Shown here one piece after another: positions 1-64,000 of a stretch of DNA of 64,000 nt. Origin of the DNA: Trichoplax adhaerens (lineage: Eukaryota; Animalia; Placozoa); NCBI RefSeq assembly GCF_000150275.1, contig NW_002060947.1, positions 852,695 through 916,694 on the forward strand, in the 5' to 3' direction. The position numbers and the translations under genes were made by a program. The notes under the pieces were generated by a model. The model saw only the letters and a program-made list of their open reading frames with translations, was not told where the DNA came from and made no database searches. Every line of letters starts with the position of its first letter. Position 1 is the first letter of the stretch.

Positions 1-3000
1 ACTTTTGTACTCCCTAATTACAGTGGATTGTCAGAAAGGAAGCTATGATAAAAATTGCAGCCTTGTATAAATCATTTAAAACCAAGTAATGTTCTTAAAC
101 CATCTACATTGTGATAGCTGTAATTTGTATTAATATATTGCTAAATCAAATAGGAATGAAAAGAATAAATACCATAAAGAATTGCAGTGGATGCCGAATA
201 AATTATTGCATTGTTACTATCAGCCAGGAATTGAAGATAGGTAGGATGTTACTGGTGAAAATTATTAAACGTAGATCTTAACTAAAGGGGTAATGAACGG
301 AATGCCATACCTGAAAATGTTACAGGATTTTCGTTGAAAAGATTTTTCGAACTGCATTAATACCATGCAATTTAAAGGCAAATGATAAAATTTTGCAATT
401 GCTTAACCTTCAGAAAGTACTTGATGATCATGCCCTCAGGTAAAATTAAAACATTGAACTGTAAGATTGTATTTCCGAAAATAATTTTCACAATAGAAAA
501 ATATTTATATCTACAGAGCCTTAAATGAAATTTTCAGATCAAAAGCTATGTAAGTAAATATGCTTTGATAAAATTATTCGGTACAAATAAGTGACTAGCG
601 ATCAATATTAGTTACCTTTTTGTTTTCGTTTTGATCATTTTCAAAGTATGAGGAAGCACATGATGGAGTTTATTCAATTAGTCGACAAAGCGAAGGTATT
701 ATATTATGTAAACTTTTCTATTTGTGACGGATTTATTCATTAATTGTTAACATTGACAGTTGGAACCCGATAACGAAGATATGGAACCGAAAACGTTAGC
801 AAAGAAAATGGTCTTATCAAGTATGCTTCATATTTTACATTCATTATTTGAAAGCTGCACCTGCTATATCAGGTTATTTACCTTTTAAATTTCAGAAATG
901 TTTCCAGATTCTAGTAAAGCACATGACCAATTTAGATACATAGCCGACAGCTTGTATGATCAATTCTTTTGTAACACATTCAAGAAATGCTTTGACCCTA
1001 AAACTGATTGCGAAAAGACTTTGCAAGCAGAGGTAAAATTCGATTTGTAGTGGGCTACCATTGCCATGGACGAAGCTTACGTTTTAATTTTTCCTCTTCT
1101 TTACAGGTTGATATTTTAAAGGATTTAAGCTCAAGACGTATTTCGCCAGAGTGGATGCAAATCCTATTCGATCGTTGTACTTCTGTGACTTTTGATGGTG
1201 CTACTGTGCAATTTTTAGTCAAGCAAATACCGAAGATTGCCAAGAGTATGTCTGCTGATGATCAGCAAAAACTTGCGCAGAATGACAGCGGAAGCAATGA
1301 ATTTAGTAGATGCACTCAGATGTTACAGGTGAATATTATGTATTGCAGATTATAACATGGCTATTCACGTATTAATAAGCTAATAAAAGAACTTCATCTA
1401 AGTTTATTCTTGAAAAATTTATTCAGAGCGTGAGTATTTTAATGCCAACACTATTTACTTCCAAATCTTGCCAAGAAGAAATTTTACAAATGTTAGAAAG
1501 CCAAATGATATCTATAGGTAAGCTAAACATGATAGGTTGAGCAAAATAATATTCGGATGTATCGAAATAATTAAGATTCTATTTTCAGTTGACTTAGCTT
1601 TGCGCGTTTTGGTTAATTGTGCGAAAGAAATAAAAATTGATGAATGCCCTGTTAAATCGTAAGTAACTTACTTGCCGCTTAGATTACGCGTTTAGAGATG
1701 GACTGAAAAGCGAACATCTATCTATTTAGGTTTTTTCAACCAAAACTTATAAAATTCGCCACAAATGGCACCCCGGCACAGGCCAAACTATCCATGAAGT
1801 GTATAGCTACTCTCTGTAAAGATAGTGTGGTAATCATGGAAAGAATTCATGGGGTAAAAATTTGTAATTAATCGTAAATATGTTAAAAAATAAAAATTTG
1901 ATGATCTTTTACTATGATTCATACTTATTAAATACTTTGTATTTCTTTTATACGTAAGACATTGTTAAAATCACTACAAGTAGAATCTAAAATGCTATTG
2001 ACTACGTTAACGTCGCTTGCCCAAATTGCGACCTTTGCTCCTGGGGTATTTGAAAAAAACAGCTTGGAGATTGTACGAGAATTCGTGGTGAAGAAAATTG
2101 TTACTGTGGACGGTGTATGTTATCCATTGATATAGTCGCAATGTTTAGTAATGAATTGTCTAGACCTTTAGTAAGAATGAATAATTTCCTGTTAACAGGT
2201 AAAAGATAAGTCGCACTATCTTTTCTACAAGGAATATTATAATAAATGTTGTTTGCAGGGATTTGTCAACACCCATCAGTATCTTCCCGCCAATTTTGCG
2301 GTTACGCCGAATAAGGTAAGGTAAATTGGGCAACATTCAGATAATACTAAAGTTGTTTACCTGAAGTTATCGTGTTAAACATTCAATAGAAAAGAATTGT
2401 AAGGGGATCACCAACGAAAAAGGTTGCAACAACGCCTAAGGTACGTATTGAATAATGTTGTCAATCAGTGTCTCAATTTTAAGCATACTCATGCATGTCA
2501 CTGGATAGAAATCTTCTGCATCAGAATCGAATACTCCCCTCAAACGAAAATTAATCTCGACACCTAAAAGCAGTTTCGATTTTAAGTATGATTGAATTGA
2601 ATTAATTAACATAAGTATTTATACTCTGTGCACTTACTGAATATTAACGTTTGATCACGTATAGCAACACTAGTGACGACTCGGATAATGACCTTAACCA
2701 TTCAGTTCGAAGGTATGTACATATTCTGTTAGCATTCATGGATAATGCTACTGTAGATTTATTAATCAGACGCTCACTTAAAATGAAATATTATGGCTGT
2801 GACCATATATGTAGCCCCCCCAAGAAAGTGAACGTATCGAGTACGCCTGCAGCCAAACCAAGGTAAGACATAATCGAATCGAAAAAAAATATTTATAGAG
2901 GTATTAAAATTATTTATGTTCTCTTTTACTGCTCAGAAAATCGCGAAAGGGGCCGAGCATTAAAAACACAAACCCTTCCAAGTATGAAATACGTTAACGC

Positions 3001-6000
3001 TATTAATTCTTGTCCTAAGTATGTATTGTATGTTGATATCGCCAAGTAATGTTGGGTATCCTTCCGCCAGGTTGGAGCAACCCACAAAAACTAAAACACG
3101 TCCGAAGCGTGCAAGACGGTAATAATCGACCATTTGATCCTGGTAAAATTTTCTACGCTTAAATTAATTCTTACCGTAAATTGTCGGAAATTAGAGGTCG
3201 TAAAGCTGTAGAAAAAATGGCTGAAGAGTTTGGTTCCGAAGGATCAAATGAGAATAGAGAGAGGTTAGTTACAATTTTGTTATTTGTATGGTTATAGTGT
3301 ATCTTATAATAGTTACGGCATAGTTATTACTTGACGTCGTATGTTAATATTTCATTGTATAAGTTATATTTTCCTTCTGTTTATTGTAGCTCTAGTGATA
3401 TTGTAAGTCCAGACTCTGAGGAAGAGTTAGCATCATCTATTAGCAGGTATTAGTTATTAATTTCAAGCATATTATGCATACGATGATGTTGGAATCTTAT
3501 TTGTTCTTGACTGCTTCGCAGACCTACGAAAACGAAAAGGAGGTGATCATAAATTCTATCACGATCTATTCTTCATGGCATCACATTGAGCCCCTTTGAG
3601 AAGCTGTGTTACTTAAAATCGTTCGTTTTATTTGCAGTAACGACGAAACTTCCGATGATGAAGATCAAAAAGTCTCCCATTCGCGACGAAGGTATGATTA
3701 TTTGTTTTGTGTATGCAACATTCAACCAGACGTTACAATGCTGTATCCTCATTGTGCATAGAAGCCCCAGGAAAAAGCAAAGAACTGCTTCCCCGTCACG
3801 GTAAACGTACCGATACGAAATTGCGTTATTCTGTTATCAACATAAAATTTTGATCCTTTCCCTTCTTTAATTACCGTATTAACATCAGATTTTATTACAA
3901 ATTTGTAGTTCTGCTACAAGTCCGAAGAAAAAACTTAAAAGCGATAAAAGGAAGCCTAGTAAGCAATCTAAATCTAAAGTGGAAAGTAAATCAGTATCCA
4001 AAAGAAGGTAAGGTATTTTATGTTCGCTTGTATGTTAACTTAACTCTATATCGTAGTAATCCATAGTTTGCTGATACTATCTAGGGGCCTAAGAGGAGAC
4101 AAAATGGGAGAGGATAAACAAAGGTGATAAACTTAAGATGTTAAAAGTAGTATTACATCATGCATGTTAACCTTTGCATTTGCAATACTTTATGGCAGTA
4201 CTAACGTAACGGAAAGTATTAAAGTCGAAAAATCACCTACGCAAGCCGGCACAGAAAGTTCTGGTAAAACTCAAAATCAGAAAAGGTAGTTTTATTTCTA
4301 TAATTGCAATCGTTTGATCACAGTGTTAAGATATCTCGGAATACATTTGTCTTACCTGCAGTCATATCAATGAAGACACCGCCCGGCGTGCTAGAGGTCG
4401 CAGGTATTTCCTCTCGGCCGACATAGTAAACAGCTTGTACGACTCTAGAACATGGATTAATTGAATGTATAATTGCTTTTCTTTTCTGGTTCTCATAGGA
4501 AAAAGGAAATAACCGATGTAGACGATAAAGGAAAAGTCGAAGCAAAACAACCAGAAAAGAAGTCCGATCGTACATCACGATCTAAGCAAAGGTATATATG
4601 TGTTTTTATATTTAGATGTCATAAGTGTCTTATATCAATTTACAAAATATTTACACTAGCTCGAAAAAAAAAGATGCCGTTGCAGTAGAGAAAGAACATG
4701 CTATCGCATTAGATACTCATAAATCCGACTCTCCCCTAAATATTCAAAGGTGTCGCTTACACACACCCTAATTATCAAATTGGTTATATAAATTTATTAC
4801 AGGCCCTCTCTATTAAGAAAATTAAATCCTTAATACTTAATATTACAGTAAAAAAGAAACATCTCTGAGGAAAGGGGCTGCAAAGAAGGCCGATGGTAAA
4901 GTTGTATCAAAACCGAGGTATGTATTTATACTTTCAAGGCTGTAAGATGATCACAATTGAATGACAAAAACACTTGCAAATTCTTCATCGATTACACTTT
5001 ACGGCAGCCAAAAGGAACGTAGTAGTCGTTCACAAAGTAGACAAAGGTAAAAGTTTATTGTAGGAGTCTCCTAAATTTATCATTAATACAGGTTAAACGA
5101 TGTTGGTGCTAATTTTTTGCATCTTACGGAATAGCACTACAAGGAAGGCATCAAATACTAGTAAAGCGAAAGAAGAGAGTATTTCAACTGTTACGAAAAG
5201 GGGTAGTGCTGCATCACGATCGAGGAAAAAGTAAGAATAGGACGTTCGTTATTAAATCATTCAAGCGTAAAACGTGTTAAATGTTAGTTTCTTTATTCTG
5301 TATATATATCCTACTCAGGATTGAAAAAAAAAAAGTGAACGAACCTGTAGCAAAGAAAGAGAGGTAGATAGACAATCAGATTTTTTAAGATAAAACTTTC
5401 CGTTTTAGCTGATGCGATAGTATCTCATATGTTGTAGTTTAACCGAAACGAAAGAGGATACAGCTAAAATGGAAGATAGCGATGATAGTGACTCTTCTGA
5501 TTATGTTGAAGCTTCGAGTAAAATGAAGACTACGGAAAAGTATGTCCAATCTTGTACAAAGTGCAATTCTATTTAATATCATATAGCCTCTGAAATCTAG
5601 TTAACGAACTAGTGACGTGTTACCCCATGCTAACAATTGGATTTATCCATTGATGATGCTAATAATTTTGATTAACACTACAATCAACCAGGAAAAGCAA
5701 AAGTGCTGCTAAGTCTAGCAAAGCCACCCCAAAAACTGTGCCCAGAAGGAAGGCCACTACGGTAAAAGTAAGAAGTGAAGGCTGAACTTGTGCTTATTAA
5801 AATGATTGCTAAATTATCCTTTTATTTTAATCTTTGACATTACTACTGTAGAAAAAAGCTGATAAGCAACAAAAATTATTCAAAGGAAATCCTCCACGAA
5901 ACGTAGGCTGTGCTTCATGTTCATAACATCATTTTATATTGAATGTTGTCTAAAATGGTTCCATGCTTTTATTATATTAGGTTAAAAGAAAGAGGAAAAT

Positions 6001-6004
6001 CTGA
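1..6004 (+). CDS. PDS5: PDS5 sister-chromatid cohesion protein, 5'-truncated by the window; multi-exon, stop TGA 6002-6004
   Basis: Spliced peptides IFVEKIFRTALIP..DDHALRALNEIF, ILFDRCTSVTFD, GTPAQAKLSMKCI, LTSLAQIATFAPGVF, FVVKKIV and GFVNTHQYLP match recalled PDS5A/B motifs (LVERIF..VKALNEMW, LLERIAPVHID, GPPRQAKYAIHCI, FIVKDLL, NFSNTKNYLP). A long K/S/R-rich tail of mini-exons follows. The last exon, 5981-6004, reads VKRKRKI*. Confidence 0.88.
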
Positions 6005-6054
6005 TTATCTAAATATAAGAACTTAGGGTGTTTTTCCGATTAACAAATAGTAAA

Positions 6055-9000
6055 TTAATGAGATTGTGCAATATTAGAAAAATAAATCAGTACATCGTCA
6101 ATAGAGAATTCTAATGTAATATTTGAGCCGGGATAACATCTCTTAACTAAATCTTGTATATTGTTGTATTGTCGGAGAAAGTGCTCTTGCATACTGTGCC
6201 AAACAACCTACAAATAAACATTGAAGTGAAATGGTTTCAGTATATCGCTGCTATTGTATAAGTAACGTACGTGCACTGTTACTAAGCGTCATTGTACCTG
6301 CAAGAGATTTTCTTCTTCACACAAGTGTTTTTCAACTTTCTTATATAAACTATCTAAACCCTTTCTAACCTATAGCGGATACAATGTTAACATAGATTCA
6401 CTTAACAACGACGTATTCGTAAGTTAATAATTATGCCAACTTCTGTAGCTTACTTCTTTCGCGGGATATTCTTTGATTATTTTCCGAAGTTCTTGTTTGT
6501 TATAAGCTAACTGGAAGCCAACTTCTTCAGCTTTAACACCGGATGCTAACAGATTCTCTAACCCGTCGATAAATGTCTATAAAGATTAAAGAAATCAGTT
6601 ACCTACTCGCAAAGTCTGAAAGTGTTTTACTATTTGATACAAGTTTCGAATTACGTTTAGGTTTTCCATTGGTCGACCCAACATGGATGTAATGTATGCA
6701 TTTAAATAAAATTGATAGTTTTCTTTTGCTTCTTTTCTTTCATTTTCTAAGCTGGTAATTTTCAAACGTGCAATGCTTGCTACAAATGGATCGAATAACG
6801 TTGAATGTACGATTACCTTTTAGTAATGTTTTATAGCTTATAAGAACTGCTTAAATGTAATTATAGTAAGTAAATTAGGGCGATAAATAAAGTCGAAGTG
6901 TTTTCAACAGTATACTTACAAAATAATCGATGAAAGTTTTCTAGTCATTATATCGAGAGATAAACAGAAATTGACACCCAAATATTAGTCTTAATTTGTA
7001 ATGTCATTAAAACGTAAAAGCTCCTTGTCTATTATTACCAAAGTTTATGACGTCCTTAGGTGTTTTTGGATGCTCAAGTGCTACTCTAGAAATTCCAGCA
7101 CATATAGCAATAAACAAACGAGAATATGCCTTATCGAGATCGCCTCTCCTGTCAGAACCTTTAAATATCGTTTCTGCCTCTTCTGCAAATTCCTGCAAGA
7201 GAAGTTAGGAGATATTGGATCCCGTTGATGAAACTAATATGCACTAATATTCGAATATTTATAAATTCAATGCAAACCTCAAATTTAATGACAAATGGAA
7301 GAATTCCGCATTTTGATTTCTTACTGATTTTGTAATCATCGAAAGATCTCGTCAAACTTGTCTAATACAAATTTTAATGAAACGGAGGTATTATGCTGTG
7401 AGATTAATGATGTCCTTAAAATAACAAGGCATCATTTTTTCTTTTGGTTTTCATAAAGTTTGTAAAGGTGAACTACCAAGGGTATTATTACATTGCTGTA
7501 CTTACTACACATCCATCGAATAGACGCTTAACAGTAACCAACCAATTCGCAATCAACTTGCTGTAAAAGGAAGCTACACCTTGAGCGTACCCGTAGTGAG
7601 ATTTTATTTGTGCACTAACGCGTACGAACATGTGTAGAGAAATTCTAAAATATAGTAGCAGATATAATTAGAGTATATTTTCAATCTGCAACTATAAAGC
7701 ATCAAATGAGGTACAAAAAAATATAAGTGAATTTAAAATGAACATACGACGGATCAACTTTGTCACCAGCCTTAATGAGATTAGCCATATCCGAATCTAG
7801 TGAAGGAAAGATTTCTTCTAGCATATTCCTAAAAATGTTACCAAAGCATTCATTTATGGATTCGTAATACCACATTTACATGGGACTACCCATTCTCAAG
7901 CAAAACTTGTAGTAAATAACTACCTGGCGTCGTCGAAAGTCTTTCGTCTACGTATAGAGAAATATAAGTTGGTGATCAAAATCTGTTAAATTCAGCCTTA
8001 CTGTTATTAGAACTTACTGTTTTTCCATCATTGCGTCCTTTCTTGCACGACTGCCCTTCTTAGTACGAAACGCATCAGGTATATCATTTCCATTACCAAG
8101 TTCTGATGAGTTGCTAGTTGATAGCTGACTCAATCTCCTCCTACTTTCTGCTACACTACCAGAGCTATCAATCGTGTCTTCGTTAATCTGTTGCTGTAGG
8201 GAAAATGCGGTTAAAACATAATCATGACTCAAGTCATGTAATAAAATTATAGCCTAGCAACAAACCGGATGGTTGGTCTTGATATCGCTAACAACGGGAA
8301 GATGAAAGAATTCCGTAATAAAGTCCTGTTCATGACCAACATACGATCCTAATCCCTCTAATAAAATTCCAAAAACCTAAGCAAAGAACCATTTCGGTTA
8401 AATTATTTTCATTAAACGGCTATAATCTTGATATTAATCCTAAATGATGCACCTTTCCAAATTTAGCAATAACTTCCTTATCAAACCCGGACGTTTCAGA
8501 GTTATGTATACCAGATCTTATATCCACATTCTTTAAACTTTTCGTGGCCGTATTGAAAACATCTATCATTAAGGGTAAAAACAGAATAAGAGTAATCAAT
8601 GGAATGACAGAAACTACAAACGCTAACGTATCGTTGATAAACTGCTTACCAAAAACTTTACTGTCAGAATTACTCTTCTGAAAAACTTTCTTAATTTTCT
8701 CAAAATAGTCATGCAATTCCTTTTCATATCGCTTACTGATACAACGAGTATATGCCTAACAAGACCATAAATATTATACAGTAAGATTGATCGTAATACG
8801 CCCATTTACTAAGTAGGATCAATTAAAGAACTAAATTATACAGCTACGCATACATTGCAAAGATCCTCAAACATAACTGAGTCCATTTCTTTTAACCATA
8901 AAACTAATTGCGCATAGGGTAATAGCTTTGAGTGTCTGATAGCATGCTTTGGAAGTACAATTTCTCCTGATGAGCCAACACTTATAAACTCGAATGTACT

Positions 9001-12000
9001 ACCCTATGGTTTTGTTATCATAAGAATTATCATATTAGCGAAAAAATATTTATAACTCTTAATAATTGATATGCATAATGACAATATTACCTGCTTTTCA
9101 AACATACTAATTAACCGTTCCTTGAGACGTTTCTTAAATTTTGTACAGTGCATGCTAATATTTTGAAATTGTTCGCTAACAGCATTTAGCCGAATCAATT
9201 CTGACGTTAAACCAATTGAAACCGTTAGATAATTGTCATAATTTTATCGCTTAGTGTCAACACCTTCGAGGCTAACAACTCAGCCATGTTAAATTTATTA
9301 CTAACCTGGTTTCGAATCCGATTTTAAAGCAATTTGAGCAGCTAAGGCAGCTTCAGTACATTTCGGTAATGCGTATTCATCATCTACACTAGCTTCGGCT
9401 AGTGTAGTCAAGTATTCCTCTGGTAAGTCAAATCGTTCCTAGATATAATGGCAAAATTAGCTATTTCTAATAGTAAAGTAATTCTCTTACTTAACACTAT
9501 TGTGAATATGGTAATATAATCATCTTATAGAAAGAACTGTATAGCAGTTATACAATTACAAACCACGATTGCCTCTACTTCAGCTATTAGTTTGTTATAA
9601 TTTTTCATCTCCACTATCATATGATCGTTTATGGAACTCATTTGATGCATATGCTTCTCAACGGTCTAAATTAAAATGAATAAGAACCTATATTACAGAT
9701 TTTGGTAAAAATTACAGTGGGATGAAAATTATAAATGCGATTCTTTCAGAAAAACAACCTTAAGCAATTCAGAATAGTAACTCAATTTATCTTCGACTCC
9801 GTCCAATTCCTTCACGCTATCATTAATATATTCTACAAGATCTATAACACCTTGTTCGGCATTCATAATAGTTTGAATATTAGCCTGTAGATAGTAAGAT
9901 ACAAATCATCAATTAGTTAGTTTAGGTGTCATCGATATGGGCTACGTACCACATTTGTCGAGACGTAAGTGAGTTAAAACTAAATAGCGAACATTTATCC
10001 GTGTCAAATTCTTGCTATAACGATTTGCAATATTTAAAATCTGCTTAATCATTTGTAACTTAAGCATATTATACGTACACCATCGAGTGCAATTAGTTCT
10101 TCGGATAATTTTTCGGTAAATAGTTCAGCATTAGTTATCGAATAATCGAATTTGCTCATCATGGCTTGAAGATCTGCTTCTTCAGCTGTTGTTAATTCTT
10201 GATAATCTTCTGCGGCTGAGTTAATTATTTATTTATTACGTTAGTAATTACGTAAGTTAATTCCACTATAATAAGGCAATTAACAGTGTCCAACCAACAT
10301 ACTTTCAACTCCTTCTACTTGTAAAATAGCATCCTGCTGCTGATCGGCCTCGTTTGCATTGGCATTAAGTAATAGTTCTAAATTAATTTTAATTTGTAGT
10401 TTGAGTGCATAGTCAGGTACCAATAGGAGTAAAATCGTACTTTATTACGATTCGATTTATAAATTCAAACGCATTAGTATCTCAAATGATGTCAATACTC
10501 AACTCTTCAAACTATTATTCAAATTTCGAAAATCGACATTTTGAGCTGGAACGAATTTGTTACAGATCTACGAGAGACCATAGCAGACACAATTTAGCAA
10601 ATCGTATTTATGATGGTGATGTTTTTGTTAGTCACCATCCAAGTAAGATCAAGAAAGCGATTACCAGCGTAACAATTATATTACACTGTATTAACTAAAA
10701 GTAATGATTAAATCTTTACTTTAAACTTTTGCTAGTTACTACACTGAATTATGTTGAAAGCATAAACAATATTTCAATTTACCTTCCATAGTTGCCCAAT
10801 AAAAGCAGTCTTTTCGTAAACATTATTAGCTACCCATTTGAATGTTTTCTCAAGTATTAAATCGAAATCTTTACTTTCCTACAATTATACAACAGTCGAA
10901 AGGATATCAATATCATCTATTGATTCAATGATTACGATAGCGTTTTATTATAGATCAAAAATTATAGTTAAACTAAATAACAAGGAACTATCACTTTAAA
11001 ATATTTATTTGCATTACTGTAGCAGTTGGGTCAACATTAACGCGTATTAGCTTACGAATTTGGAGAATTTATCCGTATCAATAGAAATTCAAGTTTGAAA
11101 GTTATTATTTCGCTTTAGTAAATCGTAGCAGAAGGTAGAGAAATATGATAAAAATAACGCAATTTACTAAGGTTCTCGTCTACAGTATACTGTACAGCTA
11201 AAGATATCATACTGTACGTGTGCTACTTGTTTATAAAAACCGGAACCGTCCGAAAAAGACTAGATCAATTAAATGTTCAGTTGCCAATATATTGGTATCT
11301 CATTATATGCTGAAGACTTACCTCGCCGCTGTCTTTGCCATCTACTGCCTTGAGTTGCTTGATGGTCCATGACGTCTTCTTTTTGAATGTGCCCTTTTCA
11401 GATTTTCTGACTTGATATAACGAAACTTGTATCGGCTCCATTTTAGTCGCTACCATAACATTCAAATCAAACTCTATTAACTTAGCTTAAAATGGCATCA
11501 TGTTGTTTCAAAATGTTCATATAGTACAGTACAAGAAAAAATAGCATTCTAGCTGTTGAAGCACAATTCTACTGTACTGTACGTAGTTAGTATTTCTAGT
11601 TTCTATGCTTTATCAATATGCAAAATGGTAGTAGGCGTATATGATTACCAGAGGCACAATTAGTCAATTTCCTGTAAGAAACTAAATAAGATTGAGACAG
11701 TAATTGGTCAAGTGAAATATGTGATACGTAATTCATCATGATAAAGGCGTCTACAATACGTTGAGACGTGCAATCCTCATTGCTCTCTATTATTATAACG
11801 TTGTCTACAATGACTAAGAATGAAAATGTCAATTCTACAACTTGGTTACATGCTAGCCTATCTTGCTGATTTGGGTCGTGATTTTAGTATTCAGAGAATT
11901 CCTAGCTACCTATTTATCCCAACCTATTGCTGTGGTTTAATTTGGATGGCTTACGAGGTAATGCAATGTACAAAGGAAACTTTGATATGCATTAAAAATC

Positions 12001-12671
12001 ATGTAGGCTGCAACTACAGTAAATTGCGATTCAAGTCGAGTGTTGTTCAATCTAGGTGTGTCATCAATTCATAAAATTTTCAAGCAATCAAGACTTTTAT
12101 ACATCTATAGACCATAGACTTCTGACAGTAAAGCTTACCGTCATAACTCTCTATCGCAGATAATTCTGTTTAGTGATTTATTTTCGACAATACTTCTAAT
12201 AAAAATTGCTATCTTCACTATTATGATAACTAGTTTAATAATTGAATCCAATGTAATTTGACTGCAATCATCACAGCAAAGGAATGGTAAAGACAATCTC
12301 AGTCTATGAAGACAAGAAGGCAACGATCAATCAGTGTTGTCATACAGAGTCATTTGAACATTGGCTTCACTGAACGGAGACTTTCAGCAATAGGATTTTT
12401 CATTGACAGCGCAGGCTATCACAACATTATCCACATTAACTTGTATCTTTTCACTACTCGTCCCGTTCAACATGGTTCACTTAGGCATTGAAACCATGGT
12501 TATTTGCATACTGTACTTTAATATTATTATTCAAATAAACTTACCTGCAATACATAAAAAATCCGTTTTCTTCCTTTTACCGCCACGTTTATTGACCCGA
12601 ACAAACGCACGCAAGACTTCTTCACCAGGTGTAAAAACCTCATTCTGTAGTCTATGCTTCAAAGCAGCCAT
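6055..12671 (-). CDS. EXOC1: Exocyst complex component 1 (Sec3), multi-exon
   Basis: Exon 1 (12671-12545) reads [29 protein letters not shown]. Exon 2 (11449-11322) reads ..[29 protein letters not shown] (Sec3 PIP2-binding PH-like domain). The terminal exons [26 protein letters not shown] / [24 protein letters not shown] / VVWHSMQ..RCYPGS..IAQSH* match the EXOC1 C-terminus. Internal exons were not all traced. Confidence 0.93.
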
Positions 12672-12820
12672 TTTCGATTTGAGTTAGGGATTAGTCGGTT
12701 TCAATAATTTTATGCAAAATGGCGTCCAATCCCAACTATTGATTGTACATAATTGACAAAGTATTTCTTCTTAATTGGCTGGCCTAGTTGAAATTTTCAG
12801 CAATGGACGATGACAGAAAG

Positions 12821-12851
12821 TTTCAATTGCATTTGACGAATGCAATTGAAA
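12821..12851. promoter_or_regulatory. Perfect 13-bp inverted repeat about 150 bp upstream of the EXOC1 ATG
   Basis: TTTCAATTGCATT-TGACG-AATGCAATTGAAA, with CCAAT/ATTGG motifs nearby (about 12726 and 12774). The regulatory role is inferred from position only. Confidence 0.5.
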
Positions 12852-13124
12852 GTTACAATAGGGCGAATGTCAGCCTATGAAGATCGATAAGGCTTTTATG
12901 ACTTTGTGGGTCGTGCTACCGAAGCGTGTAGCACAGTCTGTAATCACTTTGGAACTTCAAGCACAACGACTGAGGCAAACTGATGCGTTATGACGAAGCT
13001 GCGAGTCACCCTTGCAGCGTATCATACTGTTGCAACACGAAGCAATGGGCGGGTGAAGTGACATCCACTTCAGTAACGCTTGTTTACAACACTGCTCTGT
13101 ACGACTCCCTGTGAACACGAGTGG

Positions 13125-13620
13125 GTGTACTGTACAAGTACTGTGTACAGTAGGTAGGTACTCATTAGGTACTGTACTGTACTGTACACTGTGTTCAGTA
13201 CATACAGTACTGTACATTGTCAGACTCAGCCAACCGTGGACTTTCTGGCGAATCCGTAAAGAGTTAGTCGATGTCTGCTCCAGCCTAGGCATCCATTTTT
13301 TTTTAGTTGTTCAATCTTGCCCCCAACTGAGTTTCTGATACAATGGTATACCGTTAGTTTACTCATAGCTCAGCAATAAAGTACTACTATACCGTCGATA
13401 GTCAATCTTGGAGTTAATAATTCCATGTTACTGTAGAAAGTGAAGCTTCTAGCAATCAAACTGACAAGTTGTCATTCGCACTGGATGACGTCACTCTCGC
13501 CTTGTACAACATCGTACTTGTACAGTAAAGTAACGTGTACTGTACACTGTACACTGTACACTGTACACTGTACACTACTGTAAACTTCAGACTCCACTAC
13601 TAGACTGGTACAGTACAATG
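13125..13620. repeat. TGTAC/TACAG/TACTG low-complexity palindromic repeat clusters
   Basis: Runs such as GTACTGTACTGTACTGTACACTG (about 13170-13195) and (CTGTACA)n (about 13540-13575). Confidence 0.8.
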
Positions 13621-13962
13621 TGTAACACGGAGTTTTGTAGATGAAGATCACTGAAATCATCGTTTGCTTAGTGTTTCTTTTTCAGGCATCCAAGGTAGAA
13701 GACATTGATGTCCACTACATCTCCAAACGTCAGTAAGGCTTTGCTGTACTTCATGTCGAAGCGACCGTGCATTTCATATATTATATCAGCAATGATAAAA
13801 TCGGTGGCAATCGCATCATTGTTAAGACTATGTAAATATCAAACTTTGCACTTTAGGAGAAGTTGCATGTAAGGGATTGAAATGGAGTTTTACAGTACTG
13901 TAGTATGCCATTTGCTGAGAACTGGTTTCACCAATGAATACTATAATGTATACAGTATTCTA

Positions 13963-14410
13963 TTGCAGGCTAAAATTTAGAGGTAAAAGCCAAGGCATAA
14001 ACCTTTAAACATCCTAATAAAGCGGTTAGTGACTACAGGCTGAAATTTAAAGGTATAAGCCAAGGCATAAACCTTTAAACATCCTAATAAAACGTTTCCT
14101 TACTACAATACACAAGTAATATGTAAACAGTACGAATTTCATTTCATTGCACACAATATCTTATTACAGCCTGGAGTTTAGACTTGCAAATTGAGTCGTC
14201 AACCTCGGAATATCGTAGTAGAAATACTGGTTACTAAGCAAATTGTAAGAACTGGAAGTAGTACAAATTTCATCGCATACAAGAGTCTACTACAGCTTGG
14301 AATTTAAACATGCAAGCTAAGGCATTAACCTCTAAGCATCGTAGTATGGTAAATCGCAATAACGACTGCAAGTAATCCGTGCTACTGTAATATGCATTTC
14401 GTTTCAATCT
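13963..14410. repeat. Degenerate tandem repeat: two near-identical ~60-bp copies, then diverged ~128-bp units
   Basis: CAGGCT.AAATTTA.AGGTA.AAGCCAAGGCATAAACCTTTAAACATCCTAATAAA occurs at about 13965 and 14035. Related units start TACAGCCTGGAGTTTAGAC (about 14165) and TACAGCTTGGAATTTAAAC (about 14291). Confidence 0.75.
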
Positions 14411-15838
14411 ATGTCGTATTGCATTATAAAGTTGACAACCTCAAAAGAATCCTTGTCCTCATTACTGTCCTAAATACTGGCACAATATGCAATTTTACCT
14501 GGCTAATGATTCTTAGCGATACTCCAAGTTACGGATAGATGTAAATATCCAAAACAGACTGGCGTAAAAATGCTAGGAAGAAGAATTGTAGTGATAGGGC
14601 TGGCGTTCTCAGCAATTAGCGCCTATCTGTTGTGCATATCTAGACTACATCATTTGAACTATTTGAAGGTTTGCGTTATGCTAGACCATAATCAATGCCA
14701 TAAGGTAGTCATTCTAAATGATTTATACTACCATCTGTTACCCTAGTAAAGTAGCAATTATCCTAGAAACATCCCGTTTGACCCCTTCTCCTATATGTAT
14801 ATTCAGATATTCCACAATGAAAATTGCTTATACAGGTAAAATCTAGATTGTTACTACAACATTCATACCAGGAAGCAAATGCTATACAAATCTAATAATA
14901 CTTTTACATCAGCGAATAAGGTTAACCACGACCGATTTATTATAGGCTTGTATCGCATACAAAATCAAATCAATCATGGTAAATACAATTGTTTAGCAGG
15001 TAACTGCATATTTATAAATGAGTGTAATCTTGCTTTCCTGCGCTACTAGTAATTCGAGAATGGTACAATAAGGAAGGTGTGAGTGAAATGCTAGATAGCT
15101 ATTGATATTACTCTGGTACCCGATCTACATTGGTATGTGCGATTATAACAGCTTTGCGGAGCCTGAATCTACTAATAGTACTGCTTATAATAAATTAATT
15201 AATGATTGAATCGCGAAAGATACATCTATGTACTGTATGCCCCTGCAAACTATAAATTACACTGGCATTTGAAGTTAGAAATACATCAAAGCAACACTGT
15301 CAATTTTATAGCATTACGGTACATCAATATAACACAATTTATAGAATATAATGAAAAGAAATAAAGCATTATCAATACTGATTAAATATCTATCAATCTC
15401 TCTCGATATATTTATCTATCGGTAAGAAATGTATCAAATCTTTAAAGAAATCATTAAAGTCAATAATGTTGTTTTATCGTGAAGTTCCAAATGATCTAAA
15501 ACAGCCTTTAAATTACGCAATTGCAGCTATTAGCCACAATACTATCATCTTCGATGAACTAAAGCTACTACTCCAATAAGATGATAACTTAAATATACTG
15601 TATCATCCAGATATCATAAAACTGTGGATCAATCAAGTTGAAAATTATACAACTAAATTCAAGAGAAAAGTATCGGCGGATAAGATTGTTCTTTTTGAGC
15701 AAACAAATAATCGAAATCAATAAATTTCTAGCATGACTGGATCAATATTAAGCGGCTAATTTACAGCATATTAAAGCAACTCGAATCTTATTAAGATAAT
15801 AATTTTTCATTCCATTTCCGCAGATATCCCATTTACGA

Positions 15839-17892
15839 TCAAATAATTGTACATTCTCCTAAAACAGAATAGCAAATATAACAATCATTCCGCAATCAGC
15901 TACGCTCTATAGACTTGAGATGCGAAACATGAATGCGTTTGTAAAGCTGATACCATGACGGTAGCTACTGCACTTACCCTTCGGTTTACCACCAAGATAT
16001 TTAATAGTTTTTCTATCTTTCCCTTTTTTTGCTATATTCAATGGAATTAAATTACGCTAGATCGATGAAAGAAACAAATAAAGAAAAATGAATACTCAAC
16101 CACATCTACCAGCACTGATCAGATCGTGATGTATTGCTAACCTGATTGAGGATACTCGAATCTGCTCCGTTCTCCAAGAGTATTAATATACTTTCATGGC
16201 AATTATGTTGAGTAGCTACATGTAACGGAGTATCGCCATACTACCGGGATGAGATATTTCAATGAGATTTCAGTTATAAGCTGACTGCAGTACGATATTA
16301 TATATATGATATGTAATATTTTGATAACATAATTACGGCTTGAGAGAACGAGCGAAATTTCGAATAACTGTAAATTTTATTACTTGAAATGAATAAAACT
16401 TACATTATCTTGATGATTAACAGCAGCTCCTTGTCGCAATAACCATAAAGCTATGTTATCATGTCCAAAACGGACTGCTTCATGTAAGGGTGTTTGCCCT
16501 TGCTTCATTAGATGATAGTACCCGATCCAAAATAAAATAAATAAATAAAAAGATCGCCGAAGTATACCATTATTAATCAATTTATAAAGCTAAGCATGTT
16601 ATAAACTTTTATTAGATACTAATTATAAATGAAGCTATCTTATTAGTAATAACGCTATTAGGGTCATTCGTTAGCTATTAGCAGCACCAACCATGTTTTC
16701 TGGACTAACGGAGGCACCGAACTCACGCAGTTTTTTCACACAATATAAATTTCCTTCAACAGCAGCATAATGTATCGGTCTTTCCTCTAATTTCTAGAAC
16801 AAATAGTTTGGTACGTTATATCGACCAATTTCATCCTTTACATAACTTGATTTGATTTTGAGACAATATAAATAGTTTCTTGTATGAACTCCTCATTTGC
16901 ACCCGTACAAATGTGAATAATCTTACATCAAGTATGCATGTAAGATTGAAACAGTCAACATGAAAAAAGGCGCTCGCGAATTTTAAAGTGATTACAACCA
17001 TTTTATTTAATTGAACGACTTCATTAGACAATAATTTACTATCACGAATACTACTTTAATTTTGCAGAAGCTTACATTGGCTATGTTTGGATCAGCTCCA
17101 TTCTTTAGCAATAATGTTAACGCATCACCTTCTCCTTTCCAGGCGGCAATATGTAAGGCAGTAGAATTTTCTTTCTGTAGAATAGCATTTAACGTTTATA
17201 CACAGGTGTATTCGTACTATTAGTAATACGATATATGATCCGATATTGTATAATCTAAGATAATAGTAATCTACTTGTTACTATTTATTACCACCCGGAT
17301 GATTCTTAGTCTAGGTATTAAAAGTCATAATTATTCATGCACGCATGAAATCTTCTCACATTAACTAACTATTAAAGCTTATTACTTTAGCTCCCATCTT
17401 TAGCGATAGCATAATTCAACAGATTTCATGTAACTATCAGAAGATAACTATTAAGCAGTGATACTCTTTTCGGCTTTTTCAGTGAAAAAAGTAAAAATGC
17501 TTTCATTTTTAAACCGATATTTGGCAAAAAATATCGGTATTTGAAAAACAGAATTTTATCGCACGATTAAGAGATCATTGTTGTAATATACGATTGGTGA
17601 ATTAAAATCTATAAACATTTATAAATCATGTCTATAAAATAATCTGTAAAATCAAATCTAATATTTGCTAGATGAAGATGTAATAATATCAAAGCGGCTT
17701 AGCAGAGCTACTCCGACTTTATCATAAACTATAACGGATAATGATACCACCTTTCACTTTATTCCTTACCACGAAAATGCCATCGACCTGGTCTATCATT
17801 TCTTGGCGTATATCAATTATATTCCGATATCTTTCTAAGAGCTGCACATTTTTTCTTTTTGCCGCCTCATATATAGTTGCTGTTGTTATAAT
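15839..17892 (-). CDS. Ankyrin-repeat protein with C-terminal CaaX (CTII); start exon not located
   Basis: Exons: 17892-17770, 17174-17076 (STALHIAAWKGEGDALTLLLKNGADPNIAN), 16793-16692 (RPIHYAAVEGN), 16502-16404 (GQTPLHEAVRFGH), 16240-16142 (GDTPLHVATQHN), 16056-15978 and 15858-15839 (GECTII*). All boundaries are GT-AG and in frame. Confidence 0.85.
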
Positions 17893-20800
17893 CTAAAAGA
17901 TAGCGTTCAATATAAAAGCTATAAAAACTAGTGTTACAACTTCCAAATTTTGTAACAAGTACTAGATCTGCACTCAGCAAGGAGACCCAGTAATTAAGTT
18001 GAAGAACTAACTTTACTGTTAAAATGAAGAGTTTATATACTTTCTTTATTGTGACCTTTGATCTACTGACGTAGATCACAAGATCATCACTAACAGAAAG
18101 GTTTCTCTAGTTTAGTCATTACGAATAGGCTATAATGCCAAGTATGGCAACATGAGAATACATATATAGATAACCTTAATATAGTACCATAACTACATCT
18201 ATATACGCCTGACGTGATAATATCGTGATATTTAACCATGAATCTATAGTATTCGTGGATATCATAACGATCATTTCAGACATTACTAACAATCGGTAGT
18301 ACTGCTATAGTTAATTTAAACGAAATCATTTACAGAATTGAAGAGGATTCGTACAATGTACAAAGTAACGGTGTTGTAAAATGTGACATATTTTAGATCT
18401 ATTATAATTAATAATTGTCAAACCCCGTAGAAGGTGGATAAAAATGCATTTAGTGGGTAAATGCACTAGTTATAATAACATTAAGCTTTCCAACAACATC
18501 TGTAAGTCTAGATGTCAGTTGTATTATTATGATTTATTACTTTATATCATTTTACATTTTAGACGGTAGAATCATAACTTCTGTGTCTAGGTTCAGTGCT
18601 TTATTTTTCTGTTCAGTAAAATCTTACTGATCGTAAATAATTCAAGCAAGATTCTAAGCCAAAAATTCTTTACCGATTAGATGGAAAAGGTAAATAAAAT
18701 GTTAAAGATTCCTGTATCGTGCCATGAAGTAATTAAGATTTACAACCATTCTGGCATAGCTATTTTGCATTTCAAGGAATATAGCCATAATTCAAATTCA
18801 TGACTGCTGCGTATTGTTTTACTAACGAATATTACAGTATACCAGTACAGTAGTATTTCTATCAATTAAAGCTTTAAGCAACACGAAGGATAGTTAGAAT
18901 AGCATAACTATCCGATATCTGCGATATTAACCTACGATTTGGTTACGTATCTCATAAATGATTTATAAGCTATACGTTGTTTTCAGAAATCATTTATATG
19001 AATTCTTAAGCTCATGTTCTGATTCAATAATGAAGTGTTTGGTACCGGGGTAACAAGGTTAACAGAAGATGACTTCAATTCCTAACATTTAAGTTAATTC
19101 TAGAAATCTGTTACACATTACAGACCCAATATTTAACGAATAGAAAGGGAGAGAATCTAAGAAATAGTTTGAAACATTAAGATAATTACCATACTAGGTA
19201 CCGTAACGTAATCTTGAAATAGCAAGATTTAGATAAAATCTTTTATATCTACTGATACTGCATGTAAGCAGTTTGTTATATTGTACAAATGATATCTGAA
19301 TCCTTGTGTTAGTTATCATTTTAGTTTCATAAATGCTATATTATTAGATCAATAAAGCTAAACGTTGTGAAAGTACAAGGACAGTTAAATTTAAACTGAT
19401 CTAATGTGTTAGATGCCATTATAACTATATCACTTAGATCTAACTATTGACAGTCAGATTTGTCATGCTCCAATAAAGAAAGAAAGAGTTGAGAGCCGTT
19501 ATCTAAAATAAGGCTCCATGTTTCTAAACTGATGTAGAGGTACAAATGGAGAATGATCCACGAACAGCATAACACATTCGTGAGCAAAGCAAGTCGGAAT
19601 TGCTACATAAGTCTTATTACTACTTTATAACAATATTTGGCTTGAGTACATCAATATCATTACAAGAATTAGCTAAGGATATGCAGTATTCCCTTCTGCT
19701 CATATAGTCAAACTGTTTATGATTAAGTTGGCACGATAAAACTTTTTATTATCTTTGATGTTCGGAAGACATTAAGAGAGTAGCATCTTTTACCAGCTAA
19801 ATTATAATTTTCGATGGGTGTATCAAAGTTAACATAATCAATCCAGGTTATATTTTAAGAGCTTTAAAAATGCATATAGCTAACCTGACTTTTGGACATG
19901 TTTGGTGACGTTGGTGTTGAACTACCGCTACCAATTAATGGATAGTGAAATATAAGAAATCATCAGATTCTATACAATATTGACCTTAAACTAAATCCTC
20001 TTGACAAGGGCCGTAAAAAAATTATTTTCTGACTCGAACAGTACTTATTATATTATAAATCTAAATACTAGGCTATAGTTGTGATCCTATTAATCCAGTG
20101 TTATTCTTTCTATGCTGTCAATACTATAACAACCACCTTAAGTACAGTAGAGTCAAAATATTACTTTTAGACTGAGCTAGCTGATAGATTAATATCTATA
20201 AATTAATATAAACGGCAGGCTGCAAGGGCAGGTAAGTAGTTTTTCTCTCGATAGATCGAACACTACGCGTGCTAAGGAAAGAACAATCAGGCCTGAAATC
20301 TATTGTTATTATCTCGAACAGTTAAGCTAGAATTTAATAGGCTGCTTGTATAATAAACAATGAGATGGTAACAATAGTTCAGTAGAATTGTCATATGCTG
20401 ACTACCATTTTTGGATATAGAATCGATGGGAAAATGCAAAATTTTATAGCTGTTTAAGCATTCTTGCATGGCTCTATTTTAATAATCCGTGGTTGACGGA
20501 TCGAGAAATCGAAGCTTAATATTATCAACTTAAATAGATTCATGACAAGGCAAATTCATTGAAGCGGTAATTATCCAAACTTGATCTTAGATATTTAATT
20601 AATGGAGATGATAATGTACATTGGTATAAAGTTTGAGGTAAATATAATAAAATAATATTATTACGTTACTAGCATACATGAAAGCAGTTAATATACAGTA
20701 TGCGAATTTAGTTACTATAGCATGATAATGAAATAGGAACTAATTTAATTATAGATAATTGTACTGTAGTCGTATCCATCATTTAGCTGATTAGTAGTGT

Positions 20801-22120
20801 AATGTTCATGCGGCAATTTATCAAGTCTAATTGCTATAAAAATATCCATTATGTTTGCAAATGATCATTTAATAAGGATAAAGTACAAATGAGCTTGGAT
20901 CGTATCAGCCTAGGATTTGGCCTTTATCATACACCACAATTAATTCGTGCATTAGCTTAATTTAATAAATTAAATCGTTCGTTACTAGCCCTGCACGTAC
21001 TTCCCCTACATTACTATGCTGCGCTGCACTATACGGAAATAGTAAAAGTACTATATATCGATGCGCATTAGTACCTTAGCGAATACACTGCACTATAAAT
21101 AAATACTGTACAATTATTGAATATTTTCGAAACTTATTTAACTGAAGTGGCCTTTTTCTTTTTGTCATTTAACTACTTAACTGTACATTAAGATACATTG
21201 AGATTTCAATGGTAGGTCATAACAGCCAAAATTCGAGCATTTAATTGACATAGTTTCATACAAGAATTGCTAGCTAATACAGGAGTAGCTGTGTAATATA
21301 CATGCAATTAAAACAAAATCCGTTCTAGAGTCATTGTTTAGAGAATAACGAAAGATAGAGCATAATCTCTGATTAAATTATTGAATAATATTACTGACTA
21401 TACGGTACATTATCGCAGCTTTTCAAATTTAATAATTTAATTCTGCGTTTACTACATTTAAGCAATAGGATCTAGATATATTTTTGACCACATCATTTCG
21501 CTATTTAAAACCCAATAGTAAATATCTTCAATTAATTAACGACAAACTATTCAATTGTACTATGAACATACAAAAATTAACAAGGAAAATATCACAAGTG
21601 AATTGCCTATGTAATACACTAATTATATTCAAAAGTATATAGAGAAGCTATACTATACATTACGGCCTGTAATTTTTTAGACCGTTGACGATAGTAAAAT
21701 GTCGAGGTCACAAAGACATCTCAAAGAAAACCACCATACACAATTTCTATTACAAGGGTATGATGAGCTAGTAAAATAAAATTGAATCGGGCGATTTTCA
21801 GATTACTTTACATTTGCAACCGTATTGATGTATACTGTATACTTTACTGCTGGTATGTATGAACTCAGTATGCGCTATAATCAATCATTGTCTATTTTCA
21901 GAGTATTCATAACTTGCATGCAGTAACTATAATAACATGAACAGTAGTTGCACTATGACAGTATATTAAATAACGAATTGGTATTCAGTCTAATTTTAGC
22001 GTAGTTCTCCGCATTAAAATTACCATAAGCAGTACCGCACACAGTAGGGCACCGCAGATATTTAGGCAATTGTTGTAATTTCAGCTAATAAAAATTTTTC
22101 TTTTCCGGCAATATGCTAAT

Positions 22121-24933
22121 CTAGATCGGAGCGCTAATTGGTGGTTTAAGTAATGAAACCCTGTGATGCCTTAAAGCCGAATCGAATAATCACGGTTAAA
22201 AAATGTAATATTTTCACAATACAACATTATCTTGTCAACCTCTTAAATTTAGTGATGATTATACTTACCGAGGAGATTTGTATTTCTCTACAACCGCGCG
22301 TTGAGGCTGAGTATGAGCCAATCGAAACGCTTCAAATATTCTATTTAAACAAGGTGAAACTTGTTGCCATTGGTAATTGGTATAAGTTGATAATTCTTGT
22401 GGCTATTTGGTTTTATGAGATCGATTAATAATAACTTTATTAGTATCCAATACTTTGATGGTAAGACACAATACAGTACGGCATATTCATTCATACAAAC
22501 CCAATATTTCAATTTAAACGTATGCAAAGCCAAAGAAACGGCTGATACAGCAATCAATGACGGCATAAATTGTAAGAAGCCATAATCTTTGAGCGTTAAT
22601 TCCGTCAAGTACTAAATTCGCGTTTGTTGATACGTGAGTAACTTGCATTGAGATCAGCCGAGAGTAATGATTCAAATACACATATATCAGTGCTTACCAT
22701 AGATAACTCACGAATTTCGCTATCTAATCCAGCTTCACTACCGTAACGCTCCAAGAAATCGACGGCTGTAGGACTTGATAAGTTAAAGGAAAGGACCTTT
22801 AACATAAGTGATTCCATTTTTAAAACCTAAAAGGAAAGGATCATAATAGTGACTTTTTAATAACTACAGTGATAAAAGCGATCAGTAGGTACCTTATCAT
22901 ATTGTACGAATACTCTTTGAATGGAGGAAGCTAACCTGTTTTATATTATATGTATCGTCGGTGATGTACGCAAATTCTGCGCAATCTGGTGGATATATTT
23001 CTTGAAATTTACTATAATATCCAAAAGAATAGGGAAAAAAAAGAAGCAACAAGAAAAACGTTCTTTCGTCATTTATAAATCTATACTGAGATGACAAATA
23101 TTCGATTCAACAAAATATCTTAGCAACTGCTAATCTAATAAATGGCAATTTTAAGACTTGATAGCAAAACATTGCTATCTATAATCAATGGAAAGAAACA
23201 ATCGGTACGCTGCTATAAATAAGGCTGCTGTGCCAACCAATTGTAATTTACTACGTCGAACAGACATAGCCGATAAAAAGCGGTCAATGTATGATATTGC
23301 CAAATATAAAGTTCTCTCCCTTAATTTATATTCTTCGCTGACTTCAACTAACCAATCTACCAAGATTGATCTCATTGTGCCATTGACGTCACATTGCCTT
23401 TCCATGTAATCGTATTTAGGCCGATGAAAGTACTATAAAAGTTTATGTAGCAAATCAAAGTATACTGATTTAAAATAATTTGAAGCCTTCATAAAAGTAA
23501 TTATAGTTCTTAAAGTAACAGCTTCATTCATTACATTAACCTAAAAGCTATAACAACATCTGAATTTAAAAACGATTCTAAAGTAATACCTCTGCTTTTC
23601 GTAAATACGAATGGATGTCGTCTGCATAGACATCTACGTCAAGTACGGAAGTTGCCTTCCTCTTATTACTCTGTGGCTTTTCAACACTTTCAGACGAGAC
23701 ATTGCGATCTGGGCTAACAACCATCGGAGATTCTACGACAGTATATTCACCGATTAAAAACATTTGAAAGATTTCAAAAACAGTACGTAAGTATCAAGTT
23801 AAAAATTTAACGATCGCAAGATTGTAGTTTAGTTCCATACAGATTTTACTGCGGATAGCAAGACAAAACTGACTAGACCAGAAAAATACTGGAGGAATTA
23901 TAAAACACAAGCAGTTAAACTACTGTAGAACAGAGGCGTAGCTATACAACAGGCCATATCGAATAATGTATCAATTAGAAATTTTTGAAGGTTACACCTC
24001 GATGAGGACATTCACCTGCATTGGGAGCTTCCGGCGGTGGAATAGATGCCAGTGAAGGTTTCAGTTTCATCACAGCAACATCCATGCTAGTCACTGTTTT
24101 GGTAGATTCTTTTTGAGCGGCAAGATCTACGACCTTAGCCGATGATTGGTTTTGATCGACAATACAGAGTGGTTTGGGAGCTAAGGGTAAACACGGTTCT
24201 ATCTTAACTGGCTGCATTTGAGGCAAGATATTTTCTTTATTAAATGATTTCTGTTGCTGAGAGCGCAAGCCTTCTGTCGCCATTACTGGTTTGTGCTTGT
24301 GTTGAGATTGATTGATTAGAGAATAGGATATGTCGTCATCGACGAATATACGAAAAGTTTTCTGGGTTTGAGGTACGGTCGGTCCTAACTTGTTCGTATG
24401 CAACTGCAAATTTGGCACGTTTTCTTTGTTACTCATTCCTTGAGACTGCGTTGAAATACTCACTTCATTGCCAAGATTATTTACTTTACCAGAAAGAAAG
24501 GACTGAAAATAATAGAAGAAACGCATTGATTAATTATCTATAAGGGCTTAACCAATACAACTACTTCAAAGTAAGATTCGCAGCGTGATATAATTTTATA
24601 CCACTTTATTACAGAATAACGTAAGTATGCACATACCATATACTGTAGAGTACATAAAAAAGCAATAACCAATTTTTTATAGCAATTATTACTAAACGAG
24701 TGTAATCTGCTCGCGCAATATTTCATTGGTATCAACCAAGGGACAGAAAGATTGCTATATTCAACACTGTGTTATACCTGATTATTAATTTCTGGTTGTT
24801 TGTTCGACTTGAAAGCAGCTAAAGGTTGTCGATTCTTTTGCTGCTGTTGCTGCTTGATTATTGCGCATGTGGCAGAATCATCACGACGCATTCTTTTCAC
24901 TTCCTTGAATCCGTAAGAGACTTCTTGATCCAT
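22121..24933 (-). CDS. CCNA: Cyclin A, 9 coding exons
   Basis: Exons: 24933-24778, 24502-24016, 23732-23590, 23432-23209, 23011-22936, 22826-22698, 22611-22501, 22402-22269, 22169-22121. Cyclin box [48 protein letters not shown]-box-like [10 protein letters not shown] and two KEN motifs. Confidence 0.95.
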
Positions 24934-27479
24934 ACTTTCAAATAATTTCAATTGTCAAAAATAAACACGGCGGCAAAGATGAAGTACCTTGTTTGATATT
25001 AGCTGCTAGTGGCTTAATTCTTCTTGAATTAGTTATTCGCTATGTAAATACAGGATAAAAATCATGTCACTGTGATTGACCAATTTCCTGGTTTATACAG
25101 CGATCATCAAATAAAGTATCAATGGCCGCATCTACCAGACGTCTCGTTAATGTCTTTGAATTAAAATTGCATCCATGACATCATTACTCACTAGTAGATA
25201 TTTACGAGTAAACCATTGGCAGAGAAATAGTGTTATTTTGAACAGAAATAAAGGATGCTTTTATTGTGGATCACATCAGCATACATCTACCTCTACAGGA
25301 CACAACTGATCGGTTTATGATGGTGAGGATAGTATTTTAAGTCTTTCCTCAAACGCATCTGGAAGACCAAATATTGATCTTCAATTTGCCTTAAATGCAC
25401 ACTTTGGATAAAATACAGTGCGTGTAATTTCTAATACTCGACCCAGTCAATGTCAATATCTCGCCACAATCAGTACTTAACTACCCGTACATGGTTGCAA
25501 AACTACGATTGGAATTTGCTCGACTATTCAATGAAGCACAAATAACAAGTCTAGAGGATAATTCATAACTGATTTTGAACTGTACAGTATAGTACAGTGT
25601 TGATATACATGAAAGGACCGCGGCAATGTTGTTCTATCGATGCACAGGAATTCCGGATGAGTGTATAGCATTCGTATTTATTTCAATATTCACAATTTAT
25701 TTAAAATATGCGTACAGTAATAGCAAATCTTAACAAGACTGGGAGTCCTGCCTGTACGGATGCTACATTATAATTTAATATTATTATTATTTTTTTTTAA
25801 TTTACGAAACGTAATCCTGTGGTATGTAATGAATCTCAATTTTAGTGATGGACATCATGTCGAGAATATTCCGATTTGTTATTATAAAAATAGCGTAGAG
25901 TAATATGTCATCATTAATCGATCATGTTCTAGGAAAAGATACAAAATTCCTATTGCATTATCTCAGTATCTAGCTTTAAATATAGCCCCATGTTGTCGTC
26001 ATTATTAATTCATAAATAATAATCATTAATTAATTGAAGCCATGACTAACGGCCAACAACAGTTCTTGTCAGGGGTTATTTTAACATCGAGGTTTGATAT
26101 TGAATATTACATTTGTATGTTTAGTATTATTGCTTGTGTACCTGATTGATGAATTATTATTTTCACTCTACTACAATAAATCCATGAATCATTTGTACTA
26201 GCAATGATGAATTCAACACATGCTATATCGAGAGTAAGTCAATATAACATTTCTACTGTACAATAAGTGTATATGTCAATTTGTGCTAAGTTATGCCGTA
26301 GCTACGGTACAGTATTGTCTCAATCGCCATGGACAGTATCAGACACTGTAGTGGTTAATTTAGAAAGTAAAGTAATCGTTCATAAAACGTGCTCATTCTC
26401 GCTACCGACTATTACTGTTTATTACCGGATTCGATCTTTCCATTTAAAATATTTGCTATTATCAATAGAGTACTATAGTTACAGGAATAAAATGATGGGC
26501 ATTGAAATAATTAGTATGGAAAAGAGTAAATGTGTTTGCGTGAACATTTTACTACAGTGGCATTGCATTGTCATGGTCGAGGATGTGTGATAAATTAAGA
26601 AAGCGCCTTTCAAGCGTTCTCGATCATAATGGTCGAAATAGACTATTATATTATTGGCGACAACTCGATCGAATGGCAGATGTGTACAGTATTATGATAT
26701 TACTACGCCTGTTGGTTTGCAAGTGAGAAAGAAAAGTATTAAACAGTCGCATGGAGGATCACTTTTGCTGGTAAAATGATAATGTAGCGTATTGTGTAAT
26801 ACGATAGCCGTATTTGCGCCCATCACTTTCCAGCTATTCTCATACTGCAGGCGAAAAGTATAGGAATGGATATTTGTCTTTCGTTCCTCGCAAAATACTA
26901 TGTGTTGTTGTAGTGGCTTACGATACTTTGATCATTGCTTGAGCCCTTTTTCAAACTACACTGTATCGCATCGTATTCAAGATGACGGTGTTATGAGCAT
27001 GCGAGCGTTCTCTTTTTCATCGCTACTAGAGTCGATCATTCATTTGGTAGCAAGTTCAATCGTATCCTATTGCAATCAAAGAGGTGCTAACCAACACAAA
27101 GTCAATGGATTATTTTCGACCAGAACACGATGATTGTCATAGTAATCAATGCAAAAAGGACAGCATACTGAATACAGCCTAGTGGATTTACATCATGGCA
27201 ACAAGCCCAGAGGTGTGACAAATCCAGTGATGAAGACGTGTGCCACTACGTTTATTCAGTATATCATTAATGGTAGCAATATCACTAACAAGAAATTCAA
27301 CGTTCTTTACCTGTTGTACCAATACCAATCGGTAGCTACCAATTTCAAGGATGAATATGTTATCAATCGGCCGCCTTCCTCATGGCAAAAATGTTTACTA
27401 CAGTATCATGAAGAATAAAGCGCTTGTTATTCAAGCGATGATCAAAGCTTGCAGTAATGCGATCAAATCCTCGAGAATC

Positions 27480-29290
27480 AATACTGTAGTGTACAGTACT
27501 GTCTGCTGCCTTTATACTGTACAATCTACTCTATCCAGCAGATCGTTATCAATGTCGTGATCAATATTTTACACTATCTACAATTGTATTATGACTAGTT
27601 AACATCTGCGATTGGATCTTACAGCAATCAAGATGAATGAACGATGGTTTAAAATTGGACTGTCGAGATAACGATGCCAACTGCAAAATGGAAAAACTTG
27701 CTTGCCCAATCTTTCTCCCAATCTCGTCGCTTGGCTGTAGCACCGTAGTCCGCTTAAATAAACTCTCCTCAATACGATGATGGACGACTGATGATCAAGT
27801 CAAGAGACTGTTTCCAATCCAGTTAGCAGAGTCTACAACAGTCGCTATTTACTATACAAAAAGGAGGGAGATGAATGACTAGACTGAAGTTTACAGTTAA
27901 ATCAGTTAAAATGCAAATTGTTAAACCAATCAGATTTAAATCGACCCGCCATGCGCATGCTTACTCAAGTTTGGCAAGAGAATGGGTTCCAGCGAAGTGT
28001 ACAGTGTACACTGTACAGTACAGTACTGTACAGTACAATAAGATGATTGTGTTGAGAGAAAGAATTTGGGACTGTACAGTACTGTACTGTACTGTACTAT
28101 TTTCGGATCGGATTCGGATTTTATGTAGCGCTTTCAATCGGATTAAATGTTTAGTCGTAGTGGGGTTACAATACACTACTGTACTGTACTGTGATGTTGT
28201 CGATAGAAGTTCGAGACTAGTTTGAGTACCAGACTACCAGTACTACAGTATGCAGTACAGTATTCCACATACTGTACACAGTGTACAGTACAGTATCTAC
28301 ACTCCGAGTGTCCACTGTCCAGTGTCAAGTCGCGATCGTTACAATAAAATCCGTTTTCTGCCATGGCTAAAAAGGAAAGAGACGGGAACAGGAAACGGTT
28401 GTTCACTCTACTAATAAATTGGGCAGACTGATTAATTTGCCCGTCATTTTAACTCTATTGCATGTCTGTAATGGTATACTGTACTACACTGTCCATGATT
28501 GACATCCAGATTAGCTGCTATTAGCCAGGTTGGTTTGAGCAATATGGTATACCGTACAGTACTGTACATTGTGCGCTTTCATCGGTAGCCTACAGTAAAG
28601 TACTGTACTGGATAGTACGGGGGGCGCCCGGAAAGTCTGGACAACATCTTATTTATTTCTGTATGAAAGATGTGCCCAAACTTTATATGCAAATTCTGCA
28701 TGCAGTAAGATCATATTCTGGAGATTTGAATATCGCAAACAGCAATGTTCTGAGACGTTCAGGTGTCTGTCCTGTACTGTACTGTAATATCAGCGAAAAA
28801 ATGATAAGCCGCTGCAGTATTTTGCACTGAAAGCGTGTCCCGTCTCTTTTCAGTGCTGAGTGCCGGTAGTAGAATGCTCCAAAAAGACCAATCGTGATGA
28901 ACCTTGCTATACACATAGGTCTCTTATTGTACATAGTTACCCAGTCATGAAGTCAAGAGCTATCCGTCAATATTAAAACCATGCATTTGCGATCAATTTT
29001 GTACAAATGATGCAAAATTATTCTATCCAATGTACAGCACTGTACAGTATGGGGATCACGTCGTTCATAACCCTACATACAGTACTGTACTGTACACTGT
29101 TCTTCCACCCTTATTGACGACTTGTCGCGTTAAATGAGGTCAAAGTTCAGCTCATCGAATCCATTGAATATTACTGTACTAGTAAATAATTCATTTATTT
29201 ATTATTATTATTTAGTACCGTACGGCACTGGTGCATGTACAGTGTACAGTACAGTACATACAGTGAAGTGTACTGTAGTCTACAGTACGT
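27480..29290. repeat. Dispersed clusters of TACAG/TACTG/TGTACA palindromic repeats
   Basis: Examples: GTACAGTGTACACTGTACAGTACAGTACTGTACAGTAC (about 27999-28036), plus 28071-28100, 28250-28300, 28553-28570, 29030-29100 and 29237-29290. Confidence 0.8.
29137..29149 (+). promoter_or_regulatory. DR1 nuclear-receptor element (HNF4/RXR/COUP-TF type)
   Basis: AGGTCA-A-AGTTCA, about 480 bp upstream of the likely ATG of P450 copy 1. Confidence 0.5.
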
Positions 29291-29333
29291 ACGCGTCAGT
29301 TTTCTGCTTGTCACATCATTTTTAACCCTTTAA

Positions 29334-29481
29334 GTCGCGCAGCCGCTATCGCAGTTGCTCTTAGAACTTATTGTTGCCGTATGGAAACAATACAGTTTAT
29401 ACAATAGGTCGCGCAGCCGCTATCGCAGTTGCTCTTAGACTTATTGTTGCCGTATGGAAACAATACAGTTATAGTACAATA
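29334..29481. repeat. Two ~74-bp near-identical tandem copies
   Basis: GTCGCGCAGCCGCTATCGCAGTTGCTCTTAGA..TATGGAAACAATACAGTT starts at 29334 and again at 29408. Confidence 0.9.
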
Positions 29482-29629
29482 AGCATTTAAAGATGAGCTA
29501 ATTTTCTGAATGAAATTAGACCCAACAGTAGGGTCTAGTAACCCTGTTGTTGTTTACTTGTTCCACCGGCGATTGAGCTTGTACACTTTGGCCATCTTGT
29601 TATCTATTTCAAGTAAGATAGCCATCAAA

Positions 29630-31135
29630 ATGATGCAACTTTTACACATGGGGTGGTTGCCTCCGATCTCCACTCCAAGTATTCTCATCGCAAGCTTTCT
29701 TGGCTTGATAACTCTTGCATTATACCGGTATTTTATCGCTCCTTATCGACGACTCCGTCAATTAGGCATGAAAATTCCACGACCGATACCTTTATTAGGC
29801 AACATGTTCGATTATGGACCAACAAACCAACATGATGCTCAAGTTAAGAGACAACAAATATATGGCAACCTTTATGGAACACTCTTTTTCCATATACCTA
29901 CTATATGGATTGGCGATCCTGACATATTAAAGTCAATAACGGTCAAGGAGTTTTCCAACTTTACCAATCGTTTCGCCTTAAATCAACCACGTCCACCCTT
30001 CGATAAAGCAGTTATACAATTGAAGGATCAAGATTGGAAACGCGTAAGAACAATTCTTATACCTACCTTTAGTACTTCCAAATTGAAAGCAATTGTGCCA
30101 CTGATTGAAAGCGCTGGCGACGATCTCATCCAGACGTTATCAACAGCTGAAGAAAAAGGGAGAGTAATCGATATATGGCGTACTTGTGGCGTATTTACAA
30201 TGAAAGTGATCCTAGCTACGGCATTCGGTATCGATTTCGAGTCCAAAGAGCAAGAAAAGAAATTAACTGAATCTGCTGGTGTACTATTTCGTAACATAAA
30301 TGGTGTTTTGCAATTTTTATTTGTATTTTTTACACCGTTATTTCGCTTACTCGAGCCTTTACTCGGTGGTAAAATAATTTCTTCTGTAAAGTACTTGGTT
30401 ACAACAACGGAAAATGTCTTGAAAGAAAGAAGAAGAAATTTAAAAGATGGTATCCCTTGCCGAAGAGATATTCTACAACAAATGATCGAAGCTGGTGATA
30501 ATGACAAGCTCACTGACGAAGAAATTATTGCTCAAGCTATTATTTTTCTGGTCGCAGGTTATGAAACTACTGCTAATACACTGGGATTTGCATCATATTT
30601 ACTGGCTACAAATCCAGATGCACAAAAGAAATTAAGAGATGAAATTGATTCACTCTGTCCTGATGCAAATTCAATCGACTACGATACTCTATTCAGCTTA
30701 CCTTACTTAGATATGGTCATTTCCGAAACATTACGAATGTATCCTCCAGCTTTCTTTATTAATCGTGAAGCTAGAGAAGATATTACTATTAATGGTCTAC
30801 TTATTCCTAAAGATGTCATGGTTGGTTTTCCTATTTACGCAATTCATTATAATCCTAAATTATGGCCTAAGCCTAATGAATTTATACCAGAACGCTTTTC
30901 ACCTGAAGAAAAAGCTAAACAGATACCGTGTAGCTATCTACCATTTGGAGGAGGTCCACGTAATTGTATAGGAATGCGGCTAGCATTATTGGAAGCTAAG
31001 TTAGCCTTGGTTAAGATTATACAAAATTTCGAATTGAAAACAGTAGCCGAGACGGAAATACCACTAAAGCTACGAAGTGGAGCTACTCTATCTCCGCTTA
31101 ACGGTGTATTCGTTGGCCTAAGCCGAAGATCTTGA
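29630..31135 (+). CDS. Cytochrome P450, clan 3 (CYP3-like), copy 1, intronless
   Basis: N-terminal anchor and Pro-rich hinge, WKRVR, I-helix AGYETT, ETLR, PERF, heme motif FGGGPRNCIG. The ATG at 29630 gives 501 aa, matching copy 3; the ORF track starts further upstream at 29510. Confidence 0.96.
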   Translation: MMQLLHMGWLPPISTPSILIASFLGLITLALYRYFIAPYRRLRQLGMKIPRPIPLLGNMFDYGPTNQHDAQVKRQQIYGNLYGTLFFHIPTIWIGDPDILKSITVKEFSNFTNRFALNQPRPPFDKAVIQLKDQDWKRVRTILIPTFSTSKLKAIVPLIESAGDDLIQTLSTAEEKGRVIDIWRTCGVFTMKVILATAFGIDFESKEQEKKLTESAGVLFRNINGVLQFLFVFFTPLFRLLEPLLGGKIISSVKYLVTTTENVLKERRRNLKDGIPCRRDILQQMIEAGDNDKLTDEEIIAQAIIFLVAGYETTANTLGFASYLLATNPDAQKKLRDEIDSLCPDANSIDYDTLFSLPYLDMVISETLRMYPPAFFINREAREDITINGLLIPKDVMVGFPIYAIHYNPKLWPKPNEFIPERFSPEEKAKQIPCSYLPFGGGPRNCIGMRLALLEAKLALVKIIQNFELKTVAETEIPLKLRSGATLSPLNGVFVGLSRRS

Positions 31136-31731
31136 AGCGACAGAACTGCCTGTATTAGCCTAAGTATGACCGATTTACTTTATCGTAGAATACTAAATCT
31201 GGTCAATATTCGTATACTGATGTAATCTCAAGATGTGGACTTGCGGAAACTTTAAAGTACAGCACATTGGACCAATTTTGAATAATTAGTACAAATTATT
31301 CATGGTTCAGTAAAGCAATCGTAGCCTTAAAAGCGTGTTGTTCGCTTTTATTATACATTACATAAAAGTTCACATATACAATATGTATTTATACTGTAAT
31401 GCGAGTATAAATTATACTTCTCTACCAATTTCAACGCTCAATTTATCTATATTCTGTGTAGTGATAATTCTATATCTATAATTAATCAACTTTAATGCGA
31501 AATGCTATAATTTCAAGGCCGCATGCGGTCTTTAGGAATCAACAGTTATACATATTATAAATGTCTTTTAGTAACAGGTTGGTTATTATATTAAATATGA
31601 CATATGTGTGGCTACAGTGTCATGGAATAAATAATATCCGTCTACTCAACGGCACAACTGTTGAGCTAGGATTACCTTAGTGCTTATGACTATAATTGTT
31701 ACATGTCCTACTAATGTTGTACTAATGTGTT

Positions 31732-31927
31732 ATTTTTTTCTTAACCTAAGTAACGTATACAGTAGTCTGGGTCATTTAAAATTTTTCTCTTTGTTATCGG
31801 ATGTAGTATAATAAATGATATCGAAGTTTTATTTTTTCTTAACCTAAGTAACGTATACAGGAGTCTGGGTCAGTTCAGACTTTTCTCTTTGTGATCGGAT
31901 GTAATATAATAAACGATATCGAAGTTT
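31732..31927. repeat. Two ~98-bp tandem copies
   Basis: TTTTTTCTTAACCTAAGTAACGTATACAG.AGTCTGGGTCA..GATATCGAAGTTT occurs twice. Confidence 0.88.
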
Positions 31928-32848
31928 AATTCTGAAAAAATTAATGATGATTAGTTTAAATGTTGACATCATTTGTTCATAATTCATCATTATATTCATG
32001 TACTATGTGTAGATTCACAATTGATATCGAATAAAACTACCATTTAGTATGAGTATGATACACTAACAATATTATATCGTGTTGCGCAGTAATGTGAGCA
32101 AAACTGAACTCCTAAAATGTACGCGCACAAGATTATTGTAAATACGACTAGCTTGGAGATACCGCCAGCAAGATAGCGGATAATGAGTTCTATTAAGTTG
32201 TATGCTAATGCATTGTAAATTGATAGGCTCGCGTACAAAATTGATAAATTCATATACCATATTACGAGTTCCTTCTCTACATGCTGTTGATCGATGAGCT
32301 ACGCGTGCATCGCCTTGCTAGCGAGCTTCTACTGAAGAAGAAAGCCGATATTTAACAAGTGTCTCAAAAGACAGAATGCTGCAAAACGACAAATTCAGTA
32401 GCTCGAATCTGACAGTCTCTATCCTATTGAAACCCAAAGAAATTCAAGCCCAAGAACCATCTCAAAATTCATTGTTCTACATTACTTTGGGACTGGTCAA
32501 AAGTTATCCAATTACCATGGTAATTTACCGTCAATAACCCATGACTAGTTGCTGATACAGTGCAACACAGTATGACGTAATATCAGATCACCTTTTACGG
32601 TAAACATGATCAGACCAGAACTTATACCGTACACCCAAAGGCAAAGTTATTCGTACTGTATATTAACTTAATTATATACAAAATTTGAACTAATTTGAAC
32701 ATTGCCATTTTTATGCCGGATAGAACGAAATTAATCCACTTCCAATTTTTCATTGTCAACTGATCATCACCTTGAAATTCTGTAGTTGTAACAAGTGATT
32801 TAGCCCTTTCACATTCGATCCAAGACAGGTATAATAATAATTTTAAAC

Positions 32849-34336
32849 ATGTGGGGGCTGCCTCAACTCTCTATTCAAAGCTTTCTCATTACAAGCTTTC
32901 TTGGTTGTATTACGATAGTGTTATATCGTAATTTCATTGCCCCTTATCGACGACTCAGTCAATTGGGACTTAAAATTTCGATGCCTACGCCTTTAATGGG
33001 TAACAATCTGGATTATGGATCAACTAACCAACATATTGCTCAGATAAAGAGACAAGAAATGTATGGTAAGATTTGGGGGACACTCTTTTTCCATATACCT
33101 ACTATATGGATTGGCGATCCTGACATATTAAAGTCAATAACGGTCAAGGAGTTTTCCAACTTTACCAATCGTTTCGCCTTAAATCAACCACGTCCACCCT
33201 TCGATAAAGCAGTTGTACAATTGAAGGATCAAGATTGGAAACGCGTAAGAACAATTCTTATACCTACCTTTAGTACTTCAAAATTGAAAGCAATTGTACC
33301 ATTCGTTAAAGGCGCTGGCGACGATCTCATCCAGACGTTATCAACAGCTGAAGAAAAAGGGAGAGTAATCGATATATGGCGTACTTGTGGCGTATTTACA
33401 ATGAAAGTGATCCTAGCTACGGCATTCGGTATCGATTTCGAGTCCAAAGAGCAAGAAAAGAAATTAACTGAATCTGCTGGTGTACTATTTCGGGATATTA
33501 GTGGTATTTTACAATTCCTGGTGATATATTTCACGCCAATGTTTGCTCTTCTCGAACCTTTACTCGGTGGTAAAATAGTTTCTTCTGTAAAGTACTTGGT
33601 TACAACGACGGAAAATGTCTTGAAAGAAAGAAGAAGAAATTTAAAAGATGGTATCCCTTGCCGAAGAGATATTCTACAACAAATGATCGAAGCTGGTGAT
33701 AATGACAAGCTCACTGACGAAGAAATTATTGCTCAAGCTATTATTTTTCTGATCGCTGGTTATGATACTACTGCTAATACACTGGGATTTGCATCATATT
33801 TACTGGCTACAAATCCAGATGCACAAAAGAAATTAAGAGATGAAATTGATTCACTCTGTCCTGATGCAAATTCAATCGACTACGATACTCTATTCAGCTT
33901 ACCTTACTTAGATATGGTCATTTCCGAAACATTACGAATGTACCCTCCAGCTTATTTTGTTAACCGTGAAGCTAAAGAAGATATCACGATTAATGGTCTT
34001 CTTATTCCTAAAGATATTATGGTCTGCTTCCCAATCTATGGTATTCATCATAATCCAGAATTATGGCCTAAGCCTAATGAATTTATACCAGAACGCTTTT
34101 CACCTGAAGAAAAAGCTAAACAGATACCGTGTAGCTATCTACCATTTGGAGGAGGTCCACGTAACTGTGTAGGGATGCGATTAGCTTTGCTCGAAGCAAA
34201 GTTAGCCTTGGTTAAGATTATACAAAATTTCGAATTGAAAACAGTAGCCGAGACGGAAATACCACTAAAGCTACGAAGTGGAACTACTCTATCTCCATTT
34301 AACGGAGTATACGTCGGTCTAAGCCGAAGAAATTAG
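32849..34336 (+). CDS. Cytochrome P450, clan 3, copy 2, intronless
   Basis: 495-aa ORF with AGYDTT, ETLR, PERF and FGGGPRNCVG. Confidence 0.96.
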   Translation: MWGLPQLSIQSFLITSFLGCITIVLYRNFIAPYRRLSQLGLKISMPTPLMGNNLDYGSTNQHIAQIKRQEMYGKIWGTLFFHIPTIWIGDPDILKSITVKEFSNFTNRFALNQPRPPFDKAVVQLKDQDWKRVRTILIPTFSTSKLKAIVPFVKGAGDDLIQTLSTAEEKGRVIDIWRTCGVFTMKVILATAFGIDFESKEQEKKLTESAGVLFRDISGILQFLVIYFTPMFALLEPLLGGKIVSSVKYLVTTTENVLKERRRNLKDGIPCRRDILQQMIEAGDNDKLTDEEIIAQAIIFLIAGYDTTANTLGFASYLLATNPDAQKKLRDEIDSLCPDANSIDYDTLFSLPYLDMVISETLRMYPPAYFVNREAKEDITINGLLIPKDIMVCFPIYGIHHNPELWPKPNEFIPERFSPEEKAKQIPCSYLPFGGGPRNCVGMRLALLEAKLALVKIIQNFELKTVAETEIPLKLRSGTTLSPFNGVYVGLSRRN

Positions 34337-36344
34337 AGTTACAGTACTGTCCATATCAATTATAATGATTAAAAATAGTGAATAGAATTATGTTAAAATT
34401 ATTTGTATTTTTGTGCACAGCAATAGCAATCACGTAAAGGGTGATCCTTTTTACTCCATAGTTAAGTACATATGTCATCAGAATATTTATCCTAAGAAAC
34501 TATTAGCGGTTCTTATTTTAAAGTGCTGCTGTACAAATATATTAACTACTTTATTTGACCTTTAATAAGAATAATTATACATCCATATAGGTAGCCTTAC
34601 TTCGAAATTGCTCGTTAAATATTTTAAATTTGATAGATAGAGTATTTTTTATGAAATATACTGTATTTATGCAAACCTAGAATATGATTACTGAGCAGAA
34701 ATATCATAGTAAGGTTTTATCATAGTAATTATTAAATGTTATCGTAATTAATATACATATAAATTAGGCAGAATAAAATCGTAATATCATTATTTATTTT
34801 GTAGCCTTAAGGAAGTTGCAGCTAATATCCTCTAATCATTTTAATAAAGGCAAACTAGTTTATCGCTAACTTCATTATCAAGATTTTTGCAAATATACAA
34901 TTGCATCCCAAATCGATGCTAATTGAAGATAGCCTGCTACATAATCATATCTTCTTTACAATGTATCAAGTATGTATTTCATATGGAAGCTGACAAAATA
35001 GTTAGAATACATAAAATCAAATATGATTATTGTAGGTCTCTTCATTATTATAAATTACTATATAGAGCCATCACAGTCTATTACATATTACATCAGCGCT
35101 GAATTTTGAATATTAACTCCCAATTACTTAACACGGCTACAGTTTGTTTAGTTTGTGGTTACTCTTTCATACAGCCTCTGAATAAGCGAGCTTTACTTAG
35201 ATTCGTGGTATCCAATAATGCAATAAATTTAACATTCTAGCATAACCAATTTGATCTAAAAACGAAAGCCATAAATATCAACTTTATTTTTAAGCCATGC
35301 AGATTTGGCATACTTGTAATTGGGCGTGGGTAAATATTCACTGTTTTAAAGAAATCCTCTTTAAGATCATTACATTTTCTCTTTGTACTCAAAGTTAATA
35401 TTATGGAGGCGGCATTCAAGTGTTGAGATATTACATAATCGATTTCGAAAATACGTGCAATTAATACAGCGCCCATAAGTTCATTAAAGCTTGAATGAAG
35501 AATTACTAGAAAGGCAATTTCTTCTATAAATTCGTACACTGTCATACACAATCATATAATACATATATTCTTAAATCGTATACTCCTAAAGTAAATACAT
35601 AAATTTACCAATTACGTCTCAGTGCGGTCGCTGCATATTGATTAATTATAGTTAATTACGTTACCTCATTACTGCTGATGTAAAAGCTGATATAGCACGA
35701 TCTTAAATTTTATACGATTATAGCTCGTAGTTTCTAAAGGAATTTATACGCATACGGTAACGATAACACACCGAATATTGCAATCTGATATTGCACTATG
35801 ACACCAGAAGTTTCTAAAATTTTGCATTGAGTACTGGGCATTCTAAAATACAGGTATATAGTTAAAGGGCTGATACTTACGTAAGACGTAAACTAATGTT
35901 TACTCATACAGCATAGAATTTTTTATTTACAAGCATTAATCGAACTTCTTCAAGATATGCCAGGAAACTACGATGCAATACTAATTTTTGCTTCAGTTGC
36001 AAGGTGACTACTGCTTATAGTCCATTAAAAGGTTAAGAAATAAATGAAAATAGCTGATTTAATACAAGATATAATTAGTTATTCATGCATTTACGAATAT
36101 ATATTAATCAGCCACTGACAAGCGGAAATCAAAACAGTTTCAGGTTTTATCCAGTATACAAGGGAACTTTACTACATGGTAAAAGACCATAGTCTCTATA
36201 CTAACATATGTGCTCAAACACTAGTGGTAGGTTTGTCGCCTGCCTACTGTATTCGGAAGTTGCCTAATGATTTTCGTTACTATAAAAATGGTCTTAACTA
36301 GCTCTGGTTAATCTAGTGTAGTCGCAAATTAGAAATGTAAAGAG

Positions 36345-36765
36345 GATCAATAGCTTCAAAATTCGCTCAGGCTGCAGTATATGATGGTTCTTTGTGGTTG
36401 TTTACACTGTCTAGTAGCAAATATATCATCTAGACCTTGTATCGAACTCCATCTTAATTTCCATTCTATCTCACCCAAATTGATGTACGTACTCGTATAC
36501 TAGTAACAGTTTTATAGACTGCCGATTTGAGGCGTTGTCTAATGATTCTTTATTCCTGTAAAAGTCATCTTTATTAGCACTTAGTATTCTATTCTAGTCT
36601 CAACTTAGAAAGTACAGCAGATCGATAACTTCAAAATTCGCTTAGTCTGCAGTGTATTATAATACTTTGTAGGTAGCCTACACTGTCTAGCAGCAGATAC
36701 AGTACATCATCTACACATTGTCTTGAACTCTATCTTAATTTCCATTCCATCCCGCCCGAAGTGAT
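36345..36765. repeat. ~140-bp diverged direct duplication (about 36345-36484 and 36620-36765) upstream of P450 copy 3
   Basis: Shared CTTCAAAATTCGCT.AG.CTGCAGT..TACACTGTCTAG.AGCA.ATA..GAACTC.ATCTTAATTTCCATTC. Confidence 0.8.
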
Positions 36766-37058
36766 TTCTATTGGACTACTCTTTAAACAAATAGTAAATG
36801 CTTTTGTGATAGCTCTATACTTGCACCAGGGCGCGGTCCGATCGAAGAAGTGGTTATATTTAATTATTAAATGTCACGCTTTGGATACAAGACTAGAATT
36901 ACGTCATAATTTAGCTCTACATAAAACGAGATTACCTATTCTTCATTTGCTGACGATCAGCAACAAGTTATCAGCTTGAGCTTCTGAGTTATTTATCACT
37001 ATATTTACGAGCTTTTGTATATATCTTTACTGTATTTCGCTGCGAGATAGAAATAAAC

Positions 37059-38564
37059 ATGATAAAAATTTTCGACTTTTTGTGGCTGCCACAGCTATCT
37101 ATTCAAAGCTTCCTCTTTGCAAGCTTTCTTGGCCTGATTACCATTACATTATACCGTAATTTTATTGTCCCCTATCGCAAGCTGAGCAAATTAGGAATTA
37201 ATGTTTCACCACCTATGCCTTTATTAGGCAATATGCTGGATTATGGTTCCACTAATCGACATATTGCTCAAGTAAAGAGACAAGAATTATATGGCAATGT
37301 CTGCGGAACATTATTCTTTCACATACCTAATCTGTGGGTTGGTGATCCCGAAATGTTAAAGATAATAACAGTCAAGGAATTTTCTAATTTTGCTAATCGA
37401 TTTTCTTTGACTAAACCGCGTCCCCCTTTTGATAAAACAGTGGTACAATTGAAGGATCAAGATTGGAAACGTGTAAGAACAATTCTTATACCCACCTTTA
37501 GTACTTCAAAATTGAAAGGAATCATGCCACTTATTACCGACGCCGGCGACAATCTCATCAAGACGATGTCAAAAGCTGAAGAAGAAGGAAGAGCAATCGA
37601 TATGTGGCGTACTTGTGGTGTATATACAATGAAAGTTATCCTAGCCACGGTATTCGGTATCGATTTTGAATCAAAAGAGCAAGAAAAGAAATTAACTGAA
37701 TCAGCTGCTAGGTTATTTCGTAATACTAATGGCGTTATACAATTCTTTTCTATATTTCTTACCCCACTATTTCGCATGGTCGAGCCTCTACTTGGTGGTA
37801 ACTTAGTCAAGTCGACCATATACTTAGCTAAGACAGCAGAAAATGTCTTGAGAGAAAGAAGAAGAAATTTAAAAAATGGTATCCCTTGCCGAAGAGATAT
37901 TCTACAACAAATGATCGAAGCTGGTGATGGTGACAAGCTCACTGACGAAGAAATTATTGCTCAAGCATTTATCTTTCTGATCGCTGGTTATGATACTACT
38001 GCTAATACACTGGGATTTGCATCATACTCACTGGCTACAAATCCAGACGTGCAAAAGAAATTAAGAGATGAAATTGATTCACTCTGTCCTGATGCAAATT
38101 CAATCGACTACGATACTCTATTCAGCTTACCTTACTTAGATATGGTCATTTCCGAAACATTACGAATGTATCCTCCAGCTTATTTTGTTAACCGTGAAGC
38201 TAAAGAAGATATCACGATTAATGGTCTTCTTGTTCCTAAAGATATTATGGTTAGCTTCCCAATCTACGGTATTCATCATAATCCAGAATTATGGCCTAAG
38301 CCTAATGAATTTATACCAGAACGCTTTTCACCTGAAGAAAAAGCTAAACAGATACCGTGTAGCTATCTACCATTTGGAGGAGGTCCACGTAACTGTGTAG
38401 GGATGCGATTAGCTTTGCTCGAAGCAAAGTTAGCCTTGGTTAAGATTATACAAAATTTCGAATTGAAAACAGTAGCCGAGACGGAAATACCACTAAAGCT
38501 ACGAAGTGGAACTACTCTATCTCCATTTAACGGAGCATACGTCGGTCTAACCCGAAGATATTAA
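37059..38564 (+). CDS. Cytochrome P450, clan 3, copy 3, intronless
   Basis: 501-aa ORF with AGYDTT, ETLR, PERF and FGGGPRNCVG. Confidence 0.96.
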   Translation: MIKIFDFLWLPQLSIQSFLFASFLGLITITLYRNFIVPYRKLSKLGINVSPPMPLLGNMLDYGSTNRHIAQVKRQELYGNVCGTLFFHIPNLWVGDPEMLKIITVKEFSNFANRFSLTKPRPPFDKTVVQLKDQDWKRVRTILIPTFSTSKLKGIMPLITDAGDNLIKTMSKAEEEGRAIDMWRTCGVYTMKVILATVFGIDFESKEQEKKLTESAARLFRNTNGVIQFFSIFLTPLFRMVEPLLGGNLVKSTIYLAKTAENVLRERRRNLKNGIPCRRDILQQMIEAGDGDKLTDEEIIAQAFIFLIAGYDTTANTLGFASYSLATNPDVQKKLRDEIDSLCPDANSIDYDTLFSLPYLDMVISETLRMYPPAYFVNREAKEDITINGLLVPKDIMVSFPIYGIHHNPELWPKPNEFIPERFSPEEKAKQIPCSYLPFGGGPRNCVGMRLALLEAKLALVKIIQNFELKTVAETEIPLKLRSGTTLSPFNGAYVGLTRRY

Positions 38565-41500
38565 AGTGACAGTACTAACCGTATTAATAAATCGATCAAT
38601 AGTGCACATACATGTAACATAATGCTTCTACAGAAATAACTTGATATATGTTTGAATATGATCTAATGTTCATGAGCAAACAGTATGTGCATTGCTAGAT
38701 TCTAGAAATTATGGATATTGGGCTACGATTTTTATCTTTACCGTTTCATTATTGCTATCTCATTAATAGTTGTAACCACAATTACAGTATTATGGACATG
38801 CTGTAAGCTAAGAAGAGTAGTATAGTAAGAATGTGGCTTAAAATACTTATGATTAAGCCTTTCAATCTTTCTAATAAAGCTAAACCAGGTCATTAACAAA
38901 TGCATTAATCATAATTATATTATTAGTACTTACTACAACCTGGGATAATGTCCTTAATCGGTAGTTACTGGTAGCACAGGTAGAGTAACCAGCACCGTTA
39001 TACTCGTATATCTGGTAATGCATGTTATATGAGATCTAACAAATTAGCACCAATACATACAAGAAAATCGAATGGCCCTTCAGTATAGCATCGCACGCAA
39101 TTTAGAGTTTGTAATGTTATTACCCAATCATAATAGCATAGATGCCCATTATGAATTTCGAGTATCAGTTTTAATTTGCGTTAGATAATAAATTTTACTT
39201 GGTCTTTTCGTACGCACTACTCATACCTATGGTTTACGAACTTTTATTAAATTCCTACTAGCTTGTACAATGTAAATATGATACCTTTAGCCTTAGGGTT
39301 AGCATCCATTCATAGTAAATTAAATTTTACGATGAAAACCCTTAACCTTAATATTATTTTAAGTCGTCTATATTTGCCATAAAAATGAATAGGTATTGTA
39401 TTGATATAATATCGTTGAAGGATATTTTATTATTTGAAACACTTAGGCCTATCTTAGTCTATATTTAGCTTAATCTCTTAATGTAATGTAATCTCGGTTG
39501 CAATTATGTTTAAGCCAAGATAGATAATTCTTATATTATTTAATATGATTTTTTTATATAAATTTGACAAGAGAAACATTTATCAACAATTTGTTAGTCT
39601 TCTCTATCTTATATCGTACCAGGCTATAAGGATTACTACCTAAAAAAACACCTACATGATTACTCATAGCTTATATAAAGCGCGGATTTCAAGAAAGAGG
39701 CCATCAAACACCTTTCGAGTGGCATATTACTTTTGTACGAGTATATCGTAAATATGCGATTTGTCTATGGTAGATGATATGACATAATTATACGATTGCA
39801 ATATAGTAAACGTTGGACTGTGTAATGATTTAGATACATTTTTGCCAGTATTAGTTAAAGTTTCTCTCATTTTCACATTATAAAATTTTGATAACAACTT
39901 CATACGACATAGCTATTTACTTACAGCTTAAGTACTTACATACAGCATCATCTTATTAAGGAGAAAACATGTTTTGAAACGAATCGTAAAAGAGGGGCTA
40001 TGATATTGAATAGGCTATTATTCATTGTTAGATGTTATGCTGCTCTTGTTGAATGCAAAAACTCTATTTTCAAAGTTCAATTTCATTGTTATCCAATCTT
40101 TTATTTTATAACAAATCTACTAATTTATATTACATTATTTGCGAAATTAAAATAATATTAAGAAACAGTAAGATAATTAACTATTATCTTTGAATTATTA
40201 ATTAATCGAAAACTTTAATCAGACTTATAGATAAGCTGTACTAACATGAATTTATTAACGCACAATTCTTTGTTTGAAGAAAACAAGAAGTCAGATTAGA
40301 GGAGAAAAACGAAGATAGCATGCTGTTTTGATTCCTACTTTACTGATGATAGCTCAATATAGGCAAAAATTCACTATGCTTGGCTCTTACAAGTACTTTT
40401 AAAGTAGTCAATAGAATCATAGTTTATAAGAATCGATAAATTCTGTTACAGAGCCAAAAGTTGTCCAAAGACATAAAGCAGGAGTTAAACTTGTTCCAAC
40501 ACACATCTTTTATAATATTTTGTTGAAACAAAGCTTTACAAAGGATATTTTTGTCGTTTAATATTAATAAATTCTTCCTTAGATCCATATCAAGTAAAAT
40601 CTGTACTGCAGTAGGCTAGAGATTTAGAAAGCTTCTTTTCTTTGCGATAAATGGTCCTACTCAAGGTATGTCTAGTAGAAGTAAAATATATTATGCTAAA
40701 ATTGGAGGTCATAGAGACAATCTGTGGCACTCTTAAAGACTAGAAATAACTTAATCAGGTCCCCATATATACCATTAAAAACCGCCTTTTAAGGCCACTA
40801 AAAAGTCAACTGAAAAAACTCATTTTTTACACAATCATTCAGGTAACAATTTTTTAATTTAGTATCACATATTAATCGTTAATTACTGGTTATTAACCAT
40901 AAATTAGTTATTAAGGACGAAAAACGAAGGTTTCATAATCTAAATATTAACAAACTTCACAGCACAAGAGACTGGATTATAGCGAAGTAAAGTTACTTTC
41001 AAGTAGTAATTTAATTTCGTTGCGCGTGTGATCAGTGCTCTGCTAAGACCTCTTTAATCAGACATTCTACTGTTTTTTCTTCTCCTCTGTTTCCTTATCA
41101 TCCTCGAGTTATGACAACTTTGACAGACTCGCATGCTTAGCTAGGCGATTTATGGATCTCACAGTATCACAGTAGTAGCGATAAATTTTTATAATTCCGT
41201 TAGAATTGACTACAAAACCGAATATATTGATATTAAAATGAAACTACTCGTACTAAAGTATTACAGAGAGTTTGGGTTTAAAATAATTATTCTAGTATGT
41301 CTATCATCATCTACAATTAGCTTCAGTTTTAAACACTTACGGTAGTACTACGATAATAAGATTATTTTGTAAAGTAATTGAGAATTCATACACAACTAAG
41401 TCAGAAAGTTCACAGAATGAGATTTTAGCACAATCCTATTTGCCTAATAAATTATATAGCATACGCGTACATCTCTGGAAACCTACGCATGCACATGTAA

Positions 41501-41861
41501 AGAATTATAGTGATTTTCTTAATTTACTTACAAAAGTTAATCAACACCTACAAAGTTTCATACAAGCGGTAACTTACACCCAGTTACTGGTTAGTCTAGC
41601 AGTTGAAATATAATTGATTGCAGACAAAAGTTTCCGTTTACCGTGATGTAGTGGACAGATATAATTCTGTATGTGTCACGCAAGTGAAAAATTAACATTT
41701 CTAGGTAATGTTTATGCGTATATGACATAATTTCTTAATAATCTAAGATCCAAGCAACATATCACAACATTTATTTTAGCATAACGTATTAGATTAAATG
41801 TAGAATCTTGCATAACTTTTCTGATCTTGAACATAGGATTGTTTCCGAAGATTAAGTAAGC

Positions 41862-42722
41862 ATGGAAAACGCCAGTAGGGAACAAAATTCTCAGCCTATT
41901 GGAAAGAAGGAGCATTCCGTCATAAATGGCAGCATTAAACGCTCAAAAATTACGTATCACCCAATCACTACGGCACTTTTAACAGTTTATGGATTTCTGA
42001 AATTGATTTATTTACGTTTTGGTGGAATGCTTTTCTATCCAAGTGATTATTTTGAAGCAGCCAATTTTGTGGATGGTCTTTTTGATACAGCTGGCCATCG
42101 AAACGAGATATCAAATTGGAATGTACTGAAAAGAAATTTATTTAATACCCAAGCTCTAGTAGCTATAGCTCAAGAAAGATATCATGTGGTAGGCTATCCA
42201 TACGTTGGAAATGACGCTCCAGTTGGTAAACTCTACACCTTAAAAGGTGAGCTAACTAATTTAGCAACCATTTTCCAGCAATCTTCACATTCTGTCCATG
42301 TACTGAACTTTGGATCATATAGCTGACCTCCATTTCGACAGAGTATCGATCGATATATCCAATTGGTCAATCGTTACAGCGCAAATGCTTCTTTCTTAAC
42401 CATTTATATTGCTGAAGCTCATGCATCAGATGATTGGAATATGCCTGATCTGAATAGTGCATTGGGTATAAATATAGCAAAGCCAAAGACTTTAGAGGAT
42501 AGAATTCGCATTGCTGAAAATTTTATTCTGGATTATAATTACGATATACCAATGTACGTCGATTCCATCGATAACGATACTATGGAAGCTTACGGTGCAA
42601 GACCTGAAAGGTTGTACATTATAGTCAATGGAAAAATTGCCTATAAAGGTGGGCCTGGTCCATACTGTTTCAGCTATAGCTCTCTGGAAGAATCGTTACT
42701 AAAAGTTTTAAAGCAGCTTTAA
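41862..42722 (+). CDS. Iodothyronine deiodinase-family selenoprotein, 286 aa, Sec (TGA) at 42324-42326, intronless CDS
   Basis: Track ORFs 41862-42326 and 42363-42722 are in the same frame. Readthrough gives VLNFGSYS-U-PPFRQ, then YIAEAHASDDW, TLEDR and YGARPERLYIIVNGKIAYKGGPGPY, which are deiodinase signatures. There is an N-terminal hydrophobic segment and a downstream SECIS. Confidence 0.94.
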
Positions 42723-43404
42723 GTAAAAGCTAATCAATTACTTAAAACTGCTGCACTATCAAACTATGAGCATGAAAAATATCGAGAGCTACATAATATA
42801 TGTAAACGGCGAGATTGATTCTGATTCAATATTGGTTAGATTAATTTACGAACTGTCGATATCAGCAGTTGTCGCTTAAACGTAAAAAAATGGCTCTATA
42901 TGATAGGAGGTTGATTAGTTATTCATTGTTTAAAAGCTAGCCTAGTTAGGACTTCAAAATTAGTGGCTTGGACTAGAATTTTTTCTACATCTAGAATACC
43001 TAAATACTTGATTATTAAATGCTTAGATATGCCAAAAGAATTTTTGTAACGGTTAAATTTTGCATATCTATAGTGGCTCTGATCCAATAGTATTTGTATT
43101 TTATTGTAACACTAAACTCTAAATAAGGGATACACTAATTTTTACATGTTGGAAGAAGTCCATTTCTGACATGTTCATTTATGCATCCCTGAAAACGATA
43201 ACGCAAGTAATTTAGATGTTAGCGTCCATCTGAGAGCATAGTCGACTATCTTACACCTTTAACATGATATCAGATTAGAAGCTTGATATAATCTAAGATC
43301 TTGATAGTATGGTACTTTACTTATAGTAAGATTGTAGTTGTAATCTAGTAGTAAAATTTATAATTCAATCAAATGCAAATGCTTCTGCTAGAATATATAC
43401 ATAG

Positions 43405-43496
43405 GCATGTTCTTGTTTCTAATTAATGATGCTGTTATGCTTCAATCTGTTCTGAAATGCAGAGAGCAACAGCTGATGCAGTAAATAAGGGCATGT
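43405..43496 (+). promoter_or_regulatory. Eukaryotic type II SECIS element in the deiodinase 3' UTR
   Basis: Helix I CATGTTCTTGTTT (43406-43418) pairs with AAATAAGGGCATG (43483-43495) using G-U pairs. Core ATGAT (43426-43430) / TGAT (43474-43477). Helix II GCTGTT(AT)GCTT / GAGCAACAGC. Unpaired AA at 43444-43445. Apical mini-stem TCTG/CAGA. AATAAA at 43573-43578. Confidence 0.88.
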
Positions 43497-46400
43497 AGGT
43501 ATTTTTTCTAGCAAATTTTTGTCACCATGCGATATTGCTTTTGAGAAATGCATCATTTCTAATTGTTATGGCAATAAATACTGATAATCACTGGTACATA
43601 TTTTAACCCAATTTTTATACCCAATTTACTCTAAACTGGAATTATACAGTAAACTTTAATGAAAATAAAGGCTTTCATGGCTTTAAATCTATTTCGGAAA
43701 TAATTAAATGAAAGTATCCATTTCTGCTCCAGCCCATCCTGCTCGTCATGTGAGAACCTCGTATTTCGTTATTATACATGTAAGTGATTTCACCACTTGA
43801 TATTGCTCTTTAATATCCTATTTCGGCAGCTATGACCAAGAATCACTAAACTCAACCTATAGATGCTGTAAAGAGTTCTCGATTTAGGGAATTAGTAACC
43901 CACGGATAAACTACAACCAGAAGGCATTATCATAAGTTGCTGCAACCACGCAAATACTAGTGGCTAAATAAGCACCGGGAAAAGCCGCTAAACGATTGAT
44001 TATTTGTACATTCTAAACAGCGCAATCATCCTTACGTATAGCATACTGTATGACGATATTTAACGCTAATCTTACATTTACAGAACAACGATTCATCGAA
44101 ATCTTAACACTAAATAATCGTATATATCGTTGTTCTAAACATACGGAGGTGTAAATACCGTAAATAGGAAGTAAATGAGTATCGTGTAAGTGAATCATTA
44201 TTTTAATATGCGGAAATTGTGAATAAACGAGAAAGAAGCGATCCTTTCATGATATATTGAAATCCAATATAGTAATGTGGCAATGTAGATCTTCATACCT
44301 TGCAAAACTGTACGAAAAGTTAGCTTAGAATTAATTATTCCGTAGTTACTGTAAATGCTAGCTATAATTTCTGACAGTCCTTACTGTATTTGGCGTGTAT
44401 GAAAGCAATTTTATTGAACTACTGTTGTTACTGTAAGCATCAAAGTATTGTCCAACTTATTGCTATATAAAGAGTATACGTCTTCTATACCCTATCTTTA
44501 AATACTAATCTAAATAATACCATGTTAGGCTACCGTACTGTACCTAAATATGGCGGTAGCATCTCGTATCGTATAAATTATTAAGTATAAATACACATGT
44601 AGATATAGATAGATGTCCAATCAGTTATGCCGTTAATACGCAGCTACATATTGACTTGATTATATATAGATATTAAAAACTTAATTCACTATAAGCCAAT
44701 GCATCTGTCAATAAGTAAGTTATCGAGCTTGGCTTGTCCAAGTCAAATCGTTCCATAATCAATAGCCAAGTCATATCTTATGATTTTTTGATTCTGTCAT
44801 TCAAAACTTTTATTGAAAAGGAGAACCTTTGACCTTATAATTTTTCTGGCTGCTGATTATATTTTTATTGATGTAAAATATCAATTTCATTTTCTTGCGT
44901 CCATAATTGCTTTTCGGTTAATATAATTGTCTGGTTATATTACGACATTATGTTACATTCTGTGATATAGTCTCAATATAAGATACGACAAATTATCATT
45001 TCCTGGCCATCAATAGAGGCGAATTTATTCTACGATCTTACAGATGCTTGTTGATGTAATCGCGATTGTAAATGTAGAGAATTTTATTAGGTAACAGAAG
45101 TAGAGATAGAGAAGTACTACAATACTCTAAATTAAAGTCCTTATAATGTAGTTTAGGAAAGAATTTCTTCATTCTATCTAGAATAGCTGGTTTAACAACA
45201 ATAGGATTAGCAGACAAGTGGAAATAATTAATTTCGTAATAGCCGATGCTACAGCGGTAAAAAAAATTAATGCAAACATTTCTGAAAAAACTACACGAAG
45301 CTAGTAAGATAAAAATTTTCGACATATGTGTATTGTTATCCCATCTAATAGCATTACATAATTTCTGTCATTGACATATTTTACCTCTTTCTTTAAGTAC
45401 TGTATTAATTTATCTATCGGGTACTTATTTTGCTTTCATATAGACATTAACTTGATAATACAAAATGGACGTAACTATGAGAATATAATAACAGTTAGAA
45501 GACACACAGTATTTTGTATACAGCATTTTGTTATCCACTAATCACTACTTTACCTTATAACATCTCGTTGTTGTTAGAATTGCTAATTGAAGCTCGTTAT
45601 GCTAGCTAAAACACTCGTGAGGTAGCTCTAGGTATACTGATTCAACTTCTATAGAGCAGAAAGCAAAATGCAAATCATCAGGAAATCATGTATGTGTAGC
45701 AAGCTGCTGGCTGGAGAACCTCAGTACAAGTTCAGTAAAGCATTACGTAACGTTCTGTTGGGGTAGAAGTTTAACATTTTCAATTTTTATGGTACTGCAA
45801 TAATATTTACTCTCCAAACTGTGACCTCCTACCATATGAGTATAGTTATTAACCTTTCGATACATAAACCTGAGAATATGAGAAAGTGTAAATAAAACTA
45901 GAATTCAAGTCCTAGGCAATGTCAACAAATAGCTACATTGCTACCGGTAACTACCTAACAATAATAAAAGCCCGGAACCTTGGCTATATCGGCCTATATG
46001 GCTAACCTGATGAGTTTTCATTCAGGGCCCATATAAGTAATTAATACCAATTTTATGCAAAATATCTACGACAAGTATGAAGGCAACATTAACTGCCTAT
46101 AAATGATTACGTGATCCAATACGTAATAAATCGGACTCTGATGACTTGATATGAGATGGTTATCGGGATAAAAAATCTCTTTGGGTTAGAAAGTTTATTC
46201 GCGTAATGCTACGAAACTAGAATTTATTAATCTAAGTTATGTTAACTAAACGGAGCCATGTTAAATGTCAGCTTCCTAGTTCTAGAATGTTGACCATACC
46301 TAAAATAAGCTGCCGTCAATAAAATCTTGCCTCAGACTTTAAGAGGATTAAAAATATCAGTGACAGATGATGAAAGGCGGAAAATACAACATTAGACATC

Positions 46401-47532
46401 GTCTACTTTATCATTACGACGCAGATTAATGAGTAAAGGCCTTGGTCGTTACATGAATATAAACGATTTATTGTTATAAGTTTGGGATCGAACGCGAACA
46501 CTCTTAAGCTTTATGAAGTAAAAATATCAATTGGAAACTTTAAATACGATCACTCTTAGAGGCAGAGTTACGAGATAGTTTCTGAGTTTGTGTTTTACCG
46601 CTGCATTACGGTCATCTTTTATATAGCTGCGGATAATTTGATGGATTTCTTTACGACGATTGCAGTCCTTAACGCACAGCAGATTCTATACGTCCAGTAA
46701 CATGACCATCACTAAACCCAGAATTAAATGTAATTACGGATATAGTTATTGTAATAACAGTTCATTCTGGTTAGTCATTTACTAAATTTGCATATATAGT
46801 CGAAAAAAGAATTACTTTACTTATTTATACATATTTACTTTACTTGGTGCATTAATGAGGCGTTGTCGAAGATTTTATTCGTCATTGCCTACAACAAATA
46901 CTGGTGGGACCCACACATAAAAGTATTACAAATAAACTAAAGCCGTATTCATTAATATAATGATTCATTACAATTAGTTCAATTGCAACAAATAATAGGT
47001 CAAAACTTCTGTATCGTTGTATTAATTATTATTATTGAATATCCATTAAGGTAGCCTAGTTATGAATAGGCGGGTGTGGGGCAAAGTCTCGGACACACCT
47101 TGAAATGCGTAGTTTGGATATTTTTAACAGTAAATCTGATTCAAATCATATTAGAACTATATAAGGCAACATGTGCATTAGGTAACTGCATTTACAACTT
47201 AAGATAAATCAGACCCTCCCTGATTGACGAGGATTAAGTTGTTTCAGGAGGCTTTTCAGTTTCTTTTTTTTACCACATATAAATAAGTGATACTTTTTCC
47301 AGTTATTTCTTGGCATTAAAAAGGTAAGCAATTGATGCTTTAGTTGTTAATTATCAGCGAATACTGTTAAAAAAAAGTAACCTGTATCAATTGCTTCTTG
47401 TCAAAGTCAATATAATTCGCCATTTCTTATATGCACCAATATGAAATCGTCTTCCTAACTCTAATTTAATTTTCTTCATGATTATTTTTTGTTACTTGGA
47501 CGCGATTTACTTTTCATGGAATGAAACGCAAG

Positions 47533-50500
47533 ATGGAAATCAGCAGTAAATATACTTGTCAGTTACCGGATCAAATTAATTTGATCGATTTCATCTTCGA
47601 ATTCAGTGATAAATACGGCGATCGTGAAGCTGTGGTAAGAATACAATTTATCCGTTTTAGCTAGTAATTTGTTTTATCGTTATTAATTGAAATAAGCGTT
47701 CAATGCAATTTTCTACTACCCTTACCCCATCATCTTTACTTTACCCAATTCAATCCGTAAGATATACTCAAGGCTAATTTATCAATTTTATAGCAGATGG
47801 GCTAGATAGCTGAATGTTGTTCTGATTTCATAAGGAAAATCATTTTACTTTCTTGACAAATGTGAACATGAATAATCTGCTTTCAGCAGTTTGATTATGC
47901 AGAATATGCCTTTTAGATGTAAGAATTAGAGGATACTTCTAACGTCAAAGTGTCGCTACAATATTAAAAACATGAACCGTTTTCATGAGATTGCGTCTAG
48001 GTAATACAAAGTAGGTACAGTGACCCCGAATTTTCGGTCAAAAAATAACTCTCAAACTATACCTTTTCTCGTAGATCCATCAATAACAATCAATAGTACA
48101 GAAATATTCACGAAAGTATGCGATATACAAATTTGGAACTTATGTTCTGCTACAGTATTAAGACTTTGAGAGATATAACAAATTGTTATGAAAAACAGAA
48201 AATCTTCCGTTTGCACGAATTGTAATTCCGTGTTCATATCGAACTTGTTGTAAATAATAACATGAGTCATAACCGATGTCTGTAAACTAGACATAAAATT
48301 AATGTGGGTGTCAAATTCGCCATCAGTTATATGAAAAATTCTAGATGAATGTTCAACATTGTTTTGCGAATTTAATGCCCTGCAAATGCCATCAACAACA
48401 GCACATTCAAACCAAAGCATCGTTCGCAATCTTAGCTCTTAATACTGCGGAAAGAAATATTGCAGATAACATTATAGTGTATAAGAGTACAACTGACGCA
48501 GTTTTAGCTTTATTTCATGTATAATTTGATTGCATTCTTAAGTCAATAAACTATAGCGCAACAATTAACGTGATTTTAAAGCTCACGGCATCTAGTAATG
48601 AATTAATAACTTTTATTATACCAATCTAATCTAATCAAAAATAATTTAAGACGTAATACAATCTTTGCAAGATTAAATGGGGCAAGATTATAAGAAATGA
48701 TAACGAATAATTCGTCAACTAGGACGAATGTAGTAATTACTGAGCCAAAATCATTTTATAACTACAGCACAATCCTAACGTGGGTTTATAATCAGTTCAG
48801 CGAACGCATCCAAGATTAATTTTGATAGCCGAATAATCACACCATAAAATTGATTGGGGCAAGCATTCAGTAATAAAGATCGGATTTTATGCTTACAATC
48901 TGCTGCATTTCAAAGTTTATTCTAAGCACTGACCAAAAAATCAAGTTCTACCTTCCTTGGCCATACTCTGCACTGCTCAAAAGTATTCTTACCATCTCGT
49001 ACATTACTCAAATAAAACTATGTATCGGTGAAAAGTACATCTTTTGCAAATTAAGATGAATCTTTCAGCATGCACACTTGTATAGTACGACAGGAGCCCG
49101 CTTGATTCGTATGAATCGGCATCTTACATCAAATTTTGGCAAAGTTTACATTGCATTAGCGTGATGTTGTATCGAGATTATCCATACCAGAAGCGATACT
49201 TGTGATAAATGCTGTAGTGATAGCCCTTAGTTTATTAGCAAAGTAAAGTTTTGATTTGATTACTTATTCTTCGCTATCGTCGAATGCTATTAATGTAATT
49301 ATGTTGAACAATATCGATAACCACTCAATTTAGTAAGTAAGCTAGTGTTAATCCCTATAAATCGATTCTTTATGAAAATTTCCCTTTATCACCTTGACGG
49401 CCTAAATTGTGGAATTAAATTATTTAAAGGCGACTTAGCACATATTGGCACTCTCACCCTTGATGATACGCGTATTCCATAATTTAGTGTAGGAGGTGAT
49501 TACTGAAAAGAAAATAACAGTCTGTGGCTTAGTCTAGTCACATAATCATAGCGCTTAGCACAAAATTTTTAATTGCATTATCAATCTGTGATGTCTTTAG
49601 TTCTTCTTAACTTTGGGTATGAATATCATTTACTTCCAGATTGACGCCGCTACTGGCCGCAGCTACACATATGCACAAATTAAGGTTTTAATGAAAAAAT
49701 TTGCATCGGCTTTGATGCGTCGTGGCTTGAAAAAGGGGGATGTTGTAGCCGTTTATTCACCCAATATCCCTGAATATCCCATCGTTTTCTTTGGTACTAT
49801 CGCTGCTGGAGCAACAGTAACGACGTGTAATCCACTATATACCGCGAAAGAGTTAGCACATCAGTTAGAGTTATCTGGTGCTTCGCATATCTTTACAGTC
49901 AATCTTTTTGCCGAGAAAGCTAAAGAAGCAGCTGCATTAAGGTATGATAGATTATTATACTGTACGATGCGAGTATTCAGTAGGCTAGCACTTGATTATT
50001 GTCTGCTTTAAAATGTTGTGGAGAAGAGTCAATTTTATTATATTATCTCTTATGTGCTCCAATCCTCTTTCTCATCATGATTTAAACTAGCCATATCTCA
50101 AATGTTTACGTTCTTGGAAGTCCTACTGGTGATGGCATTACTTCATTTCAAGATTTATTAGCGGACGATGGTAGCTATTATGTTCCAGCAAAGATCAATC
50201 CTCGCGAAGACGTAGCTGTATTGCCATTTTCTAGTGGTACTACAGGGTTACCGAAAGGCAAGTATTTAAATTGCCATTCCATTGCGAATTTACAATTTGT
50301 CTAACTTCCTCATCACATCGTAGATAAATTGTTCGAAAATGACTGAGAATATTAAGTAATCGGTGTATCTTGAACTCGGATATTTATAGGTGTTATGCTA
50401 ACTCACTATAACATCATCAGTAATGTTAGCCAAGCTGCTATGAAGCCTTTCTTCAATGTCGACACTGATGATGTTATCCTAGCTCTGCTGCCTTGGTTTC

Positions 50501-52040
50501 ACATTTATGGTATGGTTACTATACTATTTGTTGGAATTCGCTATGGATCTAAAGTTGTATCAATGTCAAGGTTCGAACCAAAGGCTTTTCTAGAGTGTAT
50601 CCAAAAAAATAAAGTAAGCAAGATAACTGGAGCAACTACCACCTTGATTCAATCTTTTAATCGCTCGCTACAATTCGTCGTCATGATTTCTTCTATTTTG
50701 GTTAAAATTAATGTTGTTTAGATCACGGTTGCACCCATTGTACCTCCAATTGCCGTTTTCCTATCTAAACATCCACTGGTATCACAGTTTGATGTTAGCA
50801 GTCTTAAAGATGTTATAAGTGCTGCAGCCCCGCTGGGGAAAGAAACACAATCATCACTTACCAGCCGATTGGGTGTTTCGGTTAGACAAGGTAAAATATC
50901 GTTTTGATCGTAAATACCAAGCATCAAAATAGGATTGCAAGTTAAAATCTTTATTCGTATTCGAATAATTTTCAGTCATACTGTTTAAATTAGCAATATC
51001 ATAATTAACATCAACCGAAGATGCAAAATGGTAAAACAATTTTAACATCGTAGGTTTCGGAATGACTGAGCTAAGCCCTGTTGCTACGGTCTCTCCAGCC
51101 AATGAATCTGTTCCTGGCTCAGCTGGAATTCTCGTTGCAAATACCAAAGGAAAGGTAACAATAGTAACATTAATGACCAACGATAAAACTTTAGCAGCGA
51201 AGTTCTCTTCATAAACTGCTTTTATGAACATAAAATCGAGACAGTTAACAAGAAGATTTTTATTATAATTTAATTTTTCGTTGAAATTGCTTTATTGCGA
51301 CATGATAGGTTGTGGATATCGAAACAGGTAAAGCTTTACCTGCCAGAAAATCTGGTGAATTGTGCTTTAAAGGCCCTCAAGTAATGAAAGGGTATTTGAA
51401 AAACCAAGCAGCAACTGACAAAACAATTGATCAAGATGGATGGCTACATACTGGCGATATTGGCTACTATGATGAATCGGGAAATTATTTCATTGTTGAT
51501 CGATTGAAAGAGCTGATCAAATATAAAGGCTTTCAGGTACAATTTCTCTAGTTTACTTTAAGGGTTGCTGTTTTCGTTAATTTATTGCTTATTATGTTAT
51601 CACATACGAGTATATACCTAATATGTAACAGTCCATGCTAGCTACTTAAGTATACCACCATTGCACATAAAAACAACTACTAAAATCAGCCCCTATTATC
51701 ATTACGTTATTTTATCCTCCTGAAAATTTAGGTTCCACCTGCTGAACTAGAAGAATTACTTTTAACTCATCCCAAGATTGCTGATGTCGCAGTGATAGGC
51801 ATTCCTGATGTAGACGCTGGTGAGCTACCAAAGGCTTTTATAGTCAAAAAAAGCGATGATTTAATAGCTGAAGAAGTTATACAGTTTGTTGCTGGAGAAG
51901 TGGGACCACATAAAAAGTTACGAGGTGGCGTTGAATTTATTGAGGCTATACCTAAGTCAGCTAGTGGTAAAATTTTACGACGCCAGTTAAAAGCTCAAGA
52001 AATTGAGAAATATAAGAAAGTCAATTCAACTCGATTTTAA
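47533..52040 (+). CDS. 4-coumarate-CoA ligase/luciferase-like acyl-CoA synthetase (ANL family), copy 1
   Basis: Exons: 47533-47634, 49640-49941, 50091-50257, 50390-50613, 50722-50890, 51054-51154, 51309-51536, 51732-52040. Motifs [66 protein letters not shown]. An alternative in-frame ATG lies at 47521. Confidence 0.95.
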
Positions 52041-53872
52041 TCGAACGGAAATGGTGCTGTTGTTGGCATAAGATTAATAATAAATGTCAACATTATTTCT
52101 GTTATTATTTACCTCTACACATTCATAACAATGTCAGTTTTAAGAGTGACTTTAGATTTAGAAATAACAATCTGCAAATATTCAGCATTAAATTTAGTAT
52201 GATTTATGATAATATTATTTAGAGCAATAGCAATTTAATATTTCGATTGCCTTTGTATTTCTTAGTTTTCATAGTTGACGGATGTTGAATATTATGTTTG
52301 TTTTCTACTAAACCGCCATTTATGTGGTATTATATTTCGATAACTACTTCTCTTTATCCTATCATTGTCAATTTAGTTGGATCAATTTTGCTTATTTATA
52401 AGTGATTAGTAAACACATTCATTTTTCCTAAAAATAAATTTGAGAAAGCTTGCTTAAATCTTCATCAGCTATTGCCGAATAGTTATTCAAATATAAAGCT
52501 CAGGTGCTGATTTTAAAGTTTGTCGGCTGAGCTAACAATGTTAAACATTGGAAAAATAAGCTCATCACTATGCTTTACAGGCATTTTTTCGCAATCTAGT
52601 ATCATCTTAAAGATAATTATATGTAGTCAGAGCGAGGAAAAATATGTGCTCTAGAGAATATTGATGTATTTCTAAATTCTTAAGACAGTGGTAGAAATAA
52701 TCAATATTTACAGTTAATGCATAAAATAGCAGAATACATCGTAAGTTAGACATTTTCTTGCAGATTGAGTAATTTATATGATATACCAGTTGTCTAACTA
52801 CACATATGTTAGTACTGACTGAAGCTGATTGAAAAATTAGACTTCTACTTAGCATGAGATATAATCAATCTTTTGCAAATTTATATTTAATCTATTCTAG
52901 TAAGCATTTAATACCGTCTGAATTGGCAGTAGAAAGCTTACATCTGCGAATTTGTAGTCTAATTGATTTGTTAGTTGTGATAATAATTGATCATTTAAAG
53001 CTTACGTACTTTATTTTACGAATAATTATATGAAAGTATTTAATCGTTAGAATGTCAAGTCATGATCTCCAGGAGCTATTCTAGGATTTTAGCAATGTGT
53101 TATACGATAGCAAAACAATTTATAATACGAAAATAAGATGATGATGTATAAATTTCCCGTTAAAGGCTATTAAGTTCGTAAGTGAGCAAAGAAAGGAAAT
53201 TCAATGTCTGCAGCATGCTGTATAAATGATTTAGGTTACTTTTTCCGGCCTTCATTAAACTATCAATCTTTTAGGATGTCATGAGCACTTTTGTAATGAA
53301 TCAACACGCTGGCAGTATGAAAAAGAATAGAACAGCTATTGTTCTTCTCTCCATTAGTTTTATATAACATTAATTTTAGCCACATAATTTGTATACAATA
53401 ATTATAACTGAATTAATTACTATAGAGACAGAATTCATCAAGAAATATACATAATAATGCCATATTACGGTTATTGTTTGTTATGAGGCAAGGCATTGCT
53501 TAATAAACCCGCACTGAATGGCCGCAATCTATACTATTGTCGGTCTTATGTTCTTGCTATTTAATTACTGTGATCTTAGGCTACAGTAAGTATCGTTAGT
53601 ATCTTCCTTATAAGGTGTCATACTGGATAGAATTGGTGTATGAATTATTTGTCGAACGAAAACAAGGAAGTTTTAGTATTGAATCAACCATTGACGGGAG
53701 TCTTAATTACTGAAAGCGCCGTACTTAACACATACGCTGATCGAAGCTAGTGTATACGATATAAGTCTACTTATATTTTCGTTATTCTCAATCGTGTTGG
53801 TTGTACTTAAATCGTGCATTACTAGCATTTTACTGGTGATTAATTTGAACAATCCTGTTCTTATAAACTACC

Positions 53873-56800
53873 ATGGAGGTACAGAGCTTATTCACGTGCC
53901 AAATACCTGATAATATCAATTTAGTGGATTTCATCTTCCAATATTTCGATGAATATGGCAGCCGGGTTGCTGTGGTAAGTTCTAACATTTTCTACTTAGT
54001 CAATATACAAATTGCGCGATGGGCAAAAGTTTATTAAGAAGTTATCCCAAACAAATTCAATTGCATTTCGGACTTGTACAAAAGCAAAATGCCTCTTACA
54101 TCTCTGTAATACACCACATGATCATTTGCATTTCGCTAATCCCAACCAGCAAGCAGAATATGTTCGCATCACTGATATAAAAGATGTTAACGATATCCAA
54201 TGACAGAAAACGAAATTGATGGCTGATCAATAGCTAAAACCAACAGACTACCATCTTGAAATAGTAAAGAGTGAAAGTCATCCCTAACTAATTTTACTAT
54301 CCAAGATGAAAAACAAAGAAGCTTTTCTAGCGGTATAATAAAAATAATCGTTGTAGTATAATGTCTTAAACGCAATTTTAAAGTCGGGATATAATCGGTT
54401 AACAGTGTGCATATTTTGCAAGCCCATTTATTAATAACTTGCTATTCTTTAGAAGCTTTACTGCTTTCGCTATATCTGTATCGTTAGTGTTGTATAGCCA
54501 TTGCAATTTCTTCAGCTACAGAACCTAAGACAAGGTTTATCATTTTCTAATAGTTTTAATTTTATAACCAACTACATACTGCAGTATCTTGAAGGGCAAA
54601 TGTCTTAACAACGTATCATTTTTATTATTCTAACAAGGTTTTCATATATAACTAGATATGATACTATAAAAGGAGAGATAAATGATGATTATCTTTAACA
54701 TAAAATATAAAATTCTGTCAGATTAGTAGTGAAAAGTGTGATTAAAGTGCCCCTACGTATTCATATGTTTTTATATCGAGCCAGACTTGCTAGGTTAATA
54801 GAGTTAACTTCTAAAGATTTTAGATTAATTTCGATAATTAGGACTATTTCATAAGCATACCATCCATCTTCATGATTTCTTAAATTTCTAACGATGATTG
54901 CTATTGTCATGACATGATGCTAACGACTGAATTACTAATTTTATTTTAATCCGAAATGAAAGCTAACGGAATTGAAGTCAACCAGACTTGACTATAGTAT
55001 TTTTAACTTTTCACAGTCTAATATGAAAATATTTGATATGGCAAAGGCTTCATTAAGTTTGCTCGTTATTTCGGGAGGATAGATTTGTAGAGTTTGAGCT
55101 GTGAAATCATTTTAGTCGTTTATAAAAATCATTTAACTGATTGAAATGCTAGATATACATGACTGAAATTCTGGAACTGTACACGAGAAGTGTAATAGTA
55201 ATGTTTTCTGGATCACAAATATAAAATATGTATCCCACGGTATACATTTAGAGACGAAAATATTAGAATTTTAATTACTTGATCACAGATACTGCCGTTA
55301 TACTCACTGATATTATACGGCACTTATTTCAAGAAGTCAATGAATACATAGAAAACCAGCTACTTTATTGCAAGATATCAATTTTAAGACTCTTGACTTA
55401 TTCTGTAATACAGTAACCGTGTCTGACTACCGTATCCGTTACTTGCATTTATTATTTTCTTTCTTGTTAAAGTGAATGACATATAATCGGCTAACGCTAT
55501 GGTTTAAATGGAAATGCTGAAAGATGCGCTTCTAACTACAGTATGATACATTTCAGATGCATTTGGTACCATGGTAGCTTAGCGTAGATTAGCTTTCCTT
55601 AGAAAGTTTTATAGGCACAGAATCATCAGTACAATATGAAGTACAGATCAGTTTCCATCAAGCATTCAATTCTAAGGATCTTAATACTTAATTCGAATGA
55701 CTTAGATCCATTGTACATGGTTGATTCAATAATTAAGATTTTAAAGCGATATTGCTAAAGCAATTTTAGGCCTATTAAGGCGAATCTTTTTTACCTTACA
55801 GATCCCCTTACCTGTTTGTTTAATTAAAAAATAGTTTAACGAAATGAAAGCCCTCTCTCTCGGATATTTACTGTATATATATGCAATTTCAAATCTATGA
55901 CAAAATACTAACTTACATATCAAGTCTGTTTGGCTGCTTCAGAAACATTTTCTTAGCAAGAAAACACAATATGCACTATGTTTGAAGACTTAGAGAACTT
56001 GTATTAGAATAAAACATAAAAAATGATACTATGACCTAAAATATAATATAATATATACGGATATTAAGGTAGATAATAGATTATCACGGTAGTATATTTA
56101 ATGCATATTAATGATACCTATCCACAGAAAATATTCTTTATCATCTAAAAAATAGGTTATTGCTAGTTTTATAAGCAAGCTGCTCCAATTTTACTTATAA
56201 TAGATATAGATTCCAATAGATTAATGATTGAGCTTTATAATCTTCTCGTCCTTGCACTATACTGTACAGTGAATGTAATAGCAATTAGATATCTTTTTCA
56301 ATGCAAATAATGTTATAGCTAAGGATAGAGGCAGACAGTTATCTGAACCTACTTTAAATAAAATATATTTCATAATTTAAATACAATCATTAATTTATCG
56401 TTCCTAAACTCGTATACCATTAACTTTTAGTTTTTGTATCAGACAAGATTATTAAGTAGTGACGGCTAATGAACGTAGGCAGAGTCCAATCCATAGCTAT
56501 ATAACCCTAAAATTACAAATGAATTAATCTGCTTTACTAAGGTAGGATGTTACGTAGTTAAGACCAAGATCTTTTATGTTATTCTTATATAACTATTATC
56601 AATACTCATATTATTTACAGGTTGATGCTAAAACTGGCCATTCCTACACTTACGCTCAAATCAGAGAATTCACAATAAAGCTTGCATCGGCTTTATTGCG
56701 TCTAGGATTAAGTAATGATGATGTCGTTGCAATTTATGCACCCAATATTCCTGAATATCCTATCGTATTTTTTGGAACGGTATTAGCCGGTGGTACAGCA

Positions 56801-59452
56801 TGTATAGTCAATCCGGCATATTCCGTTAAAGAATTAACTAATCAGCTAGAATTGTCTGAAGCCAAGTATATCTTTACCGTGAGTGCTTTCCTTGACAAAG
56901 CAAAAGAAGCAGCAGCAAGAAGGTCAGAAATGATGCACATTATTTTCTCTATACTTAAAATGAGCTAGCTGTTACTACTATCAATTTCTTACCATCTAAT
57001 GTCTTTAAAAATATTTGCATCATTAGAGATATTTCTAATATCTACGTCATGGATAACATCACGGATAGCGATATTACCTTGGCTCAAGAATTATTAGAAG
57101 ATGATGGCAGTCGATATAAAAGTAAAAAGATCAATTCTTGCGAAAATATAGCGGCTATAGCCTTTACTGATGGTACTACAGGCTCACCCAAAGGTAGCCT
57201 TATCAATCCTTGAACTAATGTTATTCGTTAAGAATATAGGTAGTAATTAGGTTATTATATCCTTTAACTCTGTACTTCAACAACCACTGTTGGTACGCTC
57301 TTTTATTTAGTGAGCAATATAGTATTCAATACGTCTGCAGTTAGATTTGTAGCATCGTTTGCTTTGTAATCTTACTGTTTTTTCCATAGTAAGCTAGTGG
57401 TGAATGGTCTCTAGTTAAGATAGACAGCGAGTTTAAATTTTGTATAGTCGGCCAGTCCCTGATTCGAATCACACCTTACTGTAAGCTACCCGTCTGCAGT
57501 TAGATTTATTGCTTCGTTTATTATGCAATTTGACTGTTTTTCCATAGTGAGAGGTCGGTAAATAATCTCTAGTTAGGTAAATAGTGAATTTAAAACTTGT
57601 TCTTTTCAAGTGAAATTTTGATTCAAGTTGCATCTAACGATAAACTATAATCGTCAAGTCATTTACCCTAGCTCGAACCGTAGTCAATAGATTTATAAAT
57701 TCGCCAAAATTATCGCGAGGTAATGCCCAAAAAATATCTTAGTCGTTTCTCCCTAGCTGTGTTGACCAGACCGCTAGTTGCTAGGACTATACACAGCTTC
57801 TCTGTTGAGATGTTTGTATAGCGCTTGTAAAAAATTCAATATTAAAATTGGTTCTTGCCAAAATCCCTATTAACAATCGTATGTATTCACTTTATCAGGC
57901 GTTATATTAACTCATCACAATATCATCAGCAATGTTAGCCAAGCTGCTGTACGGCCATTCTTTACAGTCGATGAACAAGATATCTTATTGGCCTTGATAC
58001 CATGGTTCGACATCTATGGTATGGTTGCAAATCTCTTGATTGGTTTACGATTTGGAGGCAAACTTGTTTCCCTGGCCGAAGCTAATACAACAGTCTTTCT
58101 AGAAACAATTCAACAACACAAGGTATGGTAACTATATTCTAGCGATCGTTTTCTTCATTTTTATTGATGTACGAGGTTATTTGGAATGTCAAGGGAGCTT
58201 AGTAATTTTCTTTTCTTTCAAGATTACCATTGCAACTATTACTCCACGAATTGCAGCTTCGCTATCCAAACAGACATTGACTGGCAACTTTAATGTTAGC
58301 AGTTTGAACGACGTTATTGGGGCAGCAGCTCCTTTAGGTAAAGAAGCGCAAACAGTATTGGGAGGTAATCTGGGTGGATCATATCGACAAGGTAAGCAAT
58401 ACATAGCTAGAAATATCAGTAACATCTGGTTTGATTCTTCAGGTAGCACACTATTTTCCCATCATTTAAAGGTATTCATACAATTGCTTATATGTCTTTT
58501 TTCCCCGGGCGTACTTAGCTTACGGCTTAACTGAATTAAGTCCCGTAGTAGCTGTTGTGCCTTCAAGCAAGGCAATTATTGGCTCGGTCGGTAAACTTGT
58601 TCCCCATACGAAGGGAAAGGTACTGATATAGTTATAATGTTCTGCTATCCGTCCATTTCGACCATTTTCTTACTATATCACAAAATAAATTCGTCAGTTA
58701 ATGCCGTAGTAAACGTTAGTATTAAGTTATGGTACGGCAAAATAATGATTTAAATGCTTCGATTTATGTTGGTATAGGTAGTAAATATTGAAACTGGTGA
58801 AGCTCTACCTGTTGGCGAATCAGGTGAATTATGCTTTAAAGGTCCTCAAGTAATGAAAGGCTATTTAGGAAATCAGGCTGCTACTGAATCAGTTATTGAT
58901 GAAGATGGATGGTTACATACTGGAGATGTTGGGTATTATGATGAATCGGGCAATTTGTATATCGTTGATCGCCTGGATGAATTCATTAAATATGACGATT
59001 TCCAGGTAAATGGGAGTTATAAAGGGAAAGATTTCATCCCATAAATTAAATTTCTGCTGATTACTATGATTAATAGATAATTTCACTTAGTCTGAGGATG
59101 ACAATTTGACCTCGTTTCATTCATGCTATAGGTAGCACCGGCTGAATTAGAAGAGGTTTTATTAACTCATCCTAAGGTTTCCGATGCAGCTGTTATTGGG
59201 ATTCCAAATATTGATGGTGGAGAGCTTGCCAAGGCCTTCGTAGTTAAATGTGATAATGATATCACTGAGAAAGAGTTGGAAGATTTTGTTGCTTCAGAAG
59301 TAGCTGAACATAAGAAATTATATGGAGGGGTTGAATTTATTGATACTCTGCCTAAATCGACAGGTGGCAAGTTATTGCGTCGTCGACTGAAAGAGCTGGA
59401 AATAGAAAAGATAAAAGCAATTACTCAGTTTGATACCGTAGAAAGCTTTTAA
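53873..59452 (+). CDS. 4CL/luciferase-like ANL enzyme, copy 2; intact frame but divergent catalytic motifs
   Basis: Exons: 53873-53974, 56621-56922, 57027-57193, 57899-58122, 58223-58391, 58519-58619, 58778-59005, 59132-59452. Exons 1-7 have the same lengths as in copy 1. Motifs FTDGTTGSPKG, PWFDIYG, QAYGLTE, DRLDEFIKYDDFQV, PKSTGGKLLRR. Confidence 0.92.
57332..57649. repeat. ~159-bp diverged tandem duplication in intron 3 of ligase copy 2
   Basis: CGTCTGCAGTTAGATTT..ACTGTTTTT.CCATAGT..TCTCTAGTTA starts at about 57332 and 57491. Confidence 0.8.
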
Positions 59453-62407
59453 AATTTGAGCAGCTCATCTGGTTATCTTGCATTACATATGGATGTGATA
59501 TTTTTAGATACCCCAAATGGTGTGATATCTTCAGCATCTTATATTTCAATCTTTTTCGAAAACTTGTAATTTAATCAGTGATTGCTGTCCCATTTCTTGT
59601 ATACGGTGCTCTTCAGCAATGAGATCCTTTCGCAAGCACTTTGTTACTACATCAAAGTGCACTGATTGCCCTCCATTTATATGCTTAGCGAAAAAGGGTC
59701 AGGATTTTAATTTATGAATTATCGATGGTTTGAAGAGTGATCGGTGTGGCTTCTTCTGTGTAACCCCCATATCATTATTTTCTTAATATATCAGGTATAA
59801 TTATTACCAATAGTTATATTACCTATATACTGTTGAAAATATGTTATTTTCTTGACAGTTTTATCGCTCTTGCTGTTTAGCTAGTTAAAATCATTGATCT
59901 TTGTTTGCGAACTATTTATAGCTTCTTTTTGTTCGTAAGCTTGGGCTTATAGTGACACTATTTAAGTAGGAAATATAAATAATGTAACCATGGTTTAAGT
60001 AGATTATTTGAGAGAACAAATATGTATGATGTATATGTGATTATGTCTTAATATTTTCTTTAGGCATACTCGTAGCACTACTATACAGAATAATTATCAA
60101 TCTATGATTATGAAATTATCGAACCTTATTGCATTGTAGAGATTTCTTTCTGCAGTTTTCGTAATGTTTCGGTACAACATATTGTAATAATAAATTTTAC
60201 TTTACACGATGTTAAAATATAAAACGATGCATTCGATCCGGCTAAATGAAAATGCACATGGCTACCATTGAATGAAATACTTACTTTATATACGGCTCAA
60301 GTAGCTAACATCGTTCAAGTGAAGCAACCAAGTACATCAGGATATTGGACTAGAGAGGTGAAATATTACGGTCTCAATGATGTTTTTCATAGACTATTTA
60401 TTACCGACAATTTAAGGCAGCAACTGAAGGAATATGATTACAATAGGCTTAGATTCAAGATGATATTACGATGGAACAAAATGGCACAACATTAAGACTT
60501 TATACGGTAGTACTTTCATGCACTATAGCCTTATAAATGCAGCTAATTGAACGTTGATCATATGCGTTTGCACAAATTGAAGGATAGTTCTTTCCATTTT
60601 ATTTGTAGTGGATCTGTCATAGAAATTTCTTTAAGTAACTATCTCAAATGATAGCTGAAATGAAGGTTAACATGTAGCTGAAATTACTTTTAGCGTTCTA
60701 AACAGTTACTTCTGGTCATTCCTTCTCAATGAAAGTTTAATATGATCATTCATTACACTTTTCTAGTTCAGTACAGCAGTATTTTCTTATTTTTATAATT
60801 ATTAAATTATAGTAAAAATTTCTGGTCCACTACAGCCTCATGACAGCTAACGAAAATCAGATCAGCATCATGATCGTTACAGTTATTACTGTAACTTAAT
60901 GAGATGCTCTTAAACAAAAAAATCTACAGCCCAATCGTAAGATTAAGAGAGAATATCTTATCACCTTAGAATGATTACAGATTCTGCATCATCGATATAG
61001 ATATCGGCTTACAAACTAATATCGTCATTTACGATAAGTTCAGGCCTATTTTTTTTCCAGCAAGCAGTACATTTATCAATTACTCTCCTTCACAGTGAGA
61101 ATATTTACGTTTAATAAATAAAATGGTTTTGACGGTCAATAATCATTTTATAGCAATTTTATATGATCCAATTTGTAGCATTATATTGCTTTGTAACTAA
61201 TATCCTCATCCAGTCATTGTCCATTACTGCCAACTGCTATCGAATATAAAGTCGGAAAATTCTGCTTTTAGCACCTTTTACAGCCATATAAATCAACATT
61301 GAAGAATAAATTGAAGGCAATGGATAAGATTAATTTCCGATATTATAACTTTTGATAGAACTTCTTAGAACTGAATATAGAAAGTTCTTGAGTTTGTTTT
61401 CTCACACTTTCTACCTGTAGCTTTTAAGATATTTAGTCAAATCAAGTTATGAAATCGATTAAAAAGTATGGGTAAAATGTTAATAGCCTGATAAATTGAA
61501 AAACGAACTACGAGTACTGTAGCTGTTTGCTTTGAGAAAGTTGAGTCAGTATAATTCAAAGTCTATTACTGATGCTAATTTATTTATCTTCAAGAAGCAT
61601 CACAAAGCTAGTAATATTATATTGATAAATTAATTAGACCTTTAGCAGTATCTACAGCAGATTATAGCCAATTGTAGATCATACTAAATCCACCACGAAG
61701 TGTTTGAATATTTCAATTTTATCTCCCAGCATTATTGGAATAACAACGATAAAGAGCAAATCAGATCTTACTTATTAGGTAAAAGGCTATACAATATTAA
61801 CCACAGGATTAATTATCCTGTTACAAAGGAATAATATCAATAAAAGCTCTTCATTAATCTGGAATGATTATTATTAATAAATCTATTATGTTGCTAAAGT
61901 TTAATTTTCTACAATTAGTTAGTTCTTTGTGCACGGTTGGATATCCTCGCAGCCAATAGAGAGTATAGCCAAAGAATGTTGGGAGTAACCGAGAAAAAAG
62001 AAAATACTAATTATCATCCAGACTTGTATTTCTCGTCTAATTAGCTAATAATACAGCTTTCTTCTATTGAACGTGTGACTGCAAGATATTCTAGTAATGA
62101 AAAGCTTGAGCATATAATAAATTCTATACTTTATGAATTGTGGTAACCTGTGTAAATTAGTGCAACATCGATCGTCGATAAAGTTTTGGGCGTTGAGAGT
62201 CTTACACCGCCTATCATAACCCTTCAAATATCAATTTGAAGAATTACGAAAGAGCAAAGATTTATATTTACACAGCAAGGATAGCCCCTTATAGCTGTTT
62301 GCTTTTTACTCTAGCGTGTTACCATCTATAAGCTTTTATTTTAGCTTGATTTAACTGTGACAATTAACTCAAGTTAGTGTTCACACTTGATAAACTTTTA
62401 AGTCAAA

Positions 62408-62509
62408 ATGGAAATAACAAGTAAATATGACTGCAAGTTACCTGATGGGATCAGTTTGATCGATTATGTCTTTGAATATTTCGATAAGTATGCTGATAGA
62501 GAAGCTGTG
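62408..62509 (+). CDS. First coding exon of a third 4CL-like ligase; the gene likely continues beyond the window
   Basis: MEITSKYDCKLPDGISLIDYVFEYFDKYADREAV|GTAAG, 102 nt, homologous to exon 1 of copy 1 ([34 protein letters not shown]) and copy 2. Confidence 0.88.
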
Positions 62510-64000
62510 GTAAGCTATGAGTTTTTTAATTCTTATTTATGAATTAGATATGATATTAACAGTTGCTAAAATATGGAGAATTGTACAATACAATGGAATA
62601 CATCGAGTGAAATTTTACCCATAATTTATGAACATGTGATAATTTAACAAACGACCACAACCCCGAAATACGGTTACGTATAATAGCTGTTTAATATGCA
62701 ATGGGAGGTAGCGTCTTAAAGCAGGAATTACTTGGAACTACACTATAGCACAACATCATCTATTTCAATATCGTGATTTCCTTCTAACCTTTAACTGCAA
62801 ATATTCAAGACATATTTTAAACTATTACGTACTAGGAACTAGCTATGAATAAGATTAATAGACGGACTAATGATATAATGGCTAAATCTAGTACTAAAAA
62901 TTTCAGAAGGTTTAGTATGGTTAGTACTTTGTTCGTAATATTAAATCAAACATATTAAAGTAAACTCTATGAAACGATTGATATACCATCAATTATCGTA
63001 TATTAATTCTGTGTCAGACTTTGGGTTCATTTTAGCACCTATAAGCCTTAACCCAGTTATCTCGTCAGCTTGTAGTATTTTCCACGCGCAAAGGCCTACG
63101 TAAATTATCTATACTTGATTTAGAAGTAGCCTTTCAAAAGGTACTGAGGTTAATCGAGTCCATAAATGGATTCATAATTAAAAATTGATTTCTATTATCG
63201 CGATTTAACCCGTAAATCTATTCCTTGGTTTTAGCAATAAACCGATTTAAGATACGCATTCTCCATTTTATCATGCTATCGTCCGTGTCTGTAGTCTAGA
63301 ATAATATTCTAAAAGCTCTAGTCTTTTTTGAACTTCTTATTTATTTATACTAGTAAAGTTCCCATTCAAACGAACGGGTATATATTCTACACAAAGCAAG
63401 ACGTTGAAAGAAAACTCACTGCCAGATTATTTCTTACTACTTATGAATATGTCCGATTAAAATAATATTAAAATTAACCTTTCTGTAATATCATGACATT
63501 GTATCATAAAATTAATTCAATCTGAAATCCATTGCAATGGTATCAAATCTTAGTAGATAGAATCTTTTAATAGTTATTGCTGAGTTACTGTACGGATACT
63601 ATGAATTGATTTAGATGGATGCCACTGGGACAACCCAGAAGAAATTAGACCACTGAAGTAGTCACCAATTAATTACTATTGTAAAATAACTGATACTGAT
63701 GTCTAAAATGAGGAATTGAAGCCACAAACCTACTGACTATTCGCTTGTGATACGAATTAAGATACTACTGACTAACTCCTATCTCCAGGAGGCTATATTA
63801 CCATTGACTATTTAAAACGGAACATTAAAAAATAAAGGATCTGTCATAAAATTAGTAGTACCCTATCCTAAGAAGTAAAGAAGCTTACTGGTTAGATTCC
63901 TAAGAAAACTGTAGGTTAGAATATGGTGCTTAGAAAGGATCTTTGCCCCTCTGTGCCAGTAAGAAAGTGAAATTTATATGAGTCCACCACGAGTATATTT

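What the first reader, a model, noticed from the sequence alone, without database searches (positions are those of the whole stretch)
41862..43496. Hidden selenoprotein: two ORFs are one deiodinase read through UGA, with its SECIS about 1.1 kb downstream
Seen: TGA 42324-42326 sits exactly at the Sec position of the FGSxxUPPF motif, and the frame stays open to 42722. A complete type II SECIS fold (AUGA/GA core, AA motif, three helices) lies about 700 nt after the stop and before AATAAA 43573. Standard gene callers would truncate the gene or invent an intron here.
Basis: partly seen in the sequence, partly recalled or inferred. Interest (0 to 1): 0.8.

Follow-up and report, generated by a model that had tools for sequence, protein, structure and literature searches.

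The report
Known Trichoplax selenocysteine deiodinase gene
The two ORFs are one intronless deiodinase-family gene of the placozoan Trichoplax adhaerens, with a selenocysteine UGA and its own SECIS hairpin in the 3' UTR; it was catalogued in 2012 as Ta.DI_b, so it is real but not new, although public gene models still splice the UGA out.

Summary

- **Gene.** Window 41862-42722 (+) is one open frame of 286 codons, broken only by TGA 42324-42326. That codon lies in VLNFGSYS-U-PPFR, the Sec position of iodothyronine deiodinases (Pfam PF00837).
- **SECIS.** A type II SECIS at 43405-43496 has AUGA at 43426, AA at 43444 and GA at 43475. It starts 704 nt after the stop and ends before AATAAA 43573.
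- **Organism.** The genome is Trichoplax adhaerens v1.0, not human. It holds 11 deiodinase paralogues, each with one TGA inside the Pfam match; in all ten complete ones it lies in the same motif. The ten complete copies each have a SECIS candidate.
- **Independent support.**
  - A covariance model built without this gene's hairpin finds it as the only significant hit in the 64 kb (34.9 bits).
  - Two more distant orthologue lineages keep the TGA. dN/dS is 0.10 after the TGA and 0.13 before it.
  - The genome has tRNA-Sec and SepSecS.
- **Prior knowledge.** The scaffold and strand layout of the 11 genes matches Table S1 of Jiang et al. 2012 (PMC3473315) exactly. This gene is their Ta.DI_b.
- **Annotation.** Public models TRIADDRAFT_56198 (229 aa) and the Trichoplax sp. 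H2 model (246 aa) each invent an intron that deletes the Sec motif.

First readers of this scan also noted two sister paralogues on the same scaffold. Novelty: already known. Value: an annotation correction.

The parts
41862..42323 (+). CDS part 1 (154 codons). It has an N-terminal tail, a hydrophobic segment at residues 35-53 (a likely membrane anchor) and the start of the thioredoxin-fold domain, and it ends in VLNFGSYS.
   Evidence: Translation. In-frame TAA three codons upstream of the ATG. Kyte-Doolittle maximum of 1.37 over residues 35-53, which is only moderately hydrophobic. 96-100% identical to the N-terminal parts of TRIADDRAFT_56198 and the H2 model.
42324..42326 (+). In-frame TGA, the selenocysteine codon.
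   Evidence: Sits between ...FGSYS and PPFR.... The TGA occupies the same motif position in ten of ten complete paralogues and in orthologues L019, L020 and L021. The PDB DIO2 and DIO3 alignments begin at the next residue.
42327..42722 (+). CDS part 2 (131 codons plus TAA stop), the rest of the deiodinase catalytic domain, including the EAHASDDW, PERLY and GGPGP motifs.
   Evidence: PF00837 E 2.9e-29, profile positions 115-233. DIO2 7.3e-19 and DIO3 1.2e-16. dN/dS 0.10 against the L019 orthologue.
42723..43404 (+). 3' UTR between the stop and the SECIS.
   Evidence: It holds no + strand ORF and only one short ORF overall, a 54-aa TTG-start ORF on the minus strand at 42923-43087. About 55-70% identical to the L019 3' UTR.
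43405..43496 (+). Type II SECIS element. Helix I is 43405-43420 paired with about 43480-43496. The core is AUGA 43426-43429 and UGAU 43474-43477. AA is at 43444-43445. Helix III and the apical loop span 43446-43463.
   Evidence: Fold. R1 68.8 bits. Leave-one-out R2 34.9 bits, E 4.2e-5, the only significant hit in the window. Covariation among paralogue SECIS elements. An orthologous hairpin lies at the same distance from the stop in L019.
43573..43578 (+). AATAAA, the candidate polyadenylation signal, 77 nt after the SECIS.
   Evidence: Sequence. Its use was not tested.

Best explanation
Window 41862-42722 is a single-exon gene of Trichoplax adhaerens for a 286-residue, probably membrane-anchored, thioredoxin-fold enzyme of the iodothyronine-deiodinase family. 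This is Ta.DI_b of Jiang et al. 2012, mis-modelled in public annotation as TRIADDRAFT_56198. Its catalytic residue is selenocysteine, encoded by UGA 42324-42326. By analogy with other animal selenoproteins, the type II SECIS hairpin at 43405-43496 in the same mRNA's 3' UTR would recruit SBP2, eEFSec and Sec-tRNA(Sec), so the ribosome decodes that UGA as Sec and terminates at UAA 42720. Shown here: the gene anatomy, conservation of the UGA, selection on the downstream part, the SECIS class with covariation, and the presence of tRNA-Sec and SepSecS. Inferred: actual Sec insertion, transcript boundaries and reductive dehalogenase chemistry. The natural substrate is unknown.
For: Family and position: PF00837 on the post-TGA piece (E 2.9e-29); read-through match of 119 bits with 1 TGA; PDB DIO2 and DIO3 alignments start right after Sec. 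Conservation: the 10 complete paralogues are only 34-43% identical to this protein, yet all carry TGA in VLNFGSY[ST]-U-PP[FY]R with no other stop. Orthologues L019 and L020/L021 (59-61% identical in the N-terminal piece) keep the TGA. dN/dS is 0.10 after the TGA and 0.13 before it, with dS of 1.6-1.9. SECIS: fold. Across 8 paralogue elements, 87.5% of cells are paired against 21-55% for slid partners, and 6 pairs carry double changes. Leave-one-out model R2 hits only 43414-43488. L019 has a hairpin with AUGA, AA 13 nt on, and GA about 700 nt after its stop. Machinery: tRNA-Sec at 78 bits with anticodon TCA, and a multi-exon SepSecS. TGA is an ordinary stop for the neighbouring P450 at 31133-31135, so the genetic code is not reassigned. 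Identity: P0001 is TRIADDRAFT_56198 on a contig of 8,573,113 bp, the length of C1410. The 11-gene scaffold and strand layout equals Table S1 of PMC3473315.
Against: Rfam's SECIS models gave no hit at E <= 10 for this hairpin or for any paralogue's. The fold z-score is modest at -2.6. The N-terminal piece alone hits neither Pfam nor PDB. The 3' UTR is not more conserved at the SECIS than elsewhere in the L019 comparison, and L019's hairpin has an extra mismatch next to the core and scored only 17.5 bits. No transcript, selenium-labelling or activity data were available.
Confidence: 0.93

Rival explanations
1. The TGA region is removed by splicing, as in the public gene models, and the protein lacks Sec.
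For: TRIADDRAFT_56198 (229 aa) and the Trichoplax sp. H2 model (246 aa) both skip the region.
Against: The two models remove different segments, 57 and 40 codons. The removed part holds the most conserved, invariant motif of the family, VLNFGSY.UPP.R. It stays in frame and free of other stops in all paralogues and orthologues. Without it the enzyme has no catalytic residue. These introns are what a caller that cannot read UGA would produce.
Confidence: 0.03
2. It is a pseudogene, or two unrelated ORFs, and the TGA is a disabling nonsense mutation.
For: Mechanical ORF calling yields two ORFs.
Against: The TGA occupies the same motif position in all ten complete paralogues of this genome and in the two other orthologue lineages. 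dN/dS downstream is 0.10. No other stop or frameshift is present.
Confidence: 0.01
3. The gene is a selenoprotein, but the hairpin at 43405-43496 is not its working SECIS. The real element would lie elsewhere, or this one would be inactive.
For: No Rfam SECIS hit. Function was not assayed.
Against: It is the only SECIS-class hit in the 64 kb under a model that never saw it. It has the correct strand and lies between the stop and the first AATAAA. An equivalent hairpin sits at the same distance in L019.
Confidence: 0.04

Closest known systems
Ta.DI_b, one of 11 Trichoplax adhaerens iodothyronine-deiodinase selenoproteins (Jiang et al. 2012, BMC Genomics 13:446, PMC3473315)
   Same: Same genome release (v1.0, 1,415 scaffolds, about 107 Mb). 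Eleven DI genes. The layout is identical: scaffold_5 (-)(+)(-), scaffold_6 (-), scaffold_1003 (+), scaffold_7 (+)(+)(-)(-)(-)(+), against C1410, C1409, C937 and C1408. This gene is the (+) one on scaffold_5.
   Different: None in kind. The paper's sequences are held only as images, so identity rests on position and strand, not on a residue-by-residue match. The paper reports only 3 strong SECIS in the 6-gene cluster, whereas a paralogue-trained model here finds one for 5 of the 6.
Vertebrate DIO1, DIO2 and DIO3 (structures 9h48 for DIO2; 4tr3 and 4tr4 for DIO3)
   Same: Sec in FGSxxUPPF. EAHxSDxW, ERLY and GGxGP motifs. Thioredoxin-fold catalytic domain. An N-terminal hydrophobic segment. A SECIS in the 3' UTR. 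Intronless, like DIO3 (that last point from general knowledge).
   Different: The motif is S-Y-S-U rather than S-C/A-T-U. Only the post-Sec half is recognisable by pairwise search. The host animal has no thyroid gland, and from general knowledge no thyroid hormone receptor, so the substrate is probably not the same.
Eukaryotic type II SECIS elements
   Same: AUGA and GA non-Watson-Crick core, helix I, internal loop, helix II, unpaired AA 13 nt after AUGAN, and an extra mini-helix.
   Different: Not recognised by Rfam's model at E <= 10. SBP2 binding was not tested.

Membership tests
Iodothyronine deiodinase family (Pfam PF00837) | Profile match above the curated cut-off | tested here: met
   The C-terminal piece scores 102.5 bits against a cut-off of 27. 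The read-through six-frame match scores 119.4 bits.
Iodothyronine deiodinase family (Pfam PF00837) | Sec (or Cys) in the FGSxxU/CPPF active-site motif | tested here: met
   NFGSYS-TGA-PPFR. The PDB DIO2 and DIO3 alignments begin at the PPF following their Sec position.
Iodothyronine deiodinase family (Pfam PF00837) | Conserved Glu/His motif EAHxSDxW and the C-terminal ERLY...GGxGP block | tested here: met
   EAHASDDW, PERLYII and KGGPGP align to DIO2 and DIO3. EAH..D.W, PER.Y and GGPGP are invariant in all ten paralogues.
Iodothyronine deiodinase family (Pfam PF00837) | N-terminal membrane anchor | tested here: inconclusive
   The hydrophobic segment at residues 35-53 has a KD(19) of only 1.37. 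The YG(F/L)xK motif is shared with the paralogues.
Iodothyronine deiodinase family (Pfam PF00837) | Reductive deiodination of iodothyronines | not testable with these tools
   This needs an enzyme assay on the Sec protein or a Cys mutant.
Eukaryotic SECIS element | AUGA...GA core flanked by helices I and II | tested here: met
   AUGA 43426-43429 and UGAU 43474-43477 lie in the internal loop of the minimum-free-energy fold.
Eukaryotic SECIS element | Unpaired AA 10-13 nt beyond AUGAN | tested here: met
   AA 43444-43445 lies 13 nt after AUGAU, in a 3-nt bulge.
Eukaryotic SECIS element | Located in the 3' UTR of a gene with an in-frame UGA, on the same strand | tested here: met
   It starts 704 nt after the stop. 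No credible ORF lies in between: none on the + strand, and only a 54-aa TTG-start ORF on the minus strand at 42923-43087. It lies before AATAAA 43573.
Eukaryotic SECIS element | Structure supported by covariation among related elements | tested here: met
   Six of 13 pairs have double changes, and 0 of 500 shuffles reach the covariation score. The leave-one-out model scores 34.9 bits.
Eukaryotic SECIS element | Match to Rfam's curated SECIS model | tested here: not met
   No SECIS family hit at E <= 10 here or in any paralogue locus. I read this as low model sensitivity, since none of the paralogues' elements is found either.
Eukaryotic SECIS element | SBP2-dependent UGA recoding | not testable with these tools
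   This needs a reporter or 75Se assay.

The most novel reading that the evidence does not exclude
This old paralogue is 34-43% identical to its ten siblings, has an S-Y-S-U site, and sits 3.3 kb downstream of three intronless P450 genes. It might not be a thyroid-hormone enzyme at all. It could be a selenium-dependent reductive dehalogenase or redox enzyme acting on dietary or environmental halogenated aromatics, such as iodotyrosines and algal organohalogens. The 11-gene placozoan expansion would then reflect the ancestral, pre-endocrine role of the deiodinase fold.
Probability: 0.3. Interest if true: 0.5.

Novelty: already known. Interest (0 to 1): 0.12.

Why it matters
As biology it adds little. 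Sec-containing deiodinase homologues in Trichoplax, including this one, were reported in 2012.

The practical value is in annotation. The NCBI/UniProt model TRIADDRAFT_56198 and the Trichoplax sp. H2 model both delete the catalytic selenocysteine through invented introns, and ORF-type callers split the orthologues in two. Analyses that rely on those proteins will therefore mis-read the active site.

The paralogue-trained SECIS model also suggests that more of the cluster genes have SECIS elements than the 2012 paper reported.

What eleven selenium deiodinases do in an animal without a thyroid axis remains open, but this locus alone does not make that question testable.

Tried and rejected
- **Rfam, permissive threshold.** I searched 41000-45000 and seven paralogue and orthologue loci and got no SECIS family hit. 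I treat this as insensitivity of the model, not as evidence against a SECIS.
- **N-terminal piece alone.** It hit nothing in Pfam or PDB. It is paralogue-specific apart from its last 35 or so residues.
- **First SECIS candidate for paralogue L007.** It would not align with the others and was dropped. A better one turned up 657 nt after that gene's stop.
- **Model R1.** It missed the SECIS candidates of L007 and L009, so those rest on pattern and fold only.
- **Genetic-code reassignment of TGA.** Rejected, because a neighbouring P450 ends in TGA.
- **Contaminant or human origin.** Rejected.
- **Sequence match to the paper.** The supplement holds the sequences as images, so I could not match residues.
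- **Read-through protein.** In my own scripts the Sec position was kept as '*' or X.
- **Not used.** The big representative search, structure prediction and fold search were not needed.

Full report
**Observation**

The + strand frame that opens with ATG 41862 runs to TAA 42720-42722. An in-frame TAA lies three codons upstream of the ATG. The frame has a single interruption, TGA 42324-42326, and reads ...HVLNFGSYS-TGA-PPFRQSIDRY.... Mechanical ORF listing splits it into 41862-42326 and 42363-42722, both in the same frame.

- The 131-residue piece after the TGA matches Pfam T4_deiodinase (PF00837) at E 2.9e-29, starting at profile position 115.
- The same piece aligns to the solved catalytic domains of DIO2 (9h48, 7.3e-19) and DIO3 (4tr3, 1.2e-16), beginning exactly at the PPF that follows their Sec position.
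- The six-frame genome search, which reads through stops, gives one continuous match to profile positions 73-233 at E 6.5e-33 with '1 TGA' inside.
- The N-terminal piece alone hits nothing in Pfam or PDB.

**The hairpin**

Window 43400-43500 folds at -32.3 kcal/mol (shuffle z = -2.6) into these parts:

- a 16-bp helix I (43405-43420 with about 43480-43496);
- an internal loop carrying AUGA (43426-43429) opposite UGAU (43474-43477);
- a two-part helix II;
- a CAA bulge whose AA (43444-43445) lies 13 nt after AUGAU;
- a 5-bp helix III with an 8-nt loop.

That is the anatomy of a type II SECIS. It starts 704 nt after the stop and 1102 nt after the TGA. The 700-nt gap holds no + strand ORF and only one short ORF overall, a 54-aa TTG-start ORF on the minus strand at 42923-43087. 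AATAAA at 43573 is one of only two such sites up to 44000. Rfam's SECIS models do not report the hairpin at E <= 10.

**Organism and family context**

The window is G000:C1410:852695-916694 of a 105.6-Mb assembly in 1414 contigs. The word-based protein search with the N-terminal piece returns four hits:

- 'TRIADDRAFT_56198 [Trichoplax adhaerens]' (229 aa), on a contig of 8,573,113 bp, the length of C1410;
- 'Type I iodothyronine deiodinase [Trichoplax sp. H2]' (246 aa);
- two unnamed proteins of 155 and 159 aa.

So the contig is placozoan, not human.

The genome holds 11 PF00837 matches, each with exactly one TGA inside. In the ten complete copies the TGA lies in VLNFGSY[ST]-U-PP[FY]R. Each frame is otherwise open from an ATG to a TAA or TAG, and all appear intronless. 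These paralogues are only 34-43% identical to the window's protein. The invariant columns are the Sec motif, EAH..D.W, PER.Y and GGPGP. A nonsense mutation cannot explain a TGA kept at one position across such old duplicates. TGA is also used as a normal stop by the neighbouring P450 (31133-31135), so the genetic code is not reassigned.

**SECIS class and covariation**

A simple pattern-plus-pairing scan found an AUGA...AA...GA hairpin downstream of every complete paralogue.

Eight of these, aligned as A3, support helix II and helix III:

- 87.5% of cells are paired, against 21-55% when partners are slid.
- 6 of 13 pairs carry changes on both sides.
- 0 of 500 shuffles reach the observed covariation score.

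Model R1, built from A3, recovered all its members and also found an extra element outside the training set.

A model matches its own training sequences by construction. I therefore built R2 from the seven elements of the other paralogues only. Over the whole 64-kb window, both strands, R2's only significant hit is 43414-43488 (+), at 34.9 bits and E about 4e-5. This is the cleanest evidence that the hairpin is a member of the family's SECIS class and not a chance fold.

**Orthologues**

P0004 lies on a 5.2-kb Logan contig (L019). P0003 lies on two short metagenome contigs (L020, L021). All three keep the TGA in the same motif, with an open frame on both sides.

Against L019:

- dN/dS is 0.10 for the 131 codons after the TGA and 0.13 for the 110 codons before it, at dS of 1.6-1.9. 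The downstream part is therefore translated and constrained just like the upstream part.
- L019 has a hairpin with helix I, AUGA, AA 13 nt after AUGAN, and GA about 700 nt after its stop, at L019:4028-4105. Some helix II pairs have changed on both sides.
- That hairpin also has one extra mismatch next to the core and an R1 score of only 17.5 bits.
- The 3' UTRs are 55-70% identical throughout, so primary-sequence conservation does not single out the SECIS.

**Machinery**

The genome encodes a tRNA-Sec (Rfam 78.1 bits; ARAGORN tRNA-SeC, anticodon TCA) and a multi-exon SepSecS gene.

**How it most likely works**

One unspliced mRNA carries the ORF and the SECIS. By analogy with other animal selenoproteins, the SECIS recruits SBP2, eEFSec and Sec-tRNA(Sec), UGA 42324 is decoded as Sec, and translation ends at UAA 42720. 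The product would be a 286-residue thioredoxin-fold enzyme with Sec as the nucleophile.

- Shown: the gene anatomy, conservation of the UGA, selection on both halves, the SECIS class and the presence of the machinery.
- Inferred: actual Sec insertion, transcript ends and chemistry.
- The N-terminal hydrophobic segment (residues 35-53) is only moderately hydrophobic, so membrane anchoring is likely but not established.

**Comparison with what is known**

Jiang et al. 2012 (PMC3473315) analysed T. adhaerens v1.0 (1,415 scaffolds, 107 Mb). They reported 28 selenoproteins, including 11 deiodinases and a 6-gene tandem cluster on mixed strands.

Their Table S1 lists Ta.DI_a to Ta.DI_k as scaffold_5 (-)(+)(-), scaffold_6 (-), scaffold_1003 (+), scaffold_7 (+)(+)(-)(-)(-)(+). 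My 11 matches are C1410 (-)(+)(-), C1409 (-), C937 (+), C1408 (+)(+)(-)(-)(-)(+). Contigs in G000 are numbered by ascending size, so C1410, C1409 and C1408 correspond to scaffolds 5, 6 and 7.

The window's gene is therefore Ta.DI_b. The finding is real but already known. The identification rests on position and strand, because the paper's sequences are held only as images.

**Annotation**

- TRIADDRAFT_56198 joins ...LYTLK to AHASDDW..., deleting 57 codons.
- The H2 model joins ...GNDAP to SIDRYIQ..., deleting 40 codons.
- Both deletions remove the Sec motif.
- ORF-type callers split the orthologues into 155-159-aa and 66-119-aa genes.

**Other notes of this scan**

First readers also flagged the two sister genes on the same scaffold, and the 'atypical' S-Y-S/T-U site. 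I verified the TGA in both sisters, L008 and L009. S-Y-[ST]-U is the norm for all ten placozoan copies and not a peculiarity of this one.

**Verdict**

Novelty is 'already known' and interest is low. The remaining value is an annotation correction and a slightly fuller SECIS inventory for the paralogues.

Noticed in passing
window 29510-31135, 32849-34336, 37059-38564 (+): Three tandem, apparently intronless cytochrome P450 genes (PF00067, E about 1e-107 to 1e-109) end 3.3 kb upstream of the deiodinase. Each carries a 161-aa GTG-start antisense ORF at the same relative position, probably a mechanical by-product of the shared sequence.
   Followed up: partly
L018:4965-5039 and L018:4696-4769 (both -), i.e. 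G000:C1410 about 820.7-821.0 kb: Paralogue L008 (Ta.DI_a by position) has two strong SECIS elements in tandem, 498 and 768 nt after its stop (R1 68.5 and 64.4 bits). Jiang et al. describe a double SECIS for an amphioxus DI, but the text I read does not mention one for this Trichoplax gene.
   Followed up: partly
L014:6154-6225 (-), i.e. G000:C1408:3656153-3656224: An orphan SECIS-class hairpin (R1 52.7 bits, not in the training set) lies inside the 6-gene cluster with no deiodinase ORF upstream on its strand. The nearest minus-strand ORF of 100 aa or more is 131 aa at L014:7720-8115, which I did not examine. It may be a relic of a lost paralogue.
   Followed up: partly
L015 around 4374 (-), i.e. 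G000:C1408:3668270-3668515: The 11th paralogue has the TGA and is intact up to ...EAHAA. It then runs into a run of N (18 X in translation), after which the frame is unrelated. Its 3' half and its SECIS cannot be assessed in this assembly, and R1 found none downstream.
   Followed up: partly
G000:C1408:3653-3672 kb (L014, L002, L006, L015): Jiang et al. report only 3 strong SECIS in the 6-gene cluster. The paralogue-trained model finds one downstream of 5 of the 6 genes: L014:3588-3661 (+), L002:2430-2502 (+), L006:1124-1194 (-), L015:734-805 (-) and L015:8110-8179 (+).
   Followed up: partly
L001 (G000:C937) against L002 (G000:C1408:3659.5 kb): The deiodinase on the 3.4-kb contig C937 (scaffold_1003, Ta.DI_e by position) differs from the cluster gene L002 at only about six residues and has a nearly identical SECIS. 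It may be an allelic or redundant scaffold and not an eleventh locus.
   Followed up: no
L016:6933-6983 (-) and L017 (L009:925-1005 -): The SECIS candidates of the two most divergent paralogues, L007 and L009, are not detected by R1 or R2 and rest on pattern and fold only. L007's has a 9-bp helix II and lies 657 nt after the stop.
   Followed up: partly
L003, L014-L019: Rfam release 15 detects none of the dozen or so SECIS-class hairpins in these loci at E <= 10. This is a practical blind spot for selenoprotein screening in placozoans.
   Followed up: yes
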